Source: Candidatus Altimarinota bacterium
GTDB lineage: Bacteria; Patescibacteriota; Gracilibacteria; Peribacterales; Peribacteraceae
Direction of reading: 5' to 3'
Assembly (NCBI GenBank): GCA_963694385.1
Contig: CAVOCY010000002.1
Span: 2,208 to 66,207, forward strand
Length of the DNA stretch: 64,000 nucleotides
A program made the translations under genes and the position numbers. This document shows positions 1-64,000 of this stretch, piece after piece. Positions within the stretch are counted from its first letter, which is position 1, and each line of letters starts with the position of its first letter. The notes under the pieces were generated by a model. The model saw nothing but the letters and a program-made list of their open reading frames with translations. It did no database searches and was not told the origin of the DNA.

Positions 1-10
1 ACCAGAAGTT

Positions 11-2188
11 ATGCAGGAGGTTACAGCAGGAATGGATTCACCAGAAAAACTCAAAGAATTTTATGAATCGGATTTTCAAAAAATGGTGCTACCAACATTC
101 CATGCACTTCTTTTACGTCAGGGAGATGGAAATGAATCATGGGAGTCTGTACGCGATGGTGGTGGAATAGATAGTGGCGTGATGATCGTGCCACCAAACT
201 TTACACGTGTACAAATCTCAGCGGCACTTCGTGAATCTGCAGTTCTCTATACACAGCATTTGCGTGAGACAAGATATTTGTACTATGCAAGAATCTTAGA
301 AGAGCAACAGAATACGGACGGTGTATATGTTGAACCAGGTCTCGAAGATACTGTGGAGCTTATGGGTGATGTAAGAGTTTTTGGAAAAGAACTCTCACGT
401 GTTTCTTTGGGTGAATACAGTAAGAACAAATCTCGAACTCGAGCAGAGTTGGTTATGGAAGCATTGGCAACGCATTTAAATACTACAAAAGGAAGTACAC
501 GTAGAGAAAAGATCGTGGCAGATGCTGGCTTGTATACAGTTCCACAATCTACAGCTGCAGGACTTCCTGGTGATATTGACCTCAGTAGCATGACATCAAT
601 TGCCGGTTTCCTTGATGACCCTGCACTTTCTCAGCAGTTGCAACAGGTGCTGCCTACGACATTGGAGGAAGAAGTGGCAGTAAATGAGACACGATGGAAC
701 GACTGGCAAACACATTTTGATAATCTACTCGTTATGCCTGGTTCTCCGAGTCAAACTGCAGATTCACTCCGTTACGGAGCAGCGTTCTGGGTGGGAGATA
801 AGGTTTCAGGGCTTCTTGGTGAGCCAAAAGTAAGCCCAACGCCTGGTATTTTCGGGGCGTTAACTGGTACACGTAGTGGTGATGGCTTAAGCTTTGAAGG
901 CGCACAAAAATATATTACAACGGGAATGGAACGGTACTTTGAGAGGCCAAATTCTAAAAGAACATTTCGTGCTAACAGTAAAATGGGAGATGAGCTCTAT
1001 GGTTCTGGAAGAGGTCCTGCTGTGTTTACTAGTGGAGTTAGTACGTACGGAAAAACTCTCAGCCTGTGTAGAGAGCTTAAATATCCAACGGGATTATCGA
1101 GTTCAAAGGAATTGAAATTCTCAGATTTGAAAACTGTGTTCTTCGAGGGGGTAAAAGCAAGAGGGGAAGATGAATATATTGTAATGGCAACATATATATT
1201 TGGAGATCCAAAAACAGGAAAGGTGAGTATTGCAAAGCAAGCTATTGGGAGGGCAAATGGTTTCGCAAGTAATGGGGCAATGGGGCGAGCCTCTGCACCG
1301 GGAACCGTAGAGTGGTCTACTACATCTGCCTTTCTTAAAAAACCTGGGGCAGAAGCAATGCTAGGGCAATCCGCAGAGAGTCAAGTAGCAAGAGAAGCTG
1401 CAGAAGTAGAAAGAGAAGCTGCAGCGAAGAAAGCACGAGAAGAGTACGAGCGTAAAGCACCAGAACGAGAAGTTGCAGCAAAGGAGCGTAAGCGACAAGA
1501 GCTAGAGATGGCATCAAAAGAATTTGCAGCTGCCGTTGAAAAAGTAGAAGAAACTTCAGATTCGTATTTTGCAATTGGCGGTACGTCACTGTATTTGATG
1601 TTTGATAGTTCTCGTAAGAACTATGTCATCTTGAGGCCAAGATCATATTCGAGGGGGCCTTCAATAAGTGCTTCTCCTACATATTCATACGGAGATAATC
1701 GTATACGACCAAAGCAGGGAGATGATGATAGTACTATTTCAGAGCATAGCTCTATTGAAGGAGCACTTTACTACTTTCAAAATGGTAATTACAAAGGCAG
1801 GTCGTCATCTGGGTATGCTGAGCATAGTATATGGGGACTAGGATATTTGGATAAAGAAGAAGGTCAACACTATGACTTCCTTATGCCGCGTATTAATAAG
1901 CCGGTGTCTAGAAATTCAGAAGATGTTCATCGTATTATTGATATGGCAGATCAAATAATAAATAATCCACGCTTCTTTGGAAGTAGACGTTGGTATGGCA
2001 CAGAACTCAAAAAATCACTGGGTTGGAAGTATGAAAAACTCAAGACTGATGATCAGAGATCCATGTTCCTTAATAAGCTAATACAGCTACTTCGCCAAAA
2101 TGATCACACTGTAACCTTCAAGACATTAGAAAAAATCAAGACGTGGTTTGCATCTCATCCAAGAACGTTTAGACGTGAGAAATGGTAG
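11..2188 (+). CDS. large hypothetical protein (725 aa in window; frame stays open to the left edge, so possibly 5'-truncated)
   Basis: Long uninterrupted ORF with no stop between position 2 and the first ATG at 11. It has a central charged coiled-coil-like segment (REAAEVEREAAAKKAREEYERKAPEREVAAKERKRQELE). I recognised no Walker or other catalytic motif. Confidence 0.6.
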   Translation: MQEVTAGMDSPEKLKEFYESDFQKMVLPTFHALLLRQGDGNESWESVRDGGGIDSGVMIVPPNFTRVQISAALRESAVLYTQHLRETRYLYYARILEEQQNTDGVYVEPGLEDTVELMGDVRVFGKELSRVSLGEYSKNKSRTRAELVMEALATHLNTTKGSTRREKIVADAGLYTVPQSTAAGLPGDIDLSSMTSIAGFLDDPALSQQLQQVLPTTLEEEVAVNETRWNDWQTHFDNLLVMPGSPSQTADSLRYGAAFWVGDKVSGLLGEPKVSPTPGIFGALTGTRSGDGLSFEGAQKYITTGMERYFERPNSKRTFRANSKMGDELYGSGRGPAVFTSGVSTYGKTLSLCRELKYPTGLSSSKELKFSDLKTVFFEGVKARGEDEYIVMATYIFGDPKTGKVSIAKQAIGRANGFASNGAMGRASAPGTVEWSTTSAFLKKPGAEAMLGQSAESQVAREAAEVEREAAAKKAREEYERKAPEREVAAKERKRQELEMASKEFAAAVEKVEETSDSYFAIGGTSLYLMFDSSRKNYVILRPRSYSRGPSISASPTYSYGDNRIRPKQGDDDSTISEHSSIEGALYYFQNGNYKGRSSSGYAEHSIWGLGYLDKEEGQHYDFLMPRINKPVSRNSEDVHRIIDMADQIINNPRFFGSRRWYGTELKKSLGWKYEKLKTDDQRSMFLNKLIQLLRQNDHTVTFKTLEKIKTWFASHPRTFRREKW

Positions 2189-2197
2189 AATGCATTC

Positions 2198-2980
2198 GTG
2201 CCCTTCTCCTTCTCTCAGCTTAATACATATCGTACTTGCCCCAAGCAGTACGAGTTTGCGAGTATCAAAAAAATTCCACGGCAGATTAGTGCAGGGGAAA
2301 GCTTCGGATCTTCTGTTCATAACACTCTAAGTAAATGGGGAAAGCTAGAAGTAGATAATGAAAGGAAGAAAGAGGATGCAGATCAACTTACGTTATTTAT
2401 GGAGGAGCCAGAGGAGAAGCAACCTCTTACTCTAGAGTTACTTATTGATCTGTGGCATCAGTCTTTTATTGTTCAAGGATACGAAAGTAAAATCGATGGA
2501 GATCGTGCACGAGCAAAAGGAGAAGTGCTGATGCAACTATTTTTTGAATGGTGGAGCACGAAGAAGCGAGAGGTTCTTGCAATAGAAAAAGGATTCTCAA
2601 TAGAAGTTGATATCAATACTATTAAAGGAAGGTTCGATCGAGTGGAGCAATCAGACAATGGTGTTTTAGTGATCGATTACAAGACTGGAAGCTTGCGTAC
2701 ACAGGAAGAAGTCGACAACGATCTACAACTTTCAATCTATGCATTGGCATGTACAGAGGTATTTGAAAAACCTTGTACAGAGCTTCTTCTAATGTTCCTT
2801 CATGAAGATGGTATTACAGAAGTTAAAACTACTCGGTCGAATGAGCAGCTGCAGAAGGCCAAAGAAGAGATTGGCAAATTGTCAGAGGGAATAGATGATG
2901 AGCTGTTTGAACCTTTGCCAAGTGAATCTGCATGTAATCGGTGTCCTTATCGTGGTATTTGTGAAAGTTCGGTTGTATGA
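2198..2980 (+). CDS. PD-(D/E)XK nuclease, Cas4/AddB-like, with 4-Cys Fe-S signature
   Basis: GTG start 10 nt after the upstream stop. N-terminus is FSFSQLNTYRTCPKQYEF. Nuclease motifs are GRFDRV, VIDYKTG (D-x-K) and QLSIYALA (QxxxY). One N-terminal Cys plus a C-terminal CNRCPYRGIC gives C-x2-C-x5-C. Confidence 0.8.
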   Translation: MPFSFSQLNTYRTCPKQYEFASIKKIPRQISAGESFGSSVHNTLSKWGKLEVDNERKKEDADQLTLFMEEPEEKQPLTLELLIDLWHQSFIVQGYESKIDGDRARAKGEVLMQLFFEWWSTKKREVLAIEKGFSIEVDINTIKGRFDRVEQSDNGVLVIDYKTGSLRTQEEVDNDLQLSIYALACTEVFEKPCTELLLMFLHEDGITEVKTTRSNEQLQKAKEEIGKLSEGIDDELFEPLPSESACNRCPYRGICESSVV

Positions 2981-2987
2981 TGCGGCC

Positions 2988-3401
2988 ATGAATTTTCTTC
3001 AAGAGTTCTTAGGTCAGTATCCATTTGCTGTTTGTGTAATTATTATGATTGCTGCTGAGATCACAAAGCATCTTTTTGAAGGACTCACCAAGAACATCTG
3101 GTTTCAGCATGGAGGAATGCCAAGCAGCCATAGTGCGTTTGTTACTTCTTTAATGATGGTAGTCGGTACCTACGATGGTATCGCTTCTACTACGTTTGCT
3201 ATCGCTACAGTGTTTGCTGGTATTGTTTGGTATGACGCTGCGTTTGTACGTAAGCAAGTAGGTCAACAGGCGAAGGCTCTTAATATTTTGCAGCAACTTG
3301 AAGATTTCTCGGAACGTGTAGGACATTCGACAGCAGAAGTAGCAGGAGGAATCTTATTCGGATTGTTTCTCACGCACTTCTTACTAGCGTGGATCGCCTA
3401 A
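2988..3401 (+). CDS. divergent PAP2-family membrane protein (DUF212, acid phosphatase/vanadium-haloperoxidase-related)
   Basis: GGMPSSHSAFVTSL signature, hydrophobic helices, and an in-frame ATG at 2988 just after the upstream stop. Confidence 0.75.
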   Translation: MNFLQEFLGQYPFAVCVIIMIAAEITKHLFEGLTKNIWFQHGGMPSSHSAFVTSLMMVVGTYDGIASTTFAIATVFAGIVWYDAAFVRKQVGQQAKALNILQQLEDFSERVGHSTAEVAGGILFGLFLTHFLLAWIA

Positions 3402-3421
3402 AGCGGTACACTGACTGCGCT

Positions 3422-4672
3422 ATGTATCTCTCACAACTATTTACCAAGACTTCCAAGGACACGCACGCAGATGCGAGTTCTATTAACGCAGACCTACTTA
3501 CACGGGCTGGGTTTATTCATAAGACGATGGCAGGAGTGTATAGCTATCTTCCTCTTGGGCTTGTAGTACTCCGAAAGATAGAAGGCATTGTTCGCGACGA
3601 GATGAACGCTATTGGAGGACAGGAAATACTTATGTCTGGTCTTTCTCCTAAAGAGAGCTGGGTAAAATCTGGAAGATGGGAAGGATTCGATGCTCTCTTT
3701 AAGGTTCCTGCAGCAGGGGATACAGAGTACGGGCTTAACCCAACGCATGAAGAAATTATTACTCCACTCGTTAGGAACTTTGTGCAGTCCTATAAAGACT
3801 TGCCGTTTGGGGCCTATCAGATTCAGACAAAGTTTCGTAACGAACCTCGGGCTAAGTCTGGAGTGCTTCGCGGTCGTGAGTTCTTGATGAAAGATCTTTA
3901 TAGTTTTCATGCAGACCAAGAAGACCTCGATGACTATTACGAAGTAGTGCACGGAGCATACGATAAGATCTTCGAACGCCTAGGACTAAGCGATAAAACA
4001 TACTACACGTATGCATCTGGGGGTTCGTTCTCTAAGTTCTCTCACGAGTTTCAGGTAGTACTTCCTCAGGGAGAGGATGAAATCTATGTGAGTATCGAGG
4101 CAGAGAAAAAAGGGAAGCGTATCGCTATTAATAAAGAGATCTACGAAGCGGGTGCCACTGAGTGCCCAGAGACAGGTGCTAAAGATTTTAGAGAAGAGCG
4201 TGCATCAGAAGCAGCCAACATCTTTAAGTTGGGTACCAAGTTCTCCGAAGCCTTTGATTTGCAATACACTGATGCAGAAGGAAAACAGTATCCTATCCCT
4301 ATGGGATGTTATGGAATCGGAGTATCACGATTGATGGGAATTGCAGTAGAGGCATTCGCGGATGACAATGGTATGCGTTGGCCAGAAAACTTAGCTCCAG
4401 CTGCAGTACATATTGTTCCTATTGCAAAGTCCGAAGAGGATGATGCATATGTGCAGGCAGTTGCCTTATATAAGAAGCTAATTGCCGCAGGTACATCAGC
4501 AATTATTGATGATCGCCTTGGCTCATCAGTAGGTGCAAAACTCGCAGATGCAGATCTTATAGGATGTCCTACGCGAGTAGTAATCTCTCCAAAAACTCTT
4601 GATGCAGAAGGCGCAGAGGTAAAAGACCGTATGACAGGAGAAGTATCGATGCAGGCGATTAGTTCAATCTAG
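3422..4672 (+). CDS. proS: proline--tRNA ligase, short form without the INS editing insertion
   Basis: LLTRAGFIHKTMAGVYSYLPLGLVVLRKIE; class II motif 2 FRNEPRAKSGVLRGREFLMKDLYSFH; motif 3 region GCYGIGVSRLMG. About 416 aa counted from the ATG at 3422. Confidence 0.9.
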   Translation: MYLSQLFTKTSKDTHADASSINADLLTRAGFIHKTMAGVYSYLPLGLVVLRKIEGIVRDEMNAIGGQEILMSGLSPKESWVKSGRWEGFDALFKVPAAGDTEYGLNPTHEEIITPLVRNFVQSYKDLPFGAYQIQTKFRNEPRAKSGVLRGREFLMKDLYSFHADQEDLDDYYEVVHGAYDKIFERLGLSDKTYYTYASGGSFSKFSHEFQVVLPQGEDEIYVSIEAEKKGKRIAINKEIYEAGATECPETGAKDFREERASEAANIFKLGTKFSEAFDLQYTDAEGKQYPIPMGCYGIGVSRLMGIAVEAFADDNGMRWPENLAPAAVHIVPIAKSEEDDAYVQAVALYKKLIAAGTSAIIDDRLGSSVGAKLADADLIGCPTRVVISPKTLDAEGAEVKDRMTGEVSMQAISSI

Positions 4673-4729
4673 CAATCTTTTGAGATTGTTGTTGTGAAGT
4701 AGTACATTGCTAATTACACTCATTTGCCT

Positions 4730-5422
4730 ATGTCTGTAAAAACTGGAATGACAGGCGAGCAAGGTTCTTTCTATGATTTTCGCGCTAAAGCAGAAAATGG
4801 AATGAAGCCTATTTCAAAGCGGTTACCACATCCTAATGTTATTACCGGTCGATGGCGAACATCAGCTGCTGCAGTTGGACTTGTTTCATACGCTATATCA
4901 CCAATTACAGGTTCTGTAGCATATGGAGTTAATGGAATTTTGGATTGGTTTGATGGTATGTCTGCACGTGAAAATAATCAGCGAACGCGTGAAGGTGAGC
5001 GATTGGATCCTATGGTTGATAAGCTTATCAATTCAGCATATTTGTTATATCTCGCATGCATGAACCTAGAGAATGTCGCCTTTGATATTGCTGCTGGTCT
5101 TAACATTGCTGTTGATGTTAATTCTCAAAAATCGAGAGGGCCGTTATTAGAACAACTAAAAGAGGGGGTAGAAGCAACAGTACATCCACATGATTGTGAA
5201 GTTATTCCTGCTGAAGAAAACGTGAATGCTGTTAAGGCTAACTTTATGGGAAAGTTGAAGTTCTTTATTCAAAATGCAGCGATACTTGGAATGATGTTAG
5301 GAGGGGACAATGAGATAGTTTCTGATATTTCATCTCTTTCTTTATATGGCTCTGCCGCTCTTGGGATGATAGGGACATTGCAGCGCAATAAGCTCAAAAA
5401 GACATTGTCTGAATCTGAATAA
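4730..5422 (+). CDS. CDP-alcohol phosphatidyltransferase family protein
   Basis: The D-G-x2-A-R-x8-G-x3-D-x3-D motif is present as DWFDGMSARENNQRTREGERLDPMVDK. An alternative TTG start lies at 4724. Confidence 0.75.
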   Translation: MSVKTGMTGEQGSFYDFRAKAENGMKPISKRLPHPNVITGRWRTSAAAVGLVSYAISPITGSVAYGVNGILDWFDGMSARENNQRTREGERLDPMVDKLINSAYLLYLACMNLENVAFDIAAGLNIAVDVNSQKSRGPLLEQLKEGVEATVHPHDCEVIPAEENVNAVKANFMGKLKFFIQNAAILGMMLGGDNEIVSDISSLSLYGSAALGMIGTLQRNKLKKTLSESE

Positions 5423-5450
5423 TGACTTTGAGGAATGAGTGCGATATAAT
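5422..5450 (+). promoter_or_regulatory. candidate sigma70-type promoter (ATGACT-N17-TATAAT), leaderless geometry
   Basis: A perfect TATAAT at 5445-5450 ends 6 nt before the ATG at 5457. The -35-like ATGACT is at 5422-5427. Confidence 0.4.
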
Positions 5451-5456
5451 TGAATC

Positions 5457-5879
5457 ATGAAAAAACTCTCTCTACTCCTCGGAACGCTTGGTGGCGCTAC
5501 AGCTGGATACTTATTTAGTAACAAGAAGCTCCGTGATCAGCTCTCTGGAGCGAAAGACGCCGAAGAAGCGGCTCGTATTCTTGGAGTTGCTTTGCAAAAA
5601 GACGGAAAGAAGCTCGGGAAACAGATACAGGAGTTTATCGATAGTGAAGATGTTCAAAAGAACTTTTCAAAGGCAAAGAAGTACGCCAAAGACTCTATGG
5701 ATGAGGCACAGTCACAATTAGAGGATGCAATTGGCTCTGGATCTACAAAAGCTAAAAAGGCAGTGAAGAAAGGAAAAACTACTGCTAAACGCACTGTTAA
5801 AAAAACTACAACGAAAGCTAAGAAAACAGCAAATAAGGCTGTCCGTCGCATGAAGACGAAGGTGAGGAAGTTAAACTAG
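5457..5879 (+). CDS. YtxH-like small protein with N-terminal hydrophobic segment and Lys-rich C-terminal tail
   Basis: MKKLSLLLGTLGGATAGYLFSNKKLRDQL N-terminus. The tail is KAKKAVKKGKTTAKRTVKKTTTKAKKTANK. Confidence 0.6.
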   Translation: MKKLSLLLGTLGGATAGYLFSNKKLRDQLSGAKDAEEAARILGVALQKDGKKLGKQIQEFIDSEDVQKNFSKAKKYAKDSMDEAQSQLEDAIGSGSTKAKKAVKKGKTTAKRTVKKTTTKAKKTANKAVRRMKTKVRKLN

Positions 5880-5904
5880 TACATAGAGGAAAACAAGGAT
5901 CCTT

Positions 5905-5931
5905 GATTTCTTCGATTTCTTCGATTTCCTT
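5905..5931. repeat. tandem 9-mer GATTTCTTC x3 (third copy GATTTCCTT)
   Basis: Read directly from the sequence. It lies adjacent to the 12-bp palindrome CAAGGATCCTTG at 5894-5905. Confidence 0.9.
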
Positions 5932-6054
5932 GGTGTTTATGGTCCCCCCTCCAATGGATCTTGTCTTTCTAAGCTTTTATGTTGTTGCTCCCTTGCATAT
6001 CTACTCGTATCATCGTAGATTACGTCTCCTACTTATTTTTTTCAGCTAGTTATT

Positions 6055-6567
6055 ATGATCACGCGTTCACTTCTATCTGTTACTGCGGCACTTGCGATCT
6101 TTGCCGGCAGTATCTCTCCTGCACTTGCGTACCGTCGTGGTACACCACCAGTTCCAACTACTGTTCTTCGCCAGCGCTCAGAGCTTCGCGAATTGTATGC
6201 TGATGCCTACTCTTCCATTCTAGAACTTTCTAACATGTACCGTAGCGCAGCTGTTAGCGACACTACTGGTCGTAGCATGCTTGCACGTTCACAAGTTCGT
6301 GCTGCACAGCGCAACTACCGTCGTCACGTACTTGGTTACCTTCGTGGAGTAGACTACCGTATTCTCAACGTTTCTGGTGATGTACGTCGTAGTGGTGGTG
6401 GTATTGCTACCAATAATTCAAATCTTCCATTCAGTCTTGTACAGACAGGTGGAAACAGCGCTAATCATGGTGCTTGGGGATGGGATCGCCCAACACGTCG
6501 TGATATTCGCAGCAATGCTTATTACGGTTGCCTCAGCAGAAATAATAAAGATATAACACAGTGCTAA
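6055..6567 (+). CDS. secreted hypothetical protein (signal peptide, Arg-rich)
   Basis: MITRSLLSVTAALAIFAGSISPALA signal-like N-terminus. An intrinsic terminator follows. Confidence 0.6.
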   Translation: MITRSLLSVTAALAIFAGSISPALAYRRGTPPVPTTVLRQRSELRELYADAYSSILELSNMYRSAAVSDTTGRSMLARSQVRAAQRNYRRHVLGYLRGVDYRILNVSGDVRRSGGGIATNNSNLPFSLVQTGGNSANHGAWGWDRPTRRDIRSNAYYGCLSRNNKDITQC

Positions 6568-6587
6568 TCACTTATATCTAGAAATTA

Positions 6588-6619
6588 AAAGCCATTCTGC
6601 TACAGGGTGGCTTTTTTTT
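6588..6619 (+). terminator. intrinsic terminator
   Basis: Stem GCCATTC/GGGTGGC (7 bp including G-U pairs), loop TGCTACA, followed by T8. Confidence 0.7.
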
Positions 6620-6665
6620 GCCCCTTTCGTCCTATACACTAAGCCAGAATTTTCCCTATAAATCT

Positions 6666-8753
6666 ATGTTTCCTGTTTTCACAGATCCCTTTAGCAATTC
6701 TCTTGTGACAATTCTGTCATCTGGAGCTCTTGCCCTTTTAACAGCAGCAGTATTCCGCATCCTTATTAGTATGCGTAGTCCTGGTACAGACAAAATGCAG
6801 CATATTGCAGATCAGATTCGATCTGGTGCGATGGCATTCTTGCGTCGAGAGTATCGAGTAATTGGTATCTTCGTCATCGTTGTTGGTGCATTACTGTATT
6901 GTCTACTCGATACAGGATTTAATAATGTCCAAGCAGGAAATTGGGGTGTACCTACTACAGCAGGAAGCTTTGTTCTCGGTGCTCTTTGTAGTGTACTTGC
7001 TGGATACATTGGTATGCGTACAGCTACTGCAGCTAATGTTCGAACAACACAAGCTGCTCGCACGAGCCTAGGGCCAGCACTTCGTGTTGCTTTCCTTTCT
7101 GGAGCCACAATGGGACTCTCTGTAGTTGGTCTTGGAATATTAGGACTCGTTGGAGCAATGCTTTACCTCATGCAGATAATGGGGCTTTCACTTGCAGACA
7201 CTCTTCAGGCACTTACAGGATTCTCCTTTGGCGCGTCTTCTGTTGCATTGTTTGCTCGTGTTGGTGGAGGTATCTTCACAAAGGCTGCAGACGTAGGAGC
7301 GGATTTAGTTGGTAAAGTAGAAGCTGGAATCCCAGAGGATGACCCTCGTAACCCTGCAGTTATTGCAGATAACGTAGGAGATAACGTAGGAGATGTTGCG
7401 GGAATGGGTGCTGACCTTTTCGAAAGTTATGTTGGTTCAATACTTGCTGCCATGCTTATTGGTATGACTGTTTCATGGGGTAACACAGAAGTTGCTGTGC
7501 TGTTTCCTCTTTATATTTCTGCACTTGGAATCGTCGCTGCGATCATCGGTACATTCGTTGTTCGCACCAGGAAGGGGAGTTCCAATGTGCACGGAGCATT
7601 AAAGAACGGTCTGTTTCTTGCATCTGCAATCGTAGTTGTAGGAACGTTCTTCCTTGCAAATAACATGTTACCAAGCGATGTGTGGTTTGGAGTGTTTATG
7701 GCGATGGTTAGCGGTCTTGCTGTTGGTCTCGTTATTGGTCTTCTTACGGAGTACTACACATCAGAGCACTACAGTCCTGTAAAGAAGTTAGCAGAAAGCG
7801 CGAAGACTGGTGCTGCTACAACCATCATTTCAGGACTCGCTCTTGGATACGGTTCTACATTCCTACCAGTACTTTGTATTGCAGGTGCTATCGGACTTTC
7901 GTATTCCTACGCAGGTCTTTACGGTATTGCTATCGCTGCTGTTGGAATGCTTTCTACTCTCGGAATTTCTCTCGCTGTTGATGCCTACGGTCCTGTAGCA
8001 GATAACGCAGGAGGTCTTGCCGAGATGGCGTCTCTACCAAAAGCCGTTCGTAACCGTACAGATGCACTCGACTCTGCAGGAAACACGACAGCTGCTATCG
8101 GTAAAGGTTTTGCTATTGGTTCTGCAGCTCTTACAGCTCTTGCTTTGCTCTCTGCATTTTCTGAGCAAGCAAACTTGCAGACGATTAACCTCATGAATCC
8201 AAATACACTTATTGGTCTCTTGATTGGAGGAACACTTCCTTATGTGTTTTCTGCAATGACTATGAACGCTGTTGGTCGTGCTGCATTCTCTATGATTGAG
8301 GAGGTGCGTCGTCAGTTCAAAGAAATCAAAGGATTAATGGAAGGTAAGGCAGAAGGAGACAGTGCACGTTGTGTTGATATCGCAACAACTGCTGCAATTA
8401 AAGAGATGACACTACCAGGAATTATTGCGGTTTCTTCACCGGTTATAGTTGGTCTTCTCCTTGGTTCAGAAGCGCTTGGAGGAATGCTTGCAGGAGCTCT
8501 TGTTTCTGGAGTGCTTCTTGCAATCTCTATGGCGAACTCTGGAGGTGCTTGGGATAACGCAAAGAAATATATCGAAGCTGGTAACCTTGGTGGAAAGGGA
8601 AGCGATACACACAAGGCAGCCGTTGTTGGAGACACTGTTGGTGACCCATTTAAGGACACCTCTGGTCCTTCTATCAACATCCTCGTAAAGTTAATGACAA
8701 TCGTCTCTGTACTGACTGTAAGCTTGTACTCAGCGACAGGATTGATTGGATAA
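6666..8753 (+). CDS. hppA: membrane-bound proton/sodium-translocating pyrophosphatase, K+-dependent-type signature
   Basis: [45 protein letters not shown] and [28 protein letters not shown] carries Ala at the position that distinguishes K+-dependent enzymes. The start is set at the first ATG (6666) of an ORF that opens at 6618. Confidence 0.95.
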
Positions 8754-8772
8754 GATGAAATATTTTGATACT

Positions 8773-8796
8773 AAAAGCGTCTGAAAGGGCGCTTTT
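8773..8796. terminator. bidirectional hairpin terminator between the convergent hppA and LOG-family genes
   Basis: Stem AAGCGTC/GGCGCTT, loop TGAAAG, flanked by A4 on the left and T4 on the right. Confidence 0.6.
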
Positions 8797-8797
8797 C

Positions 8798-10045
8798 TTA
8801 CTGTCGATATCCGTTTGTCTGTAAGTCATTTCCATTATTGATTACAGGCTCACGATTTGTAACTTGATCTTTTGTGTATTCACTCATTTCAATGTCGTGT
8901 GCAGCATGATATTGCTCTACTGCATCTATCTCATCTTTGCATTCAGTAATAATACCCCAGTCGTCAGGACTGATGGCATTCCACTTTTCCATTACTTCTA
9001 TTGATGCATGAATTTTGTCGGAGACCTCTTTTCCAACAGCTAAAATTGGCATGTTTGGCATTTTTCCACATTGAATAAGGAGAGCCGCTTCCCATGTTTC
9101 ATCATCAGTTCCAAAGCCACCAGGGAATGCAAATACTGCAGGGTGATTGGGATTATCGATGTGCTCATTTCCATTATGAGAAACACTGCGCCCCATAGCC
9201 GCAGAGACAAGTCCTCCCTTTCGTGGGGCAAAGTTTTTAATAGTAAGACAGAGTTGCAAGTGCTCATTCCATGACGCTTCAAAAGGGAGGTCAATACGAA
9301 CTCCTATGCTATGCATTTGTATTCTTGCTCTAAATATTGCAGCATGCACTTGGCTTTCATCTTCTGTATTTTCCGATGCAAGTGCCAATCGATCATTAAG
9401 GGTATTCATAATATTCCATCTTCCTTGCATTGCTCCATAATTTGCAGCCTCCATTATCCCTGGGCCTGCCCCTGTTATCACTTGTTCGGAGGTGCCATCT
9501 TCTCTGAGAGATCCTGTAACAATAGTTTCGTTAATCCAACGAGCGGAGTCGTATACATCAGAACCAGTAGCAGTACGTGCACTACCAAAGGAGACTATTC
9601 TTCCTCCGTTTTCATCGGGAAGATGATGCATAGCAGCAGTGGTATCTTGCAGTAAGCGAATGAGGTCTGGGGAAGAATATGTATCCGCTACTGTTGACCA
9701 TAATGTTTCTTGTTGATTAATAATATTTTTAATAGCGGCAATATTTTCCAGTGCACTTCTGCATTCCTCAGATTCTTGTCCTATCGCTTTTTCTATTCGT
9801 TCAAAATCAGAGGTATCTGGATAGTAGCCATCAAATCCAAGGCTACGCATTTGTGTAAGTTCTCCTCGAGCTATTGGCGAAAGAGCTTTCCATACTTCTC
9901 GATGACTGTAGATATCATGAAGCTGTATGAGAGATTGGTGCGCCACGATGTTATTTCTCTTTCCAGCATCTGCAAGCCTGTCGATAGTTCTGGTTGAAGC
10001 AGGTGGGGGAGAAGGCCGTAAAAACTGGTTTTTCTTACTATCCAT
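8798..10045 (-). CDS. LOG-family (TIGR00730-type) nucleotide 5'-monophosphate nucleosidase, PpnN-like long form
   Basis: GAGPGIMEAANYGA and PGGFGTDDETWEA (PGGxGTxxE) motifs, with a ~190-aa N-terminal extension like PpnN/YgdH. Confidence 0.8.
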   Translation of the reverse strand: MDSKKNQFLRPSPPPASTRTIDRLADAGKRNNIVAHQSLIQLHDIYSHREVWKALSPIARGELTQMRSLGFDGYYPDTSDFERIEKAIGQESEECRSALENIAAIKNIINQQETLWSTVADTYSSPDLIRLLQDTTAAMHHLPDENGGRIVSFGSARTATGSDVYDSARWINETIVTGSLREDGTSEQVITGAGPGIMEAANYGAMQGRWNIMNTLNDRLALASENTEDESQVHAAIFRARIQMHSIGVRIDLPFEASWNEHLQLCLTIKNFAPRKGGLVSAAMGRSVSHNGNEHIDNPNHPAVFAFPGGFGTDDETWEAALLIQCGKMPNMPILAVGKEVSDKIHASIEVMEKWNAISPDDWGIITECKDEIDAVEQYHAAHDIEMSEYTKDQVTNREPVINNGNDLQTNGYRQ

Positions 10046-10095
10046 CAAACCTATTTATAGATTAATTGACAAATAAGTCAATAATTCTCTCGTGA

Positions 10096-11919
<1,824 letters not shown>

Positions 11920-11921
11920 CG

Positions 11922-12701
11922 CTAATAGTACTGCGTCCCAAATAATTGTCGGCCCTTATATTTTGCAAACATCTGTAACATCTTCAATCCGCCTTTAGCG
12001 AGTACCTGTTTTCCAGTTGCTAGAGATTCACGAAAACTAGGCTTACTTACTCGCATCTTATGTCGTTTATGTTCCTGCCGAAGCTTTGTTAGCATTTCTT
12101 CTGGCGTGAGGATTTCATTATGCTTCACTTGGTTAAACGATGTTGTGTATTGGTCATACCCTTCAATGTGACTGTCTCCTCCTGCAATGAGTTTTAATCC
12201 ATATTGTCGTGCATATTGTTTTGCCGTCTTATTTATTCTCCTTGTCATTCTTCCATTACTCTCTACAAGTGGGTCGTGTCGGGCGAGTTCTTCTTGTGTC
12301 TTAAGCGAAAGCATCGTTGTACCTTCTGCTGTTGCTGGATGTGGGAGAATAACTTCAAGGTCCATTTCTCTTGCTAGGCCAACAAGCTCCACGGGAGAGA
12401 TATTAATTTCTCCAAAGATAGGATTTTGTGGATCTACTAGTGATTGGAGATGGTCATCGAAGAGACCTATTATTTTATTTCGTGGTCCACACACCAAAAT
12501 ATCTACACCATTTTTTGTTTTTACTTCGATTCCTCCTCCAATTCTATCTGAAGAGAATCTTCTGTGTGCATCAACAGTATTATGATCTGTAACGATTTGC
12601 TTGGTGTCGGTTAATCTTGCTATCGTATCGATTTGTTCAATTGTGAGTTCACCGTCACTTGCAGTGGAGTGGGCATGAGGATTGAATCTCTGCTTTATCA
12701 T
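11922..12701 (-). CDS. PHP-domain metal-dependent phosphoesterase
   Basis: N-terminal FNPHAHSTASDG (HxH...SDG) and a later GGDSH motif. Confidence 0.8.
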   Translation of the reverse strand: MIKQRFNPHAHSTASDGELTIEQIDTIARLTDTKQIVTDHNTVDAHRRFSSDRIGGGIEVKTKNGVDILVCGPRNKIIGLFDDHLQSLVDPQNPIFGEINISPVELVGLAREMDLEVILPHPATAEGTTMLSLKTQEELARHDPLVESNGRMTRRINKTAKQYARQYGLKLIAGGDSHIEGYDQYTTSFNQVKHNEILTPEEMLTKLRQEHKRHKMRVSKPSFRESLATGKQVLAKGGLKMLQMFAKYKGRQLFGTQYY

Positions 12702-12738
12702 ACTTTTTCATTATACTCTTTGGTATCCTGTTTTGCAT

Positions 12739-13473
12739 ATGGCCCTTCTCGAACTCAAAGACCTCTCCCTAACAATCGATGAGCATCAGATTCTTCAGAG
12801 TATTAGTTTCGATGTAGAAGAAGGGCAGATCATTGGACTTATTGGCCCAAATGGCTCTGGAAAGACGACACTCTTTAATGTGATCTCTGGTTTCTTAAAG
12901 TCTTCTGGAGGATCAATCAATTTACGGAATGAAGAGATCAGTGGACTGAGCCCTTCCCAGCGAGCCAAGAAGGGGATCGGTCGTGTGTTTCAGAACTTTG
13001 GAATATTTCGCGAAATGACATTAGAAGAAAATATTCTTGTAGCACTGGAGGCGCTACCCAAGGAGCAAAGAAAAGAGCTAGGACCTCTTAAAGAAGTAGT
13101 AGCTGGAACGCTGGATATGGTGGGACTATCTGATAGTGGCAAAAAGAAAGCAGGTTCACTTTCTGGTGGGCAGATGCGACTACTCGAAATTGCTCGTACA
13201 CTTAAGGCAGGTAAAGACTTGTTTCTTCTTGATGAACCAACTGCAGGGGTAAGCCCAAAGATGACGGGTCAGGTGGCTGACATCATCAAAGAATTAAAAG
13301 ATAACGGGAAGACAGTGCTTATCATCGAACACGACTTGCCATTTATTGCTTCTATCTGTGATGAGGTTGTTGTACTCGATGTTGGGAAAGTAGTGTTACA
13401 GGGGACACCTGCACAAGTAAAAGAATCCAAACAGCTTAAGGAGATCTATTTCGGGGCAGATCCAACGACATAA
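12739..13473 (+). CDS. livG: branched-chain amino acid-type ABC transporter ATP-binding protein (LivG-like)
   Basis: Walker A GPNGSGKTT, FNVISG, RVFQNFGIF, signature LSGGQMRLLEIAR, Walker B LLDEP. Confidence 0.9.
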   Translation: MALLELKDLSLTIDEHQILQSISFDVEEGQIIGLIGPNGSGKTTLFNVISGFLKSSGGSINLRNEEISGLSPSQRAKKGIGRVFQNFGIFREMTLEENILVALEALPKEQRKELGPLKEVVAGTLDMVGLSDSGKKKAGSLSGGQMRLLEIARTLKAGKDLFLLDEPTAGVSPKMTGQVADIIKELKDNGKTVLIIEHDLPFIASICDEVVVLDVGKVVLQGTPAQVKESKQLKEIYFGADPTT

Positions 13474-13571
13474 TTCACTTATTTATAATGATCTTGGATA
13501 TAATCGTTGATCAATTCTCTTGTACTTTTCAGCTTATCCGAGCAAAATGGCTTCCTATTCCCATTAAATCT

Positions 13572-14690
13572 ATGAAAAGACTTCTCGTTCCACTCTTTGC
13601 TCTCGGAATTCTTCTGAGCGCTTGTTCACCTGTTGCCGATGATGGAACAGGATCTATCAAAATTGGATATATTGGGCCTCTCACAGGAGAAGCTGCTTCT
13701 TATGGTAAAGACACACTTAACGGAGCAATGCTCGCTGTTAACGAAATTAACGAAGCTGGTGGTATTAATGGCCGCATGATCGAAATTATTGCTGAAGATG
13801 GACGCTGTACAGGTACAGATGCAGCTGGTGCTGCACAGAAACTTGTTAATGTTGATAAGGTTATCGCTATTATCGGAGGACAGTGTAGTGGTGAGACACT
13901 TGCTGCAGCTCCAATTGCAGAGGCTGCACAGGTGGTAATGATTTCTCCTATTAGCTCTAGTCCAGATGTTACTGTTGCTGGAGACTTTATCTTCCGTGAT
14001 TACCCAAGTGATGGATTAAAGACAAAGGCTATGGCTGGCTACTTTAAGAAAGAAGGAATTAACAAGATTGCAGCCATTACAGAGAACACAGACTTTGCAA
14101 TTGCATTCCGCGATGCGCTTAAAGAGAACATTGGTGATGCACTTGTCTTTGACGAAGTCGTAGAACCAGGGACAAAAGACTACCGTAGCCTTATGGCTCG
14201 CCTCAAAGACGAAGAGTTCGATGCATTCTTCCCGAACGGACAGACTCCAGCATCTATGGCTGCAATGATGGTACAACTTCGTGAGCAAGGGCTTACACAG
14301 CTCGCTATCTCTCACGATGTTGCACAAGATGCATCCATGTTTGAGATTGCTCCAGAGGCAGTAGAAGGATTATTGGCTATCGGAGTTCCTGCAGTTGATA
14401 GAGATTCTGACTTCGGACAAAAGTTCCTTGCTGAGCACGGAGAAGCACAAGGTGCTTTGTTCTTTGCAGCGCAGGCTTACGATGCAGCAAGACTCTTCGC
14501 TGATGCTATCGCAGAGGTAGGCACAGAAGGAGCTGCAATTCGTGATTATCTCTACGCTGTAGATTCATTTGATGGTGTTGTTGGTCCATTTGGATTTGAT
14601 GACAATGGTGATGTAACTGGCATTTCCTACGTACTATGGAAAGCTAGCAACGGAGCATTTACACAAGGTGAGGCAGTTCCTGTAAACTAG
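13572..14690 (+). CDS. Liv-type periplasmic substrate-binding lipoprotein
   Basis: MKRLLVPLFALGILLSAC lipobox, then IKIGYIGPLTGEAASYGKDTLNGAMLAVNEINEAGGING, which is typical of LivJ/K-family binding proteins. Confidence 0.85.
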   Translation: MKRLLVPLFALGILLSACSPVADDGTGSIKIGYIGPLTGEAASYGKDTLNGAMLAVNEINEAGGINGRMIEIIAEDGRCTGTDAAGAAQKLVNVDKVIAIIGGQCSGETLAAAPIAEAAQVVMISPISSSPDVTVAGDFIFRDYPSDGLKTKAMAGYFKKEGINKIAAITENTDFAIAFRDALKENIGDALVFDEVVEPGTKDYRSLMARLKDEEFDAFFPNGQTPASMAAMMVQLREQGLTQLAISHDVAQDASMFEIAPEAVEGLLAIGVPAVDRDSDFGQKFLAEHGEAQGALFFAAQAYDAARLFADAIAEVGTEGAAIRDYLYAVDSFDGVVGPFGFDDNGDVTGISYVLWKASNGAFTQGEAVPVN

Positions 14691-14697
14691 GAATTAG

Positions 14698-15579
14698 ATG
14701 ATTCAACTTATACTCAACGGACTTATCGCAGGTTCTCTCGCGGCACTCATGGCTGGAGGACTTGCTTTGGTATATGGAGTTCTAGGGGTGTTTAATATGG
14801 CACTTGGCCAGATGGCTTTAATAGGTGGATATTGCACATGGTGGCTGCATCAAGTTCTTCATTTGCCACTTGCACTGAGTATTGTTGGAGGCTTAACTAT
14901 TGCAGCATTTATTTCATGGATTGCCTTTGAGATCTTTATAAATCCTTTTTATAAGCGCCACAGGTTTCTTCCGCTGGTAACAACGATTGCACTCAGCATG
15001 ATATTAGATGGATTGATTTTGTTGTTCTTTGAAGAGAAACCTCGTGCAATCATGCCAGGGCTAAAGCACACATTTGAAGTATTTGGTGGTCGTATCAGTG
15101 TGGAGCAAGTAGCTCTGATTTCATTTACAGTCTTACTGATGATGGCATTGGCGTATGTTCTGCATTCCACAGCATTTGGACGAAAAATTCGTGCTGTTGT
15201 ACAGCATGATCATGCTGCAATGAGCTTAGGCATTCGTGCACCACTTTTGCATCGTTCAATATTTATTATGAGCGGAGTACTGGCAGGTCTTGGAGGAATT
15301 TACCTAGGAATAGACCAAAACCTTACTCCAGTCTTTGCATTTCCCATCACTATTAAAGCATATGCAGCTATTATTGCCGGAGGAAAAGGAAATATTTGGG
15401 GAGCGATTGTTTGTGCATATATAATTGCTCTATTAGAACAGTTCGTTGTTGGAGTGCATTGGTTCGGAGCATTTTATATCTCTGCTGGATACCAGCAAAC
15501 TGTCGCATTACTTTTTATTATTCTCTTCTTACTTTTTAGGCCTCAAGGCCTCTTTAGTTCGAAGGCACGCAGCGCATAA
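14698..15579 (+). CDS. livH: Liv-type ABC transporter permease (LivH-like)
   Basis: Polytopic membrane protein. It has MIQLILNGLIAGSLAALMAGGLALVYGVLGVFNMALGQ, typical of LivH. Confidence 0.85.
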   Translation: MIQLILNGLIAGSLAALMAGGLALVYGVLGVFNMALGQMALIGGYCTWWLHQVLHLPLALSIVGGLTIAAFISWIAFEIFINPFYKRHRFLPLVTTIALSMILDGLILLFFEEKPRAIMPGLKHTFEVFGGRISVEQVALISFTVLLMMALAYVLHSTAFGRKIRAVVQHDHAAMSLGIRAPLLHRSIFIMSGVLAGLGGIYLGIDQNLTPVFAFPITIKAYAAIIAGGKGNIWGAIVCAYIIALLEQFVVGVHWFGAFYISAGYQQTVALLFIILFLLFRPQGLFSSKARSA

Positions 15580-15581
15580 TT

Positions 15582-16436
15582 ATGGATTTCTATTGGCACA
15601 TTATCGCGATAGCATGCATGACCATTCCTCATGCGCTTGCCTATAACCTTGTCTTTGGAAAAGGGAAAATCTTACACTTCGGACCGATAGGGGTTTCTCT
15701 TGTAGCAAGTTATGCAGTAGTACTTACTGCGATGCACTCGGGTAGTTTTATTGCTGCTACGTTGGTTGGAATTCTTACAGTTGTACTACTATCTTTATTT
15801 TTAGCATGGCTTTCTTTGCGACTCGATCAAGATGCATTTGGAGTGATGACTATTGCAGTACATCTTTCTCTTCTTGCAGTTATCTTAAACTGGAATGGTC
15901 TGACGCGTGGCGCTCTAGGTATTCCTGGTGTTCCACGATTTAGCTTTCTTAGTTCTGTGCAAAGCTTTGCAATAGCAGCTGCAGTTATTTCTGCACTCTT
16001 TGTAATCGCATTACGATTGATCGACAAGAGTGCGTTTGGTCGTCAGTTGCAGGCTCTTGCAGAGCATGAGTGGCATGCAAAATCTTTAGGTATCAATAGA
16101 ACAAGGGCACATGTGATTGCCTTTCTCGTAGCTGGTGCTGGTGCGCTCGCCACTGCATTGCTTTTCCCTCAGTATTTAACATTCTTGCATCCGAATGACT
16201 ATCAGTATCCGTTCTTAGTATTCTTTATTACTATTGTAGTAGCGGGAAACCCAGGGTCTGTGTATGGAGTATTACTGTCTACAATTTTACTAACAGTACT
16301 TAAAGAGGCATTGCGGTTTTTACCTTTGCCTTCTGCGATGATGGGGCCGATTCGCCTTATTCTCTTTGGTGTAATCATGCTCGCTGTAGTCTATTGGCGC
16401 AGAGATACATTATTCCCAAAGCAGAGGAGTATTTAA
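15582..16436 (+). CDS. livM: Liv-type ABC transporter permease (LivM-like)
   Basis: Polytopic membrane protein placed directly after livH, with a GLTRGALGIPGVP motif. Confidence 0.85.
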   Translation: MDFYWHIIAIACMTIPHALAYNLVFGKGKILHFGPIGVSLVASYAVVLTAMHSGSFIAATLVGILTVVLLSLFLAWLSLRLDQDAFGVMTIAVHLSLLAVILNWNGLTRGALGIPGVPRFSFLSSVQSFAIAAAVISALFVIALRLIDKSAFGRQLQALAEHEWHAKSLGINRTRAHVIAFLVAGAGALATALLFPQYLTFLHPNDYQYPFLVFFITIVVAGNPGSVYGVLLSTILLTVLKEALRFLPLPSAMMGPIRLILFGVIMLAVVYWRRDTLFPKQRSI

Positions 16437-16441
16437 GAATA

Positions 16442-16470
16442 TTGACAAATATACAAAAACAATCTAATTT
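16442..16470 (+). promoter_or_regulatory. candidate promoter TTGACA-N17-TAATTT
   Basis: A perfect -35 at 16442-16447 and a weak -10 at 16465-16470, in the 297-nt spacer before pyrD. Confidence 0.25.
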
Positions 16471-16733
16471 AGTAATTGATGAAAGCAGAAAATCCAGGAG
16501 TACCGCAGGGGCAGGGTTCAGAGACAGAGTCATCAGATCAGATGACTCCAGTTCTAAATTTTCTAGCAATCAGAAGTATGCGTGTATTTAAAGAAGAGGG
16601 ACCCGAAGCTGGGTGGAGAAATGTTAGTGAAGTTATGCGATCTATTATTATAGCAACACATGAAAAAATGTTAGACAAGCAAGCTGAATGATCTAGTCGC
16701 ACACACCATCGGTTTACGGTACGATAACCATCG

Positions 16734-17678
16734 ATGAACCTCTCCCAAACAGTACTCGGCATCACCTTCGAAAATCCGACGGTGTTGGCTTCTGGTATTT
16801 TGGGAATTACGTCGTCCACATGGAAGGATGTTGCAAAAAAAGGAGCAGGAGGTATTACGACTAAATCTCTTTGGGCTAAAGAGCACAAGGGACATCCAAA
16901 CCCAACAATTATCGAAACAGATCATTGGATGCTTAATGCTGTAGGACTTCCTGACGCAGGTCCCGAGAAGGCAAAAGAAGAAATAAGTGACTACATGAAA
17001 GATCATCCAGTTCCACTGATCGCGAATATCGTAGCTGGACTTATCGAAGACTTTGCAAAGACTGCAGAGGAGCTAGCACCACTTGAACCTGATGCATTCG
17101 AAGTAAATATCAGCTGTCCAAATGTCGAAGATGAATTCGGAAAGCCATTCGCGTGCAGTGCACCTAATGCAGCTAAGGTTACCGCAGCAGTAAAGAAGGT
17201 GGCGGGAGACATTCCGATATTTGTAAAGCTATCGCCGAACGTTGATAACATCGGAGAGATAGCAAAAGCTTGCCAAGCAGCTGGAGCTGATGGGTTCACG
17301 ATGATCAACACTGTTGGCCCTGGTATGGCCATAGACTTACGCAGTCGCATGCCGATACTTGCCAATAAAGTTGGAGGGCTATCAGGTCCTGCAATAAAAC
17401 CCATTGCGGTGAAGTGCATTGCTGATGTTTATGCTGCTACCGATGGGAAGTGTCCGATCATCGGAACAGGAGGAGTGTATACCGGAGAAGATGCTTTGGA
17501 ACTGATGCTTGCTGGGGCAACACTTATTGGAATCGGATCTGCAATATCGCGGCATGGCGCAGAGGTCTTTGCAGAAGTTTGTGAGGGCATGCAGTACTGG
17601 TGTACGAATGAAGGAGTTGATGATATTGGTTCTATGGTAGGAGGAATGCATAAAGAACTTGCTTCCCGCAGTACATAA
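16734..17678 (+). CDS. pyrD: dihydroorotate dehydrogenase, class 1B catalytic subunit
   Basis: GITFENPTVLASGILG, NISCPNV, MINTVGP and GTGGVYTGEDALE. The stop overlaps the pyrK ATG (TAATG). Confidence 0.93.
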   Translation: MNLSQTVLGITFENPTVLASGILGITSSTWKDVAKKGAGGITTKSLWAKEHKGHPNPTIIETDHWMLNAVGLPDAGPEKAKEEISDYMKDHPVPLIANIVAGLIEDFAKTAEELAPLEPDAFEVNISCPNVEDEFGKPFACSAPNAAKVTAAVKKVAGDIPIFVKLSPNVDNIGEIAKACQAAGADGFTMINTVGPGMAIDLRSRMPILANKVGGLSGPAIKPIAVKCIADVYAATDGKCPIIGTGGVYTGEDALELMLAGATLIGIGSAISRHGAEVFAEVCEGMQYWCTNEGVDDIGSMVGGMHKELASRST

Positions 17679-18517
17679 TGTCTACGATTTCTCTTCAGTC
17701 TCGGCTTCCAAAGACGTATCGCATTAAGGCGATAACGCAGGAGACAGAAATGGTACGCACCTACACATTTGATGGGTCACTTGGGGCAAAGCCTGGTCAG
17801 TTTCTGATGCTGTGGCTTCCGGGAGTAGATGAAAAACCTTTTTCTGTAGCATTTGATGACGGATCAGAAACCAAAATTACTTTTTTTGCAGTAGGGCCGA
17901 TGAGTGAAGCACTGTCGAAATCCAAAGTAGGAGATCTTGTAGGGCTTCGAGGACCATTTGGAACATCATACGAATGGGAAGCAGGAGATCATATTGTGCT
18001 TGTTGCCGGTGGATATGGTGCAGCACCAATGTACTTTGTAGCATCGGAGGCAGTGAAACACGGTTGTACGCTTGAAGCGATTGTAGGAGCACGAGGGAAA
18101 GAACATTTGTTGTATCTCAAAGAACTCGAGTCACTTAAACACGTATCGCTTCATGTCTCTACTGATGATGGATCGATGGGACACAAGGGTTATAACACCG
18201 AAGTACTCGATCAACTCTTGGAAGCTGCTGGAAGTCCAGATGTGAAAGACCCTCCTATTGATAACATATTTGCCTGTGGCCCAGAGATGATGTTGAAATC
18301 GGTAATGACTGTCTCAAAAAAACATGGAGTTCCCTGCCAGCTTTCACTAGAGCGCTATATGAAATGTGGCTTTGGTATTTGTGGGAACTGTGTGATGGAC
18401 CCAACAGGAGCTAGGCTTTGCATAGAAGGCCCAGTGGTTTCTGGAGATGTCTGTGCAAAACTAACCGAGTTTGGTAAATACCACCGAGATGATATCGGCA
18501 AGAAGCATGAGTTCTAA
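17678..18517 (+). CDS. pyrK: dihydroorotate dehydrogenase electron-transfer subunit (FAD/2Fe-2S)
   Basis: Ferredoxin-reductase-like fold with a C-terminal CGFGICGNC cluster. It is translationally coupled to pyrD. Confidence 0.9.
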   Translation: MSTISLQSRLPKTYRIKAITQETEMVRTYTFDGSLGAKPGQFLMLWLPGVDEKPFSVAFDDGSETKITFFAVGPMSEALSKSKVGDLVGLRGPFGTSYEWEAGDHIVLVAGGYGAAPMYFVASEAVKHGCTLEAIVGARGKEHLLYLKELESLKHVSLHVSTDDGSMGHKGYNTEVLDQLLEAAGSPDVKDPPIDNIFACGPEMMLKSVMTVSKKHGVPCQLSLERYMKCGFGICGNCVMDPTGARLCIEGPVVSGDVCAKLTEFGKYHRDDIGKKHEF

Positions 18518-18925
18518 TTAAAATCGTATTGTCCGTTCTATCCAAATAACATCCATCTGCTTTCGTGATGTACGTGTCTGTTTTTTTGCTGCAGGCTGCT
18601 TTCGTACTACAACAGGAACACTTCGACATTGCTCAGTGCAGGCAGGCTGCTCATCATTTTGTCGAATGGTCCAGAGTGCATGTAGTCCAAATCCAATAAG
18701 CATCATCAGCATTCCAAATGCTAGCACACCTGCTGGATTACTAGATTCAATTGCTGCTGCAGGAAGTACTACTTCTTGATTAATCCACATAGGTTCTCCG
18801 GCCTGTTGTGTACCAAGGTATGCTCCTTGGTTAGTCGCACTAGCACTCAAAGACATTTGAGAGCCTATAGTAACCACGATGGCACCTAGAGCGATGAGCG
18901 ATGTACCTAATGTTTGTTTTGACAT
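18518..18925 (-). CDS. hypothetical membrane protein (signal or anchor, one internal TM, basic C-terminal tail)
   Basis: ORF with an N-terminal hydrophobic segment and an internal helix VLAFGMLMMLIGFGLHALW. I recognised no family. Confidence 0.55.
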   Translation of the reverse strand: MSKQTLGTSLIALGAIVVTIGSQMSLSASATNQGAYLGTQQAGEPMWINQEVVLPAAAIESSNPAGVLAFGMLMMLIGFGLHALWTIRQNDEQPACTEQCRSVPVVVRKQPAAKKQTRTSRKQMDVIWIERTIRF

Positions 18926-19007
18926 ATTACGTAAATATTATACAACAAAACAATAAAATATGCAATAAGTGGTATTTGTACAGCTTTTGTGGTTAAATCT
19001 TGCTCGT

Positions 19008-19082
19008 GGCCTCATCGTCTAGTGGTTAGGACGCCAGGTTTTCATCCTGGTAACAGGGGTTCAATTCCCCTTGAGGCTACCA
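19008..19082 (+). tRNA. tRNA-Glu (anticodon UUC), CCA encoded
   Basis: Cloverleaf read by eye. The acceptor stem is GGCCTCA/TGAGGCT (G1-U72), the D-arm is GTCTAGTGGTTAGGAC, and the anticodon stem-loop is CCAGG-TTTTCAT-CCTGG. The T-arm is GGGGTTCAATTCCCC, with discriminator A and then CCA. Confidence 0.93.
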
Positions 19083-19099
19083 CTCTTTACATCCTTGAT

Positions 19100-20668
19100 A
19101 TGAGCATCCTCAAGATATTGCGTTTCTGCCTGTATCTTCTTATAGCAGTCGCTGTAATAAAAGGGCTCTATCATCTTGTATCGCAAGCATGGTATTTCTT
19201 TGAGGGTGCTTACGCTGGGGATGCACAGTATTACTGGACAGTCGGAAGGGGAATGCTTAATGGTCGAGAGTTGTATTCTGATATTTTTGATACCAAGCCT
19301 CCTGGGATCTATCTACTCAGCGCACTTTCTTTATGGATATTCGGTAATGGTACATTAGGATTTTGGCTGAATGCTCTTATGGTTTTAGTGCTTCCGGTAT
19401 TGTTTTGCAGAGCTGCTTTACGGATGGCACAGAGCCTTCCAAGGAGCGGTAGATGGTGGTGTGTATTCCTTACGGGACTCTTTGGCATCGTGCTTACATT
19501 GTACTCAGCTTTTCAGGCTGAAGCATGGCAGGTGGAGTGGTATGGATCTTTCTTTGGTGTGTTGTACGCACTGAACGTCGCTAGTGCGCCATTAAAGCAA
19601 AGAAGGTGGAGCGAGCTTGCTCTCGGGATATTCTTGTTCTTGGCAATAGGCTTTAAAGAGCCGTTCTTCTTATCCCTCCTTGCTGTTGCCTTGCTCCTTC
19701 TTCCAACAAAGCGTCTGCTTGTGCAGCGGTTTGCACTGCCTATTGCCGGAGTAGCAATAGCAGGTGTAGTAGCAATGCTTGTATTTGGTTATCTTGATGG
19801 TTATATCTCTTTATATCTCCCTTCTCAGTTTGGTCATCATATAGGGCGTTCTATGCCCTTATGGATGCGGGGTATGCAGTTGGATTTACCGGTGAGGTAC
19901 CTTGCCCAGTTTTCTGTAATCTTTACTGTCCTTATCGGTGCGCTGATTGTGAGTACGTTTATACGGTCCGAGAATCTGCGCAGAAAACTTCTTATAGTTA
20001 TAGCCTTGTATATGACGTATACAGCTGCAAATCTTCGTGGCTATCCTGTGGCTAATCATTTTGTAGTGGCAGCACCTGTCTATACGGCGTTCTTTTTGTT
20101 GTTCCTTAAAAAGGAGATTGATAGCTGGGGAAAACATCCGCCCTATGAATTTTTAACTATGACATTGCTTTCGATCATGACAGTGCTCGTATTACCGATG
20201 ACTGATGGTATGCCAGTGTATGCGCAGAAACTTGCTGCTGGACGCGAGTCTGATCAGATATCAAAAGAAGTCGCCATTCGAATCGATGCTCTATTGAGTG
20301 CTTGTGATATCGATCAATACTTCTTTGTAGAAGAGAAGCCGTACATGCAGTTTACACAGCACTCTCCAGCAAACTTCTTTGTGTATACCGGCCCCGAGAG
20401 CATTGTGTATCACCATCCGCTCTTAATAGAAAAACAGTTACAATCATTCTCAACTGCAAAAATAGTAATTGCAAAAGGTGATGCGTATGAGATTAGCAAA
20501 CGCCTAGAAGAAAAGACTCTGTCAGAAATGACATTTCGGTATCTTGCCAATAACTTCATCATCACTCCGTGGAAGTGTGCAGAGGGGCTACAGTTTCCAG
20601 AGGGGTATTCTGTCCTCTTTCGAAAGGATGTAAATACAATGAAGCCGTTTCTATTTGAAATGAAATAA
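19100..20668 (+). CDS. GT-C fold glycosyltransferase (ArnT/PMT_2-like polytopic membrane protein)
   Basis: Roughly a dozen hydrophobic helices and a first-loop motif ELYSDIFDTKPPGIYLL. The start is set at ATG 19100 because the longer ORF runs through the tRNA. Confidence 0.7.
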   Translation: MSILKILRFCLYLLIAVAVIKGLYHLVSQAWYFFEGAYAGDAQYYWTVGRGMLNGRELYSDIFDTKPPGIYLLSALSLWIFGNGTLGFWLNALMVLVLPVLFCRAALRMAQSLPRSGRWWCVFLTGLFGIVLTLYSAFQAEAWQVEWYGSFFGVLYALNVASAPLKQRRWSELALGIFLFLAIGFKEPFFLSLLAVALLLLPTKRLLVQRFALPIAGVAIAGVVAMLVFGYLDGYISLYLPSQFGHHIGRSMPLWMRGMQLDLPVRYLAQFSVIFTVLIGALIVSTFIRSENLRRKLLIVIALYMTYTAANLRGYPVANHFVVAAPVYTAFFLLFLKKEIDSWGKHPPYEFLTMTLLSIMTVLVLPMTDGMPVYAQKLAAGRESDQISKEVAIRIDALLSACDIDQYFFVEEKPYMQFTQHSPANFFVYTGPESIVYHHPLLIEKQLQSFSTAKIVIAKGDAYEISKRLEEKTLSEMTFRYLANNFIITPWKCAEGLQFPEGYSVLFRKDVNTMKPFLFEMK

Positions 20669-20670
20669 AC

Positions 20671-20703
20671 AAAAAAGAGCGATCATATCCATCACTCTTT
20701 TTT
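20671..20703 (+). terminator. intrinsic terminator
   Basis: AGAGCGAT/ATCACTCT stem (one mismatch), loop CATATCC, with an A6 leader and a T-run trailer. Confidence 0.65.
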
Positions 20704-20739
20704 GTGTTTGTTTTGTCCGCTCTAAAGGACTTTCTCTAA

Positions 20740-21204
20740 TTAGTTAGAGAAATAGTTTGGTTGCCATATATCATCATTGATGTAGGCCTCAACACAACGT
20801 GTATATCGTGTCCCTGAATACACATCGCATTCACGTACACGCATACGGCGCTGAGCAGGAACACCACGAACAGTTCCTTGATCAGAAGCTGAATAGTGAG
20901 TAGTGATCCCTAGCTGACCTTCGCGATATTTGCGACGATTTGCTACATTCACTTCGGTACTAGATCGGCGAGGTGCTGTCAGCCTAAAAATAACTCCGTC
21001 TCTAACATCAAGGGTTTGACGTTCGCTACGTGAGCGAAAGATACCAGCTGCTTTACGCAGATTTGGCATATTTCGTACGATGTCGGAGTTTGGGTTGTGT
21101 CCTGAATAGGACACCATGTCAGCGCGCTGAGCGGATGAAGCGCCGACTACCATTCCAACAAGTACACCAAGTGCACCGATGACGTATGTTTGGCGATTAG
21201 CCAT
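20740..21204 (-). CDS. hypothetical secreted or anchored Arg-rich protein
   Basis: N-terminal hydrophobic segment YVIGALGVLVGMVVGASSA and a C-terminal Cys pair. No recognised family. Confidence 0.55.
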   Translation of the reverse strand: MANRQTYVIGALGVLVGMVVGASSAQRADMVSYSGHNPNSDIVRNMPNLRKAAGIFRSRSERQTLDVRDGVIFRLTAPRRSSTEVNVANRRKYREGQLGITTHYSASDQGTVRGVPAQRRMRVRECDVYSGTRYTRCVEAYINDDIWQPNYFSN

Positions 21205-21344
21205 AACTAGTTATGGGGAAAAAAATAAAATTTGTTTGTGCATAAAGTATTTTGTTTATGCATATATATTATAACATAATTAGTTATAATGTACAATACT
21301 CGGAATTGGCTTTATGCAGGGTAATTCTCTACTATATTGTCCAT

Positions 21345-21881
21345 ATGCAGCCTATAGACGTACTAATAGTGTTTCTTATACTTTGGGTATTTGGCATCGT
21401 GCTAATGGCAGTTACGTCCATTTTCTTGCGTGCACCCTATGTTCCTACCCCTATGAAGGTTACTAGGAAGATGGTGGCATTTGCAGACCTTAAAGGAGAT
21501 GAGGTGATTTACGACCTTGGGGCAGGAGATGCAAGATTACTCATAGAATCCAAGCGTACTCATCCAAATGTGACTGTTACAGGGTTTGAGCTATCACCTT
21601 TGGTCTATTTATTGGGATTGTTTCGGATCTGGCAATCGAGAGTAAAAGTAAAACTCATGATGAAGAACTTCTTTCATCAGGATGTATCAGATGCTGATTG
21701 TGTATTTCTCTACTTGATGCCAGGGGCTATGAAATCACTCCAAAAGAAATTTGAAACAGAGCTAAAACCCGGTACAAAAATCGTCTCTCATGCTTTTAAG
21801 TTTCCTGATAGAAAGCCTATTAAGACAATGCCCGTACCGTGGCTAAAGGGGAAGAAGACGATTTTGCTCTATGAATGGTAA
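21345..21881 (+). CDS. class I SAM-dependent methyltransferase with N-terminal TM helix
   Basis: Motif I VIYDLGAGDARLLIE, preceded by the TM segment VLIVFLILWVFGIVLMAV. Confidence 0.75.
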   Translation: MQPIDVLIVFLILWVFGIVLMAVTSIFLRAPYVPTPMKVTRKMVAFADLKGDEVIYDLGAGDARLLIESKRTHPNVTVTGFELSPLVYLLGLFRIWQSRVKVKLMMKNFFHQDVSDADCVFLYLMPGAMKSLQKKFETELKPGTKIVSHAFKFPDRKPIKTMPVPWLKGKKTILLYEW

Positions 21882-23184
21882 GAATCAGAAGTGCGTAGTA
21901 GAGGACCAGAGCCCATGAAGGAAGATCGATATCAATAGAAGCGAAAGGAATAGTGCTGCTGATATGTGCTACTTGTATTATCCACTCCAGACAGACCCAT
22001 CCAAAATATGCGAGTAGCAATCCAAGAGAAGGGATTACAAAGCTTACAAGTGTAGAAAGAGCGCCGAGTAGCATTGCCAAAGGAATAACTGGAGCGGTAA
22101 GAAGATTTGCAATAGGGGCTATCAGAGAAAAGCGTCCAAAGAGAATAATGATTAGTGGCACAGCAGTAATTTGTGCTGCAACTGTCATCTGTAAAGATTC
22201 TTGTATTGCTAGTGCCTTTGGGATTCTCTTAAATACAACATCAAGATGTTCTCCTAGCTCTGTTAGCCCAATGACTGCCAGAAATGACAGTTGAAACCCT
22301 GCGTCATACCAGAGGATCTTTGGGTTAAGAGCCACCATAAAAAATGCAGTCCACAAAATAGAGAGTCGCACGCTGGATATTCTTCCGCTTTGAAGAGCCA
22401 CGAGTCCTAGTACTCCCATGATTGCTGCTCTTACTACGGCTGCGCTTGCTCCCACAAAAATAGTGAAGACGATTATAGAAATAATCGCAGGGAAGAATCT
22501 TATTTTTAGTGGTAACCAAAAGAGGGCACTGCTAATTATGGCTATCACGATGGTGATGTTGTAGCCCGATATCGCAATGATGTGTGTAAGTCCTGTGATA
22601 TTAAATGCTTGCATGAGGCTATCTGGGATACCACGACGTGACCCAGTAAGAAGCCCTGCCATAAATGATGCATGAGGCTCTGGATAGAGTCGATTGATTT
22701 GTGATTCGAAGGATTCTTTGAAGCTGTAGAGTTTCCTTCTTATTGCTGTAGAAGTGATCGGTTGTCGGTTGTCGGTTATCAGTTTCACCGATCCTCGATA
22801 CATCACGGCATATATGTCATATCTGGAGAGATATTGATCGTAATGGAAGGATTCTATTTGTTCTGGCTTTTCGAGTATTCCTTTAGCTGTGACTCGGTCT
22901 CCATATTCATATTCTGGCCATTGTCTGCGGTCTGATACAAGGACGTTTCCTGATATCCCATCAAAAACTATTCCGGACCCATTCGTAAGTTGATCTATTG
23001 CCACAGTGTATTTGGTGATCATCGGACGTCTATCAGGTTCATCTGCTATCACTCCGCGGATTATTACATTTTCTGTGTTGGCATACCAATCGATAGTGTT
23101 TGGTGTTGAGGTATGTGCAGTACGAATAACGCATGTGAATGCAGCAGTTACCCCAAGTAGTGTAGATATCAACTTGCCCACCAT
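21820..23184 (-). CDS. comEC: ComEC/Rec2 DNA internalisation channel (DUF4131 plus competence domain, no beta-lactamase-like domain)
   Basis: ITGLTHIIAISGYNITIV signature and a polytopic C-terminal half. At 454 aa it ends before any metallo-beta-lactamase module. Confidence 0.85.
   Translation of the reverse strand: MVGKLISTLLGVTAAFTCVIRTAHTSTPNTIDWYANTENVIIRGVIADEPDRRPMITKYTVAIDQLTNGSGIVFDGISGNVLVSDRRQWPEYEYGDRVTAKGILEKPEQIESFHYDQYLSRYDIYAVMYRGSVKLITDNRQPITSTAIRRKLYSFKESFESQINRLYPEPHASFMAGLLTGSRRGIPDSLMQAFNITGLTHIIAISGYNITIVIAIISSALFWLPLKIRFFPAIISIIVFTIFVGASAAVVRAAIMGVLGLVALQSGRISSVRLSILWTAFFMVALNPKILWYDAGFQLSFLAVIGLTELGEHLDVVFKRIPKALAIQESLQMTVAAQITAVPLIIILFGRFSLIAPIANLLTAPVIPLAMLLGALSTLVSFVIPSLGLLLAYFGWVCLEWIIQVAHISSTIPFASIDIDLPSWALVLYYALLILTIHRAKSSSSPLATVRALS
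22759..22779. repeat. tandem heptamer CGGTTGT x3 inside comEC
   Basis: Read directly from the sequence; the third copy is CGGTTAT. Confidence 0.9.
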
Positions 23185-23254
23185 TGCAGGAGGAATATTG
23201 TGACTAAAAAAGATCCGAGAAACCAGTAAGCGAAGATGTGCATAGCGTATGAAT

Positions 23255-24070
23255 TTACGCTGCAGCCTTTGCTAGTGCTATCCACTCATCAACAGTGAGT
23301 GTTTGAGGTCGCCTTGTTTCGTCTATTCCTACAGTAGAAAGCAGTTCCAAACCCTCAGGGAACGTCCCGAAACTATTGCGGAGCATTTTACGTTTTTGGG
23401 AGAATCCAATTTTTGTAAGTTTTAGTACTTGTTCGATAGTTGCCGCATCTGCCAACGGCTTTTCGTAGCAATCAATATGAATCACTGCAGAGTCTACTTT
23501 GGGTGGAGGAAGAAATGCCTTAGGAGGAACGTTAATGACTTTTGTTGCTTTTCCAAACAGAGAAACTATCACCGTTAGCATGCTGGCATTTTTGGTGTCG
23601 CAGATTCTGTCTGCTACTTCTTTCTGGATGAGTAACGTCATTGAAGTGGGATACGTATCAGACTCCAAAAATACATGCTGCAGTAGCGGAGAAGTAATGT
23701 GGTAGGGGATGTTGGCTACCATCTTATAAGGCTCTGATGGCATGGGGACCTTAAGAGCATTTTCATTTATTACGTTTAGCTTCGTATTAGCTCGTACATA
23801 TTCATGGAGAAGAGGGATCATTCGTGCATCAAGTTCGATAGCGGTCACTTTGGCGGCACGCTCTAGAAGCTCTTTTGTTAGTACACCTATTCCAGGGCCT
23901 ATCTCGACAATATGATCACTGCTTTTGATTTGAGCCGCTTCTACTATCTGGTCGAGGATTGGTTGATCGACCAAGAAGTGTTGCCCCAAATCAGTATTAA
24001 GACGTAATAGATACGTGGAGCAGAACTGCCGAATTTGGGCTTTGAGGTCAGACATAACTTTTGTTGACAT
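23255..24070 (-). CDS. rsmA: 16S rRNA (adenine1518/1519-N6)-dimethyltransferase
   Basis: LGQHFLVDQPILDQIV, EIGPGIGVLT and VANIPYHITSPLL. Confidence 0.93.
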   Translation of the reverse strand: MSTKVMSDLKAQIRQFCSTYLLRLNTDLGQHFLVDQPILDQIVEAAQIKSSDHIVEIGPGIGVLTKELLERAAKVTAIELDARMIPLLHEYVRANTKLNVINENALKVPMPSEPYKMVANIPYHITSPLLQHVFLESDTYPTSMTLLIQKEVADRICDTKNASMLTVIVSLFGKATKVINVPPKAFLPPPKVDSAVIHIDCYEKPLADAATIEQVLKLTKIGFSQKRKMLRNSFGTFPEGLELLSTVGIDETRRPQTLTVDEWIALAKAAA

Positions 24071-24249
24071 GATCCATCATATCAGTAGAATTCTATTACA
24101 CATGACTTCTTACACGTTTTTCTACGGCTACTGGAGCTTCGCATTTAGTGCGGGGACAGTGCTGTAAACGTATCTGAATAACGAATTCGTTTAAGTGCCT
24201 TCCCCAAGCTGAGAAGGACTTTTTTATATGTATTTTCCAAATATTTCCC

Positions 24250-25257
24250 ATGAGAGAACTGATTAAGCCATTACCAACCGCAGAAGAAATCGCTGAAAAA
24301 TACCCAGCAGATCAGAAGGCTGTTGCACAAAATCGTCAGCTGATCTGCGATGTACTCAGTGGTAAAGATTCACGTCTCCTTGTCCTTACTGGCCCTTGTT
24401 CTGCTTCTAATGCAGATACTTTAATGCGTCTATCAGACAGCCTTGCTCGGTTTCAAGAAGACGTCCGAGATAAGATTGTGCTTGGGCTTCGTGTGTACAT
24501 TCAAAAGCCTAGAACAGAGCTTGGATGGGCTGGGCCGATCAATCAGCCTAATCCTATGCAGCCTCCAGACCTTGAAGCAGGAATACATCACTGCGCCAGT
24601 ATGATGAGTGAGGCTTCAGCACAAAATCCTTTGGCAGATGAAATGTTGTTTACACATAATGGTGGATACTTTGCACCATATCTTAGTTACACGGCACTCG
24701 GTGCTCGTAGCGCAGAGGATGGAGAACATAGACAGATTGCTTCTGGAGAAGATATGCCAATTGGTGTCAAAAATCCCCGTAGTGGAGATATCGATGATGC
24801 AGTAAGTGGTGTTATTACAGTGCAAAGCGGTCATGATCATGCGCATTACGGACAATGGGTTCGTTCGAGTGGAAATCCACACGCTCACGTTATTCTTCGT
24901 GGGGGAAAGCATCATACGAACTACGGACCAGATTCCATTTACGAGACAGCCAAGCTCCTCGAAAAGAAGGAGGTCCAAAATCCTGCCATTGTAGTAGATG
25001 CTAGTCATGATAATTCTCGCAGTGGAAACGGAAAGAACCCTCTACTGCAGGAGTGTGTACTCCAGAGTATTGGCCTTGGAAAGCAGCGTGAATTTGAGGG
25101 GTACCAATACGTAAGAGGGCTTATGATGGAGCACAATATGAAGCGTGGAAAGCAGCCAATCTCTGATCGTATGGATCCAGACCTCTCTATTACCGATCCT
25201 TGTAGCAGTGATGAGGATATGATGCGTATGGTCTCTGAACTTGCCGAAAAGCTCTAA
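24250..25257 (+). CDS. 3-deoxy-7-phosphoheptulonate (DAHP) synthase, class I
   Basis: SRLLVLTGPCSASN, RVYIQKPRTELGWAGPINQP and VVDASHDNS, all closely matching the AroF/G/H pattern. Confidence 0.92.
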   Translation: MRELIKPLPTAEEIAEKYPADQKAVAQNRQLICDVLSGKDSRLLVLTGPCSASNADTLMRLSDSLARFQEDVRDKIVLGLRVYIQKPRTELGWAGPINQPNPMQPPDLEAGIHHCASMMSEASAQNPLADEMLFTHNGGYFAPYLSYTALGARSAEDGEHRQIASGEDMPIGVKNPRSGDIDDAVSGVITVQSGHDHAHYGQWVRSSGNPHAHVILRGGKHHTNYGPDSIYETAKLLEKKEVQNPAIVVDASHDNSRSGNGKNPLLQECVLQSIGLGKQREFEGYQYVRGLMMEHNMKRGKQPISDRMDPDLSITDPCSSDEDMMRMVSELAEKL

Positions 25258-25336
25258 TCTCTTGACCGATTCTCTATCTATCATTAACCTTTAATCAATG
25301 TTTACTCAGAACCTCCCAATGGCTCCAATGCCGCGA

Positions 25337-25420
25337 CCGCCTATGGCGGGGGAGATTTCTGTGTAATCGTTTAATTAGATTAACAATTTCCCCCAAGTAA
25401 TATATCCGGGGGAATTTTTG
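25337..25420 (+). promoter_or_regulatory. set of mutually exclusive hairpins ending in a terminator-like stem plus U-tract (candidate attenuator or riboswitch-like leader)
   Basis: Hairpin CCGCC-TAT-GGCGG at 25337-25349. GGGGGAGATT (25348-25357) can pair with AATTTCCCCC (25385-25394). Alternatively CCCCC (25390-25394) pairs with GGGGG (25408-25412), which is followed by AATTTTTG. Confidence 0.35.
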
Positions 25421-25442
25421 TATTCATTTTCTTTTCATCATC

Positions 25443-25718
25443 ATGAATGAACGTATCACTACTATTGAATCTACATCGTATATTGCTAATCGATCTGCAA
25501 TTGCACGCAATGATATCGAAGGTCAGACTATTCTTTTTCAGCAGGCTGTTGAAGGGCTTATGCGAAGAGATCTAAATGCGTTTTGTAATATTTGTGAGGC
25601 TACAGGTGTCGTTGGAGAGTCTGCAGAAGCGCTTAAGAGTGGATTAGTTGATCTCTTTGCATCAGAAACCCATTACAAGCGTAGAAATAAGTTAAAGAAT
25701 CAGGTGACCAGTGGATAA
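25443..25718 (+). CDS. hypothetical small protein (91 aa)
   Basis: ORF only; no signal peptide and no recognised motif. Confidence 0.45.
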   Translation: MNERITTIESTSYIANRSAIARNDIEGQTILFQQAVEGLMRRDLNAFCNICEATGVVGESAEALKSGLVDLFASETHYKRRNKLKNQVTSG

Positions 25719-25742
25719 GAATGGCACTATTATGGCTTCGTT

Positions 25743-26402
25743 ATGCGCATTATTGCCATTCTTTGTCTCCTCGGCCTACAGGCGCCTATCGCGCATGCAT
25801 ATCCAGAATCTCCTCCATTTGAGCAGACGCAGTTTTCAGAGGATTTTGGAGTGTTTCGCTGGTGGCGCAGTTGCTGGTGGAGGGTGTTTGATCCGAATGT
25901 CTATTTGATCTTTCAGCCTGATGGAGAGGTGCTTTTACTCTATCCTGATGGAACAGTCAGAGTAGCTACAGAAGAGGGCTTAGCGAGACTCTATGTATCA
26001 GGTGATGGGTTTTGCTTGAGTGATGTATACGGGGGAACGTTTACACGGTTTGGAGGGTCTTCTACTTCTGGAGGGCCTAATGGCTTCGGAGGCTTTCGAG
26101 GATATGGTGATTCATCCAGAACGGGTGTATTTAGTTTTGATGGGTCAGGTAATCCAATTGATAGAGATTCAAATGATTTTCGATTTGGTGGAGAAGATAC
26201 AGACCGTAGTGATGCAGGGTGGAGATTTGGCGGCGATGGATCTGGTGGACGTTTTGCAAGTACACGTATGGACGATTTCTTTTATGAGCCACTAGGACTT
26301 GTTGGTTGTGATAGTATTTACGACTCTAAAGATGGTGGTGTGCTTGGTCCTATCCCTTGTACTTCCTATCCGAATGTATTCGGAGATGTACCAAAATACT
26401 GA
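25743..26402 (+). CDS. secreted Gly/Asp/Phe-rich hypothetical protein
   Basis: Signal peptide MRIIAILCLLGLQAPIAHA and a recurring (R)FGG motif. Confidence 0.6.
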   Translation: MRIIAILCLLGLQAPIAHAYPESPPFEQTQFSEDFGVFRWWRSCWWRVFDPNVYLIFQPDGEVLLLYPDGTVRVATEEGLARLYVSGDGFCLSDVYGGTFTRFGGSSTSGGPNGFGGFRGYGDSSRTGVFSFDGSGNPIDRDSNDFRFGGEDTDRSDAGWRFGGDGSGGRFASTRMDDFFYEPLGLVGCDSIYDSKDGGVLGPIPCTSYPNVFGDVPKY

Positions 26403-26420
26403 AGCAGGTATACTACAATT

Positions 26421-28076
26421 ATGAGATTTCTATTAATTATCACAGGGGTCTTATCACCTTTAACTGTACTTGCTCTCTCGTATGAGTCGAGCAATTTGCC
26501 GTACACAGATGTGCCAACTGATCTTCCTACACAAATAGCTATTAGCACACTGACTGACTTAGGAATTGTTCAAGGAAACCCAGATGGCAGTTTTAAACCG
26601 AATGTCCCACTAAATCGTGCAGAGTTTATGAAGATTGCTATGAGTCTTTTGCCTCCGGCAACTTCTTATGTACCGACAAATTGTTTTCCAGATGTGGTAG
26701 AAAATATCTGGTTTACAGAACCTGTTTGTAGAGCAAAATCTATGGGGATCGTCAGTGGTAATGCAGTAAAAGATGTTCCTGCAGATCAATGGTTATTTGA
26801 GCCTGCTCGTTCTGTAAAATATGAAGAGGCGCTCAAAATTCTTTCAGGTATCTATGGAACGCCGATGCTTACAGTCGAAGGACAATGGTATGAAAAATAT
26901 GTACGCAGTGCAGAGAACATCGGTGTACAACTCCCAGACTCTGCTCCTGGATCTGGTTTAACACGTGGGCAGATTGCACGGCTTGTTGTCGCATATTTGG
27001 CACATTCTTATGACGAATTAGATGAGTTGCGTGCTGCAGAAAGTGGCGCCCAGAGTAGTAGCTCTTCTGCGCGCACTGTCTTTAGTGCTCCGTCGAGTTC
27101 TTCTTCTTCTGTGTCATCTGTTTCGACGTCATCTGATGTATACGATTCACTCATTGACGATACTTCTACTGATGATGCTGTTCTCGTTCTGGGTAAAGTA
27201 ACGCACATTCTTGGTGCAGCAGAGCTCTTTGCTGACCTAGAACCTATTCGTGTTCACTATTTCTTGATTGATATTGTTGCAGCCAATTCCTCTCTTGAGG
27301 CTATGAATGTATATGATGACCGTGGAAAATTTCTAGGGCGTGCAACGTTAGATTCATCCGTTGCAGGAAAAATGCGGTATCGTCTTGGCGTAAAAAATCA
27401 AGCGATCATTTTACCAAAAAGAGATGAGTATAGTTTTTATGTACGTGGAGTAATGCGATCTCAAGATAGTGGTGGTACAAGTGGAGGAAGTGTTCAGTTA
27501 GATGAGATGGGCATAGAAGGTATTGGAGATTGGAGTAATCGTGATTATGAAGTTATGACCAGTGGAGAAGCATTCTCCAAAACGACAGTAGCGCGAAGTG
27601 CTATTACTTCGATCGGCAATGCAGGGGACGATCGTTCTATCTTGATAGAAGGATCTGATATGGAAATAGGAGCATTTAGATTCGCAGGAGTGACAGGGCA
27701 CAGTGCTGCACGGATTGATATTACGGCAATAGACTTTACGATTGGCTCTGTTGGAGGAACAACTGTAAGTAATGCGACGATTAGAGTAGATGGAAGTTCT
27801 GAGAGACACAGTTGTAGCGTTGCTAGCTCTGTTCTGACTTGTAGTAGCTTGCCTGCAAGCTACGGTCGCTTAGATGATGGACCTCGTACACTTAGGGTGT
27901 ATGCAGACATAGATGCACCTGATGCTTCTGTGCATGCTGGATTACAAATTTCTATCAATGACCCAGGAAGCATAGGATCTGCAGGTGATATCACGTGGAC
28001 AGATGGAGTAACGAGCTTTACATGGATTGATATTAACGAGAGCCCTCTTGCAAGAGGTACATACTACTCGTACTAG
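26421..28076 (+). CDS. S-layer homology (SLH) domain surface protein
   Basis: A signal peptide followed by two SLH-like modules (YTDVPTDLPTQIAISTLTDLGIVQGNPDGSFKPNVPLNRAEFMKIAMSL and CFPDVVENIWFTEPVCRAKSMGIVSGN). A Ser-rich linker precedes a large C-terminal domain. Confidence 0.8.
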   Translation: MRFLLIITGVLSPLTVLALSYESSNLPYTDVPTDLPTQIAISTLTDLGIVQGNPDGSFKPNVPLNRAEFMKIAMSLLPPATSYVPTNCFPDVVENIWFTEPVCRAKSMGIVSGNAVKDVPADQWLFEPARSVKYEEALKILSGIYGTPMLTVEGQWYEKYVRSAENIGVQLPDSAPGSGLTRGQIARLVVAYLAHSYDELDELRAAESGAQSSSSSARTVFSAPSSSSSSVSSVSTSSDVYDSLIDDTSTDDAVLVLGKVTHILGAAELFADLEPIRVHYFLIDIVAANSSLEAMNVYDDRGKFLGRATLDSSVAGKMRYRLGVKNQAIILPKRDEYSFYVRGVMRSQDSGGTSGGSVQLDEMGIEGIGDWSNRDYEVMTSGEAFSKTTVARSAITSIGNAGDDRSILIEGSDMEIGAFRFAGVTGHSAARIDITAIDFTIGSVGGTTVSNATIRVDGSSERHSCSVASSVLTCSSLPASYGRLDDGPRTLRVYADIDAPDASVHAGLQISINDPGSIGSAGDITWTDGVTSFTWIDINESPLARGTYYSY

Positions 28077-30340
28077 AGTAGTTTTAGCGGTGCGATACTT
28101 AGAGCTAGCGTTTTCTTTTGCCCTAAATCAAAGTCGATATCTACAATGTCTCCTCGAATTGAGGTTACGGTTCCTTTTCCAAATGTTGGATGTTCTATTC
28201 GAGCTCCTTCTTCAAGCTCATTATCTTGATTAAAGTCTTCTGAGGAAAAGTCGGTATCCTGATCAAATTCAATCTTGAGATCATCCTTCTGCCTAAAGGG
28301 TTGCACACCTGTACCCAGTCCTTCTTCTCCTTTTTTGCTTGCCCAGGAAAATGCAGAAAGCAGTTCATCACTGCGTCGCTCGGTTACAGCTTCGGGTAAG
28401 CTATCTAGAAACCTACTCGGGGCGTTTGCTTGGGTCTTTCCCCAAAGCATGCGACTTCTTGCAAACATCAATCGTAGATGCTTCTTGGCTCTAGTCATTC
28501 CTACGTACATAATGCGGCGCTCTTCCTCAAGTTGATCTTTATCAAACATGCTATTTGCATGTGGGAAAATTCCTTCTTCACATCCGGCAATGATGACATG
28601 CTCAAATTCTAACCCTTTACAGAGGTGCAATGTCATAAGCGTTAAAGCGTCAGTGCTTTTGTCTGCTAGCTTATCTACCTCAGATACAAGAGCTACTTCC
28701 TCTAAGAAGCTCATCAGGCTTGTCTGAGCATCTAGTGAGTCGTACTTGTGCATCACACTCAAAAGTTCCTGCACGTTACCCCATCGGTTTTCACCTTCTT
28801 CTGTATCGTCACGTAACCAGTGTTCTATATCTATTGCGTGAATAAGATGTCCACACAGTTCGGATACTACCTGAGTCTTTGCTTTCTCTTGGTATTGAAC
28901 AATCAATTCGGTGAACTTCTGGAGACGCTCTTTGGTTGGGTCATTAATCTCTTGAACCTGTTGAACAATGTTTAGCGTATCCCATAGTGTCATATCGTTA
29001 TTCGAAGCAAAAACTTGAAGCTTTGCGATAGTGGTCAGACCAATCTTCCGTGATGGTATATTAATAATACGCAAGAGAGAGATAGTGTCATACGGATTTA
29101 AAATTACATGCAAATATGACAGTATGTCTTTTACCTCTTTGCGTGCGTAGAATTTTACGCCACCAAGAATACGGTAGGGGATACCGTTTTTTAGACAGGC
29201 TTCTTCAAACAATCGAGATTGTGCATTAGCTCTATATAAAATCACTTGGTCGCTTAGCTTAACACCTTTATGCCTATGCATTTCATCTGCTGCTTTTATG
29301 GCTTCTAGTGCTTCTTTCTTCTCGTCTCCTACTTCTTGCACAATAACATTAGACCCCTCTTTATTCTCGGTCCACATCTTTTTCTCTGGCCTATTAGGGT
29401 TTTCTTCTATTACTCCATCTGCTGCATCTAAAATGGGCTGTGTAGAGCGATAGTTTTGCTCCAGCTTTATACGTCTTGCGTTTGGGTACTCTTTTTCAAA
29501 CTCCATAATATTTCTGATGTCTGCTCCTCGAAATGCGTAAATGGATTGATCTGGGTCTCCAATGACACAGAGGTTTCCGTGTTTTTTTGCGAGTAATGTC
29601 ATCAAAAGATACTGAACATGGTTGGTATCTTGGTACTCATCAACATGGAGGTATTTCCATGTCTCTTGATAGCGCTCTAAGATCTCTGGCACTTCAGTAA
29701 AGAGGCGTACGGTCTCTAGCAACATGTCGTCAAAGTCCAATGCATTCGCTGCAAACAAAGCCTTTTGATATCGCTTGTATGCAGTAATAACATGTTGCAT
29801 GCGTGGCGTAGTTGCTTGTGACTCTGCGCGCTTTGGGCTGAGTGCTTCACTCTTAAATCGACTGACATACCCTAGAGCTGCTTTTGGTTTAAGTTCTGTT
29901 TCATCTACATTCATTTCTCTAAGGACTTCTTTCATCAATCGTTTTTGGTCGTCTGTGTCGTAGATAACAAATGTATTCTCTCGACCAATCTTATCGATAT
30001 CTCGACGCAGTATTCGTGCACAGACAGAGTGGAACGTTCCCATTACCGGTAATTTTCCTGCATTCATCTGCCACTGAGAGAGATTTACTCCTTCGGTTAT
30101 ATGTAAGAGGTTCTCGATACGCTCTTTCATTTCTGATGCTGCCTTATTCGTAAATGTTACGGCAAGAATTTGCCATGGAGGTACTCCGTCATCAATAAGT
30201 TTTGCAATACGGTGGGTGAGTGCACGCGTCTTTCCACTTCCTGCTCCTGCCAATATAAGCACAGGACCATCAGTGAACATTACCGCTTGTTGTTGCGGTT
30301 CATTGAGATTGGCGATGATGAGTTCTTTTGCAGTTGGCAC
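28073..30340 (-). CDS. pcrA: ATP-dependent DNA helicase PcrA/UvrD
   Basis: LNEPQQQAVMFTDGPVLILAGAGSGKTRALTHRIA, DEYQDTN, and a C-terminal EHPTFGKGTV Tudor-like tail. It uses a GTG start. Confidence 0.93.
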   Translation of the reverse strand: MPTAKELIIANLNEPQQQAVMFTDGPVLILAGAGSGKTRALTHRIAKLIDDGVPPWQILAVTFTNKAASEMKERIENLLHITEGVNLSQWQMNAGKLPVMGTFHSVCARILRRDIDKIGRENTFVIYDTDDQKRLMKEVLREMNVDETELKPKAALGYVSRFKSEALSPKRAESQATTPRMQHVITAYKRYQKALFAANALDFDDMLLETVRLFTEVPEILERYQETWKYLHVDEYQDTNHVQYLLMTLLAKKHGNLCVIGDPDQSIYAFRGADIRNIMEFEKEYPNARRIKLEQNYRSTQPILDAADGVIEENPNRPEKKMWTENKEGSNVIVQEVGDEKKEALEAIKAADEMHRHKGVKLSDQVILYRANAQSRLFEEACLKNGIPYRILGGVKFYARKEVKDILSYLHVILNPYDTISLLRIINIPSRKIGLTTIAKLQVFASNNDMTLWDTLNIVQQVQEINDPTKERLQKFTELIVQYQEKAKTQVVSELCGHLIHAIDIEHWLRDDTEEGENRWGNVQELLSVMHKYDSLDAQTSLMSFLEEVALVSEVDKLADKSTDALTLMTLHLCKGLEFEHVIIAGCEEGIFPHANSMFDKDQLEEERRIMYVGMTRAKKHLRLMFARSRMLWGKTQANAPSRFLDSLPEAVTERRSDELLSAFSWASKKGEEGLGTGVQPFRQKDDLKIEFDQDTDFSSEDFNQDNELEEGARIEHPTFGKGTVTSIRGDIVDIDFDLGQKKTLALSIAPLKLL

Positions 30341-30357
30341 GAGTGGATTGTACCGTG

Positions 30358-31539
30358 TTACGCCGCATTTCCTAGATCTTCTTTCGTGATTTTTGCCTCA
30401 GGCTGCACTAGTTCCAGTAGTTTCTGTGCCACTTCTTGTGGATTGTGAACAAGTTCTTTTGTCTTTGCAGTATTTAGATTTAAGTTCGTCATTTTTGCCT
30501 TCTTTGTAATAGCTTCAGCAATTAGTTCAGGGTTTGCTTTCTTTGCTTTTTCCATTGTTTCTAATCCATGCAACATCAATCCGAATTCATTAGCGTTACG
30601 TGTTTGAATATGAAAAAGAAATGATGCAATAGTATCAATTATATTTTCACGCTCTTGTGGATCCATAGCTTCGGCAAACTCGTAGGTTTCTATGCGTTTC
30701 AAGCTTGCAAGTATCGGTTCAAGTGCTTCTGGTGATACGATATAAAAACTGTAGCTCTCTTCGTAAAAGTGAAGCTTCTTGAGTGTGGCAATGGCATCAG
30801 TAGGTACTACTAGGAACACTGTAGAATAAATCTTCTTGTCACCTTTTATCTTTTCCGCAGTTTTCTTTACGGAATCTTTAATATAATTATTGAGATCTTG
30901 GGATCTTGAAACCTTTGCATCAAAAATAATAAACTGTTCCAGAAATTCAACCATGAAGTCTGGCTTGAGACTTCCGCTAAATCCTTCAGGTAAATTTGTA
31001 TTAGAGTAGGTAGGGAACTTGCAGTGCTCTTTTTTGGTCAAGCCATCGAGTAATGATACTACGCTTTGCTCGTGCTCGTTCCATAGACGGTCGCGCTCGT
31101 CTATTAGTTGCTGTTGACGCTCTTCGTCTTCTCTGCGAATACGCATACGTTCATCTTCCCAAGCCTTAAGTGTTTCATCTTGTTTATTGACCATTTCCTC
31201 GTATTTCTTTTGTTTACGATCTTCTTCTGCTTCGAATTTTGATACACGTCCTGATAACCCATCACGTTCTTTCATCGTAGCCTTGTATTCGGCTTCGAGG
31301 GATTTGTAGCGATCATATTGCTCTCGTCCTTTTCCTGAGAGATTATCTTTTTCTGCTTTTATTTCGATTAATTGATTCTTCATCTCTCCTATATCTTGGT
31401 TCTTCTTCTCGATTTCTGCTTTAAGACGAGGGTCACCATCAGTTTGAGATGTACGAAGTTGAAGGGCAATAAACCCAATTCCTGCAATTGCGATTCCGAT
31501 AAGTATGTAGAGGGGAGTCATAGGAACGCATTGTATCAT
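30358..31539 (-). CDS. rmuC: RmuC-like DNA recombination protein (N-terminal TM, long coiled coil, PD-(D/E)XK-like C-terminal domain)
   Basis: The architecture, plus LKPDFMVEFLEQFIIFDAKVS, resembles the RmuC core RPD...IDAK. The start is uncertain (ATG 31539 or 31521; the ORF opens with TTG at 31575). Confidence 0.6.
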   Translation of the reverse strand: MIQCVPMTPLYILIGIAIAGIGFIALQLRTSQTDGDPRLKAEIEKKNQDIGEMKNQLIEIKAEKDNLSGKGREQYDRYKSLEAEYKATMKERDGLSGRVSKFEAEEDRKQKKYEEMVNKQDETLKAWEDERMRIRREDEERQQQLIDERDRLWNEHEQSVVSLLDGLTKKEHCKFPTYSNTNLPEGFSGSLKPDFMVEFLEQFIIFDAKVSRSQDLNNYIKDSVKKTAEKIKGDKKIYSTVFLVVPTDAIATLKKLHFYEESYSFYIVSPEALEPILASLKRIETYEFAEAMDPQERENIIDTIASFLFHIQTRNANEFGLMLHGLETMEKAKKANPELIAEAITKKAKMTNLNLNTAKTKELVHNPQEVAQKLLELVQPEAKITKEDLGNAA

Positions 31540-31618
31540 GCGGTAGACAGTCGTCCACCCAAATGAGATTGCCAAAATGTCTTAGATAGCGTGTTACCTG
31601 TATTCCTTAGCTAAATAC

Positions 31619-31646
31619 TTGCTTTAGGAGTTTACTTTACTATACT
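31619..31646 (+). promoter_or_regulatory. candidate promoter TTGCTT-N16-TATACT for rpsO, giving a ~80-nt leader
   Basis: Hexamers at 31619-31624 and 31641-31646, followed by a GC-rich leader before ATG 31731. Confidence 0.4.
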
Positions 31647-31730
31647 ACTGCAGTCCTCGCTGATTGGGTGGCTTAGAGACCCCCTTCCTGGCGCGGCGCA
31701 AAGTTTCTTATCCGTGTACCTCCTCTACTC

Positions 31731-32000
31731 ATGTCCATAAAAAGAAAGTCAAAAAAAACTCTTATTACAAAACACCAGACGCACAAGAAAGATACAGGTT
31801 CTCCACAAGTCCAGGTTGCTATTCTCTCTAAAGAGATTGGCCTTCTTACAAAACATCTTCAAGAGCACAGGGGTGATAACTCAGCTCGTAAGGGTCTTCT
31901 TGGCAAGGTTGCGCGTCGTCGTACACTACTCAACTACCTTAAAATGCACACTCCTGATGAGTATCAGATGGTGCTTGATGCTAATAAGCTAAAGAAGTAA
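31731..32000 (+). CDS. rpsO: 30S ribosomal protein S15
   Basis: DTGSPQVQVAILSKEIGLLTKHLQEHRGDNSARKGLLGKVARRRTLLNYL. Confidence 0.95.
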   Translation: MSIKRKSKKTLITKHQTHKKDTGSPQVQVAILSKEIGLLTKHLQEHRGDNSARKGLLGKVARRRTLLNYLKMHTPDEYQMVLDANKLKK

Positions 32001-32010
32001 GGTATATTGT

Positions 32011-32292
32011 ATGTCTGTACCGTCACAACAACTTAAAGAACTCTATCAACTCCTTTCTTCTGTAGAAAGCGAGGAAGAGGCTAAAATGCTTCTTGATGAT
32101 TTGTTTACTCCGCAGGAGGTTGCTTCTCTTTGCGAGCGTTGGCAGCTTATTCAAGAGTTACATAAAGGAACTCCACAACGTGATATAGCAAAGAAGCTTG
32201 GCGTAAGTATCAGTAAGATTACCAGAGGATCTAGAATGCTCCAGTTTGGATCTGGAGGGTTTACGTATTTTCTGAAGAAGCTGAAGAAGTAG
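32011..32292 (+). CDS. TrpR/YerC/YecD-family small DNA-binding protein
   Basis: LFTPQEVASLCERWQLIQELHKGTPQRDIAKKLGVSISKITRGSRML matches the TrpR-related HTH pattern. Confidence 0.8.
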   Translation: MSVPSQQLKELYQLLSSVESEEEAKMLLDDLFTPQEVASLCERWQLIQELHKGTPQRDIAKKLGVSISKITRGSRMLQFGSGGFTYFLKKLKK

Positions 32293-32398
32293 AGGATAAA
32301 AACATGCTTGCCTTGTCGTGTGTCATGTGTAATGATGTAGCGGTACATGGTAACAACAACATTCAAGAGTTGGCTTCGATTATTTTGGGCTACTGCCT

Positions 32399-32437
32399 AG
32401 AGGGGAGATGTTAAAAAACATCTCAAATATCCCCTCT
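32399..32437 (+). other. strong bulged hairpin between the TrpR-like gene and the fused amidotransferase gene
   Basis: The inner stem is 8 bp (GAGATGTT/AACATCTC) with an AAAA loop. A 6-bp outer stem (AGAGGG/CCCTCT) lies across a 7-nt bulge. No U-tract follows immediately. Confidence 0.4.
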
Positions 32438-32487
32438 CAATCGTGTCTTCTGAAGTGTTTTTTGCTTATAATACCATCCTTACAATA

Positions 32488-34644
32488 ATGAATAATTTAC
32501 CATCAGATCTACCGAATTCTCAAAAACCTCTTATCCAAGGGGGGATATTGCTTATCGATAACTATGATTCATTTACGTATAACATTCGAGAGCAGCTAGC
32601 GCGCATTGGTGTTGATTGTAGTGTTGTCCGTAATGACGAAATTTCTCTAGCTGATATACAGGCTATGGATCCTTCACACATCATTGTGGGGCCAGGACCA
32701 GGAACCCCAGAAAACCCAGAGGATATTGGTGTGACGAGTGAAGCTATTTCTTATGCGATCGAAGAAAATAAAGCGCTCTTAGGAGTGTGCCTTGGGCACC
32801 AAGCTCTTGTGAGTCATTTTGGAGGGAAGATCGTTCATGCAAAGGAAATGATGCACGGGAAAACCAGCCCTATTCATTTTGTTGATAACCCAGACGAAGG
32901 GGATCGGCATTCCCTTTTCCATGGCATTGATGATGGCACAGAGGCTATGCGGTACCACTCTCTTGTTGCGGACGCAGAAACATTTCCTTCTGATGATCTT
33001 GAAATTACAGCAGAAACAGATGATGGGGTGATTATGGGTGTACGATCTAAGGATTATGATATAGAGGGTGTGCAGTTTCATCCGGAATCCTATGGGACAC
33101 CAGAGGGAGAGAAGATGATGCGTAATTTCCTCGCTACACGCAAAGGTGCATTTGATGCTCTTTTGAAACAGGGGGTCGCTGAGCCAGTACATGCATCCGA
33201 AAATATTACATTACCAAGTGTATTACAGGAACGTCTTGGTACTGTGGATCAACAGTCGTATGAGATGGTAGAAATTCCTTGTGAGCTCCCACCAGAAGAG
33301 GTGTACCGCAGGTTGCATAAAGCTTCTGATCAAAATTACTGTTTTGAATCTCTGTATTCTGGCGGAGGAGAGCAGAGAGGAATTTACTCCTATTTCGGTG
33401 CAAAGCCTGAGTTTGTCATTAGTGCTCGCAATGGAAAACTCTTTATCGATGATGAAGAAATTGATATAGAGGGTGCATCACCATTTGATTTGCTGAATGC
33501 ATCAGAAGAATTATTACGGAAGAAAGCACCTGATGGGGAGGAGGTTCTCTCCGATCAGCGTATGAGTGGAGGATTTGTCGGAGCACTTACCTTTGAGGCA
33601 ATGCAATACCAGGAACCTGGTGTTATACCAGACGAAGCGCTTACGCCGGAAGATCAAAAAACATTCTCATTTGGATATTTTCCAGATGGACTTGTGTATG
33701 ACTCTGAATTAAAAAAATATTTCTATTATTCTCGAGGACCAGATCGCAAAGAGCACTTTATGAGCATGCTAGAAGATGATACTGCTGTAGCACCTCCTAA
33801 AGTTACACAGGTGTCAGAGGGAATCTCCCAGGCAGATTTTGAAGATAGGGCACAGTCGGTAATTGATAACCATATTATCCCAGGTGATACATTCCAGACG
33901 GTACTTTCTCGAAAAAAAGAGTTTGATATTCACGGTTCGATGGCGGATATCTATACAGAACTACGAATGCAATGCCCATCAGGAAATATGCATGCCATAC
34001 AAATGGGTGATTTTGAAAGTATAGGTTCATTCCCAGAGCTAACTCTGAGCATAGAAAACGGATTGGCATCAACCTACCAGGTAGCTGGTACTCGCAGACG
34101 TACTGGTGATCCAGTAATAGATGATGCAGCATTTGCAGAGATGTTTGCTGACCCAAAAGAACGTGCAGAACACATTATGCTTGTTGATCTTGCGCGTAAT
34201 GATATTGCTAGAAGTGGTATGCCAGGCACGCAAGAGATGAATGATCGAGAGCTTATGACGAGGTTAGATGCAGGAACAGTAATGCATATGGCGTCACGTG
34301 TTATGCACCGTACTAATGGGCTGTCGCCATTAAACTCTGTTTTGTCTCTGCACCCAATGGGGACGGTTTCTGGTGCACCGAAGCCACGTTCTACACGTAT
34401 TCTATATGCCCATGAAGATAATCAGACACGGGGACTGTATGGGGGTTCAATAGGATTTATTGATCAACAGGGGAGTACAGAAATGGTTGTTGGGCTTCGT
34501 TCAGTTATGCGCTACGGAAACAAACTTGTTATTCAGGCAGGGGCAGGAATAGTAGCTGATAGTGATCCTTTGGCTGAATTTAAAGAAACTGAGAAGAAGA
34601 TGGGTACACCCCTAAAGACGATCGAATCGTTTCTTACTGTGTAA
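32488..34644 (+). CDS. fused glutamine amidotransferase (TrpG/PabA-like, N-terminal) and chorismate-binding component I (TrpE/PabB-like, C-terminal): anthranilate or aminodeoxychorismate synthase
   Basis: N-terminal part: LLIDNYDSFTYNI, CLGHQAL, QFHPES. C-terminal part: CFESL...IYSYFG, VAGTRRRTGDP, LHPMGTVSGAPK, GLYGGSIGF. Confidence 0.9.
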   Translation: MNNLPSDLPNSQKPLIQGGILLIDNYDSFTYNIREQLARIGVDCSVVRNDEISLADIQAMDPSHIIVGPGPGTPENPEDIGVTSEAISYAIEENKALLGVCLGHQALVSHFGGKIVHAKEMMHGKTSPIHFVDNPDEGDRHSLFHGIDDGTEAMRYHSLVADAETFPSDDLEITAETDDGVIMGVRSKDYDIEGVQFHPESYGTPEGEKMMRNFLATRKGAFDALLKQGVAEPVHASENITLPSVLQERLGTVDQQSYEMVEIPCELPPEEVYRRLHKASDQNYCFESLYSGGGEQRGIYSYFGAKPEFVISARNGKLFIDDEEIDIEGASPFDLLNASEELLRKKAPDGEEVLSDQRMSGGFVGALTFEAMQYQEPGVIPDEALTPEDQKTFSFGYFPDGLVYDSELKKYFYYSRGPDRKEHFMSMLEDDTAVAPPKVTQVSEGISQADFEDRAQSVIDNHIIPGDTFQTVLSRKKEFDIHGSMADIYTELRMQCPSGNMHAIQMGDFESIGSFPELTLSIENGLASTYQVAGTRRRTGDPVIDDAAFAEMFADPKERAEHIMLVDLARNDIARSGMPGTQEMNDRELMTRLDAGTVMHMASRVMHRTNGLSPLNSVLSLHPMGTVSGAPKPRSTRILYAHEDNQTRGLYGGSIGFIDQQGSTEMVVGLRSVMRYGNKLVIQAGAGIVADSDPLAEFKETEKKMGTPLKTIESFLTV

Positions 34645-34838
34645 TTTTCATAGGAAAGGGGCTTTTTTCATATCAATTAATGGGTATACTACGCGCAGAT
34701 CTTTCCTTCCATCGCCGCTTTTTACCCTTGCTGGGTTTACGTAAGAATCCTCTTTGCAGAGGCTTGCTATGTGAATCCACATCAGTAAAGGATAAGCGTT
34801 GGAGGAAAGGGATTTTATCTCTCTTTCTATTTATTACT

Positions 34839-37070
34839 ATGTTTGGAAACAATAAAGGAGGCGATAGCGCTATCGCCCCTAATAAGGAATACACCGTAGA
34901 CGTCGGTGATCAGAAATTCGTCTTTAAGACGGGTATGCTTGCAGCGCAAGCAAATGCAACAGTAGTTGCTCAGTTGGGCGACACCGTTTGTATGAGTAAC
35001 TGCACTACGAGTCGCAAAGCTCGCCCAGGTGTTGGTTTCTTACCTCTTCAGGTTGTATACCAGGAGAAATTTTACGCTGCTGGTAAAGTAGCAGGTTCTC
35101 GCTTTCGTAAGCGTGAAGGACGCCCGGCAGATCTCTTTGTGCTTACAGCACGTGTGATCGACCGTGGACTTCGTCCAATGTTTTCAAAGACTATTCACAA
35201 TGATATTCAAGTATTCTGTACGGTTCTCAGTTACGACTTTATCAGTGAGCACGATATGCTTTCTGCAAATGCAGCATCCCTAGCGGTTGCTCTTTCTGAC
35301 TGTCCTGCGGATGGCCCTGTTGGAACAGTCCGTGTTGGTCTACTTGACGGCGCGTTGGTACTTAACCCAACACACGAGGATCGCGACCAATGTCAGTTGG
35401 ATATGATAGTAACTGCAACACAGGATCGTGTGATTATGATCGATGCTGCTGCGAATCAGGTCCCAGAAGAAAAGATGCTAGAGGCTATTCAATTTGGTCA
35501 GGAGGCTGCCCAGAAGATTGCAAAAGCCTTCGCAGACATCCAGAAAGAAATTGGCTCTGAAAAGTGGGAAGCACCTGCATCGTTTGAGCATCCAGAAGCG
35601 CTTGAAGTGCTAAAGGGTAGTGCGCTTGTAGAGATCAACAAGGCAATCCTTTCTCCTATGGATAAGCTTGCACGTCGTGCATTCTTTGGTGAACTCGCAG
35701 ACGGAGCGGCAGCAGTCCTCGAAGAAAAGTACGGATCTGCAGATGATAACGAAGAGCTCACAGAGCTTTACGCAAACGCAGGTGAGATGATGGACAAGGT
35801 GGTTACTGGTGAGGTGCGTCGATTAGTTCTAGAAGAAGGAAAGCGTATGAGCGGACGTACTCCAGACGAAATTCGACCTGTCGGATGTATAGTCGATATT
35901 CTTCCAGCTCGTGTTCATGGCAGCGCCCTCTTTCAGAGAGGAGAAACACAGGGGCTTACAACATGTACTCTAGGTTCACCTGGAGACAAGCTTATGACAG
36001 AAGGAATGATGGGAGAAAAATTAGATCGTTACTTCCACCACTATAACTTCCCACCATTCTCTGTTGGAGAAACTTCTAACCGTCTCTTCACGGGTAACCG
36101 TGAAATCGGACACGGATACTTGGCACAAAAAGCTCTCGAGCCTGTGCTTCCATCCGAAGAGGTATTTCCATACACGATTCGAACAGTAACAGAGATCCTC
36201 GAAAGTAATGGTTCATCTTCTATGGCTGCTACTTGCGGATCAACACTCGCACTTATGGCTGCCGGTGTACCAATATCATCACCTGTATCTGGAATTGCTA
36301 TGGGACTTATGTCCGATTCTTCCGGTAAGTTTGTCGTTCTCTCAGACCTTCAGGATGAAGAGGACTTCGGAGGAGATATGGACTTTAAAGTAACAGGAAC
36401 AGAGAGTGGAGTTACTGCTATCCAGATGGATATCAAGGTTAAAGGACTTCCAGATGATGTATTTAAGGAGGCACTAGAAAAGGCGAAGATTGGCCGTGCA
36501 TCTATCCTTAAGGATATGCTTAGCGCTATTCCTGAGGTACGAGAAAACTTAAGTAAATACGCTCCACGTATCGAAACAATTAATATTGATCCTGATGATA
36601 TCCGCCTTGTTATTGGTAAGGGTGGAGAGACTATCCAAGGAATCACCAAAGAGTTTGGTGTAAATATTGATATTGAAGATAGTGGAATGGTGTTTGTTAC
36701 TGCTCCTGATGGAGAGTCTATGGCTGGAGCTTCTGCTCGTATCCAAAACATTGTTGCTAAGCCAGAAGTTGGAACTACGTACGATTGTAAGATCGTTCGT
36801 GTCATCGATGGTATTGGTGCTATCGCTGAGTTCCTTGGAGGTAAAGACGGTATGATTCACATCTCAGAACTCCAGTGGAGCCGTACAGAGAATGTTGAAG
36901 ATATCGTTAAAGTTGGAGACGAAGTCAAAGCCCTCTGTGTTGAATACAACAAGATGGATGGAAAGACTCGTCTTTCGATTAAGCAGCTACAAGACAAGCC
37001 AGAAGGTTACGTCGAACGTCCATCACGTCCTCATGGTGGTGGAGACCGAAGAGGTCCGCCGCGACGATAA
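34839..37070 (+). CDS. pnp: polyribonucleotide nucleotidyltransferase (PNPase)
   Basis: Two RNase PH domains, FPPFSVGE, a KH domain (VIGKGGETIQGI), an S1 domain (GKDGMIHISEL) and a basic tail. The start is set at ATG 34839 within an ORF that opens at 34680. Confidence 0.95.
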   Translation: MFGNNKGGDSAIAPNKEYTVDVGDQKFVFKTGMLAAQANATVVAQLGDTVCMSNCTTSRKARPGVGFLPLQVVYQEKFYAAGKVAGSRFRKREGRPADLFVLTARVIDRGLRPMFSKTIHNDIQVFCTVLSYDFISEHDMLSANAASLAVALSDCPADGPVGTVRVGLLDGALVLNPTHEDRDQCQLDMIVTATQDRVIMIDAAANQVPEEKMLEAIQFGQEAAQKIAKAFADIQKEIGSEKWEAPASFEHPEALEVLKGSALVEINKAILSPMDKLARRAFFGELADGAAAVLEEKYGSADDNEELTELYANAGEMMDKVVTGEVRRLVLEEGKRMSGRTPDEIRPVGCIVDILPARVHGSALFQRGETQGLTTCTLGSPGDKLMTEGMMGEKLDRYFHHYNFPPFSVGETSNRLFTGNREIGHGYLAQKALEPVLPSEEVFPYTIRTVTEILESNGSSSMAATCGSTLALMAAGVPISSPVSGIAMGLMSDSSGKFVVLSDLQDEEDFGGDMDFKVTGTESGVTAIQMDIKVKGLPDDVFKEALEKAKIGRASILKDMLSAIPEVRENLSKYAPRIETINIDPDDIRLVIGKGGETIQGITKEFGVNIDIEDSGMVFVTAPDGESMAGASARIQNIVAKPEVGTTYDCKIVRVIDGIGAIAEFLGGKDGMIHISELQWSRTENVEDIVKVGDEVKALCVEYNKMDGKTRLSIKQLQDKPEGYVERPSRPHGGGDRRGPPRR

Positions 37071-37088
37071 AAAACATCCGTATTTGTT

Positions 37089-37113
37089 AGAGACGTCACG
37101 ACGTGACGTCTCT
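37089..37113. terminator. perfect 11-bp hairpin between convergent pnp and the K+ channel gene (no clear U-tract)
   Basis: AGAGACGTCAC-GAC-GTGACGTCTCT. Confidence 0.5.
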
Positions 37114-37115
37114 GC

Positions 37116-37994
37116 TTAATGGATGGTTTTCAAGATCTTCAGGTGCATGCGTTCTTTCATTTGGAGAATGTCCTCGAATGCTTCGTGTGCTTCGTATGGA
37201 CTACGCTCTTTCCAGAGTGGGGTAATTTTTGTCATGATGCTTACAAGCTCTTTTACTTCTCTCATTACATCCTCTCTAGAGAACCAGTCGATACCCTTGG
37301 CACTCAGTACATCAAACATCTGATTGATCCGATGCAAGGTGCGGTGCACAGCTTCCAGTAGCAACTGCTCTCGCTTCTCGTCAATCGTGTAGTGGTGTAC
37401 TTCATTTTCATAGAAGTCTGGTATTTCCTCAAATATTGTCTGCAGCTGACGGAAGGCAATGATCATGTTTTCCCAGTGCTCTGTGTCGATTGCACCTTTC
37501 TCCTTTGCTTCACGCATAACATGATCGAAGTCTTTACGGGCAATGTACATACCTTCGCGGGTGTTATGGAAGACATCTTCAAATGTAAGTCTGTGTACTT
37601 CTGTTAATGTCACTTCCTGTTGGTGTGACACAAGCTTTGTTACGAAAATAGCAAACACCAGCAAGGCAGAAATACTCTGCATACTTGCAAGTACCTTAGA
37701 AAATCCTTCTGGGGTAATGTCTCCGTATCCTGTGGAAGTAGCAGTAATGATGCTGTAGTAGAGTGCGTTGGCAAACCGTATTGCAGGATCTGAAATATTT
37801 GCGAGACTTGTTGGCGCATGTTCTAGCCCTGCTCCCATGTAACTCAGTCCAAAGTAGGCAATCGCAAAGATCACGGCCATTGCAGCCCATATAGTAAAGA
37901 GTGTTGTGTACGAGTAATTAGTCAGCAGTTCAATAATAATGAATGCTCTTGGTGTTTTGCCTTTTTTGATGGTGGAAGGGTTAACAGGGGACAT
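37116..37994 (-). CDS. two-TM potassium channel with ~170-aa cytoplasmic C-terminal domain
   Basis: Selectivity filter TATSTGYGDITP, flanked by two hydrophobic helices. Confidence 0.85.
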   Translation of the reverse strand: MSPVNPSTIKKGKTPRAFIIIELLTNYSYTTLFTIWAAMAVIFAIAYFGLSYMGAGLEHAPTSLANISDPAIRFANALYYSIITATSTGYGDITPEGFSKVLASMQSISALLVFAIFVTKLVSHQQEVTLTEVHRLTFEDVFHNTREGMYIARKDFDHVMREAKEKGAIDTEHWENMIIAFRQLQTIFEEIPDFYENEVHHYTIDEKREQLLLEAVHRTLHRINQMFDVLSAKGIDWFSREDVMREVKELVSIMTKITPLWKERSPYEAHEAFEDILQMKERMHLKILKTIH

Positions 37995-38004
37995 TATAAC
38001 TGCT

Positions 38005-38289
38005 TTAAGTTACGAAGGGGATTTTCGGTTTTTTTCCAGAGATTGCACCTCCAGTCATGAGGTCAAATCCTTTATAGAGTACTGCTCCGGCAAGTGCTAT
38101 CCCAAAGAATTGAATACCGGTACTGATAACAGGGGATAGTGGACCCAAGCTTGCAGCCTGTTGCAAAGCAGGAGTTGCTACATTGCTAGAGAGAGATGCC
38201 AACTTACTAGCGGTATTTGAGGTTACTGCAGCAATTTCTGAGCTTGCTGTAGCGGCAGTTAGTGCCTCTGGTGATATTGGTGTTTGCAT
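38005..38289 (-). CDS. hypothetical small protein, Ala/Ser-rich with C-terminal TM helix
   Basis: ORF only. The C-terminal helix is IQFFGIALAGAVLYKGF. Confidence 0.45.
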   Translation of the reverse strand: MQTPISPEALTAATASSEIAAVTSNTASKLASLSSNVATPALQQAASLGPLSPVISTGIQFFGIALAGAVLYKGFDLMTGGAISGKKPKIPFVT

Positions 38290-38348
38290 TTACTCTTATA
38301 TTATACAACATAAAGCAAAATAGAGCAATTAGGCTAATTTAGCCTTAT

Positions 38349-38756
38349 TTAGGCTGCTAACGTCGTTTGCATCTGTGATCTTGCTCCCCCTTGATTATGC
38401 CTTACTCCTGCAACGAAATCTGCCGTATCCGCTATAGCATCACCAGGGATATTGATGAGTCCACCAATAGCAGCGCCAAACTTTCCTCGGAGTACTTTTC
38501 CTACTGTTCCAACAGTATTCTCCGTTGTTCTTCCATAAAATCCAAACAGTCCGTTGTAAGCATTTACTCCTTCCTTTGCAGAGCCATCGATTGTTCCAAG
38601 GCCTTGGCGAATAGCGGGGTCTAATCCGAGCCCAGCCGTTACAACATGTGTACCAGCAGCGATTGCTTGCAGAGGATTTTTTAGATCGTAGTCTTTGGTA
38701 GTACCGACGAATCGATCTAGGTGACCCTTGTAGTTGATAAGTCGTGCTTCTTTCAT
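38349..38756 (-). CDS. hypothetical Gly-rich protein (135 aa)
   Basis: ORF only, with glycine-zipper-like stretches (GKFGAAIGGLINIPG). A small hairpin plus a U-rich tract follows the stop on the minus strand (38331-38345). Confidence 0.5.
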   Translation of the reverse strand: MKEARLINYKGHLDRFVGTTKDYDLKNPLQAIAAGTHVVTAGLGLDPAIRQGLGTIDGSAKEGVNAYNGLFGFYGRTTENTVGTVGKVLRGKFGAAIGGLINIPGDAIADTADFVAGVRHNQGGARSQMQTTLAA

Positions 38757-38882
38757 GGGTTTATTATACTCAAATTAGAATTTTTGTCTCGCTTATTTCA
38801 CAATAACTTGCCATGGTTAATCTTGCACTGTAGTCTCTCTCGGCTCCAATTTACTTAGAGCATTTGTTCTTTTCATCACTTG

Positions 38883-38909
38883 AAACCGCCCTCTACCGGC
38901 GGTTTTTTT
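38883..38909 (+). terminator. orphan plus-strand intrinsic terminator 123 nt upstream of valS
   Basis: AAACCGCC-CTCTACC-GGCGGTTT stem-loop followed by a T7 run. There is no plus-strand ORF upstream of it. Confidence 0.6.
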
Positions 38910-39031
38910 ATTTGCGCAAGAGTGAACGTAGTGAACCGAAGCGCAAATAACCCTGAGCGAGGCCGCAGCTGAGTCGAATGGGTTCTGGAGGTTTTTGTGG
39001 ATCTCATGCGATTATCTTGTAGAATCTGTGC

Positions 39032-41695
39032 ATGCTTCCAAAGAGTTACGATCCAAAGGGGACAGAAGATCGCATTTATAAAATGTGGGAGGAGAGTGGA
39101 GCATTTATCGCAGACAACACAACAGACAAAGAAACCTTCACTGTTACGATGCCACCACCAAATGCGACAGGACAGCTGCACTTAGGTCACGCTGTGATGC
39201 TAGCACTCGAAGATATTTTTGTACGCTACGCGCGGATGCAAGGCAAAGAGGTTCTTTGGGTACCCGGTACAGACCATGCTGCTATCGCGACGGAGAATGT
39301 GGTGATTAAGAACTTAAAAGATGGAGGTATGAAAGACCCTCGAGAAGAGATGGGTCGAGAGAAACTTGTTGATGCGATCAAAGAGTTTGTGAGCTCCAGC
39401 CAAGATACGATTCGAGGCCAAGTACGAAAGATGGGAAGCTCATGTGACTGGAGTCGTGAGGCATACACGATGGATGCTCCGAGGCATCGCCTTGTAAACG
39501 AAGTGTTTGCAAAGATGTTTGCGGATGATCTTATTTACCGCGGTCACCGTATTGTTAACTGGGACCCAAAGCTGCAGACCAATGTGTCTGATGACGAAGT
39601 AGATCATCAAGATCGTACAGATCCATTTTTTACATTCCAATATGGACCGTTCGAGATTGGAACCGTACGACCGGAAACCAAGTTTGGGGATAAGTATGTT
39701 GTGATGCATCCAGATGACAAGCGTTACGCCCAGTACAAACACGGTGATACGTTTGAGTGTGAGTGGATCAATGGACCTATCAGTGCAACGATCATCAAAG
39801 ATGAAGCAGCTGACCCAGAGATAGGAACAGGAGTGATGACCATTACTCCATGGCACAGTGGTGTGGACTTCGAGATCGCCGAGCGTCACGGACTAGATAA
39901 AGAGCAAGTCATCGACTTTGACGGAAAGCTACTTCCAATAGCAGGGGAGTTTGAAGGCATGAAGATTACAGACGCTAGAGAGAAGATTGTTGAGAAACTG
40001 GATAAGAAGGGATTGCTTGTAAAAACTGATGAGAAGTACATGCACTCAGTAGCATTAAATAGCAGAGGAGGAGGAACCATAGAGCCACAAGTCAAACTGC
40101 AGTGGTTTATTAACGTAAACAAAGAAGTAGTGAACTGGAAAGGGAAGCAGATGAGTCTAAAGCAAGTCATGCAGGACTGTGTAAAGAGTGGGGACATCAA
40201 GATCATCCCAGAGCGCTTTGAGAAGACGTACTTTCACTGGATTGATAACCTTAGAGACTGGTGTATCTCCCGTCAGATTTGGTGGGGTCATCGCATCCCT
40301 GTGTGGTACAAAGGAGCAGAAGAGTTTGCTGGGGTACTTCCTCCTAAAGGAGAAGGATGGGAGCAAGATCCAGATACATTGGATACATGGTTTAGCTCTG
40401 CGCTTTGGACCTGGAGTACATTGGTAGATCCGCGTCTTACAGAGGACTATTCACTTACGCTTAAGGAGATCATCGAGAAGAGTCCAGACATCCAGAAGTT
40501 TCATCCAACTACGGTAATGGAAACAGGGTACGACATCATCTTCTTTTGGGTTGCGCGTATGGTCTTGATGACTACGTATGCAGTGGGTCAGGTTCCATTC
40601 GAGACTGTGTACTTGCACGGAATGATTCGTGATCGCACTGGAAAAAAGATGAGTAAGAGTAACCCGGAGGGGACTATCGATCCTCTAGATGTTATCGAGA
40701 AGTACGGGACAGATGCACTGCGTATGTCGATGATCGTAGGACAAAGCCCAGGGAACGACCAAAAGCTGTATGAAGAGAAAATCGCCGGATACAGAAACTT
40801 TGTAAACAAGCTCTGGAATGCGAGCAGGTTTGTACTCATGCAGTGCGAGTCAGCTGGCGTCACGCCAGCTGAAGTGGAAAGTGGAAAGTGGAAAGTGGAA
40901 AATCTAAGTTTGGCAGATAGGGCGTTACTTTCATCTCTCCAAGATCTTATTGATGATGTTGCAGAGGGGCTGAATAACTACAGGCTTAGTGACGTTGGTG
41001 AGCGGCTGTATGCATTTACATGGGATTACTTCTGCGATTGGTACTTAGAACTCTCTAAGGGGGAAGCAAACCCTGTTGTTCTTGTACATGTCTTACGGAC
41101 TATCGTTACCTTGCTCCACCCATACTGCCCTTTTGTAACAGAAGAACTATGGGAGCAGATCAAGCCTAAAGATGCGGGTATGCTTATCAAACAATCTTGG
41201 CCTGTATCCGATTCATCATTACAAAGTTCAGCCGCTGATGATTTGCAGGTTGTGATTGATGTTATCTCTGCTATTCGTAGTCTTCGATCAGATCAGGGTA
41301 TAGAGCCTGCAAAGAAGGTAAATATTATCGTCTACTCAAAGCATGCAGAGCTTCTTGAAAGTCAGAGAGCACATATAGAAAGCCTAGCGCGCTTAGAAAA
41401 ACTCACGATCGATTCCTCTGCTCAGAAACATGAAGATGCAGCATCGGTGTTCCTGAATGTTGCAGAGGTGCACATGCCACTCGAAGGGCTTATCGACAAA
41501 GATAAAGAGCTGGCAAAACTTGGCACAGAGAAACAGAAGCTCGAAGGGTTCATCAAAGGAATCAATGCAAAACTTGAGAACAAATCATTCGTTGATAATG
41601 CTAAAGAAGAAGTGGTTGCACTAGAAAGAGAGAAGCTGGAGAGTGCGGAAGGGAAGTTGAAGAAGGTGAATGAGAGAATTATAAGTCTCAGTTAG
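39032..41695 (+). CDS. valS: valine--tRNA ligase
   Basis: HIGH region PPPNATGQLHLGHA, KMSKS, a CP1 editing domain, and a C-terminal coiled coil. Confidence 0.97.
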   Translation: MLPKSYDPKGTEDRIYKMWEESGAFIADNTTDKETFTVTMPPPNATGQLHLGHAVMLALEDIFVRYARMQGKEVLWVPGTDHAAIATENVVIKNLKDGGMKDPREEMGREKLVDAIKEFVSSSQDTIRGQVRKMGSSCDWSREAYTMDAPRHRLVNEVFAKMFADDLIYRGHRIVNWDPKLQTNVSDDEVDHQDRTDPFFTFQYGPFEIGTVRPETKFGDKYVVMHPDDKRYAQYKHGDTFECEWINGPISATIIKDEAADPEIGTGVMTITPWHSGVDFEIAERHGLDKEQVIDFDGKLLPIAGEFEGMKITDAREKIVEKLDKKGLLVKTDEKYMHSVALNSRGGGTIEPQVKLQWFINVNKEVVNWKGKQMSLKQVMQDCVKSGDIKIIPERFEKTYFHWIDNLRDWCISRQIWWGHRIPVWYKGAEEFAGVLPPKGEGWEQDPDTLDTWFSSALWTWSTLVDPRLTEDYSLTLKEIIEKSPDIQKFHPTTVMETGYDIIFFWVARMVLMTTYAVGQVPFETVYLHGMIRDRTGKKMSKSNPEGTIDPLDVIEKYGTDALRMSMIVGQSPGNDQKLYEEKIAGYRNFVNKLWNASRFVLMQCESAGVTPAEVESGKWKVENLSLADRALLSSLQDLIDDVAEGLNNYRLSDVGERLYAFTWDYFCDWYLELSKGEANPVVLVHVLRTIVTLLHPYCPFVTEELWEQIKPKDAGMLIKQSWPVSDSSLQSSAADDLQVVIDVISAIRSLRSDQGIEPAKKVNIIVYSKHAELLESQRAHIESLARLEKLTIDSSAQKHEDAASVFLNVAEVHMPLEGLIDKDKELAKLGTEKQKLEGFIKGINAKLENKSFVDNAKEEVVALEREKLESAEGKLKKVNERIISLS
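40874..40901. repeat. tandem heptamer GTGGAAA x4 inside valS (encodes SGKWKVEN)
   Basis: Four perfect copies, read directly from the sequence. Confidence 0.95.
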
Positions 41696-41972
41696 TTTCT
41701 TTGTTCATTTTTGCCTTGATGCAAAAACGAACCAAAAAAATCAAGGCAGACTGGGCTCGTGCGAAGCAATAGCTCTGTTCTCTTGGTAGCGCTCCTCAAC
41801 CAAGGTCACTGCGTTTGCCTGTGGGCAACTTGGCATTCGTCGCTATATCCCTATAAGCCTACGAGGATCTTCGCCCTCAAACATGCAGTCTGCCATAACG
41901 CTCGCCTTTTATTATATGGTCTTTATATACCAAGTAATTCATAAACCCTCGCTGAGGGAGGGTAATGGGGGT

Positions 41973-42015
41973 TTGGGGGAGCTAGGGAACCGAATGAGGT
42001 TCCCTGGTCCCCCAA
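41973..42015. other. 18-bp bulged hairpin in the valS/dinB convergent spacer
   Basis: TTGGGGGA(G)CTAGGGAACC - GAATGA - GGTTCCCTGGTCCCCCAA. No U-tract on either strand. Confidence 0.5.
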
Positions 42016-42090
42016 GAAGAAAAAGAAGAAGAGAGAAGGCAGCACAATACCTTTGTGTCACATTGTAGTGCATTTGTGTTACAAGCTAGT

Positions 42091-43281
42091 TTATTCAATA
42101 ATTTCTAGGTGTGGTTTTTTGGCTGTAGTTACAGCCATAGCAGCACCTCGTTTGATTGACTCTCTTCCATACTTTTTATGAAGGTTATCCATAGCCTCTT
42201 GGACATTCTCTACATCTTTTGTGTGTTCTGGGGTCTCAAACAAAGAGTACTGTGTGCCACCCTTCGGGTTTAACCCGTAAAGCCCTAGTCCGATCTGCGT
42301 GTAAGAACCTCCTTGCTCATAGAGTCTCTCAAAACATTGATGTACATACGGCAGCACCTGCTCTTCGGTATCTGCTGCTACTGGTAACTTACTTTCTTTT
42401 TGGTCGAAGGTGTACGACGCACTTCGTAGCCAAACACTTACTACACTTGTTGCTAACCCTGCACGTCGCATTTTTAGCATGGTGTAGGTCAAATGATGAA
42501 GGAGATGGGCGTACACCATCTCGCGATCTCGGGTGGGCAGGAAGCTTCTGGTACGAGAAATAGATTTGGGTGGCGCTGCTTCTACTTCTACTTTTTCTAA
42601 GCATTCTCCGAGGAGTTCACGCTGCATAGCGAGCCCTGGGCGGCCGAATAACTTTTGGACAGTCTCTTTATCAGCATATGCGATGTCTTTGGCGGTCTTC
42701 CATCCTTGGGCTGCGGTATGCAGCTCTCTGCGCTTACCGATGCCAGGGATAGCACCTGATACTCTATCGCCTAAGAATGCATCAATAGTTGTTGGCCAGA
42801 CAATCGTTACCCCTTCGGGCTTTACGTACTCGCTTGCCATCTTTGCTAGTAACTTACTGGTTCCAATTCCAATGGATACCGTCAGGCTTACCGATCTCTT
42901 TACCGTCTCTTGGAGTTCTAGTGCCCAGTACTTCAGATTATCAGGTAAGCCTCCCGGAAGACTTTTAAGATCCAAGAACCATTCATCAACACTGTAGCGC
43001 TGGATAATGGGACAACGGTTTTGAAGGATCTGTTCTATCTGACGAGAGGCGAGTAGTGCTTCGTCAAAGTCGGAGGGGAGTGCTACTGCTCCTCTACAGA
43101 GCTTGCGAGCTTCTGATAGGCGCATGCCAGTCTTTACTCCTTTGGCCTTTGCCTCGTAGCTTGCAGCGATCACACAGCCACCCCCCATACCAAGAGCAAG
43201 GAGAGGTTTGCCTACCAAGTCAGGCCGTTTACGTTGGAGCGCGGACGCGAAAAACGCATCAGCATCAATATGAGCAATCAT
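42091..43281 (-). CDS. dinB: Y-family DNA polymerase (DinB/Pol IV-like)
   Basis: MIAHIDADAFFASA and SVDEWFLDL catalytic motifs. It starts 18 nt after the lexA stop. Confidence 0.88.
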   Translation of the reverse strand: MIAHIDADAFFASALQRKRPDLVGKPLLALGMGGGCVIAASYEAKAKGVKTGMRLSEARKLCRGAVALPSDFDEALLASRQIEQILQNRCPIIQRYSVDEWFLDLKSLPGGLPDNLKYWALELQETVKRSVSLTVSIGIGTSKLLAKMASEYVKPEGVTIVWPTTIDAFLGDRVSGAIPGIGKRRELHTAAQGWKTAKDIAYADKETVQKLFGRPGLAMQRELLGECLEKVEVEAAPPKSISRTRSFLPTRDREMVYAHLLHHLTYTMLKMRRAGLATSVVSVWLRSASYTFDQKESKLPVAADTEEQVLPYVHQCFERLYEQGGSYTQIGLGLYGLNPKGGTQYSLFETPEHTKDVENVQEAMDNLHKKYGRESIKRGAAMAVTTAKKPHLEIIE

Positions 43282-43299
43282 TTGAGAAAATTGGAGGTG

Positions 43300-43908
43300 T
43301 TACATCTTGCGAATCATGCCTTCCATGACGCCTGCAACTTGTAGTTCTTCCATGGCATACATATCCGGATAATCAGCATTTTCTGCCTGAAGGTAGTATT
43401 TACCTTTATCACGCTTTAGGCGCTTGAGTGTAAATTCACCATCAAGAGAGCCAACGACAATGTCGTTAAGCTTTGGTGTTTTCTTACGGTTTACGACTAC
43501 GACATCTTCTTCAAGGATTCCTGCATCGATCATACTGTCACCCTTTACACGTAAAAGGAATGTCGAGGCTTTATCACCAATAAGATACGCGTCCAGCGAG
43601 ATCATTTCTTCTGCTTGCTCTTCTACGGGTGCTGCGAATCCTGCAGAGATTGGTCCGAAGAGTGGAAGCATCATTGGTTGTGCCATTTTCTCATCTCCTT
43701 CACCCATCTCCATAATTTTGATACGTCCTTTTGGATCTTTCTCCAGTTGCCCTTCGCGTACCAACACGTTTACCACTTTTGCGACTGCGTTTTTACTGCT
43801 GACACCAAAGGCGAGAGCAAGGTCTGCAAGAGAAGGTGAGTACCCGCGCTTGCGTTGGAACTCTCCGATGTAATTCAGCACAGTGCGCTGGTGTGGTGTA
43901 AGACTCAT
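43300..43908 (-). CDS. lexA: LexA repressor (winged-helix domain plus S24 autopeptidase)
   Basis: N-terminal LTPHQRTVLNYIGEFQRKRGYSPSLADLALAFG, cleavage site ISAGFAAP, Ser in KGDSMIDAGI, and Lys in FTLKRL. The start is set at ATG 43908, after the stop of the upstream MFS gene. Confidence 0.88.
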   Translation of the reverse strand: MSLTPHQRTVLNYIGEFQRKRGYSPSLADLALAFGVSSKNAVAKVVNVLVREGQLEKDPKGRIKIMEMGEGDEKMAQPMMLPLFGPISAGFAAPVEEQAEEMISLDAYLIGDKASTFLLRVKGDSMIDAGILEEDVVVVNRKKTPKLNDIVVGSLDGEFTLKRLKRDKGKYYLQAENADYPDMYAMEELQVAGVMEGMIRKM

Positions 43909-43935
43909 AAAGTTGTTGGGGGACGAACGTTCACC

Positions 43936-43964
43936 ATGGTAGGTGTACGAGTGTGCACTGTCAA
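43936..43964 (-). promoter_or_regulatory. candidate lexA promoter TTGACA-N17-TACCAT (minus strand), with the palindrome GAACGTTC (43925-43932) just downstream
   Basis: Perfect -35 at 43964-43959 and -10 at 43941-43936. The 8-bp palindrome begins 3 nt beyond the -10. Confidence 0.45.
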
Positions 43965-43979
43965 CAATCATGAGTTGCA

Positions 43980-45173
43980 TTATTTCGGAATCTTGTTCCA
44001 AACTACACTCATACTGAAAAATGTTATCACGAGTAGTACTGCTCCTATACAACCTGAAATCAGGATGGCTTGATTAAGAGAGAGGACATCTGCGGTGTAC
44101 CCAAGAAATGGTGAAACAATAGCAAAGAGTAGCCGAAAACCTAGTGCTTGAAATGAAAGCACGGTTGCACGTGTATCAGAGGATGTCATGCGGTTGAGAA
44201 TGTCACTGGTAAGCGGCGTTGTAAACCCCCACATGATGCGCACAGCAAAGAAGAAAGCAATCGCCCAGACAGATGAAACGAGCCCTAGTACTAGGAAACT
44301 TGCGACCATACATATCGATATAAATATGAGCAACAGGCGGTCATCAAACCATTTTTCCAATGAGTGTACGTAACGAGAGGCGAAGGCATGGCAGAGGACA
44401 ATGATAGAGTGCGTTACCCCAAAGAGAACTAGCGGCAGTCCTACCATCTCTTGGTAGGGTTGTGTAAACCAGTATAAAGAGAAGGCCATAGTAATCAGAA
44501 TACTATTCAGGAGGATGACACCTCTGATAGCTGGGTTATGGACGACGGATGTTACAAAAATATTCCACATAGCAGCAAGGTGCCTGGTCTCTTGTAATTT
44601 ATGCCTCTTTGGCTCCTTAAGAGTAATGGCAATAATAGGAGCTATCAGAAAGAATCCGAATGTGGCCCAGAGCGTAGCGCGCAGACTATATAGCGCAATG
44701 AGGCCACCGAGTATCCCAGCAACAGCTTCTACGCAGAATCTAAAAAATGCCTGCTTGCCAGCAATTTTACGGTATTGATCCTCTTCGCCCAGCTCGAGTA
44801 ATGTGTCATATGCTATAGCTGCATCAGTGCCTGAGAAGAGACTGGAGCCTATTGATAGAAATACTATACCCAATAAGAATCCTAAAAAATTAAAGCTTAG
44901 ACAGTAAATGAGCATCCCAATACATTTACAGATGGCTCCTAGGATTAGAGTAGGTTTTCTTCCCCAGCGATCGGAAAGATATCCCGAAGGAATTTCGAAC
45001 GCCATTTGTAGTACAGACCATAGAGCTTCCAGGATAAATACTTGCTGTAGATCTAATCCATTTGATGCCAGAAAAATAACCAGTACAGCTACATGAACAA
45101 GTGATCCGCGTACCGCGTGGAGCACATATAACTTCCAGATATTTGCCTTCATACTTTTTAAGTAATCTTCCAT
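43980..45173 (-). CDS. MFS transporter
   Basis: About 12 hydrophobic helices, with motif A as GYLSDRWGRKPTL. Confidence 0.75.
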   Translation of the reverse strand: MEDYLKSMKANIWKLYVLHAVRGSLVHVAVLVIFLASNGLDLQQVFILEALWSVLQMAFEIPSGYLSDRWGRKPTLILGAICKCIGMLIYCLSFNFLGFLLGIVFLSIGSSLFSGTDAAIAYDTLLELGEEDQYRKIAGKQAFFRFCVEAVAGILGGLIALYSLRATLWATFGFFLIAPIIAITLKEPKRHKLQETRHLAAMWNIFVTSVVHNPAIRGVILLNSILITMAFSLYWFTQPYQEMVGLPLVLFGVTHSIIVLCHAFASRYVHSLEKWFDDRLLLIFISICMVASFLVLGLVSSVWAIAFFFAVRIMWGFTTPLTSDILNRMTSSDTRATVLSFQALGFRLLFAIVSPFLGYTADVLSLNQAILISGCIGAVLLVITFFSMSVVWNKIPK

Positions 45174-45182
45174 GTATATAGC

Positions 45183-46112
45183 TTACACATTCTCCACCGC
45201 ATCATCTGTGATGACATCAAGATCTTTGAGTTGGCTGAGTTCTAGATAGGTAATGGTCCACACTGTCTGTCTAAATACGGTGATGTATGCAAAGAAGTAA
45301 CTGGCAACCACTGTCATGATCAAGCCAAGAATACTTCCAATAGTGTAACTGACTGTAGGGGAGAGGAACTTGGTTAGTAGAAGACCGGTTCCTATTACGA
45401 TACCTGGTACGAGGAGAATCATTACAATGTTAATGATGATACGGAGGCTGATTACGAATAGAAGAATCAACAAGAATACGACGTGTCCTAGGTGGCTGAT
45501 AATCAGCTTCATACTTTTTCCGATAGCAGCGAATGGTCCGATTTTATGAATAACAATGGCTTCCTCTGCGAATGCTGCGAAGAATTGGAGGATGTTACTA
45601 AAGACCCAGAAGAATCCGAGTAGTGCGAGCGGAAGCATTAAGAAGTCTCCGGTAGGGCCGTAACGAATCATCAGAGATCCAAGGGTGATTACTGTAGAGA
45701 TACCTCCCAAGACAAAGAGCTCGTGCACGATAAAGATCGGCACACAGTTATAGAGCGCGAGGATCAATCCTCCTTTTACCTCTTGTTTGGTGTGGGACTT
45801 TGCAGCAAGTCCGATGATGGCACCTTTAGCAAAGTGTGGAAACACCAGCTCTATAGCTACCATCGAGAAGATGAAAATAATCAGAGTCCAAGCAGCAGTA
45901 GCTGGCATGTAATCCAAAAGAAGTTCTTCCATGGCAAAGAAGCTGATAGTTTCTCCTTTAACCACATACAAATAAAAGAACCATGATTGGTAAATAAGGA
46001 GTTTGATGTTGAGTAATGTCTCGAGCAAGGCAGAGGAAAATCCCCAGCGTCGTAGCTGCTTTTCTTTCTTGGTCATGGCCCACGCTTTAGCGATGATCTC
46101 TCTAGGAGTCAT
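45183..46112 (-). CDS. hypothetical polytopic membrane protein
   Basis: ORF with multiple hydrophobic helices and no recognised motif. It overlaps the upstream LCP gene by 11 nt. Confidence 0.55.
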   Translation of the reverse strand: MTPREIIAKAWAMTKKEKQLRRWGFSSALLETLLNIKLLIYQSWFFYLYVVKGETISFFAMEELLLDYMPATAAWTLIIFIFSMVAIELVFPHFAKGAIIGLAAKSHTKQEVKGGLILALYNCVPIFIVHELFVLGGISTVITLGSLMIRYGPTGDFLMLPLALLGFFWVFSNILQFFAAFAEEAIVIHKIGPFAAIGKSMKLIISHLGHVVFLLILLFVISLRIIINIVMILLVPGIVIGTGLLLTKFLSPTVSYTIGSILGLIMTVVASYFFAYITVFRQTVWTITYLELSQLKDLDVITDDAVENV

Positions 46113-47646
46113 TGTCTATAAGGTTAGTGACAAGGTTCTGCAGTCCAGTGTACCTGTAATCCTTTCCAAGGATAATGGTAATACGTTCTTGTTGTGTGCT
46201 TGGAAGATCCAGTGGGGCAGGAATAGCCTCTATACCTAGTAAAGTACTAAAGAACCCTACAATATCATCTGGCTCTGGCGCGGTAATAATCATAGAAGAT
46301 TCACGCTTCTTGGTATCACCATTTTCTACATTGGTGACGTTAAATCCAAACCGCGTTAGTTCTGTCGCAAGCTTTCTGGCAGATCCAGGCTTGGCACCTG
46401 CATTAAGAACGGCAACATTCGGACGGTCTAAGTATACTTTTCGGTGACGGAATATGAGTTCTGCAAAAGACTTAGGTTGCTTCCATGTCACAGGGAATTC
46501 GGGGCTAGAAACAGGGAGTAGCACAGACGCACCGGAGAATAAGTCTCGTGGTGGTGTGTACATCATGCCACCTGGTTCGATGATGTAATCATACAAAGCA
46601 TTACGATCATTGAGTTGCATGCTGACAATTTTCTCTCGACTTATCTTCTGTCCCATCTGCGCAGCACCGATCAATTCTCTGAGTGTCATTGTGGTTTCAA
46701 CGTTCTCACTCATGATTTTCATAAACGAAGTAATAGCCGCAGGGTCACTAAGGACACCTTCTTCTTTTGCAGTGTGTGCCATCACGCCAAGAAGCTGCTG
46801 CTGACGAGCTGACCTGCCAAAGTCAGAGGAAGTGTGACGGCTGCGTGCATATTTAAGAGCAGTTTCTCCATCAAGGTGCCTTGGACCTGCACGAATAATA
46901 AATGGTTCGAACCCATACTGCTCATTAGGGTATTCGTAATCTTCGATATCGTATGGTACATCCACGTCTACTCCTCCAAGGACATCCACTGCTCTGGTAA
47001 ATGCAATGAAGTCTACTTTAATAGTGTGGTGAATCTCGATACCAAGCTTATTACCAATTTCTTCTGCAAGGTATTCGAGTGTTTGCTTAGAGGCGATGGC
47101 AGGCTCGACACCTTTTTGGAAAATAAGGTAACTGCGGAAGTCTCGGTACATTGTATTCAACTTTCCTTTCCCCATCTTCTCGGTATGTAAGAAATATGTA
47201 TCACGAGGAAGAGAGAGGAGTACGACACTTTGGGTATTATCAGGATCGATACTGGCAATCATGACAGTGTCTGTGAGGTTTTTACCGTCGTGGTCTGCAT
47301 CCCCCTGTCCCATCAGCAGAAAGTTTGTATATCCGCGATCATCCTTCGGCAAGCTTACTCCGGCCATGTTGATAACATTCGTTATCCCTAAGCTACGCAC
47401 AGACATCATTGCTTTTCCGATACCAGCAAGAAGTATTAGGGCAATGAGGACCGCAATAAGAATCGTCAGTGTGCGCTTGAGTATTCCGAGGTGTTGCTCT
47501 TTTTTCTGTTCACGCGTGTGACGCTTCTTCCAATGATGATACATTCCCATCACTGGTTGTGCGACAGTAAGAATGGCAGCCGCGCGGCCAGCCCAGAGCT
47601 TTGCACTGCTGGGTTTATCACGAAGTTTGCGAACACTAAAAGACAT
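46102..47646 (-). CDS. LytR-CpsA-Psr (LCP) family cell-envelope phosphotransferase with LytR_C-like C-terminal domain
   Basis: FLLMGQGDADHDGKNLTDTVMIASIDPDNTQSVVLLSLPRDTY. The ORF opens at 47736, but that ATG overlaps the divergent dehydrogenase ATG, so the internal ATG at 47646 (before the TM helix) is preferred. Confidence 0.85.
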   Translation of the reverse strand: MSFSVRKLRDKPSSAKLWAGRAAAILTVAQPVMGMYHHWKKRHTREQKKEQHLGILKRTLTILIAVLIALILLAGIGKAMMSVRSLGITNVINMAGVSLPKDDRGYTNFLLMGQGDADHDGKNLTDTVMIASIDPDNTQSVVLLSLPRDTYFLHTEKMGKGKLNTMYRDFRSYLIFQKGVEPAIASKQTLEYLAEEIGNKLGIEIHHTIKVDFIAFTRAVDVLGGVDVDVPYDIEDYEYPNEQYGFEPFIIRAGPRHLDGETALKYARSRHTSSDFGRSARQQQLLGVMAHTAKEEGVLSDPAAITSFMKIMSENVETTMTLRELIGAAQMGQKISREKIVSMQLNDRNALYDYIIEPGGMMYTPPRDLFSGASVLLPVSSPEFPVTWKQPKSFAELIFRHRKVYLDRPNVAVLNAGAKPGSARKLATELTRFGFNVTNVENGDTKKRESSMIITAPEPDDIVGFFSTLLGIEAIPAPLDLPSTQQERITIILGKDYRYTGLQNLVTNLIDNDS

Positions 47647-47734
47647 TGGAAATAGCTTACCGTAAGGCAACTTGTCTTCATAGGTGTACGAGTGTTCTTT
47701 TTGCGTTTTATGATGATTCCTGTAGCATTTGCTC

Positions 47735-48715
47735 ATGATAAATATTGTTTTTCTCCAGGTAGATTCCGAAGATCAACTACTGACAAAAAAGCGTTTTCCA
47801 GACGCAGAGGTGATCGAAGGTATTCCGGATGATATCGCAGCCGTATGCGCCGATGCAGAGATTGTTTCGATATTCATCGGCATTGCTATCAACGCAGATT
47901 TACTTTCTAAGCTTCCAAAACTTAAGCTTCTCTGCACACGTAGCGTTGGTTTTAATCATATCGATCTTGAGTATTGCGCCAAGAATAATATTACTGTGTG
48001 TCATGTGCCAGATTACGGATCTCATGTGATTGCAGAACATGTGTTTGCATTACTGCTCTCAACTCTACGTCATATTCCTGAGGCTGATAAAAAAGTAGAG
48101 AGCGGGGACTTCGACTATCACGGACTGCGTGGAGTGTCTCTTCGTGGAAAGACATTGGGAATCGTTGGAACAGGAAAAATTGGACGCAAGGCAGCGCAGA
48201 TTGCTGCTGGGTTTGGCATGAGAATCCTTGCAGTTGATAAATGTCGTACGATTGAACTCGAAGATCTGTTGCAGGTGAAGTACACCGAGCTCGATCAACT
48301 TCTCTCCGAGAGTGATATCATTACATTGCATCTTCCTTCTACAGAAGAGACACATCATATGATTGATGCGGATGCATTCTCGAAAATGAAAGAAGGCGTA
48401 TGCTTGGTGAATACTGCGCGCGGAGAGTTAATAGATTCTGATGCACTTCTGGACGCACTAAATTCTGGCAAGGTGAAGCACGCATTGCTTGATGTATTGG
48501 AGCATGAGCATAATTTTGAAGAGAACAAAGCACTGATAACGCACCCGAGTGTTGTTTCTACACCGCATATTGCATTTTATGCGGAAGAGAGCATGCATAA
48601 TATGTACGAAGATGCGTTTACGTCTATTGATGAATACCTACGAGGAGAAAAGCCAGAACATACTGTTAAGCCACCTACGGTGGTGTGTGATTTAGATGGC
48701 GTAAAGAAGGCCTAG
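47735..48715 (+). CDS. D-isomer-specific 2-hydroxyacid dehydrogenase (LdhA/SerA family)
   Basis: GIVGTGKIGRKAAQIAAGFGMRILAVD (GxGxxG), NTARGELID, DVLEHE and TPHIAFY. Confidence 0.88.
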   Translation: MINIVFLQVDSEDQLLTKKRFPDAEVIEGIPDDIAAVCADAEIVSIFIGIAINADLLSKLPKLKLLCTRSVGFNHIDLEYCAKNNITVCHVPDYGSHVIAEHVFALLLSTLRHIPEADKKVESGDFDYHGLRGVSLRGKTLGIVGTGKIGRKAAQIAAGFGMRILAVDKCRTIELEDLLQVKYTELDQLLSESDIITLHLPSTEETHHMIDADAFSKMKEGVCLVNTARGELIDSDALLDALNSGKVKHALLDVLEHEHNFEENKALITHPSVVSTPHIAFYAEESMHNMYEDAFTSIDEYLRGEKPEHTVKPPTVVCDLDGVKKA

Positions 48716-49318
48716 TAGTGTGAGGATGATGGGTTGATGGATCATATAGATTAGCAGGGCATGACGACTAGGGAAGGTGATTAGTGATTGGTGATTGGTG
48801 ATTCGTGATCGAAGATTATTTCGAATATACAGATAGTGGCCGAGACCTGCGCCGATCATCATCAGGCCAAACCAAGGGAGGAGAGGGTAGTAGTCGAGAG
48901 TGGGGAGTGGAGCAGATAGGGTTGGAGCTAGGGTTAGGAGGGCTATCCCTATCAGGATATTTAATTCTTTAAGGCGCTTCAGAAGTATCAAAAGTAACAT
49001 GCCTAGCCCAATACAATGCAGGATGCCGAAGTAGATGAAGGTTGTAGGATCATAGGCGTAGGTAACAACCGAAATCAGAAGTGCACATGCGAGTACGATC
49101 AGAGACCTTTTCAATGGCTTGCTTGAAAAGTTTGTAGCGATACCGGATACAATCAAAAATAGTGAAGCAGTGACAATGCGAAATACTTCCCATGCTTCTC
49201 CGTATAAATCTATCTGCCAATCGTAAAATGCCCAGAGGTCGTATGCAGTGTGATAAACGACCATGAAGATGATGGCGATGGTTCTTAGGAGATCTATTTC
49301 AGTTATACGAGTATTCAT
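48692..49318 (-). CDS. DUF1624/HGSNAT-like membrane acyltransferase-family protein
   Basis: N-terminal EIDLLRTIAIIFMVVYH and a polytopic body. The start is set at ATG 49318, because the longer ORF only translates the heptamer repeat. Confidence 0.65.
   Translation of the reverse strand: MNTRITEIDLLRTIAIIFMVVYHTAYDLWAFYDWQIDLYGEAWEVFRIVTASLFLIVSGIATNFSSKPLKRSLIVLACALLISVVTYAYDPTTFIYFGILHCIGLGMLLLILLKRLKELNILIGIALLTLAPTLSAPLPTLDYYPLLPWFGLMMIGAGLGHYLYIRNNLRSRITNHQSLITFPSRHALLIYMIHQPIILTLLGLLYAI
48776..48810. repeat. tandem heptamer (N)GTGATT x5 inside the DUF1624 gene
   Basis: GGTGATT AGTGATT GGTGATT GGTGATT CGTGATC, read directly from the sequence. Confidence 0.9.
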
Positions 49319-49325
49319 AGGCAAA

Positions 49326-49371
49326 TTAACAGTTAACAATTAACAGGTTAACAGTTAATGGTTAATAGTTA
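49326..49371. repeat. tandem heptamer TTAACAG, about 6.5 degenerate copies, filling an intergenic gap
   Basis: TTAACAG TTAACAA TTAACAG GTTAACAG TTAATGG TTAATAG TTA. Confidence 0.9.
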
Positions 49372-49775
49372 TTTTTTTTAGGCCATAGCATCATTGTACT
49401 GACAACGAGCAAGAACATCACGACAACTCTAAGCAATGGTAAGAATGGTGCTAAGAAGCTAAGGCTTAAGCTAATACCAAACAGTGATAGGGGAATCAGA
49501 AGGCATGCAGGGCAGAGAAGTGTGACGATACCGAGGCTTCCTGCAACGGTTGACGCACGCTTTGCACCTACGGGACATGTGCCTTGCTTTAGGCGAAAGA
49601 ACACGAGTCCGCTATCAAAAGAGAGGAGAGCGATAAGAACGGCGGTATAGATTAATTCAAGTTGTGTTGGTTCTGGTCGTGGGAGCGCACTAAGAATCCA
49701 TGCAAAAAATGCTCCAAGTCCAATTGTGGATAGTATCAATGGACGCCAGAAGTTTTTGGAATGCAGAAATGTCAT
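49362..49775 (-). CDS. hypothetical four-helix membrane protein with intramembrane CPAC (CxxC) motif
   Basis: Four hydrophobic segments. Motifs are GTCPVG in a loop and LLCPACLLIP in helix 3. It starts 4 nt after the upstream stop. Confidence 0.55.
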   Translation of the reverse strand: MTFLHSKNFWRPLILSTIGLGAFFAWILSALPRPEPTQLELIYTAVLIALLSFDSGLVFFRLKQGTCPVGAKRASTVAGSLGIVTLLCPACLLIPLSLFGISLSLSFLAPFLPLLRVVVMFLLVVSTMMLWPKKNNY

Positions 49776-49779
49776 GAAT

Positions 49780-50004
49780 TTATGATGCTTCGATATTGCA
49801 GAAAGGGCAACCAGTACATTCGCTCTTTGAACAATCGCTGGTTCCGTTGCAGCCTTCTTTCTTACAGAGTTCCTCTGCTGGGCAGAAGTAATTGTTAGCA
49901 GAAGCAAGTTCCCCGTTTTTACTGAGGTACATTGTGTAACCAGCAGTCATGACAACAATAGCCAGAACTACGGCAAACCATGGTGATTCCAAAACTGTTT
50001 TCAT
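49780..50004 (-). CDS. small N-terminally anchored Cys-rich peptide (74 aa, 7 Cys in the last 32 residues)
   Basis: TM segment WFAVVLAIVVMTAGYTMYL, followed by CPAEELCKKEGCNGTSDCSKSECTGCPFC. Confidence 0.55.
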   Translation of the reverse strand: MKTVLESPWFAVVLAIVVMTAGYTMYLSKNGELASANNYFCPAEELCKKEGCNGTSDCSKSECTGCPFCNIEAS

Positions 50005-50011
50005 CACTACT

Positions 50012-50020
50012 ATTATATCA
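50012..50020 (-). promoter_or_regulatory. extended -10 element TGATATAAT (minus strand), ending 7 nt before ATG 50004
   Basis: Read on the minus strand from 50020 to 50012. The geometry would give a leaderless transcript. Confidence 0.35.
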
Positions 50021-50076
50021 TAAATATTACTTTAGCAGAAATATGGAGCCAAGTAGTGCAATGCGTATTACAGTGC

Positions 50077-53025
50077 TTATTTACGCTTTTTACGGCGTAT
50101 CCAACTAAAGCCTGCTGCGGCACCCGCTCCTATCACTGCTACAGCAGCAGGCCCTGTATCACCTGCAGGTCCTTGTGTAGCTATAAGAGGTTGCAATTGT
50201 GCTAAGGGTAATTGATATGGAAGTTGCTGGTAAGTTGGATATTGTGGGAAGTTATATTGTTGATATTTCTGGAAATCAGCTGCAATTTTTTCTTGTGGTG
50301 TTTGAATCTCTGATGCGCGTTCTTTTTCTGCAGCTACCTGTGTGTTTTCTGTTCTACAGAAACGGTCACATCCATCATTATTAAGGCGGTTGCCGTCATC
50401 ACACAGTTCTACAGAATCAATGACACTGTCACCACAGCGACTCAGGCTACAGTTGGGTCGACACACCGCATCTGGGGAAGAGGAGTTCTTTTTTCCTTCA
50501 TCGCACTCTTCACCAGGATCAGTGGTTTCATCACCACAGGTCAGAGAGACAAAGCGGCAGTTGCTACATTGGTAGGAGAGGCTTTTGTCATGGGTAGCGT
50601 TTTCACACTGTTCTCCGAGCAGGCTCTGCACGATGCCATCTCCACAGATACCGATTTCCAGTAGACAGGTAGAGTTACAGCCGTCACGGTCTCTACGGTT
50701 TCTGTCGTCACATTCTTCCGGAGGTTCCAACGTTCCATTCCCACAAATAGGGGCTGAGGCGATAAGAGATTCAGTTGCAACAATACTGTCTGGAGTGCTG
50801 TCATCATCACTATCCTCATCACTCTCATCCTCATCACTATCCTCATCACTATCCTCATCACTCTCATCCTCATCACTATCCTCATCACTCTCATCCTCAT
50901 CGGTATCACTAGTCTCACTTGATGCACTGGGAATCGAAAGCGTGATAGAGAGCGCTGATGATCGGAATACACTAATGTGTGAAGATGAAGAAGATTCAAA
51001 GGACACGGATGAAAGTTCACTGAAAATAGTTGTAGATGAAGAAGATGATGGGGACGAAGACGATGACGAAGAAGACGAAGAAGACGAAGAGCTTGATACT
51101 TCTACCCCTTCTCTTTTACATTCTTCATCACAGCCATCGCCGCTTTGTGGTTCACAGGTTCCTCCATAATTTTCACACGCTATATTGGATATTGAATCTC
51201 TACTTCGAGGATTTGACCAGTAGAAGTGGCAATCTCTTCCTTCATATCGTTCCCCTCTAGGACTTTGAATATCGACACACTTTGCGCCGTTATCACATTC
51301 TTCTTCGTGCCCTTCCAGTTTTCTATAGTTTCCAAAATGATCAGTCTCCGAATTATCGACGATGCCGTCTCCACAGAGAGGATTTTTACAAGATTCGCGA
51401 CATTGGGCATTTCCATTTCCTATTTGATTTTGTCCGGGGTCACATTCTTCATCCGGCCAGCCGGGTACATCGGAATCTAGAGTGCCATTTCCACACTGCA
51501 CTTGTCCGGATTTACACGTAGCCGAGCAATAGTTTTCTCCCCACTGTGCTTCATGCACATTGCTTTTGGTACGGCAAAAGTCACCGTCGCCACAACAGGT
51601 ACTTCTTTTGGATGGAGGACACTCGTTACAAGACTCCTCGCTAAAATGACAAATAGAGCCAAGATCACACTCTTCTCCACCTTCTACAGCACCATTACCA
51701 CAGACTGGAACAGTACACTGATTGGAGCATCCATCACCGTCATCTCGGTTTCCATCGTCACATTCTTCATCGTCTGCTGTACCGCGTTCGAGGTCCATTC
51801 CTGAGTTTTGTCGAACACCATCTCCACACCAGCTTGCCTGGCAGTTTCCGTTCCAGCAGAGCACACTGATTCCATCGTCATTATTCGTAATGCACGTATG
51901 TGTGGAAGGATCATTCGTATCGAAATTTCTTCCTTGGCCACAGTCACATTGTTCCTGAAGGCCACTTCCAGGATTATTGGTGTTATCAATAACTCCATCT
52001 CCGCAGAACCAGTTTTCACAATTTGTTCGGCAGGCATTTTTTTCTGTATCTGAATTATCGTCACTATCATCACATTCTTCTCCACTTTGCTTTATCCCAT
52101 CGCCACAGGAGGGGAGTTTGCAATCGTTCGAACATCCATCAGTATCATTCGTATTACCATCATCACATTCTTCATCTCCTTCTTTCGCGCCGTTTCCACA
52201 TTCGGGATCCACTTCACACTTTGATGCTTCGCATGGCGTATACCCATCTGAGCATTGACCATCTTTACAAATGGCAATGTCACATTTCTTGGCACAACCT
52301 GTTGAAAAATCTTCCCATGCAAAGCATTCTGAACAATTGGTCGGAGGACAATTTTCATCTGAAGAACAACTTTGGATAGAATTTTTGCTCGCAGCAGAAC
52401 TACTTCGTGTTATCAGGCTACTAGAGCTGTTTTGATTACTCTCATTACTCTCATTACTCTCATTACTCTCATTACTCTTATTACTCTCATTACTCTTATT
52501 ACTCTCATTACTCTCATTACTCTTATTACTCTCATTACTCTCATTACTCTCATTACTCTTATTACTCTCATTACTCTTATTACTCTCATTACTCTCATTA
52601 CTCTCATTACTCTCATTACTCTCATTACTTGCAGCACTTTGACTACTTGCAGCTTCACTACTACCGCCTATGTCTCCTGCGTCCCCGTCATCACCATTGT
52701 CTCCTGTGTCCCCGTCATCACCATTGTCTCCTGTGTCCCCAGCTCCTCCACCATCACTCCCTCCACCATCATTTCCATCGCATGGTAAGGGAAAGTACTG
52801 ACAATACCCCTCATTGCCATTTCGAATCCAGCAATAATCTGCTGTACAGGAGTCTCCATCATCACATGATGCAATACTAGCTATATCTCCAGGACAACAT
52901 TCTCCAGTAATGAATTCACAAATATTATCAAGAACACCCACTTGTCCAAGTTGAGAGATGCTCACAGTAGATACTATCACTACAAGAATTACAAGAATGC
53001 CGACTCTGTCAAACATGTTACGCAT
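50077..53025 (-). CDS. giant secreted cysteine-rich-repeat protein (about 980 aa) with low-complexity repeat tracts and a C-terminal hydrophobic anchor plus basic tail
   Basis: N-terminal signal or anchor. It has about a dozen modules of the form CG(D/N)G...(E)ECDDGN...DGC...C (Myxococcus-type cysteine-rich repeat pattern). Low-complexity tracts are (SNE/SNK)n, poly-Ser and (DEDSDEDES)n. The C-terminus is GPAAVAVIGAGAAAGFSWIRRKKRK. The start is ATG 53025 or 53016 (the ORF opens with TTG at 53079). Confidence 0.85.
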   Translation of the reverse strand: MRNMFDRVGILVILVVIVSTVSISQLGQVGVLDNICEFITGECCPGDIASIASCDDGDSCTADYCWIRNGNEGYCQYFPLPCDGNDGGGSDGGGAGDTGDNGDDGDTGDNGDDGDAGDIGGSSEAASSQSAASNESNESNESNESNESNKSNESNKSNESNESNESNKSNESNESNKSNESNKSNESNESNESNESNQNSSSSLITRSSSAASKNSIQSCSSDENCPPTNCSECFAWEDFSTGCAKKCDIAICKDGQCSDGYTPCEASKCEVDPECGNGAKEGDEECDDGNTNDTDGCSNDCKLPSCGDGIKQSGEECDDSDDNSDTEKNACRTNCENWFCGDGVIDNTNNPGSGLQEQCDCGQGRNFDTNDPSTHTCITNNDDGISVLCWNGNCQASWCGDGVRQNSGMDLERGTADDEECDDGNRDDGDGCSNQCTVPVCGNGAVEGGEECDLGSICHFSEESCNECPPSKRSTCCGDGDFCRTKSNVHEAQWGENYCSATCKSGQVQCGNGTLDSDVPGWPDEECDPGQNQIGNGNAQCRESCKNPLCGDGIVDNSETDHFGNYRKLEGHEEECDNGAKCVDIQSPRGERYEGRDCHFYWSNPRSRDSISNIACENYGGTCEPQSGDGCDEECKREGVEVSSSSSSSSSSSSSSSPSSSSSTTIFSELSSVSFESSSSSHISVFRSSALSITLSIPSASSETSDTDEDESDEDSDEDESDEDSDEDSDEDESDEDSDDDSTPDSIVATESLIASAPICGNGTLEPPEECDDRNRRDRDGCNSTCLLEIGICGDGIVQSLLGEQCENATHDKSLSYQCSNCRFVSLTCGDETTDPGEECDEGKKNSSSPDAVCRPNCSLSRCGDSVIDSVELCDDGNRLNNDGCDRFCRTENTQVAAEKERASEIQTPQEKIAADFQKYQQYNFPQYPTYQQLPYQLPLAQLQPLIATQGPAGDTGPAAVAVIGAGAAAGFSWIRRKKRK
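50801..50903. repeat. in-frame tandem repeats encoding the acidic (DEDSDEDES)n tract
   Basis: Reiterated ATCCTCATCACT(A/C)TC-type units, read directly from the sequence. Confidence 0.85.
51035..51091. repeat. GAAGA(C/T)-type triplet reiteration encoding a poly-Ser run on the minus strand
   Basis: Read directly from the sequence. Confidence 0.8.
52435..52629. repeat. about 21 tandem copies of the 9-mer ATTACTCT(C/T), encoding (SNE/SNK)n
   Basis: A near-perfect 9-nt periodicity over 195 nt. Confidence 0.95.
52671..52740. repeat. 27-nt tandem repeat, 2.6 copies, encoding GDTGDNGDD units
   Basis: TGTCTCCTG(C/T)GTCCCCGTCATCACCAT repeated. Confidence 0.9.
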
Positions 53026-53073
53026 ATAAGTATTTAAATTATAGCAAATTATTAAAAATAAATTTCTTGCCAA

Positions 53074-53100
53074 TAACAAAAAACCCCGTATACACGGGGT
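53074..53100 (-). terminator. intrinsic terminator after rplL
   Basis: On the minus strand: ACCCCGT-GTAT-ACGGGGT followed by TTTTTGTTA. Confidence 0.75.
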
Positions 53101-53121
53101 TTGATGATAATCAGCTTGTGA

Positions 53122-53529
53122 CTATTTGAGGGTTACCGTTGCACCGGCATCCTCAAGCTTTTTCTTCATCTCTTCAGCCTCGTCTTTTGGAACACCTTCC
53201 TTGATTACCTTAGGTGCGCTATCAACTGCGGCCTTAGCTTCGCCAAGAGGGAGACCTGTGATCTCGCGCACTGCCTTAATAGCAGCGATCTTCTGATCAC
53301 CAGCACCTGTGAGCTCTACATCGTAGTTGCTCTTTTCTTCAGCACCGCCTGCGTCTCCGCCTGCTGGTGCCCCTGCTGCCACCGCGACTGGTGCAGCTGC
53401 AGAGATGCCGTACTCTTCCTCCATGAACTTCACTACGTTGTTAAGCTGTACAACGTTGAGTTTCTCGACTGCGTCGATAACGGTTTTCTCCTCTTTGGAG
53501 AGTTCGATTGTTGTTGTGTCATCAGCCAT
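53122..53529 (-). CDS. rplL: 50S ribosomal protein L7/L12
   Basis: An N-terminal dimerisation helix, an Ala/Gly/Pro hinge, and a C-terminal domain ending [13 protein letters not shown]. Confidence 0.95.
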
Positions 53530-53559
53530 GATGGATTAGGGGAATAAAATAAATCGAAA

Positions 53560-54228
53560 TTAAGATTCAGTATCTTCTGATTCAGCAGGAGCTGCCGCAT
53601 CAGTCTTTGGTTCTTCAGTAGTTGGAGCCTCTTCTTCTGCAGCAGGCGCTGCTTCCTCCGCTGGTTCTGCTGGAGTCTCTGGTGTTTTTACTTCATCTTT
53701 TACGAAACCTCCTTTGTCTGCCATCTGATCTAGTGCACGTGCGAATCCTCCAAGTGGAGAAGTACACATGCTAGCAAAGCTGACAAGTGGTGAGTTAAGT
53801 ATACCGACAAACATACCAAGGAGCTGCTGTCGTCCTGGCATCTTCGCAAGCTCCATAGATTCTTCTGCAGTCAAAAGCTTTCCATCAAATACACCACCTA
53901 CAAGTGTAACCTTGTCGTGGTCTTTACTAAACTTAAATGCTGCCTGAGCACCAGAGAGAGGATCGTCATAACTCATAATACAAGCGATAGGACCATCAAT
54001 TTCTTTTGGTTCGATATCAGGCAATCCTGCTTCTTTAAATGCGAGCTTAACGAGTGTCTTTTTCATAACCTTCATCTCGGCACCGTTTTCACGAAGTTGA
54101 TTACGGAGATCACTTACATCACCAACATTAAGTCCGATAAAGTGACTAAACATCACAGACTTTGCGTCCTTGAGTTTGGTTGTAAGATCTTTAATCTGAG
54201 CGGTCTTTTGATCCTTAGTGAGTGCCAT
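53560..54228 (-). CDS. rplJ: 50S ribosomal protein L10 with ~45-aa acidic Pro/Ala/Glu-rich C-terminal extension
   Basis: MALTKDQKTAQIKDLTTKLKDAKSVMFSHFIGLNVGDVSDLRNQLRENGAEMKVMKKTL. The start is set at ATG 54228, since the 72 codons upstream of it in the ORF look non-coding. Confidence 0.9.
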   Translation of the reverse strand: MALTKDQKTAQIKDLTTKLKDAKSVMFSHFIGLNVGDVSDLRNQLRENGAEMKVMKKTLVKLAFKEAGLPDIEPKEIDGPIACIMSYDDPLSGAQAAFKFSKDHDKVTLVGGVFDGKLLTAEESMELAKMPGRQQLLGMFVGILNSPLVSFASMCTSPLGGFARALDQMADKGGFVKDEVKTPETPAEPAEEAAPAAEEEAPTTEEPKTDAAAPAESEDTES

Positions 54229-54410
54229 GGTACGAAATGGAAAATGGAAAGTGGAAAGTGTTCTAGCGAAAGTCGCCAGTCTTCCGGGACAACCGGGAGA
54301 CCAGCGAGGTAAACGACACGACTCAGCAAGCCTAAGCCGACTGAACGATGCTGTATACCTCGGAGAGACTAATTTGGGGCCATCAGCCTTGCGCCCTCGG
54401 TCTTCGGTCG
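54229..54410 (-). promoter_or_regulatory. long GC-rich 5' leader of rplJ (candidate L10-leader-type autoregulatory RNA)
   Basis: A ~180-nt untranslated region lies between the candidate promoter and the ATG. It contains local hairpins such as CCGG-GACAA-CCGG. I have not verified a match to a family model. Confidence 0.3.
54237..54260. repeat. tandem heptamer (A/G)TGGAAA, 3.4 copies, immediately upstream of the rplJ start codon
   Basis: ATGGAAA ATGGAAA GTGGAAA GTG. This is the same unit as the valS repeat at 40874. Confidence 0.9.
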
Positions 54411-54416
54411 ATAGGG

Positions 54417-54444
54417 ATTTTAATGCAAAGTTTTGTTTTAGCAA
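54417..54444 (-). promoter_or_regulatory. candidate rplJ promoter TTGCTA-N16-TAAAAT (minus strand)
   Basis: -35 at 54444-54439 and -10 at 54422-54417. Confidence 0.4.
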
Positions 54445-54461
54445 GAAAATACGTCTATATT
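54433..54461 (+). promoter_or_regulatory. candidate dtd promoter TTGTTT-N17-TATATT, leaderless geometry
   Basis: The -10 ends 7 nt before ATG 54469. It overlaps the divergent rplJ promoter. Confidence 0.4.
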
Positions 54462-54468
54462 TTTGTAT

Positions 54469-54912
54469 ATGCGCCTACTACTTCAAAAAGTTACAGAAGC
54501 CTCTGTGTCAGTGGACACCGAAATTATTGGTCAAATAGGTGAAGGATATCTCCTCTTCTTAGGGATTCTCCGTGGAGATACCTCTGCTCAGGCAGAACTC
54601 TTGGCACAGAAGATTGTTAATGTCCGCCTTTTTGATGGTAAAGATGGCAAGATTAATGATCAATCCATTATTGATATCAGTGGAAATATCCTCGTGGTTT
54701 CGCAATTTACACTGGCCGGAAGACTCGAAAAGGGGAATAGGCCCGATTACAGCCAGGCAGCTCCGCCAGAAGATGCGAAAGTGCTCTATGAGTATTTCAT
54801 CAGGAAACTTGAACAATTGGGCGTTTTAAACGTCGAAAACGGGGAGTTTGGAGCGCATATGGATGTGAGCCTTATAAATGATGGACCTGTCACGTTAATA
54901 ATCGAACGCTAA
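54469..54912 (+). CDS. dtd: D-aminoacyl-tRNA deacylase
   Basis: SQFTLAG and GAHMDVSLINDGPVTLIIE signatures. Confidence 0.93.
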   Translation: MRLLLQKVTEASVSVDTEIIGQIGEGYLLFLGILRGDTSAQAELLAQKIVNVRLFDGKDGKINDQSIIDISGNILVVSQFTLAGRLEKGNRPDYSQAAPPEDAKVLYEYFIRKLEQLGVLNVENGEFGAHMDVSLINDGPVTLIIER

Positions 54913-55010
54913 ACTTCGGCTAAAACTGGCCAAAAACGGCTTAGAATGGCCAAAAAATGTGAACGATAGCCCTAGGCAGAGGACGTGCACCTCCTTAGAA
55001 TAGACATCTA

Positions 55011-56912
55011 ATGGCAAGTGTCGCGAGCATTCAGTTGGCCCCAGTTCTCGACCGACTCGGAGAGTCCGGAGCATCGTATGATACAAAGAAATTAGGTGAG
55101 GCATTTGCTGTTGCTCAGTCGTCATTTAGTGATGCACCACACTGGACTGGTGAAAGTATTATCAATCATACATTAGGTATTCTGGAGGAGCTTGCTCCTT
55201 TCGAACCTGACGAAGATACCGTTCTTGCATGCTTGCTTCATCACGTACTTGAACAAAAGGTGATGACACTTGTAGAGCTAGAGCAGCAATTTGGTCCAAA
55301 GGTACGCTCTCTTGTTTCGGGTATTCATCTTCTTTCCCATATCACACTAGAGGGGCGACGCAGATCTATAGAAGATTTACGTATTATGCTTCTCTCTGTT
55401 TCTGATGACATTCGTGTACTACTTGTATGCTTATGTGATCGTGCGCACTGCCTAAAGTGTGTTGGTACTATGGATGCTGCTCAAGCAAAGCGCCTCTCAC
55501 AAGATGTGCTTCAACTCTTTGCACCTGTTGCAGCAAGGCTTGGTATCTACTCACTAAAGCAAAGCTTAGAGACTGCAGCGTTTCCTGTAGTGTATGAACA
55601 TGATAGTGAGCGCATAGTGGAGCAGTTGAATCGTGTCTATCAAGAGCATCCAAACTTCTTGCAGGAGTCGTGTAAGACGCTGCAGGATTTTTTGGAAGAT
55701 CAAGGTATTGATGCTGCTGTTGACTCTCGGGAGAAGCAGGCATTTAGCATCTTTCAAAAGATGCGCCGTAAGTCTCTTACAAATATTGAGGACATATACG
55801 ATCTCTTTGCGTTGCGTGTTATCGTAAATAGTGAAGAGGATTGCTATAGAGTATTGGGTCTATTACACCAACTTGGCCGCCCACTTGCCAATCGCTTTAA
55901 AGACTATATTGCGTTTCCAAAACCAAATGGTTACCAAAGTTTGCACACGACATTGGCGGGATTTGCTGACCTTCCTCAAAATTGCATGATGGAGGTACAG
56001 GTGCGTACCAGCAAAATGCACAGAGAGGCACAGTTTGGTGTGGCTGCGCATTGGAGTTACAAAGAGGTAGGTGCAACTGCTCGTGCACTCGAAAAAGTAC
56101 AGCTGCATTCTATGTTGGCAGGCCAAGAGCCTGTCGATGATGAGCAAGAAGGTCAAACTTTTGCGGATCACATCTTTGTCCTGACTCCTCGTGGAGATAT
56201 TGTGGAACTTCCAGAAGGTGCAACACCGTTAGACTTTGCCTTTAAGGTGCACACAGATCTTGGTCTATTGTTTCGCAGTGCAAACGTAAATGGTTCTATT
56301 GTTTCTCTAGATTATCAACTAAAGAATGGAGATGTTATCGAAATCCAAAAGCACAGTAGTCCACAACCTTCTACACAATGGATGCAGATGCTGCGCATGG
56401 CGAGTAGCCGTAGTAAGTTGCGACGCTATTTGTATGCACAAGAAAGGCCACATCTTATCTCCGAAGGAAGAGATCTTGTAAATGCCCAGCTAAAGAAGAG
56501 GGGTTTGCCACCGCTTACAACAGATCTTTCGGTCTTGCGAGTGTGTGACGGTGAAACGTTGGGGTTCACACAAAGAGAAGATCTGCTGATGAAGATTGGA
56601 CAAGGAGCTGAGCGTGTTTCGTCACTACCTGGTCGATTGGGACTGATCTCTAAAAAGGAGATTATGATAGATACGCAGCAAAAGAAAGCAGAACCTTCTA
56701 AGATTATCCATTCAAAGAGTACTGCTATTGGTATTGATGGAGGCATATCTATGCCTATTCAGTATGCTAAATGTTGTGGCCCACAAGAGTGGCCTCATGC
56801 TTCATTGGTTGGAAATATTAATCGTGAAGGAAAAGTCATGATCCACAGGGATCATTGTCGAATGTTTCAAAATACGAACCCAGAGCGAAGAATAAAAGTG
56901 TGGTGGAAATAA
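55011..56912 (+). CDS. rel: bifunctional (p)ppGpp synthetase/hydrolase, RelA/SpoT (Rel) family
   Basis: HD domain (LLHHVLE), synthetase domain (DLFALRVIV, GYQSLHTTL) and TGS domain (IFVLTPRGDIVELPEGATPLDFAFKVHTDLG). Confidence 0.93.
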   Translation: MASVASIQLAPVLDRLGESGASYDTKKLGEAFAVAQSSFSDAPHWTGESIINHTLGILEELAPFEPDEDTVLACLLHHVLEQKVMTLVELEQQFGPKVRSLVSGIHLLSHITLEGRRRSIEDLRIMLLSVSDDIRVLLVCLCDRAHCLKCVGTMDAAQAKRLSQDVLQLFAPVAARLGIYSLKQSLETAAFPVVYEHDSERIVEQLNRVYQEHPNFLQESCKTLQDFLEDQGIDAAVDSREKQAFSIFQKMRRKSLTNIEDIYDLFALRVIVNSEEDCYRVLGLLHQLGRPLANRFKDYIAFPKPNGYQSLHTTLAGFADLPQNCMMEVQVRTSKMHREAQFGVAAHWSYKEVGATARALEKVQLHSMLAGQEPVDDEQEGQTFADHIFVLTPRGDIVELPEGATPLDFAFKVHTDLGLLFRSANVNGSIVSLDYQLKNGDVIEIQKHSSPQPSTQWMQMLRMASSRSKLRRYLYAQERPHLISEGRDLVNAQLKKRGLPPLTTDLSVLRVCDGETLGFTQREDLLMKIGQGAERVSSLPGRLGLISKKEIMIDTQQKKAEPSKIIHSKSTAIGIDGGISMPIQYAKCCGPQEWPHASLVGNINREGKVMIHRDHCRMFQNTNPERRIKVWWK

Positions 56913-56916
56913 AAGC

Positions 56917-57020
56917 GTGAGAGGAAACCGTAGGCTTCCTTTCACGGACTCTCCTTCCCTTCAAAGGAATCACTCAAAGCGGGGGACCTGCTCTTCGCGA
57001 TGGGGTTTGTTATATAGGTT
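56917..57020 (-). ncRNA. copy A of a ~105-nt structured repeat element (3' of tig); its terminal hairpin plus U-tract acts as a terminator
   Basis: The 75-column core is about three quarters identical (58 of 75 columns by my hand alignment) to 61237-61310. The hairpin at 56917-56945 is followed on the minus strand by GCTTTTATTT. Confidence 0.5.
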
Positions 57021-57045
57021 ACGTGACTGGTCGTATTCAGTTTCC

Positions 57046-58323
57046 TTACTCCAACATTCCTGCGAGCGCCTTTTCTACTTTCTTCTGCCACTTAAGTTGC
57101 TCATAAGCTTGAGCACCCTTTTTATAAGCGTCCTCTACTTCTTTGCGTTGGTCCGGAGTTGCTTGGCCTAGGAATCCTTCTACGATTTGATCCATTTCTT
57201 CATCTGTTACATCAATAGATTTTTCTTCGACAAGCTTTTGCATTCCAAGCCGTAGCGTAAGGCGTTGCTCTGCTTGTTTCTTCATGTCTGCAAGGACCTC
57301 TTCTGGCTTCTTACCAGACTGGGTCATCCATTGCTCCATGTTCATTCCTTGTTGTCCAAGTTGCTGTTCGAATTCACCAACCATCTGACGGGTTTCTTCG
57401 TCAATTAGCTCGGCAGCTAGTTCTACTTTTGTGCATTTTGTTAGCTCATCCATAAGTACACGTTCTCTTCGTTGGCTTTCTACAGATAGTTCTTGCTGTT
57501 GCATTGATTCTTTAATCTGCTTTTTAAAGTCTTCAACAGACTCTGCTTGCAGTTCTTTTTTAGCAAATTCATCAGTAAGTTCTGGCTTTGAGATTTCTTC
57601 TATTTTAATAACAGTAACGTGGAATGTTACAGGTTTGTTCTGTAACTGTTCTGCGTGGTACTTCTCTGGGAAGGTAAGTGTGAACGCTTTTTCTTCTCCC
57701 TTCTTTACATCTTTAAGGTTATCTTCAAATCCAGGAATGAGTACTTTAGAACCAATTTCTACCTGATGTCCTTCTGTGCGAATGCCTTCAATTTCTTTAT
57801 GTTCTTCATCTGTTCCGTGAAAGTTCATTGTAATAAGATCTCCTTCTTTTGCTGCGCGATCTACTTCAGTCATTTTTTTGTTCTTATCGAGCACAAAGTC
57901 GATCATCTTTTGGAGTTCTTTTTCATCTACTTCTGGTTCCTTCTTTTCAATCTTGATCTTATCAACACCCTTAAGCGTTACCTCTGGCTTCTCTATGAAG
58001 ACAATCTTCAATGTAAGAGGCTCTCGGCTTACTGCTTCTACCTGTGGGTGAATAATAGGCTTGATATCTTGTTCTTTAATAAGCTTCTCAAATGCAGGTG
58101 GTAAAATGTGGTGTACCGTTGCTTCGAATAGCTTTTGAGGATCAATCTTTTCCTTTGCTTGATCCATAGGAACGTTTCCTTTGCGAAATCCAGGTAGCTC
58201 AATTTCACGACTAAGCTCGTGGAGAGCTTTTTGCTCTGCAGGAGCAATTTCTGCTTCTGTAAAGGTGACAGTACATTCTACGCGTCCTCCTTTAAGCCGT
58301 TTGACGTCTGGACCATCTGACAT
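57046..58323 (-). CDS. tig: trigger factor
   Basis: LPGFRKGNVP ribosome-binding motif, a central FKBP-like domain, and a C-terminal chaperone arm. Confidence 0.93.
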   Translation of the reverse strand: MSDGPDVKRLKGGRVECTVTFTEAEIAPAEQKALHELSREIELPGFRKGNVPMDQAKEKIDPQKLFEATVHHILPPAFEKLIKEQDIKPIIHPQVEAVSREPLTLKIVFIEKPEVTLKGVDKIKIEKKEPEVDEKELQKMIDFVLDKNKKMTEVDRAAKEGDLITMNFHGTDEEHKEIEGIRTEGHQVEIGSKVLIPGFEDNLKDVKKGEEKAFTLTFPEKYHAEQLQNKPVTFHVTVIKIEEISKPELTDEFAKKELQAESVEDFKKQIKESMQQQELSVESQRRERVLMDELTKCTKVELAAELIDEETRQMVGEFEQQLGQQGMNMEQWMTQSGKKPEEVLADMKKQAEQRLTLRLGMQKLVEEKSIDVTDEEMDQIVEGFLGQATPDQRKEVEDAYKKGAQAYEQLKWQKKVEKALAGMLE

Positions 58324-58365
58324 TGGCAAGAGCTTACAGGAAGTGTTGTGTGTGGTAAGCGATTT

Positions 58366-59259
58366 TTATGCCTTTTTCTTCCAGTATACGAGGAGCGGAG
58401 TTGCGAGGAAGAGAGAGCTGTATGTTCCGATTATGGCTCCGGTAATGAGTGTCAGGACAAACCAGCGAATACTCTCAGACCCTAGAACAAAGAGGCAGCT
58501 TAACATGATCAATGTAGAGACTGATGTGTTGATAGAACGTGTAATACTCTGGCTAAGGCTTTTATCTGCAATTTCAGAGAATTCTTCTTTGCGACCTTGC
58601 TCGGAGAGGTTATCGCGAATACGGTCGAAAATAACGATAGTGTCGTTAACGGAATATCCAAGAATAGTGAGGAGCGCTGTAATAAAGAGGGTATCGAACT
58701 CAAATGTAGTAACTTGGCTAATAATAATAAAGATACCGACGGTAATCAGCACATCGTGAATTAGTGTGACAACCGCAATGATTCCAAATCTCCAAGGGGA
58801 GAGCTTGCGTGGGATTTTTCTAAAGGCAAAAGCAATGTAGAGCACGATGGCAATGGCAGCGATGCCAAGAGCCCAGAAACTTCTCTTTTTGAGGGATTCT
58901 CCAACTGTTGGCCCAATTGTTGTGAATTGTAGCTCTTTTATTTGTCCGAGTTCGCTGCGAAGATGTAGCTGTAGCGCAATGTGCTCATCGTTACTGATAT
59001 CGCGCATTCGCATGAATACGGTGTTACTCTTTGTCTTTGAGAGCGCTACGTTTCCAAGTGGATTTTCGCTTTCAAAGGTAGCTAGAGCGTCTTCGACGTT
59101 ACTTTTATCAATATCATCTGGAAGGCGAATTTCTATCATGGTTCCACCAGTAAAGTCGATACTCATCTTAGGCCCTGGCACAAATAGAAGCACTACACTG
59201 GTAAGCACGAGTGCGCTGGAAAGCCCTAGGAAGAATTTGGCTGGTTTGAGTAATGACAT
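58366..59259 (-). CDS. secF: protein translocase subunit SecF
   Basis: IDFTGGT, LIHDVLITVG and GYSVNDTIVIFDRIRDN. Confidence 0.92.
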   Translation of the reverse strand: MSLLKPAKFFLGLSSALVLTSVVLLFVPGPKMSIDFTGGTMIEIRLPDDIDKSNVEDALATFESENPLGNVALSKTKSNTVFMRMRDISNDEHIALQLHLRSELGQIKELQFTTIGPTVGESLKKRSFWALGIAAIAIVLYIAFAFRKIPRKLSPWRFGIIAVVTLIHDVLITVGIFIIISQVTTFEFDTLFITALLTILGYSVNDTIVIFDRIRDNLSEQGRKEEFSEIADKSLSQSITRSINTSVSTLIMLSCLFVLGSESIRWFVLTLITGAIIGTYSSLFLATPLLVYWKKKA

Positions 59260-59282
59260 ATCGGTAGGGGAGAGTAATGGTT

Positions 59283-60626
59283 TTATCGGAGGAGATCCAG
59301 TAGTTGTAATGGAATTCTAGATGATCCTATAGTTGTAGAGCGTATTTTTCCATCAAGGTTGGATACAAAATACACTGAGCCAGTGCCGAATTTGGAGGAA
59401 ACCTCTTTTTGCTGCAATCCCAGAGAAGGATAAAACGGTTCTAGCTGGGAAAGATCAAGTAGCGTCCTCGTGGTTACGCGTTCTTGATGTACGTTACGTT
59501 GATGTTGTATGGCATGGGCAACATCTGCACGTGTTGTTCCAATGATAAATGCATTTGATTGTGTAGCAGTGACCATTTCTTTGTGGCTTCCTGCAAGACT
59601 AGTGCTACGTACTAGCCAGCCCTCTTCTGCGCGTTGGTTGCGTTCGATCATTGTAGGGTCATGGCGAATATCAATAGAGCTAAAACGCTTATCCAATACA
59701 CGTTTTGTTATTTTTGATGATGGAAGCGTGCGTTCGTATTCTGCGTGTAGCCTGTCGAGTATGCTGTGTAGAGATTTTGTTTCTTGCATGGATCCACTAA
59801 GCAGTATATTCAAAACTCCTCCTGATGCACTGAGTTGTACGCTTGAAGGTTCTTTTAGAAGTGGAAGTATGTCATATTGCAGACTGATATTTTTACCGTA
59901 GGTATGTACTGCTTCTTGTAGTAATCCTTCGAGGACAATTGCATCATCTTTCTGAAGACTTTGTTGTAAAGAACGGAATGATGCTTGTCCATTACCAAAT
60001 GCGAAGACAGCAAAACTGTCTGGCATTTCTGGAATCGTGGTCGGTGCTTTCTTTGCAATGAGTGCATCACTGATGTGGCGTACTGAAATATCATTATCGA
60101 TATACCAAAGTGCAACGCCAGAGCTTTTTGCAACAAGAAGTGCTTTGAGTACATCAGCAAATAAAGACGCACCTTGTGGAAATAGAGAGGCACTGAGAAA
60201 TGCCCATTCTGTCTCTGTGCTCGCATGTGTTTTTAGTGTGGAAAATGTAACGTCTGAGCTTAATGGCTGCTCGTGTATTCCTATTAGGTCACGTGCTTCT
60301 ACATTATCTACCTCAAGGATATAGGGGCCAATAGAGCCATCACTTTGTTTGGCATCTCGGATAAATTGCACTGCAGCAGCACCATCTGGAGTGGTAAGGA
60401 TAACGATTGCCTCTGCTTCGTTACTCTTTATGTCAGAGAACTCTTTTAGAGATCTTTCAGATGGATGGAAGAGGATTGCCTGAACCTCAGAGACTGGGAC
60501 AAAGTCTGCAGGGTCTCTACCAAAGACTCCCACGCTTCGAATAACACCAAACAGGGCTGCAATTATCAAAGCACAGCCTGCCATGGCAGTGACAATGAGA
60601 ATAGATGTGCGAAGCAAGTGATTCAT
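59283..60626 (-). CDS. hypothetical single-pass membrane-anchored protein (447 aa) at the position where secD is usually found
   Basis: One N-terminal TM helix (ILIVTAMAGCALIIAALFGVI) and no C-terminal helices. There is no GLDLxGG-type SecD motif. Confidence 0.55.
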   Translation of the reverse strand: MNHLLRTSILIVTAMAGCALIIAALFGVIRSVGVFGRDPADFVPVSEVQAILFHPSERSLKEFSDIKSNEAEAIVILTTPDGAAAVQFIRDAKQSDGSIGPYILEVDNVEARDLIGIHEQPLSSDVTFSTLKTHASTETEWAFLSASLFPQGASLFADVLKALLVAKSSGVALWYIDNDISVRHISDALIAKKAPTTIPEMPDSFAVFAFGNGQASFRSLQQSLQKDDAIVLEGLLQEAVHTYGKNISLQYDILPLLKEPSSVQLSASGGVLNILLSGSMQETKSLHSILDRLHAEYERTLPSSKITKRVLDKRFSSIDIRHDPTMIERNQRAEEGWLVRSTSLAGSHKEMVTATQSNAFIIGTTRADVAHAIQHQRNVHQERVTTRTLLDLSQLEPFYPSLGLQQKEVSSKFGTGSVYFVSNLDGKIRSTTIGSSRIPLQLLDLLR

Positions 60627-60785
60627 AGTATGGCCATATCTTACATTAAGGAGAGAATAGGGAAGTTCTCTGTATAACAAATGTATTCATAACATCGTTC
60701 TACTCTACGTCTATTTGGTTTGATTGCGGAGATAGTCAAGACCACGTAAGATAGTCTGATTTGCTTCGAAAGACGTAAATCAGAT

Positions 60786-60819
60786 ACAAAAACACACAAA
60801 CGACGGAGGACGCTCCGTC
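60786..60819 (-). terminator. intrinsic terminator (minus strand) closing the 0.5-kb non-coding stretch after the TPR gene
   Basis: On the minus strand: GACGGAG-CGTC-CTCCGTC followed by GTTTGTGTGTTTTTGTATC. Confidence 0.65.
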
Positions 60820-61203
60820 ACCCCACACAAATACTGATCCTTAAAAAACACCAAAACAAACAGTAAAAGAAACTGGGAGGGCAATGTGCATGAAATCGTG
60901 CTTACTGCCCTCTCTGCTCTGTGATGTCGTCTTATAGGTGAGAGGTTGCTCTATAAGATGCTTCCCTTAATTCTCTATGGTTCCCTTAGCTCACGCTTTG
61001 TCTTGGAGCCTGTCCCAGAGGACTCGTCGGGTAGCGAGTATAAATGAGATACCGTAACAAGGCAGGAGTTCGGGATTACCTCATCTCACCTTGTCTTTCA
61101 CAAGCTCGCGACTCCCTTCTCTTAGAATAGTTGCAGAAAGCTACCGAAGGACATTCAAATCAAAGAAGGCCAGAGTGTATAAGTTCTGGTCTTCTTTGCC
61201 ATT

Positions 61204-61310
61204 CATGAGGGACAAACCTGCGGTTTTTCCCTCATGGGCTCCCTTTTCCCTTTCAAAGGGATCACTACGCGCGGGGGACCCACGCTTCGTGATACGGTTT
61301 TTATATAGGG
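61204..61310 (-). ncRNA. copy B of the ~105-nt structured repeat element (3' of the TPR gene)
   Basis: It has the same core as 56946-57020. The terminal hairpin at 61204-61236 (CATGAGGGA...TCCCTCATG) differs in sequence from copy A but keeps the pairing. Confidence 0.5.
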
Positions 61311-61323
61311 TGAGGTTATTTTT

Positions 61324-62625
61324 TTATAGTGCTAACAATTTCTCCTTCACTCCGGGAAGGGAGGGGTTCATTTCCAATGCTTTTTCGAGGGCGGCTTTTG
61401 CCTCTTCCTTTTTTTCGAGTTGCAGAGCTACTGTTCCGAGCAGCTCGAATGCTTTTGCGTTTTTAGGCCAAAGCTCTGTTGCAAGTTCGGCCTTTTCCAT
61501 AGCTGCTTCTGCACGGCCTAGTGCTGCTGCTGCCGTGACAAATCCTTGATAGCTTTCGAACGTAGCATTTGGGTCATTTGTTAGTGCTTCGTATTGATCT
61601 AAAGCAAGTCCTGCATTCCCTATCTCTAACGCATATCTTGCAATCAGTCTTCGTACTTCGCCCTGTGGAACGAATCCATTTGTTAGTGCGTACTCAAAGA
61701 AGGTGATGGAATTTTGGTATTCATGAAGATCTGCATACGACCTTGCAAGGAAGTATTGGATCTCTGGTTTTTGCGGGTCTAGTGAATACGCTTGCTCTAG
61801 AGAAGCCAATGCTTGCTCTGGTCGTTCGGTAGTGAGTTCGCAGTATCCTTGGACGACCCATGCATCGCGGTAATCATCTTTTGATGAAGTGACTTGTATT
61901 AGTAATGGCAAAGCCAATTCACACTCTTGTACTTGGGCAAGTGCCCGAGAGACGAGTGTTATAAGATGAATATCAGAACCACTTGGGAAGAGGTCAAATT
62001 CATCGTATGCCGCGTTGAGTGTGCGTGCATAGCTTCGTAGTACAGGATCCCATCCGTTGATCGTTAGGGCTAATTCTTGAATAGCACGTTGGTGGCTTCC
62101 TTGAATAATGGAAAGTAGTGCAAGCCCGTAATGCTTTTGAGGAGAATCCTCTGCACTCTCTAGGACTTTGCTTGCATCAACTAATTCTCCTGCTCGCAAT
62201 TTAATAATGACTTCGAGTAGCAATACATCTTCGGGTCTAGCACCTGCACTTTTAAGCTGCTTTAGTGTGGAGCGTACCCCTTTCATATCTCGTCTTTGAA
62301 GTTGCGCCTTAGCAAGTTTCCGTAGAGATGGTAAACCTCCACCACTTTTTACAGACTTCTCGTATTGCTCTTGTGCTTCTTGCCATTCTCCGCGAAGGGC
62401 GAGGATATCTCCCTGTCGTAGGAATAATAAAGATGCGTCATCACTATCAAAGGGGATTTCGCTTATTGTTGGCATTGGTGCTCCTAGTAATTCTGTATCA
62501 GCAAATTGCTGTCCTCCAAGTTGTAATGTGGATTGTGTGAGCTGCCACCATAGAAAAGACATCAATAGGCCTGCACATATTGAGGCTAGTAAGACTGGAG
62601 CGATAATACGAGTAGGAATTTTCAT
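61324..62625 (-). CDS. TPR-repeat protein with N-terminal TM anchor
   Basis: N-terminal helix IIAPVLLASICAGLLMSFLWW, then multiple 34-residue TPR-like units (for example NAKAFELLGTVALQLEKKEEAKAALEKALEMNPS). Confidence 0.75.
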   Translation of the reverse strand: MKIPTRIIAPVLLASICAGLLMSFLWWQLTQSTLQLGGQQFADTELLGAPMPTISEIPFDSDDASLLFLRQGDILALRGEWQEAQEQYEKSVKSGGGLPSLRKLAKAQLQRRDMKGVRSTLKQLKSAGARPEDVLLLEVIIKLRAGELVDASKVLESAEDSPQKHYGLALLSIIQGSHQRAIQELALTINGWDPVLRSYARTLNAAYDEFDLFPSGSDIHLITLVSRALAQVQECELALPLLIQVTSSKDDYRDAWVVQGYCELTTERPEQALASLEQAYSLDPQKPEIQYFLARSYADLHEYQNSITFFEYALTNGFVPQGEVRRLIARYALEIGNAGLALDQYEALTNDPNATFESYQGFVTAAAALGRAEAAMEKAELATELWPKNAKAFELLGTVALQLEKKEEAKAALEKALEMNPSLPGVKEKLLAL

Positions 62626-62662
62626 AATTGACTAGTGGTAAGCCTATCACTCTTTAGAGAAA

Positions 62663-62743
62663 GTTTGAAAGGTTTGTTATGTTTGAAAGGTTTGTAAAAC
62701 AAATAATCAGTTCAACTTTCCAAACATTTCCAACTTTTCAAAC
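62663..62743. repeat. direct 15-mer GTTTGAAAGGTTTGT x2, followed by inverted degenerate copies (TTTCCAAAC, TTTCCAAC, TTTTCAAACC)
   Basis: Read directly from the sequence. It fills the spacer between two minus-strand genes. Confidence 0.85.
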
Positions 62744-63358
62744 CTATTCTACCGTAGGGCTTAGTTCCCCATCTTCACTCGAAGCAGCGCCAACTGATGC
62801 TTTTGCTGCTGCATCTGCTACATGTTTTGGAATGACAGCTTCTATTGATCCCCAAGTTGCTTCGATGTCTGATGGCACAAGTACGGTAACCTGATCGCCA
62901 ACTTCTGCTCGGTAAAATGTTACTGATGCCAAAAGCACACGATAGACTTTTCCTTCTGCAAGGAGTTTGTACTGACCATCTTCTTGAATCAGAACTCCCA
63001 TGACAGTTTTTCTGTTTATAGGAGCAATCTGTTTGTAGATGAACTTTCCTTCGTCGGTAATAGTAAGCTTCATGCCGTCGCCTTCAACAAGCTTACTTTT
63101 GGATGCGTAGTTTGCAGGGATTGGGTAACCCTGTCCTTCGCCATCAATCATATTTTGACCATCAAATATCCCTTCGACTACTTTTCCTTCTGCGCTAACA
63201 GATGCAGCTCCTGATGTAGCATTAGCCCTCGCTGTGTGACGCTCTTTATCTGTATCAACAATACCTGTGAGCTCTCTCATAAGAGCATGAGCTGTTTTTA
63301 GTGATGCAGAAGCGCTATCGATGAGCTCTTGTATTTGGATAAGTTTGTCGTCTGACAT
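62744..63358 (-). CDS. hypothetical protein (204 aa)
   Basis: ORF only. It has an N-terminal helix, a Gly-rich linker and a beta-rich-looking C-terminal half. No recognised motif. Confidence 0.55.
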   Translation of the reverse strand: MSDDKLIQIQELIDSASASLKTAHALMRELTGIVDTDKERHTARANATSGAASVSAEGKVVEGIFDGQNMIDGEGQGYPIPANYASKSKLVEGDGMKLTITDEGKFIYKQIAPINRKTVMGVLIQEDGQYKLLAEGKVYRVLLASVTFYRAEVGDQVTVLVPSDIEATWGSIEAVIPKHVADAAAKASVGAASSEDGELSPTVE

Positions 63359-63363
63359 GGCAA

Positions 63364-64000
63364 TTACAGGGAAGTTGAAGTGACGTTGAGATCTTTTGAT
63401 TCTAGCCGTCCTCTGATCTCAGTGTCTGTTAGAAGTGCGGTTTGGGACCCAATAGATCCGACTACACTTGCAGCATTTATAGTACCTGTTTTCAGTGCAT
63501 CTGGCAATGTAAATCCTGATAGGAGACCCCAGGTAACACCGGTTCCAAATGCATCTCCAGCGCCTGTTGTATCTAAGATCTTCACTCCAGAAATCACTGG
63601 ACATTTGTAGATTGTATTGCCATCAGAAGCTGTTACTCCATGTGAGCCATTCGTAATAGCTACGTTTGCTACCCCTGCTGTAATTAATGTATGTATTGCC
63701 TCTTCGGTGGTCTCCTTTTTTGTAAATGCTAAGGCCTCTTCTTTGTTTAGGAGAAGAAGGTCTGTGTGGCGGAGTAGGGCACTGTTATTTTTTAGCTCCA
63801 TACCCTTATCTATTTGGCATCCACCGGGGTTCCATGTCAGCTTAGCCCCTCCTTTTACTGCAAGCATTTCCAAGATGTCATCTTGGATTTCACAGCTGTC
63901 TTCTTGAATATGATTGAGGTAAACCCAGTCCATTTCTGCGAGTATATCTTTATCAAATGTTACGTCGTGAAGGTGGGTATTGGTTCCTGATTCATACAGA
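63364..64000 (-). CDS. PfkB-family carbohydrate or nucleoside kinase, N-terminus beyond the right window edge
   Basis: DTTGAGDAFGTG signature near the C-terminus. The frame has no stop between 63934 and 64000. Confidence 0.8.
   Translation of the reverse strand, partial: LYESGTNTHLHDVTFDKDILAEMDWVYLNHIQEDSCEIQDDILEMLAVKGGAKLTWNPGGCQIDKGMELKNNSALLRHTDLLLLNKEEALAFTKKETTEEAIHTLITAGVANVAITNGSHGVTASDGNTIYKCPVISGVKILDTTGAGDAFGTGVTWGLLSGFTLPDALKTGTINAASVVGSIGSQTALLTDTEIRGRLESKDLNVTSTSL

Follow-up and report, generated by a model that had tools for sequence, protein, structure and literature searches.

We identified that 2 small genes within a 64,000-nucleotide stretch of DNA (hereafter the window), encoding a 74-aa peptide and a 137-aa membrane protein, form a self-contained operon native to Peribacteria, often with a DUF1624 gene downstream. 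By profile comparison, the 137-aa protein is a distant, undescribed relative of MerT/MerC-type thiol transporters at the level of remote homology. Our best reading, held tentatively and at slightly below even chances, is that the peptide and the 4-transmembrane (4-TM) protein act as a Mer-type three-station thiol relay passing thiol-bound cargo, probably a soft metal.

The locus comprises 4 genes, all on the minus strand, and their presence, spacings, and Cys patterns match those given in the first-pass annotation of this DNA. The features, with positions in the window, are as follows.

53081 to 53102, minus strand: intrinsic-terminator-like hairpin (nine-pair stem, five pairs G-C, then a T run)
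50077 to 53025, minus strand: giant Cys-rich protein gene (ORF 50077 to 53079, likely ATG at 53025)
50012 to 50020, minus strand: extended -10 element TGATATAAT, recognized by sequence, with 7 nt between the box end and the peptide ATG
49780 to 50004, minus strand: 74-aa peptide gene (ATG 50004, stop 49780)
49362 to 49775, minus strand: 137-aa membrane protein gene (four predicted spans)
49575 to 49577, minus strand: codon of C67 (GTCPVG) in the loop between helices 2 and 3, recognized by alignment invariance
49503 to 49514, minus strand: codons of C88-P89-A90-C91, the intramembrane CxxC, recognized by alignment invariance
48692 to 49339, minus strand: DUF1624/HGSNAT_cat membrane acyltransferase-like gene, assigned as annotated (Pfam PF07786, E 1.3e-48)

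The terminator-like hairpin lies 3' of rplL and immediately upstream of the giant gene. The gap from the giant-gene stop to the peptide ATG is 72 nt, that from the peptide stop to the 137-aa gene is 4 nt, and approximately 22 nt separate the latter from the DUF1624/HGSNAT_cat gene.

The giant protein, a surface protein annotated at approximately 980 aa, was found at approximately 982 aa, with 75 Cys, 11 CG(D/N)G modules (approximately 11 CG(D/N)G...EECD repeats), and 8 EECD motifs. Both TIGR02232 (myxo_disulf_rpt; E 1.5e-24, 6 stretches) and DUF4215 (E 3.7e-18, 7 stretches) matched above their curated cut-offs. It also has a hydrophobic segment at the N-terminus, low-complexity tracts of the SNESNE and acidic types, and a second hydrophobic segment at the C-terminus with an RRKKRK tail, and tandem DNA repeats are present in the gene. 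Giant proteins of the DUF4215/TIGR02232 kind are already known from Peribacteria, whose published genomic hallmarks include large extracellular proteins rich in Cys and whose secretome is unusually Cys-rich (PMC4736985).

The first-pass annotation had proposed that the peptide and the CxxC protein are dedicated to this giant, as a private oxidative-folding/maturation pair or a metal-handling pair. The same-strand adjacency, seen in the window and in the close relatives L006 and L007, is consistent with this, as are the 75 Cys of the giant, which need extracellular handling. However, the giant gene is upstream of the pair in only 3 of the 21 loci whose flanks reach far enough (the window plus L006 and L007, which carry orthologues of the giant), whereas the pair persists in the other 18. 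In the close relative L008 and in all more distant Peribacteria, the slot upstream of the pair is either empty or holds a gene for a Cys-poor protein, a phosphatase, or a zinc ribbon. This distribution argues that the giant DUF4215 gene is a lineage-specific insertion, a neighbor of the conserved module and neither part of it nor its partner. Further, the pair carries a conserved promoter box of its own, rplL is directly followed by HGSNAT in the gene table of Ca. Peribacter riflensis, a genome with approximately 20 Cys-rich giants, and family members in other lineages are found without a giant Cys-rich neighbor. On synteny, private maturation of the giant is largely refuted, and it is the least probable of the readings weighed here, with a very slim chance of being right. 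Of the metal-handling proposal, the metal role fits the MerT/MerC relationship described below, but the giant is not the partner.

The pair itself was conserved, the peptide gene immediately preceding the 4-TM gene at approximately 23 of 27 Peribacteria loci (L016 and L018 have the 4-TM gene without any partner), and it sits after rplJ-rplL regardless of other insertions there. The neighborhood comparison suggested in the annotation upheld conservation of the pair, but for the most part relatives show no synteny of the pair with Cys-rich proteins. A TGnTA(T/C)AAT-like box was identified 4-11 nt before the peptide start in approximately 15 of 17 inspected Peribacteria loci, whatever gene lies upstream; a generic -35/-10 scan omits the box because no -35 is present. 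With an extended -10 so close to the peptide ATG, the mRNA of the pair is probably leaderless or near-leaderless. The sequence evidence supports the 2 small genes as genuine and conserved, sharing a transcript that starts at a promoter of their own. In approximately 20 of 27 Peribacteria loci, the 4-TM gene is followed within approximately 1.5 kb by an HGSNAT-like ORF (EIDLLRT... N-terminus), and such an ORF also adjoins a distant family member in L031. The DUF1624/HGSNAT_cat gene is a frequent but non-obligatory neighbor of the pair, and Ca. P. riflensis has HGSNAT without the pair.

The 74-aa peptide, which bore out the annotation in its anchor, its own extended -10 72 nt downstream of the giant gene, and its Cys pattern, consists of an N-terminal segment with an SPW...GY motif that is a membrane anchor or signal sequence, a short small-residue linker, and a tail of approximately 30 residues with seven Cys, spaced exactly C-x5-C-x4-C-x5-C-x4-C-x2-C-x2-C and ending in CPFC. 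In a 20-sequence alignment, Y24, C42, P43, C48, C53, C64, C67, and C70 were invariant, including six of the seven Cys, and C59 was conserved in at least 90%; dN/dS was 0.14-0.24. The tail ending varies among Peribacteria orthologues (CPxC or CPxxC, with CPGNC instead of CxxC in one clade), and the L020 peptide has a decayed Cys tail with the anchor kept. No Pfam family matched the peptide, and its profile had no meaningful match in the PDB, the best being signal-peptide-bearing three-finger toxin precursors of similar layout and no homology. We infer that the product is anchored N-terminally at the outer face and displays the seven-Cys tail, an orientation drawn mainly from the DsbA analogy because the charge around the anchor is nearly balanced.

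The toxin-like layout, the seven Cys within approximately 30 residues, and the small residues resembling an AxA cleavage site that follow the hydrophobic segment in most orthologues would also suit a secreted Cys-rich bioactive (bacteriocin, toxin, or signal) with a cleaved N-terminal signal peptide and the 4-TM protein as its immunity or export partner. We consider this highly improbable, as the pair is core-like, with a fixed position by ribosomal genes across the whole class, unlike sporadic bacteriocin loci, and its immediate neighbors include neither a modifying enzyme nor a protease or ABC exporter. The PW...GY anchor is conserved, even in L020, and resembles DsbA-like anchors, and the 4-TM family is widespread without such peptides.

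The 137-aa protein carries the CPAC (residues 88-91) and the preceding loop Cys (residue 67) of the annotation, which had also placed it correctly 4 nt beyond the peptide gene. It had 57 homologues, all Peribacteria/Peregrinibacteria where a name was given, and more distant relatives were recovered by profile from a 1.8-billion-protein library. C67, C88, and C91 were invariant in the Peribacteria-only alignment (C67 in 25 of 25 sequences), and the broad-family alignment kept no columns invariant other than the two CxxC Cys and, nine residues past the second one, the FG Gly. No Pfam family matched the protein or any of 30 family members, and the alignments place it in a 4-TM family that carries no annotation and is marked by an invariant CxxC within helix 3. 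Its AlphaFold2 model (pLDDT 82, pTM 0.71) has helices at residues 7-30, 38-64, 69-86, 89-98, and 102-130. The four spans proposed in the annotation were predicted, but the model is not a plain bundle, with helix 3 kinked at CPAC and C88 capping the N-terminus of the short helix 89-98. Foldseek, also proposed there as a check, found no solved structure resembling this model and so lent no family, Mer among them, any support at the level of fold.

The positive-inside rule and the AlphaFold2 model suggest a topology of four spans with both ends cytoplasmic, mean K+R being 1.9 for the N-tail, approximately 4.3 for loop 2, approximately 1.8 for the C-tail, and 0 for loop 3, with loop 1 net acidic. 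In this topology the intramembrane CxxC would lie towards the outer face. C67 probably faces the cytoplasm and not outward, because loop 2, between helices 2 and 3, is K/R-rich. The putative cytoplasmic-side Cys is in loop 2 in the window protein and in a C-terminal CxxC in many relatives, and 1 family member (P0102) is a natural fusion with a C-terminal Cys-motif domain.

The relationship to Mer transporters was identified by hhalign, in which the broad family matched a six-sequence MerT profile with a probability of 93.3% (E 2.7e-7, 65 columns) and the alignment headed by the window protein matched it with 82.5%. In the broad-family match, the CxxC falls on the MerT TM1 CC, the PY motifs coincide, and the cytoplasmic C-x-P-G-x-x-C of MerT pairs with the C-terminal CxxC of the family. 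The real MerT score of 44.6 exceeded those of all 120 block-shuffled MerT alignments (maximum 33.3). MerC was matched at 50%, with its CAAC on the family CxxC, and a MerC tblastn search matched 1 family member with 46% identity over 39 aa. Among NCBIfam models searched with 30 family members, Mer models were the most recurrent, all sub-threshold (MerTP in 5 members, MerT in 2+2, MerC at 4.8e-5). The Mer link runs through the wider family because the window protein (10.6 bits against the MerT NCBIfam model, cut-off 130) and the Peribacteria-only profile (hhalign E 0.017) match MerT weakly. The annotation had named a match to an unrelated family such as a metal transporter as counting against its proposal, and this is largely what emerged, as a match to the Mer superfamily by remote homology only.

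Outside Peribacteria, an anchored DsbA-like CPxC protein is encoded directly upstream of the family member or in the same gene string in approximately 16 of 25 loci, with the motif CPFC in 4 of 5 printed sequences. The peptide anchor SPWF..AGLIVGY resembles that of the L030/L034 DsbA-like proteins (NPWLVTTFTLAGLIVGY), and these 2 proteins were the top hits of an anchor HMM among 537 ORFs. The Peribacteria peptide fills the DsbA-like slot and retains a similar anchor. The genomic coupling of the family to DsbA-like thiol-disulfide oxidoreductases elsewhere makes a thiol-chemistry role at the membrane likely for the CxxC protein. Metal-related neighbors in relatives include an HMA P-type ATPase immediately upstream (L042), a YHS Cu-ATPase (L035), ZIP (L030 and L034), cupredoxin-rhodanese (L033), and Fur (L032).

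In the favored relay, the seven-Cys tail would be the first station, a tethered outside Cys site analogous to MerP; the intramembrane CxxC would be the second, analogous to the MerT TM1 Cys pair; and the cytoplasmic Cys would be the third, analogous to the MerT cytoplasmic Cys pair. A thiol-bound cargo, most plausibly a soft metal ion such as Cu(I), Zn(II), Cd, or Hg and alternatively reducing equivalents, would be handed across the membrane through these stations. The analysis shows that the pair is conserved and has a promoter element of its own, that the Cys are invariant, that the family is remotely homologous to Mer, that the peptide fills the DsbA-like slot, and that the pair is not linked to the giant, whereas topology, direction of transfer, and cargo are inferred. 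DsbA-like proteins are classically redox enzymes, not metallochaperones, which together with the peroxiredoxin genes and the VKOR found nearby in relatives speaks for a redox cargo. As the partners are interchangeable (thioredoxin fold, seven-Cys tail, or none), MerP-like ligand presentation fits better than an enzymatic role.

The strongest competitor, which we judge possible but on the unlikely side, is a redox relay, in which the 4-TM protein would transfer reducing equivalents, or draw electrons off, between the cytoplasm and an extracytoplasmic thiol partner tethered to the membrane. This partner would be a DsbA-like enzyme in most lineages and a seven-Cys mini-domain in Peribacteria. The family would then be a quinone-independent functional analogue of CcdA/DsbD or DsbB/VKOR/MauE, serving the Cys-rich exoproteome generally and not the adjacent gene. 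In several independent clades, the gene immediately upstream encodes a DsbA-like Thioredoxin_4 protein and is separated from the family gene by 7-21 nt, and peroxiredoxin/AhpC-like genes (in the same loci as DsbA-like partners) and a VKOR (L052) are found near family members. Likewise, the CxxC has Pro after the first Cys and stands at a short-helix N-terminus, as in redox-active CxxC sites, and the conserved cytoplasmic Cys is compatible with a CcdA-like transmembrane relay. The unusually Cys-rich secretome (PMC4736985) and the acknowledged gaps in known disulfide pathways (bioRxiv 10.64898/2026.03.05.709764) also accord with this reading. However, the annotated resemblance to DsbB/VKOR was rejected (hhalign 0.2% for DsbB and 0.6% for VKOR, with no Pfam or Foldseek match), the DsbD/DsbD_2 models did not match the family, and its best remote homologues are metal transporters, while neither sequence nor fold comparison related it to DsbB, VKOR, or DsbD/CcdA. 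A 30-residue Cys tail cannot substitute for a thioredoxin-fold catalyst, and 1 Peribacteria clade has CPGNC in place of CxxC. The VKOR in L052, together with the true DsbB and two DsbA-like proteins encoded elsewhere in Ca. P. riflensis, argues that the family is not simply replacing a missing oxidase.

Among known systems, the window giant is a clear member of the Myxococcus-type Cys-rich repeat proteins (TIGR02232/DUF4215) of Peribacteria, its sole oddity being that 1 sub-lineage carries it inserted between the peptide operon and rplL. The family resembles DsbA-DsbB, MdbA-VKOR, and MauE systems in that relatives pair a small multi-span CxxC protein with an adjacent membrane-anchored DsbA-like thioredoxin and in the predicted position of the CxxC, close to the outer face at the N-terminal end of a helix. 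In contrast to DsbB/VKOR, the window protein has no second extracytoplasmic Cys pair, the family keeps a cytoplasmic-side Cys that quinone-coupled oxidases do not require, and a family member coexists with a true VKOR in one operon (L052), with a true DsbB present in Ca. P. riflensis. CcdA/DsbD relays, including the ScsB-ScsC copper-stress pairs, are similar in that membrane Cys connect cytoplasmic thiols with an extracytoplasmic thioredoxin-fold partner and in the copper/metal-related neighbors of family relatives. However, CcdA/DsbD have six spans, with two PCxxP helices that carry one Cys each, whereas the family has four, with one CxxC in a single helix.

With MerT/MerC/MerF the family shares a core hairpin with a vicinal Cys pair in its first helix, a small-residue/FG turn, and PY at the start of the second helix, along with a cytoplasmic Cys after the hairpin and a small extracytoplasmic Cys partner encoded alongside; like MerC, the 137-aa protein has approximately 140 aa, four spans, and one CxxC. 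In contrast, all scores of the family against curated Mer models are far under the cut-offs, its Mer-like hairpin is formed by helices 3-4 with two extra helices before it, and its Cys pair is CxxC where MerT has CC. The cytoplasmic Cys of the window protein is a single residue before the hairpin, whereas that of Mer is a pair after it, and the partners are anchored seven-Cys peptides or DsbA-like thioredoxins in place of the HMA-fold MerP. MerR, MerA, and MerP were absent from the window and from every fetched locus. Mer genes belong to a mobile resistance operon, whereas the family gene is conserved and chromosomal, beside ribosomal genes.

The pair under study, the gene of a 74-aa seven-Cys anchored peptide and that of a 137-aa membrane protein with four predicted spans (4-TM) and a CxxC motif, lies on the minus strand among the following features (window positions):

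53102-53081, minus strand: strong terminator-like hairpin after rplL, directly preceding the giant gene
50077-53025, minus strand: giant Cys-rich protein of ~982 aa, DUF4215 and TIGR02232 above cut-offs
50004-49780, minus strand: 74-aa peptide, identified from the ORF and its orthologues
49775-49362, minus strand: 137-aa membrane protein, identified from the ORF and 57 homologues
49339-48692, minus strand: DUF1624/HGSNAT_cat gene (Pfam E 1.3e-48)

On rereading the window sequence, the spacings, the TGATATAAT box, and both Cys patterns described in the first-pass annotation were all correct. The window derives from a Candidatus Peribacteria (Peregrinibacteria, CPR) genome. Gene order around the pair is collinear with Peribacteria contigs (relA, dtd, rplJ, rplL, LCP gene, MFS gene, lexA, and dinB), and the other large ORFs of the window are ordinary housekeeping genes, including H+-PPase, CTP synthase, UvrD, PNPase, a PabAB-like fusion, and an SLH protein.

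The giant and HGSNAT genes are ordinary members of known families. The giant encodes 75 Cys and 11 CG(D/N)G modules, along with SNESNE and acidic low-complexity tracts, and it matched TIGR02232 at 85.5 bits (cut-off 20.8, 6 stretches) and DUF4215 at 66 bits (cut-off 27, 7 stretches). Its C-terminus consists of a hydrophobic segment and an RRKKRK tail, both conserved at L006 and L007, 2 loci fetched from close Peribacteria relatives; the LPXTG model (TIGR01167) scored 12.5 bits against a cut-off of 15.9, the motif being PAGDTG or PVGDTG and not LPXTG. The C-terminal sequence LPLAQLQPLIATQGP(A/V)GDTGPAAVAVIGAGAAAGFSWIRRKKRK is near-identical across 3 orthologues (window 53025-53079; giant residues 973-1000) and may be a variant sorting signal. 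Near-perfect in-frame tandem repeats were also identified within the gene (52435-52629, 52671-52740, 50801-50901, and 51034-51090), the SNESNE tracts arising from a 9-bp unit repeated 21.7 times and the acidic DEDS tracts from units of 27 and 39 bp; such repeats are typical of length-variable surface-protein regions.

The first-pass annotation had proposed that the peptide and the 4-TM protein could form a private maturation module for the giant, and had asked whether the pair co-occurs with Cys-rich-repeat proteins in other genomes. At 21 loci the upstream sequence was long enough to judge, and a protein rich in Cys (7.5-9.9%) preceded the peptide at only 3 of them: the window, L006, and L007. 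At L008, another close relative, rplL lies directly 5' of the peptide with no giant, and elsewhere the slot was empty or held a Cys-poor 425-680-aa protein, a histidine phosphatase, or a small zinc-ribbon gene. The gene table of Ca. Peribacter riflensis places HGSNAT directly after rplL, and this genome encodes ~20 Cys-rich giants, a bona fide DsbB (KEGG HMM E 4e-37), and 2 DsbA-like proteins elsewhere; large Cys-rich surface proteins are an already described Peribacteria hallmark (PMC4736985). Because the giant is rarely found in the slot, and given the riflensis gene order and the general occurrence of such giants in Peribacteria, the dedicated-module idea is unsupported, and private maturation is a very improbable role for the pair. 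For the original framing the practical message is negative: adjacency of the giant is a lineage-specific accident.

On the other side of the pair, the HGSNAT_cat/DUF1624 gene matched PF07786 over the full length of the profile (positions 1-222 of 222), and an HGSNAT-like ORF was identified 3' of the 4-TM gene in ~20 of 27 Peribacteria loci. It was considered as an obligate third component and rejected, being absent or separated in several loci and occurring without the pair in Ca. P. riflensis; the gene is a frequent neighbor, separable from the pair. HGSNAT also adjoins a distant 4-TM relative at locus L031, where it is the upstream neighbor in an echo of the Peribacteria adjacency. In the window, a heptamer tandem repeat (TTAACAG x6.4, CTGTTAA on the coding strand; 49326-49371) spans the 4-TM stop and the HGSNAT start region and may be a slippage-prone or regulatory element; at L006 the 2 genes abut without this spacer.

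Neither the 74-aa nor the 137-aa protein had a match above threshold in Pfam, NCBIfam, or PDB sequence searches, and a word-indexed homologue search with the peptide returned only itself and 1 relative. Peptide orthologues were recovered by reading the DNA upstream of 4-TM homologues, where an ORF of 70-85 aa ending a few bases before the 4-TM gene was identified in 23 of 27 Peribacteria loci. These ORFs keep an N-terminal hydrophobic anchor (SPW[LF]..LAI..M..GY or PWL..IGIAGL.VGY) followed by a small-residue linker and 7 Cys, of which 6 are invariant and 1 is at least 90% conserved in a 20-sequence alignment, and the 2 Peribacteria clades differ at the end of the tail, which reads CP[FGHAY]C or CPGNC. 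The peptide had dN/dS values of 0.14 and 0.24 against 2 relatives. At 2 loci (L016 and L018) rplL is followed directly by the 4-TM gene without a peptide, and at 1 (L020) the anchor is retained and the Cys tail lost. A cleaved secreted peptide was rejected as the main reading, as the anchor itself is conserved and resembles DsbA anchors, and a bacteriocin and immunity function for the peptide and the 4-TM protein has very little probability.

A TGnTA(T/C)AAT box was identified 4-11 nt 5' of the peptide start codon in ~15 of 17 inspected loci; since it recurs regardless of the upstream gene, the pair has its own extended -10 promoter, and its mRNA, given this spacing, is probably leaderless. 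In one Peribacteria clade, a conserved protein of 94-98 aa lies between rplL and the peptide (L017 3847-4131, L021 92-388, L022 4202-4486, L026 5314-5604, and L029 5333-5626), starting with MADQQ(L/V/I) followed by a CRDCG motif and carrying 9 Cys arranged as CxxC pairs; it resembles zinc-ribbon proteins and has no relation to the seven-Cys peptide.

The 137-aa protein had 57 homologues at E<=1e-23 with C67 (GTCPxG), C88, and C91 (LLCPxC) invariant, and the named homologues and all 24 species-level genome matches belonged to Peribacteria/Peregrinibacteria (CPR). Searching 1.8 billion representative proteins with the Peribacteria profile identified a wider family of 140-170 aa (E 5e-13 to 1e-3; 59 clusters at 50% identity), in which invariance is limited to the helix-3 CxxC cysteines and one Gly, nine residues past the second Cys; many members have extra Cys, located in loop 1, in loop 2, or, as a CxxC, in a K/R-rich C-terminal tail. 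The wide-family profile matched 10 proteins in the word-indexed database. The window protein lacks a 7-residue loop-1 segment, ELGYFGD (residues 26-27, 49682-49690 region), found in 23 of the 24 other aligned Peribacteria homologues, and since the same sequence occurs on 16 contigs, the variant is genuine, not a product of misassembly. In 1 wider-family protein of 388 aa (P0102), the 4-TM CxxC family is fused to one more span followed by a ~200-aa C-terminal domain with CEFCCG...CGCAHS, for which there was no Pfam match; the fusion is similar in logic to those of the MerT-MerP type. Two others (P0122 and P0121; L031 4154-5450 and L032 1088-1543) are not translatable with the standard code in their own loci, which suggests that these genomes are recoded (UGA) in the manner of Gracilibacteria.

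Helices were modeled by AlphaFold2 at residues 7-30, 38-64, 69-86, 89-98, and 102-130, giving four spans; helix 3 has its kink precisely at C88-P89, and the short helix is N-capped by C88. Mean K+R was 1.9 in the N-tail, 4.3 in loop 2, and ~1.8 in the C-tail, with loop 1 net acidic and none in loop 3, and the wide family has the same pattern as the Peribacteria proteins. Combining the positive-inside rule with the model, both termini and the C67-bearing loop 2 are predicted to be cytoplasmic and the CxxC to lie in the outer half of the membrane.

A likeness of the 4-TM protein to DsbB/VKOR-type thiol oxidoreductases had been raised in the first-pass annotation, and comparison with the known families gave no sign of it. 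DsbB has two extracytoplasmic Cys pairs, one of them the CxxC of loop 1 and the other located in loop 2, and VKOR has a loop Cys pair with a CxxC where TM4 begins. In the window protein there are only 3 Cys, 1 in the K/R-rich, probably cytoplasmic loop and 2 inside helix 3, with none in loops 1 and 3; the VKOR arrangement of a loop pair and a CxxC at the start of TM4 was likewise not found in it. For the window protein and 30 family members, no match to any Pfam family was obtained, neither to DsbB (PF02600, E<=1) nor to CcdA/DsbD (PF02683 and PF13386), nor was the protein matched by VKOR (PF07884) or by MauE (PF07291), the latter compared by Pfam only. The hhalign probability was 0.1-0.6% against E. 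coli DsbB and 0.2-0.6% against a Pfam-verified VKOR from locus L052. CcdA/DsbD proteins cross the membrane six times and have two PCxxP helices with a single Cys each, whereas the 4-TM protein has four predicted spans and one CxxC in a single helix. Foldseek searches of PDB with 2 AlphaFold2 models (pLDDT 73 and 82, the better with pTM 0.71) yielded a best E of 2.9 and TM-scores <=0.41, with only noise (such as TSPO and P-type ATPase fragments) and no DsbB, VKOR, CcdA, or Mer chains in the list. The 137-aa protein is not DsbB, VKOR, or CcdA.

Remote homology was instead identified to the core hairpin of Mer transporters, with the intramembrane Cys pair aligned. No curated Mer model scored above its cut-off (window protein against merT_RC607, 10.6 bits; cut-off 130), and in an NCBIfam scan of 30 members the most recurrent matches, all sub-threshold, were to Mer models (MerTP in 5 members, MerT in 2+2, and MerC), the best among relatives being MerC at E 4.8e-5. 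We verified one MerT sequence against plasmid records and compared the family with 6 diverse MerT sequences and Tn21 MerC. The broad family aligned with the six-sequence MerT profile over 65 columns (hhalign probability 93.3%, E 2.7e-7), placing the family CxxC on the MerT TM1 Cys pair, PY on PY, and the family C-terminal CxxC on the cytoplasmic C-x-P-G-x-x-C of MerT. The real MerT score of 44.6 exceeded those of all 120 block-shuffled MerT alignments (maximum 33.3), and the reversed profile gave 1%. With the alignment headed by the window protein, the probability was 82.5%; against MerC it was 50%, with CAAC aligned on CxxC, and tblastn with MerC directly matched a family member at locus L039. 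The six-sequence profile was needed, as a single MerT sequence gave an only suggestive 62.6%, with 1 of 100 block-10 shuffles scoring higher. The Peribacteria-only profile matched MerT weakly (E 0.017), so the connection runs from the window protein to the wider family, which is HMMER-significant, and from there to the Mer superfamily by profile-profile comparison. Many relatives have a cytoplasmic Cys pair after the hairpin, the C-terminal CxxC aligned with that of MerT; the window protein is without it and has the single invariant C67 before the hairpin instead. No mer context was found, as Tn21 MerR, MerP, and MerA were absent by tblastn from the window and all fetched loci.

Outside Peribacteria, the position of the peptide gene is often taken by an oxidoreductase. 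An anchored DsbA-like CPxC protein was encoded immediately 5' of the 4-TM gene in 13 of 25 non-Peribacteria loci, at gaps down to 7-21 nt, and in the same gene string in 3 more; the metagenome loci were scanned with a six-sequence sub-clade alignment and sample one clade only. The active site was CPFC in 4 and CPNC in 1 of the 5 sequences read. Thioredoxin_4/DSBA was verified by Pfam at L030, L033, L034, L035/36, L039, L043, L045, L047, L050, and L051, and the assignment at L040, L041, L044, L046, and L049 is from size and anchor only. In the window and the Peribacteria loci, no DsbA-like or VKOR gene was identified, with weak anchor-anchor matches only.

The DsbA-like proteins at L030 and L034 partner the non-Peribacteria 4-TM clade to which the Peribacteria profile gave its highest scores (P0082 at E 5e-13, with P0118 and P0119 as relatives). 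Their anchor is NPWLVTTFTLAGLIVGY, compared with SPWFPISLAIAGLIVGY in an example of the peptide, and a peptide-anchor HMM ranked them 1st and 2nd of 537 ORFs from non-Peribacteria loci (E ~0.003). This likeness is modest evidence, in agreement with the gene position. On this reading the Peribacteria peptide takes the place of DsbA and retains its type of anchor, and such an anchor is a further argument for an outward-facing Cys tail.

Metal- or sulfur-related genes recurring near relatives were an HMA P-type ATPase directly 5' (L042), a YHS Cu-ATPase (L035), ZIP (L030 and L034), cupredoxin-rhodanese and DUF1573-rhodanese lipoproteins, DUF302, Fur, and peroxiredoxins. At L052 (680-6910) and L051 (1493-5865), a same-strand string encodes an anchored DsbA-like protein, a DUF1573 lipoprotein, a DUF1573-rhodanese lipoprotein, DUF302, and a 4-TM member, continuing with a ~475-aa protein and, at L052, a true VKOR; the string resembles an envelope operon for thiols, sulfur, or metal, and a second 4-TM copy lies next to GAPDH on the contig. 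At L033 (1847-2374), a 175-aa anchored protein with His-rich motifs (HWHSP... and GLVHGHSDGVAH) is encoded between the DsbA-like gene and the 4-TM member, its stop overlapping the start of the latter; it is possibly a metal-binding accessory protein.

Three elements appear common to the family: a tethered extracytoplasmic vicinal-thiol site, an intramembrane CxxC, and a cytoplasmic Cys, through which a thiol-bound cargo would be relayed. By analogy with Mer, we tentatively regard the pair as a thiol relay of the Mer type, its cargo most likely being a soft metal ion, a reading that we put somewhat short of probable. We prefer it for three reasons. The best homologues are metal transporters, and metal genes recur near relatives. 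In addition, the outside partner varies between a thioredoxin fold, a fused Cys domain, and a seven-Cys tail with CxxC or CxxxC at its end, and can even be missing; such interchangeability suits ligand presentation better than catalysis. The main rival, a redox relay serving DsbA-like partners, is possible but on the doubtful side: the strong DsbA linkage in relatives and the CPxC at a helix N-cap speak for it, but the family has no kinship to known redox membrane partners, VKOR coexists with a member at 1 locus, and DsbB is present in a related Peribacteria genome. It is unlikely that the family is a hitherto unrecognized Mer-derived class of membrane partner for anchored DsbA-like oxidoreductases in CPR and some archaeal-looking contexts, a distinct quinone-independent relay beside DsbB, VKOR, MauE, DsbD, and CcdA, in which the Peribacteria would have replaced the thioredoxin fold with a seven-Cys mini-domain and kept the anchor.

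CPR such as Peribacteria combine an unusually Cys-rich exported proteome with minimal redox metabolism, and to our knowledge have no obvious quinone synthesis. Between a metal and a redox role, a conserved membrane thiol relay could explain thiophilic metal uptake or transmembrane transfer of redox equivalents in these bacteria. A study of MauE reported that ~20% of bacterial species are without any known disulfide-forming membrane enzyme and that further disulfide pathways remain undiscovered (bioRxiv 10.64898/2026.03.05.709764). The 4-TM family could account for part of this gap, and as a candidate it is concrete and testable; it is absent from protein-family library annotation, is remotely kin to Mer, and in many lineages is linked to DsbA-like enzymes. 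A literature search returned no description of the 4-TM family or the seven-Cys peptide, nor of any Mer-like protein partnering DsbA-like proteins. What would be new is a Mer-superfamily thiol relay with a new architecture, partners, and genomic role, extending the Mer transporter fold from mobile mercury-resistance operons to core chromosomal functions. The MerP-MerT relay has the same layout as that proposed for the family, with a thiol site outside, a Cys pair within the membrane, and a Cys on the cytoplasmic side.

Follow-up and report, generated by a model that had tools for sequence, protein, structure and literature searches.

The two copies of a structured element of about 100 nucleotides found in the window (the whole 64,000-nucleotide stretch of DNA that was analysed) belong to a structured RNA family that is restricted to Peribacteria, has no Rfam match and was not found described in the literature. 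Its conservation extends over a part of this uncultured group. In our best reading, which we consider fairly probable, the element is a small structured RNA or a 3'-terminal domain with a trans-acting partner; the locus of one copy (copy B) is ancient and the other copy (copy A) recent.

The tig protein encoded in the window was identical, in a protein comparison, to the products of genes on marine metagenome contigs, and its nearest named relatives were those of Candidatus Peribacter / Peribacteraceae (Peregrinibacteria, CPR); the DNA comes from a marine Candidatus Peribacter. The minus-strand gene order was PfkB-family kinase, 204-aa ORF, TPR gene, copy B, approximately 450 nt of noncoding sequence, 465-aa ORF, secF, tig and copy A. 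The relA/spoT gene, located beyond copy A on the plus strand, was convergent with tig. The 465-aa ORF had no match in Pfam or NCBIfam. Copy A extended from 56917 to 57018 and copy B from 61204 to 61309, both on the minus strand, from which tig and the TPR gene are also read (Table 1). Direct reading confirmed the observation of the earlier note that the two segments lie in the same orientation, and the global alignment of their cores, with 58 of 77 columns identical, agreed with its hand count of 58 of 75. A 29-nt pattern with 24 specified bases had two matches in the window, A and B, and none in 100 shuffles, and an nhmmer profile retrieved each of them at an E value of about 1e-30. The layout common to both copies, read on the minus strand, consisted of CCUAUAUAA, the helix P1 (AUCRC ... 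GUGAU) around an apical stem with the loop GG-UCC-CC, the segment CCUUUGAA(A)GGGAA..GGAGAG.CC, and a strong hairpin. Direct sequence reading of the apical stem showed one fully compensatory change between A and B (A-U to C-G). The inner helix, noted earlier as ATCGC/GTGAT in A and ATCAC/GTGAT in B, changed from G-U to A-U on the minus strand. The sequence CCTATATAA was present, as noted, at both 5' starts (57018-57010 in A and 61309-61301 in B). In copy A the gap between it and the tig stop codon was 27 nt, the earlier value of 25 nt being correct for a start placed at 57020, and the gap between copy B and the TPR stop codon was one nucleotide shorter than the 15 nt first counted.

Table 1. 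Location of copies A and B, their parts and the neighbouring features in the window.
Feature	Position	Strand	Description
relA/spoT-family gene	55011..56912	+	convergent with tig; stop codon 4 nt from P3 of copy A
Copy A, tail	56907..56916	-	GCUUUUAUUU; overlaps the stop codon of relA/spoT (+ strand)
Copy A, P3 hairpin	56917..56945	-	GUGAAAGGAAGCC-UAC-GGUUUCCUCUCAC
Copy A, conserved linker	56946..56968	-	UCCUUUGAAGGGAAGGAGAGUCC; pyrimidine CCUUU, then purine-rich SD-like tract
Copy A, P1/P1a domain	56969..57001	-	P1 and P1a covary across the family
Copy A, P1	57001-56997 with 56973-56969	-	AUCGC paired with GUGAU
Copy A, internal loop	56996-56995 opposite 56975-56974	-	GA opposite GA
Copy A, P1a	56994-56976	-	AGAGCAGG-UCC-CCCGCUUU
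Copy A, A/U-rich 5' flank	57010..57018	-	CCUAUAUAA; equivalents in other members AAUAAUCC / AAAUACUC
tig (trigger factor)	57046..58323	-	gene 5' of copy A
Conserved noncoding RNA candidate, ~300-350 nt	60850..61197	-	outside the element, between copy B and 465-aa ORF/secF/tig
A-tract hairpin then U-tract	61157..61197	-	AAAGAAGaCCAGA...UCUGGcCUUCUUUGAUUU; 6 nt after copy B; terminator-like
Copy B, P3 hairpin	61204..61236	-	CAUGAGGGAAAAACC-GCA-GGUUUGUCCCUCAUG; without U-tract behind
Copy B, conserved linker	61237..61260	-	CCCUUUGAAAGGGAAAAGGGAGCC
Copy B, P1/P1a domain	61261..61293	-	AUCAC-GAA-GCGUGGG-UCC-CCCGCGC-GUA-GUGAU
Copy B, A/U-rich 5' flank	61301..61309	-	CCUAUAUAA; 14 nt past the TPR stop codon
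TPR-repeat protein gene	61324..62625	-	gene 5' of copy B

Tig-centred loci were taken from 80 genomes and, later, from six closer marine relatives, and the profile and covariance-model searches for other members covered about 1 Mb of related loci. The nhmmer profile of A and B detected diverged copies in Peribacteria whose tig was only about 50% identical, and a family extending beyond the two copies of the window was found among the relatives. Two covariance models were built, from seven MAFFT-aligned copies and then from eleven. Together with the profile they yielded 16 full copies and two truncated ones in about 15 Peribacteria genomes. The full copies were A and B of the window, two each in loci L022 (L022a and L022b) and L098, and one each in L020, L021, L023, L024, L033, L034, L044, L093, L094 and L099. 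The truncated copies, in L013 and L095, retained the linker and the hairpin P3 alone. Approximately 25 other Peribacteria/CPR loci contained no copy detectable with nhmmer and both covariance models. The copies were 60-80% identical, and their density was low (two in the 64-kb window, zero to two per 21-kb tig-centred locus). The exact degenerate pattern, for which only A and B had been used, proved too specific, with no match in the genome contig collection; in a scan of metagenome contigs it produced five matches, all by chance, inside high-GC coding sequence. A family-consensus pattern produced two matches in viral contigs, with weak covariance-model scores consistent with chance.

A search of the whole window against Rfam 15 at the gathering score returned a single tRNA, and seven related loci likewise returned tRNA alone. 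With the threshold relaxed to E<=10 (window 56500-61700, L022 6600-7450 and L020 6540-7320), the scattered sub-threshold matches were inconsistent between genomes. The impression that the element matched no recognised RNA family therefore held at the gathering score as well as at E<=10. In the full-text literature we found no structured RNA, small RNA or lineage-specific regulatory RNA of Peregrinibacteria/Peribacteria.

RNAalifold applied to the MAFFT alignment predicted four helices, P1 (5 bp), P1a (7-8 bp), P2 and P3 (14 bp). In the MAFFT alignment, which was not fitted to the structure, standard pairs occupied 88.5% of the cells versus 75.3% in shuffles, and 18 of the 33 pairs were changed on both sides, a value reached by none of 500 shuffles; when the register was slid as a control, 41-51% of the cells were paired. 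In the eleven-sequence alignment the proportion of paired cells was 91.7%, and both sides had changed in 22 of the 33 pairs. These alignments comprise 7-16 sequences, some of them close relatives. P1, P1a and P3 covary strongly and carry the pairing signal. The idea of a structured RNA with maintained pairing was accordingly upheld in these three helices, and the covariation was supported against shuffles. The orthologous B copies illustrate the compensatory changes, P1 being AUCAC/GUGAU in the window, GUUGC/GCAAC in L093 and GUGCC/GGCAC in L099. The tip of P1a was variable, with insertions of 30-60 nt in L022b, L024 and L033. P2, formed by CCUUU with AAAGG (AAGGG in copy A), was paired in 75-79% of the cells, and in a permutation test of duplex energies it was no better than cross-genome pairings (p = 0.25); the CCUUU/AAGGG pairing is weakly supported. 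The two terminal hairpins exist as described in the earlier note, which had called them unrelated. They are in fact the same family-wide helix, P3, and share the apex GGAA(A/G)CC-NNN-GGUUUC.

The unpaired parts were also conserved. Between P1 and P1a lies a GA-rich internal loop, 5'-GAA opposite 5'-UGGA, with the exceptions GUA in copy B, UUGA in copy A and UGCA in L020. A linker of approximately 23 nt followed, CCUUUGAGGGAAAGGAGAGYCC or ACCUUUGAGGGAAAGRGAGYCC, which can be divided into CCUUU, then GAGGGAAAGGAGAG, then YCC. The apex of P3, GAAACC-NNN-GGUUUC, was the most conserved part of the element, and its loop occurred in both orientations among the copies (GUA and UAC). A kink-turn (CGAAG/CUGGAG) was considered for the internal loop. 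The loop is not a canonical kink-turn because the base following GAA covaries with its partner as a Watson-Crick pair (G-C seven times and C-G twice, columns 17/92 of the eleven-sequence alignment), which leaves 5'-GA(A) opposite 5'-(U)GGA instead of the three-nucleotide bulge with GA/AG pairs that a kink-turn has. From its sequence, it appears to resemble loops of the tandem-G.A or loop-E type. Coding was another candidate. Frames starting from the RUG at the base of P3 ranged from 5 to more than 60 codons on direct reading, with no conserved frame; the start was ACG in L023, and UAG was in frame in the variants with a GUA loop. The ORFs located 5' of the element were not homologous to each other, and a conserved upstream small protein was rejected.

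Several features pointed to the minus strand. The fold z-scores against shuffles were -3.3 and -6.2 on this strand versus -1.1 and -3.7 on the plus strand, and P1a and P3 contained 10 G.U pairs versus three A.C mismatches. The purine-rich linker and the U-tract behind copy A also fit the gene strand. In the window, no hairpin or terminator was seen on sequence reading between the stop codon of tig or of the TPR gene and the element. Co-transcription with these upstream genes is expected for the two copies because no terminator separates them. At two loci, in L022 and L023, the gene upstream of the element was divergent, and therefore the element there is not its 3' UTR and would need its own promoter if expressed. 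The proposal that the element is a 3'-UTR or terminator module stood insofar as the copies lie at gene 3' ends and the last hairpin of A is a plausible intrinsic terminator; the element may be a 3'-UTR module or an independent sRNA gene. The proposal that CCTATATAA is a -10-like box of an own promoter was not supported. Its form was not conserved in other members (AAUAAUCC, AAAUACUC and similar), no sigma-70 consensus was found upstream of copy A or copy B, and the A-rich boxes had no consistent -10 distance among members. The A-rich box elsewhere abuts P1, too close for the -10 of a transcript whose outer P1 pairs covary.

The 3' ends differed between copies. In copy A, P3 (56945-56917) is followed on the minus strand by GCUUUUAUUU, as first noted, and the two together fit the definition of an intrinsic terminator, a G+C-rich hairpin with an immediate U-tract; a simple terminator scanner missed this P3 owing to mismatches in its stem. 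It is plausible that P3 and GCUUUUAUUU form a terminator-like end of tig, at which transcription would stop. Copy A was the sole copy with a U-tract behind P3. Copy B was followed 6 nt further by a second hairpin, preceded by an A-tract and followed by a U-tract, and a terminator-like hairpin followed all the B-type copies, with P3 of copy B and of its orthologues 3-10 nt before the A-tract/hairpin/U-tract. The gene beyond copy A (relA) was convergent, and so was the tRNA-Cys gene that followed the copies in L021, L095 and L098.

The B site, between the TPR gene and the hairpin of the large noncoding block, was occupied in the marine loci L093, L094, L098 and L099 and in the freshwater/groundwater lineages L020, L022a, L023, L024, L033 and L044. 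The element was lost from this site in L014, L095 and L100, and L013 had a truncated copy with the TPR stop codon abutting the linker. The site of copy B is ancient and, in all likelihood, has been inherited vertically. A second old site lies before a convergent tRNA-Cys, with a full copy in L021 and a partial one in L095. The L098 copy at this site kept P1/P1a and had a different 3' hairpin, and the lineage of the window has a plain hairpin alone there. The tig/relA junction was without element in eight relatives (L013, L014, L093, L094, L095, L098, L099 and L100), in which the tig and relA stop codons were 1-50 nt apart. Compared with the empty sites of L013 and L014, copy A corresponded to an insertion of about 130 bp, without flanking direct repeat (TSD), and its ends were not inverted repeats. 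Its 27-nt 5' flank was unique in the window. Copy A is a paralogue that this lineage gained recently. Its P1/P1a was B-like, and its P3 apex, GCC-UAC-GGU, matched variants in L093 and L098. Copy A is no simple duplicate of B; these likenesses suggest that it arose by recombination between copies or from a donor outside the window. A similar mosaic likeness was seen in the 5' halves, alike in A and B of the window, and in the 3' halves, alike in L022a and L022b.

The upstream neighbours varied (the TPR gene, small ORFs unrelated to each other, an Eco57I-like R-M gene or a divergent HTH gene), and with each of them the distance from the element to the downstream hairpin was 3-10 nt. In L020, L033, L094 and L098, small ORFs occupied the spacer that separates the TPR gene from the element. 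In L100 the TPR spacer held a gene of the 23S_rRNA_IVP family, and in L024 an Eco57I-like R-M gene with a degenerate tandem copy of the element. In L022, two copies flanked a 5.7-kb insert with two treble-clef zinc-finger genes and an HTH transposase-like gene. All the insertions were upstream of the element; in no B-type locus did one separate it from the hairpin behind it. No recombinase domain was found by Pfam in the scanned ORFs beside the copies and at the spacer. The mosaic copies, and the copies flanking inserted genes, make a role in DNA-level recombination possible.

The noncoding block next to copy B is itself conserved as a candidate large RNA (Table 1), and the A-tract/U-tract hairpin doubles as its conserved 5' end. 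The large RNA and the operon were kept without the element in L014, L017, L018, L021, L027, L028, L030, L038 and L043. RNase P, tmRNA, SRP and 6S RNA were rejected as identities of this RNA, with no Rfam match at E<=10 in three genomes; visual inspection had hinted at RNase P motifs, but this likeness was not sustained.

The best-supported part of our interpretation is that the element represents a real structured RNA family that had not been described. It is found where transcription units end, and its last helix would be the terminator (copy A) or would stand just before one (copy B). With moderate confidence, we propose a role at the RNA level, as a discrete and stable 3'-terminal RNA that would bind a trans-acting partner. 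In this model the element would be transcribed with the upstream gene, or from its own promoter where that gene is divergent, and would survive as a stable 3'-terminal RNA of approximately 100-150 nt. The partner, perhaps an RNA-binding protein or a pyrimidine-rich RNA, would be bound by a surface made up of the internal loop, the unpaired purine tract and the apex of P3.

Other readings have to be weighed against this one. The element could be the first domain of a long 5' leader at the B site, in the order promoter, element, terminator-like hairpin, ~300-nt RNA and operon, and control read-through into the 465-aa ORF, secF and tig like an attenuator; copy A would then be a functionless or secondary duplicate. 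The constant position of every B-type element, which precedes the opening hairpin of the large RNA by 3-10 nt and is never separated from it by insertions, agrees with such a leader, as does the resemblance of the linker to the 5' strand of P3, with alternative pairings energetically possible at about -10 kcal/mol. These pairings, however, had no sequence-specific covariation (permutation p of 0.14-0.29), the large RNA and the operon are present in many Peribacteria that lack the element, and the copies at other sites (copy A and those of the tRNA-Cys site in L021, L095 and L098) face convergent genes and have nothing downstream to regulate. The greatest conservation is moreover found in the P3 apex, unlike a riboswitch expression platform. 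We consider a leader unlikely. An elaborate terminator alone, compound and partly bidirectional, combining intrinsic termination with stabilisation of the upstream mRNA 3' end against 3' exonucleases, would explain the location directly past stop codons and between convergent genes (copy A and the tRNA-Cys site), the terminator-like P3 and U-tract of copy A, and the retention in L013 and L095 of the linker and P3 part alone, right past a stop codon. Terminators do not normally conserve a loop, an apex, a linker and a GA internal loop across divergent genomes. In addition, P3 lacks a U-tract in all copies except A, and the B-type copies have a separate canonical terminator hairpin behind them. 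Of the readings discussed here it is the one to which we give the least credence, and we regard it as very improbable.

The element might also act, or merely persist, as DNA, either as a selfish MITE/REP-like repeat or as an att/attC-like recombination site at an insertion hot spot, the RNA fold being incidental or formed in single-stranded DNA. The lineage-specific ~130-bp insertion of copy A, the L022 copies on both sides of a 5.7-kb insert encoding an HTH transposase-like protein, and the degenerate tandem copy beside the inserted R-M gene of L024 all argue for such a role. So do the spacer between the TPR gene and the large RNA, with a different accessory ORF in almost every lineage, the mosaic copies, suggestive of recombination between them, and the P3 loop found as both GUA and UAC. 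Against it stand the lack of TIR and of TSD at the copy A insertion, the mere two copies in 64 kb, and the absence of an integrase or RAYT-like gene nearby and of visible R''/R' attC boxes. Occupation of the same locus across deep divergence, down to about 50% tig identity, with compensatory substitutions and strongly conserved unpaired nucleotides, is not in its favour either, and the bias of G.U over A.C favours an RNA made from one strand. The REP/MITE-like repeat suggested in the earlier note is accordingly disfavoured, and we judge a DNA-level element unlikely, to about the same degree as a leader.

A more specific possibility, to which we give little credence, is that the element and the ~300-nt RNA together form an RNA-based system of Peribacteria, placed before the secF-tig export/folding operon and acting as a mimic or decoy of the ribosome or of one of its factors. 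It rests on a possible intramolecular pair of CCUUU (anti-SD-like) and GGGAAAGGAG (SD-like), on the RUG at the base of P3, and on ACCGUAGG in the P3 apex, an 8-mer that we take to be present in helix 45 of 16S rRNA. Extra paralogues such as copy A would, under this hypothesis, have been seeded at other 3' ends.

Returning to the small structured RNA or 3'-terminal domain that we favour, we now have for the family a covariance model that works, a consensus fold and a set of defined syntenic sites, and it can be searched for at once in metatranscriptomes. Its study brought to light another conserved RNA candidate, of larger size, beside copy B. The CPR/Patescibacteria have tiny genomes. Should a specific protein or the ribosome be its partner, the element would rank among the first regulatory RNAs to be described from this large radiation of uncultured bacteria. 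If its role is limited to that of a stabiliser or terminator module, it still illustrates how reduced genomes inherit, truncate and duplicate such modules.

Several known systems share part of these characteristics. Short structured intergenic repeats such as REP/BIME, Correia and MITE-like elements are also found after genes, can gain new sites, as copy A did, and may affect the stability of 3' ends, an effect that is possible for the element as well. Unlike them, it has no TIR or TSD, a low density, class-level syntenic conservation, covarying helices and a conserved linker and loops. The likeness to integron attC sites was limited to the succession of a variable ORF and the element at one hot spot. 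No R''/R' boxes (RYYYAAC ... GTTRRRY) were seen on reading of the P3/P1 arms and no recombinase domain was found in the scanned neighbouring ORFs, and attC identity was rejected. Like riboswitches and attenuators, the element has a hairpin behind a structured domain (and, in copy A, a U-tract behind the hairpin), and its linker could in principle compete with the 5' strand of P3. It differs from them in lying at 3' ends, often with nothing downstream, and in being most conserved at the P3 apex, which would be the platform. Membership was rejected, as the genes beyond copy A and beyond the copies of the tRNA-Cys site are convergent and there is no alternative-pairing signal. In particular, the duplex energies for a terminator/antiterminator switch, linker with the 3' strand of P3 and CCUUU with its 5' strand, were no better than permuted (p = 0.29 and 0.14, respectively). 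Asymmetric purine internal loops are typical protein-binding sites. That of the element is like the loop E / sarcin-ricin (bulged-G) and kink-turn motifs in its asymmetry and in the potential sheared G.A beside a Watson-Crick stem, but matches the bulged-G consensus AGUA/GAA only partly.

Closer parallels are offered by small RNAs. Multi-copy families include Qrr1-5, the csRNAs and the cyanobacterial Yfr2-5. The element resembles them in its paralogous copies of about 100 nt, of which there may be several per genome, in its conserved unpaired motifs, and in its variable stems with maintained pairing. No conserved promoter or regulator-binding box was found for it, unlike these families, and its conserved tract is purine-rich and SD-like, whereas that of the csRNAs is anti-SD-like. 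The enterobacteria possess sRNAs derived from 3' UTRs or sharing the terminator of a gene, such as CpxQ, SroC and DapZ. Like these, the element lies directly past a stop codon on the gene strand and ends at the intrinsic terminator of the gene. Also as in these sRNAs, its first stem is preceded by an unpaired A/U-rich stretch, and a conserved single-stranded tract separates the stems. It differs in having no sequence or Rfam relation to them, in occupying several sites behind unrelated or divergent genes, and in belonging to the CPR. By analogy, the function of the element would be most like that of the 3'-UTR-derived/terminator-sharing sRNAs or of the multi-copy sRNAs, the element being homologous to none of them.

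A large noncoding block, strongly conserved across related loci and some 300-350 nt long, precedes the 465-aa ORF, secF and tig on the minus strand of the window. Among the fetched loci, most of which are centred on tig and come from Peribacteria and other CPR relatives, the block occupied the same position in L013, L014, L017, L018, L020-L025, L027, L028, L030, L031, L033, L034, L038, L041, L043, L044, L093, L094 and L098. Many genomes without the 105-nt element still carry it. The block starts with the hairpin AAAAAAGACCAGA..UCUGGYCUUUUUU, its invariant stretches include GCUAUC, CUGCCUUG, UCUUGUUUAUCCUCG.AACCCGACGAG and ACGACAUCRCAGAGCAGAGAGG, and in the marine clade it is closed by a terminator-like hairpin. 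The fold obtained with RNAalifold has 38 pairs, 20 of which show compensatory changes. In the three genomes searched, no match to the block was found in Rfam, even at E<=10. It is a candidate for a new large noncoding RNA or a long operon leader.

The 465-aa ORF lies immediately upstream of secF, at the place expected for secD. It had no match in Pfam or NCBIfam, and its orthologues in the relatives have no Pfam entry on record either.

Coordinates of the features in the window and in the fetched loci
Feature	Location	Strand	Remark
465-aa ORF	window 59283-60680	minus	directly upstream of secF
Large noncoding block	window 61197-60850	minus	~300-350 nt
Spacer, TPR gene to element/large RNA	window 61310-61323		
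Same spacer in relatives	L020 6217-6578; L022 817-6653; L024 3639-6780; L033 4771-5113		
Same spacer, further relatives	L094 6993-7444; L095 6506-7124; L098 6668-7023; L100 6398-6935		
P3 loop, copy A	window 56930-56932		UAC
P3 loop, copy B	window 61219-61221		GCA
Element copy	L098 7024-7122		P3 loop UAC
Insert between dtd and rplJ	L098 13740-18539	minus	
Ribosomal protein L10, mechanical ORF	window 53560-54444	minus	294 aa, TTG start
Inverted AAGGGAAGGGGCGUCCGGGGAAACCGUAGGUUUCC copy	L097 8960-9050	minus	IMG/VR contig GVMAG-M-3300027963-59_000001
Inverted AAGGGAAGGGGCGUCCGGGGAAACCGUAGGUUUCC copy	L097 9296-9352	plus	same contig

The three-base loop of the 3' hairpin P3 of the element is GUA or GCA in most copies; in L093 it is UA. 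The reverse complement, UAC, is present in copy A and in the marine relative L098, and would point to a minor inversion within the hairpin loop or to an effect of the near-palindromic apex.

The giant-virus MAG contig L097 carries inverted copies of AAGGGAAGGGGCGUCCGGGGAAACCGUAGGUUUCC on both sides of an array of ~24-nt tandem repeats. This sequence resembles the linker and the P3 apex of the element beyond the bases required by the search pattern. Against the covariance model of the element the matches scored weakly, at 15 bits, and the search that found L097 returned a number of matches consistent with chance.

Between dtd and rplJ, L098 possesses a 1599-aa gene with a weak ART-PolyVal domain and a 124-aa ORF; the other relatives and the window have neither. 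In the mechanical ORF for ribosomal protein L10, the L10 domain starts near residue 76. On identical contigs the called gene has 222 aa, and the extended N-terminus is probably an ORF-calling artefact.

The intergenic spacer that separates the TPR gene from the element or large RNA is an insertion hot spot. The accessory gene it holds differs in nearly every lineage and is unrelated to those of the others; in all cases the insert lies upstream of the element, and L022 has two copies of the element, one on each side of the insert. The inserts comprise small ORFs, a 23S_rRNA_IVP/bAvd-like gene, an Eco57I-like restriction-modification gene, and a group of two treble-clef zinc-finger genes with an HTH gene.
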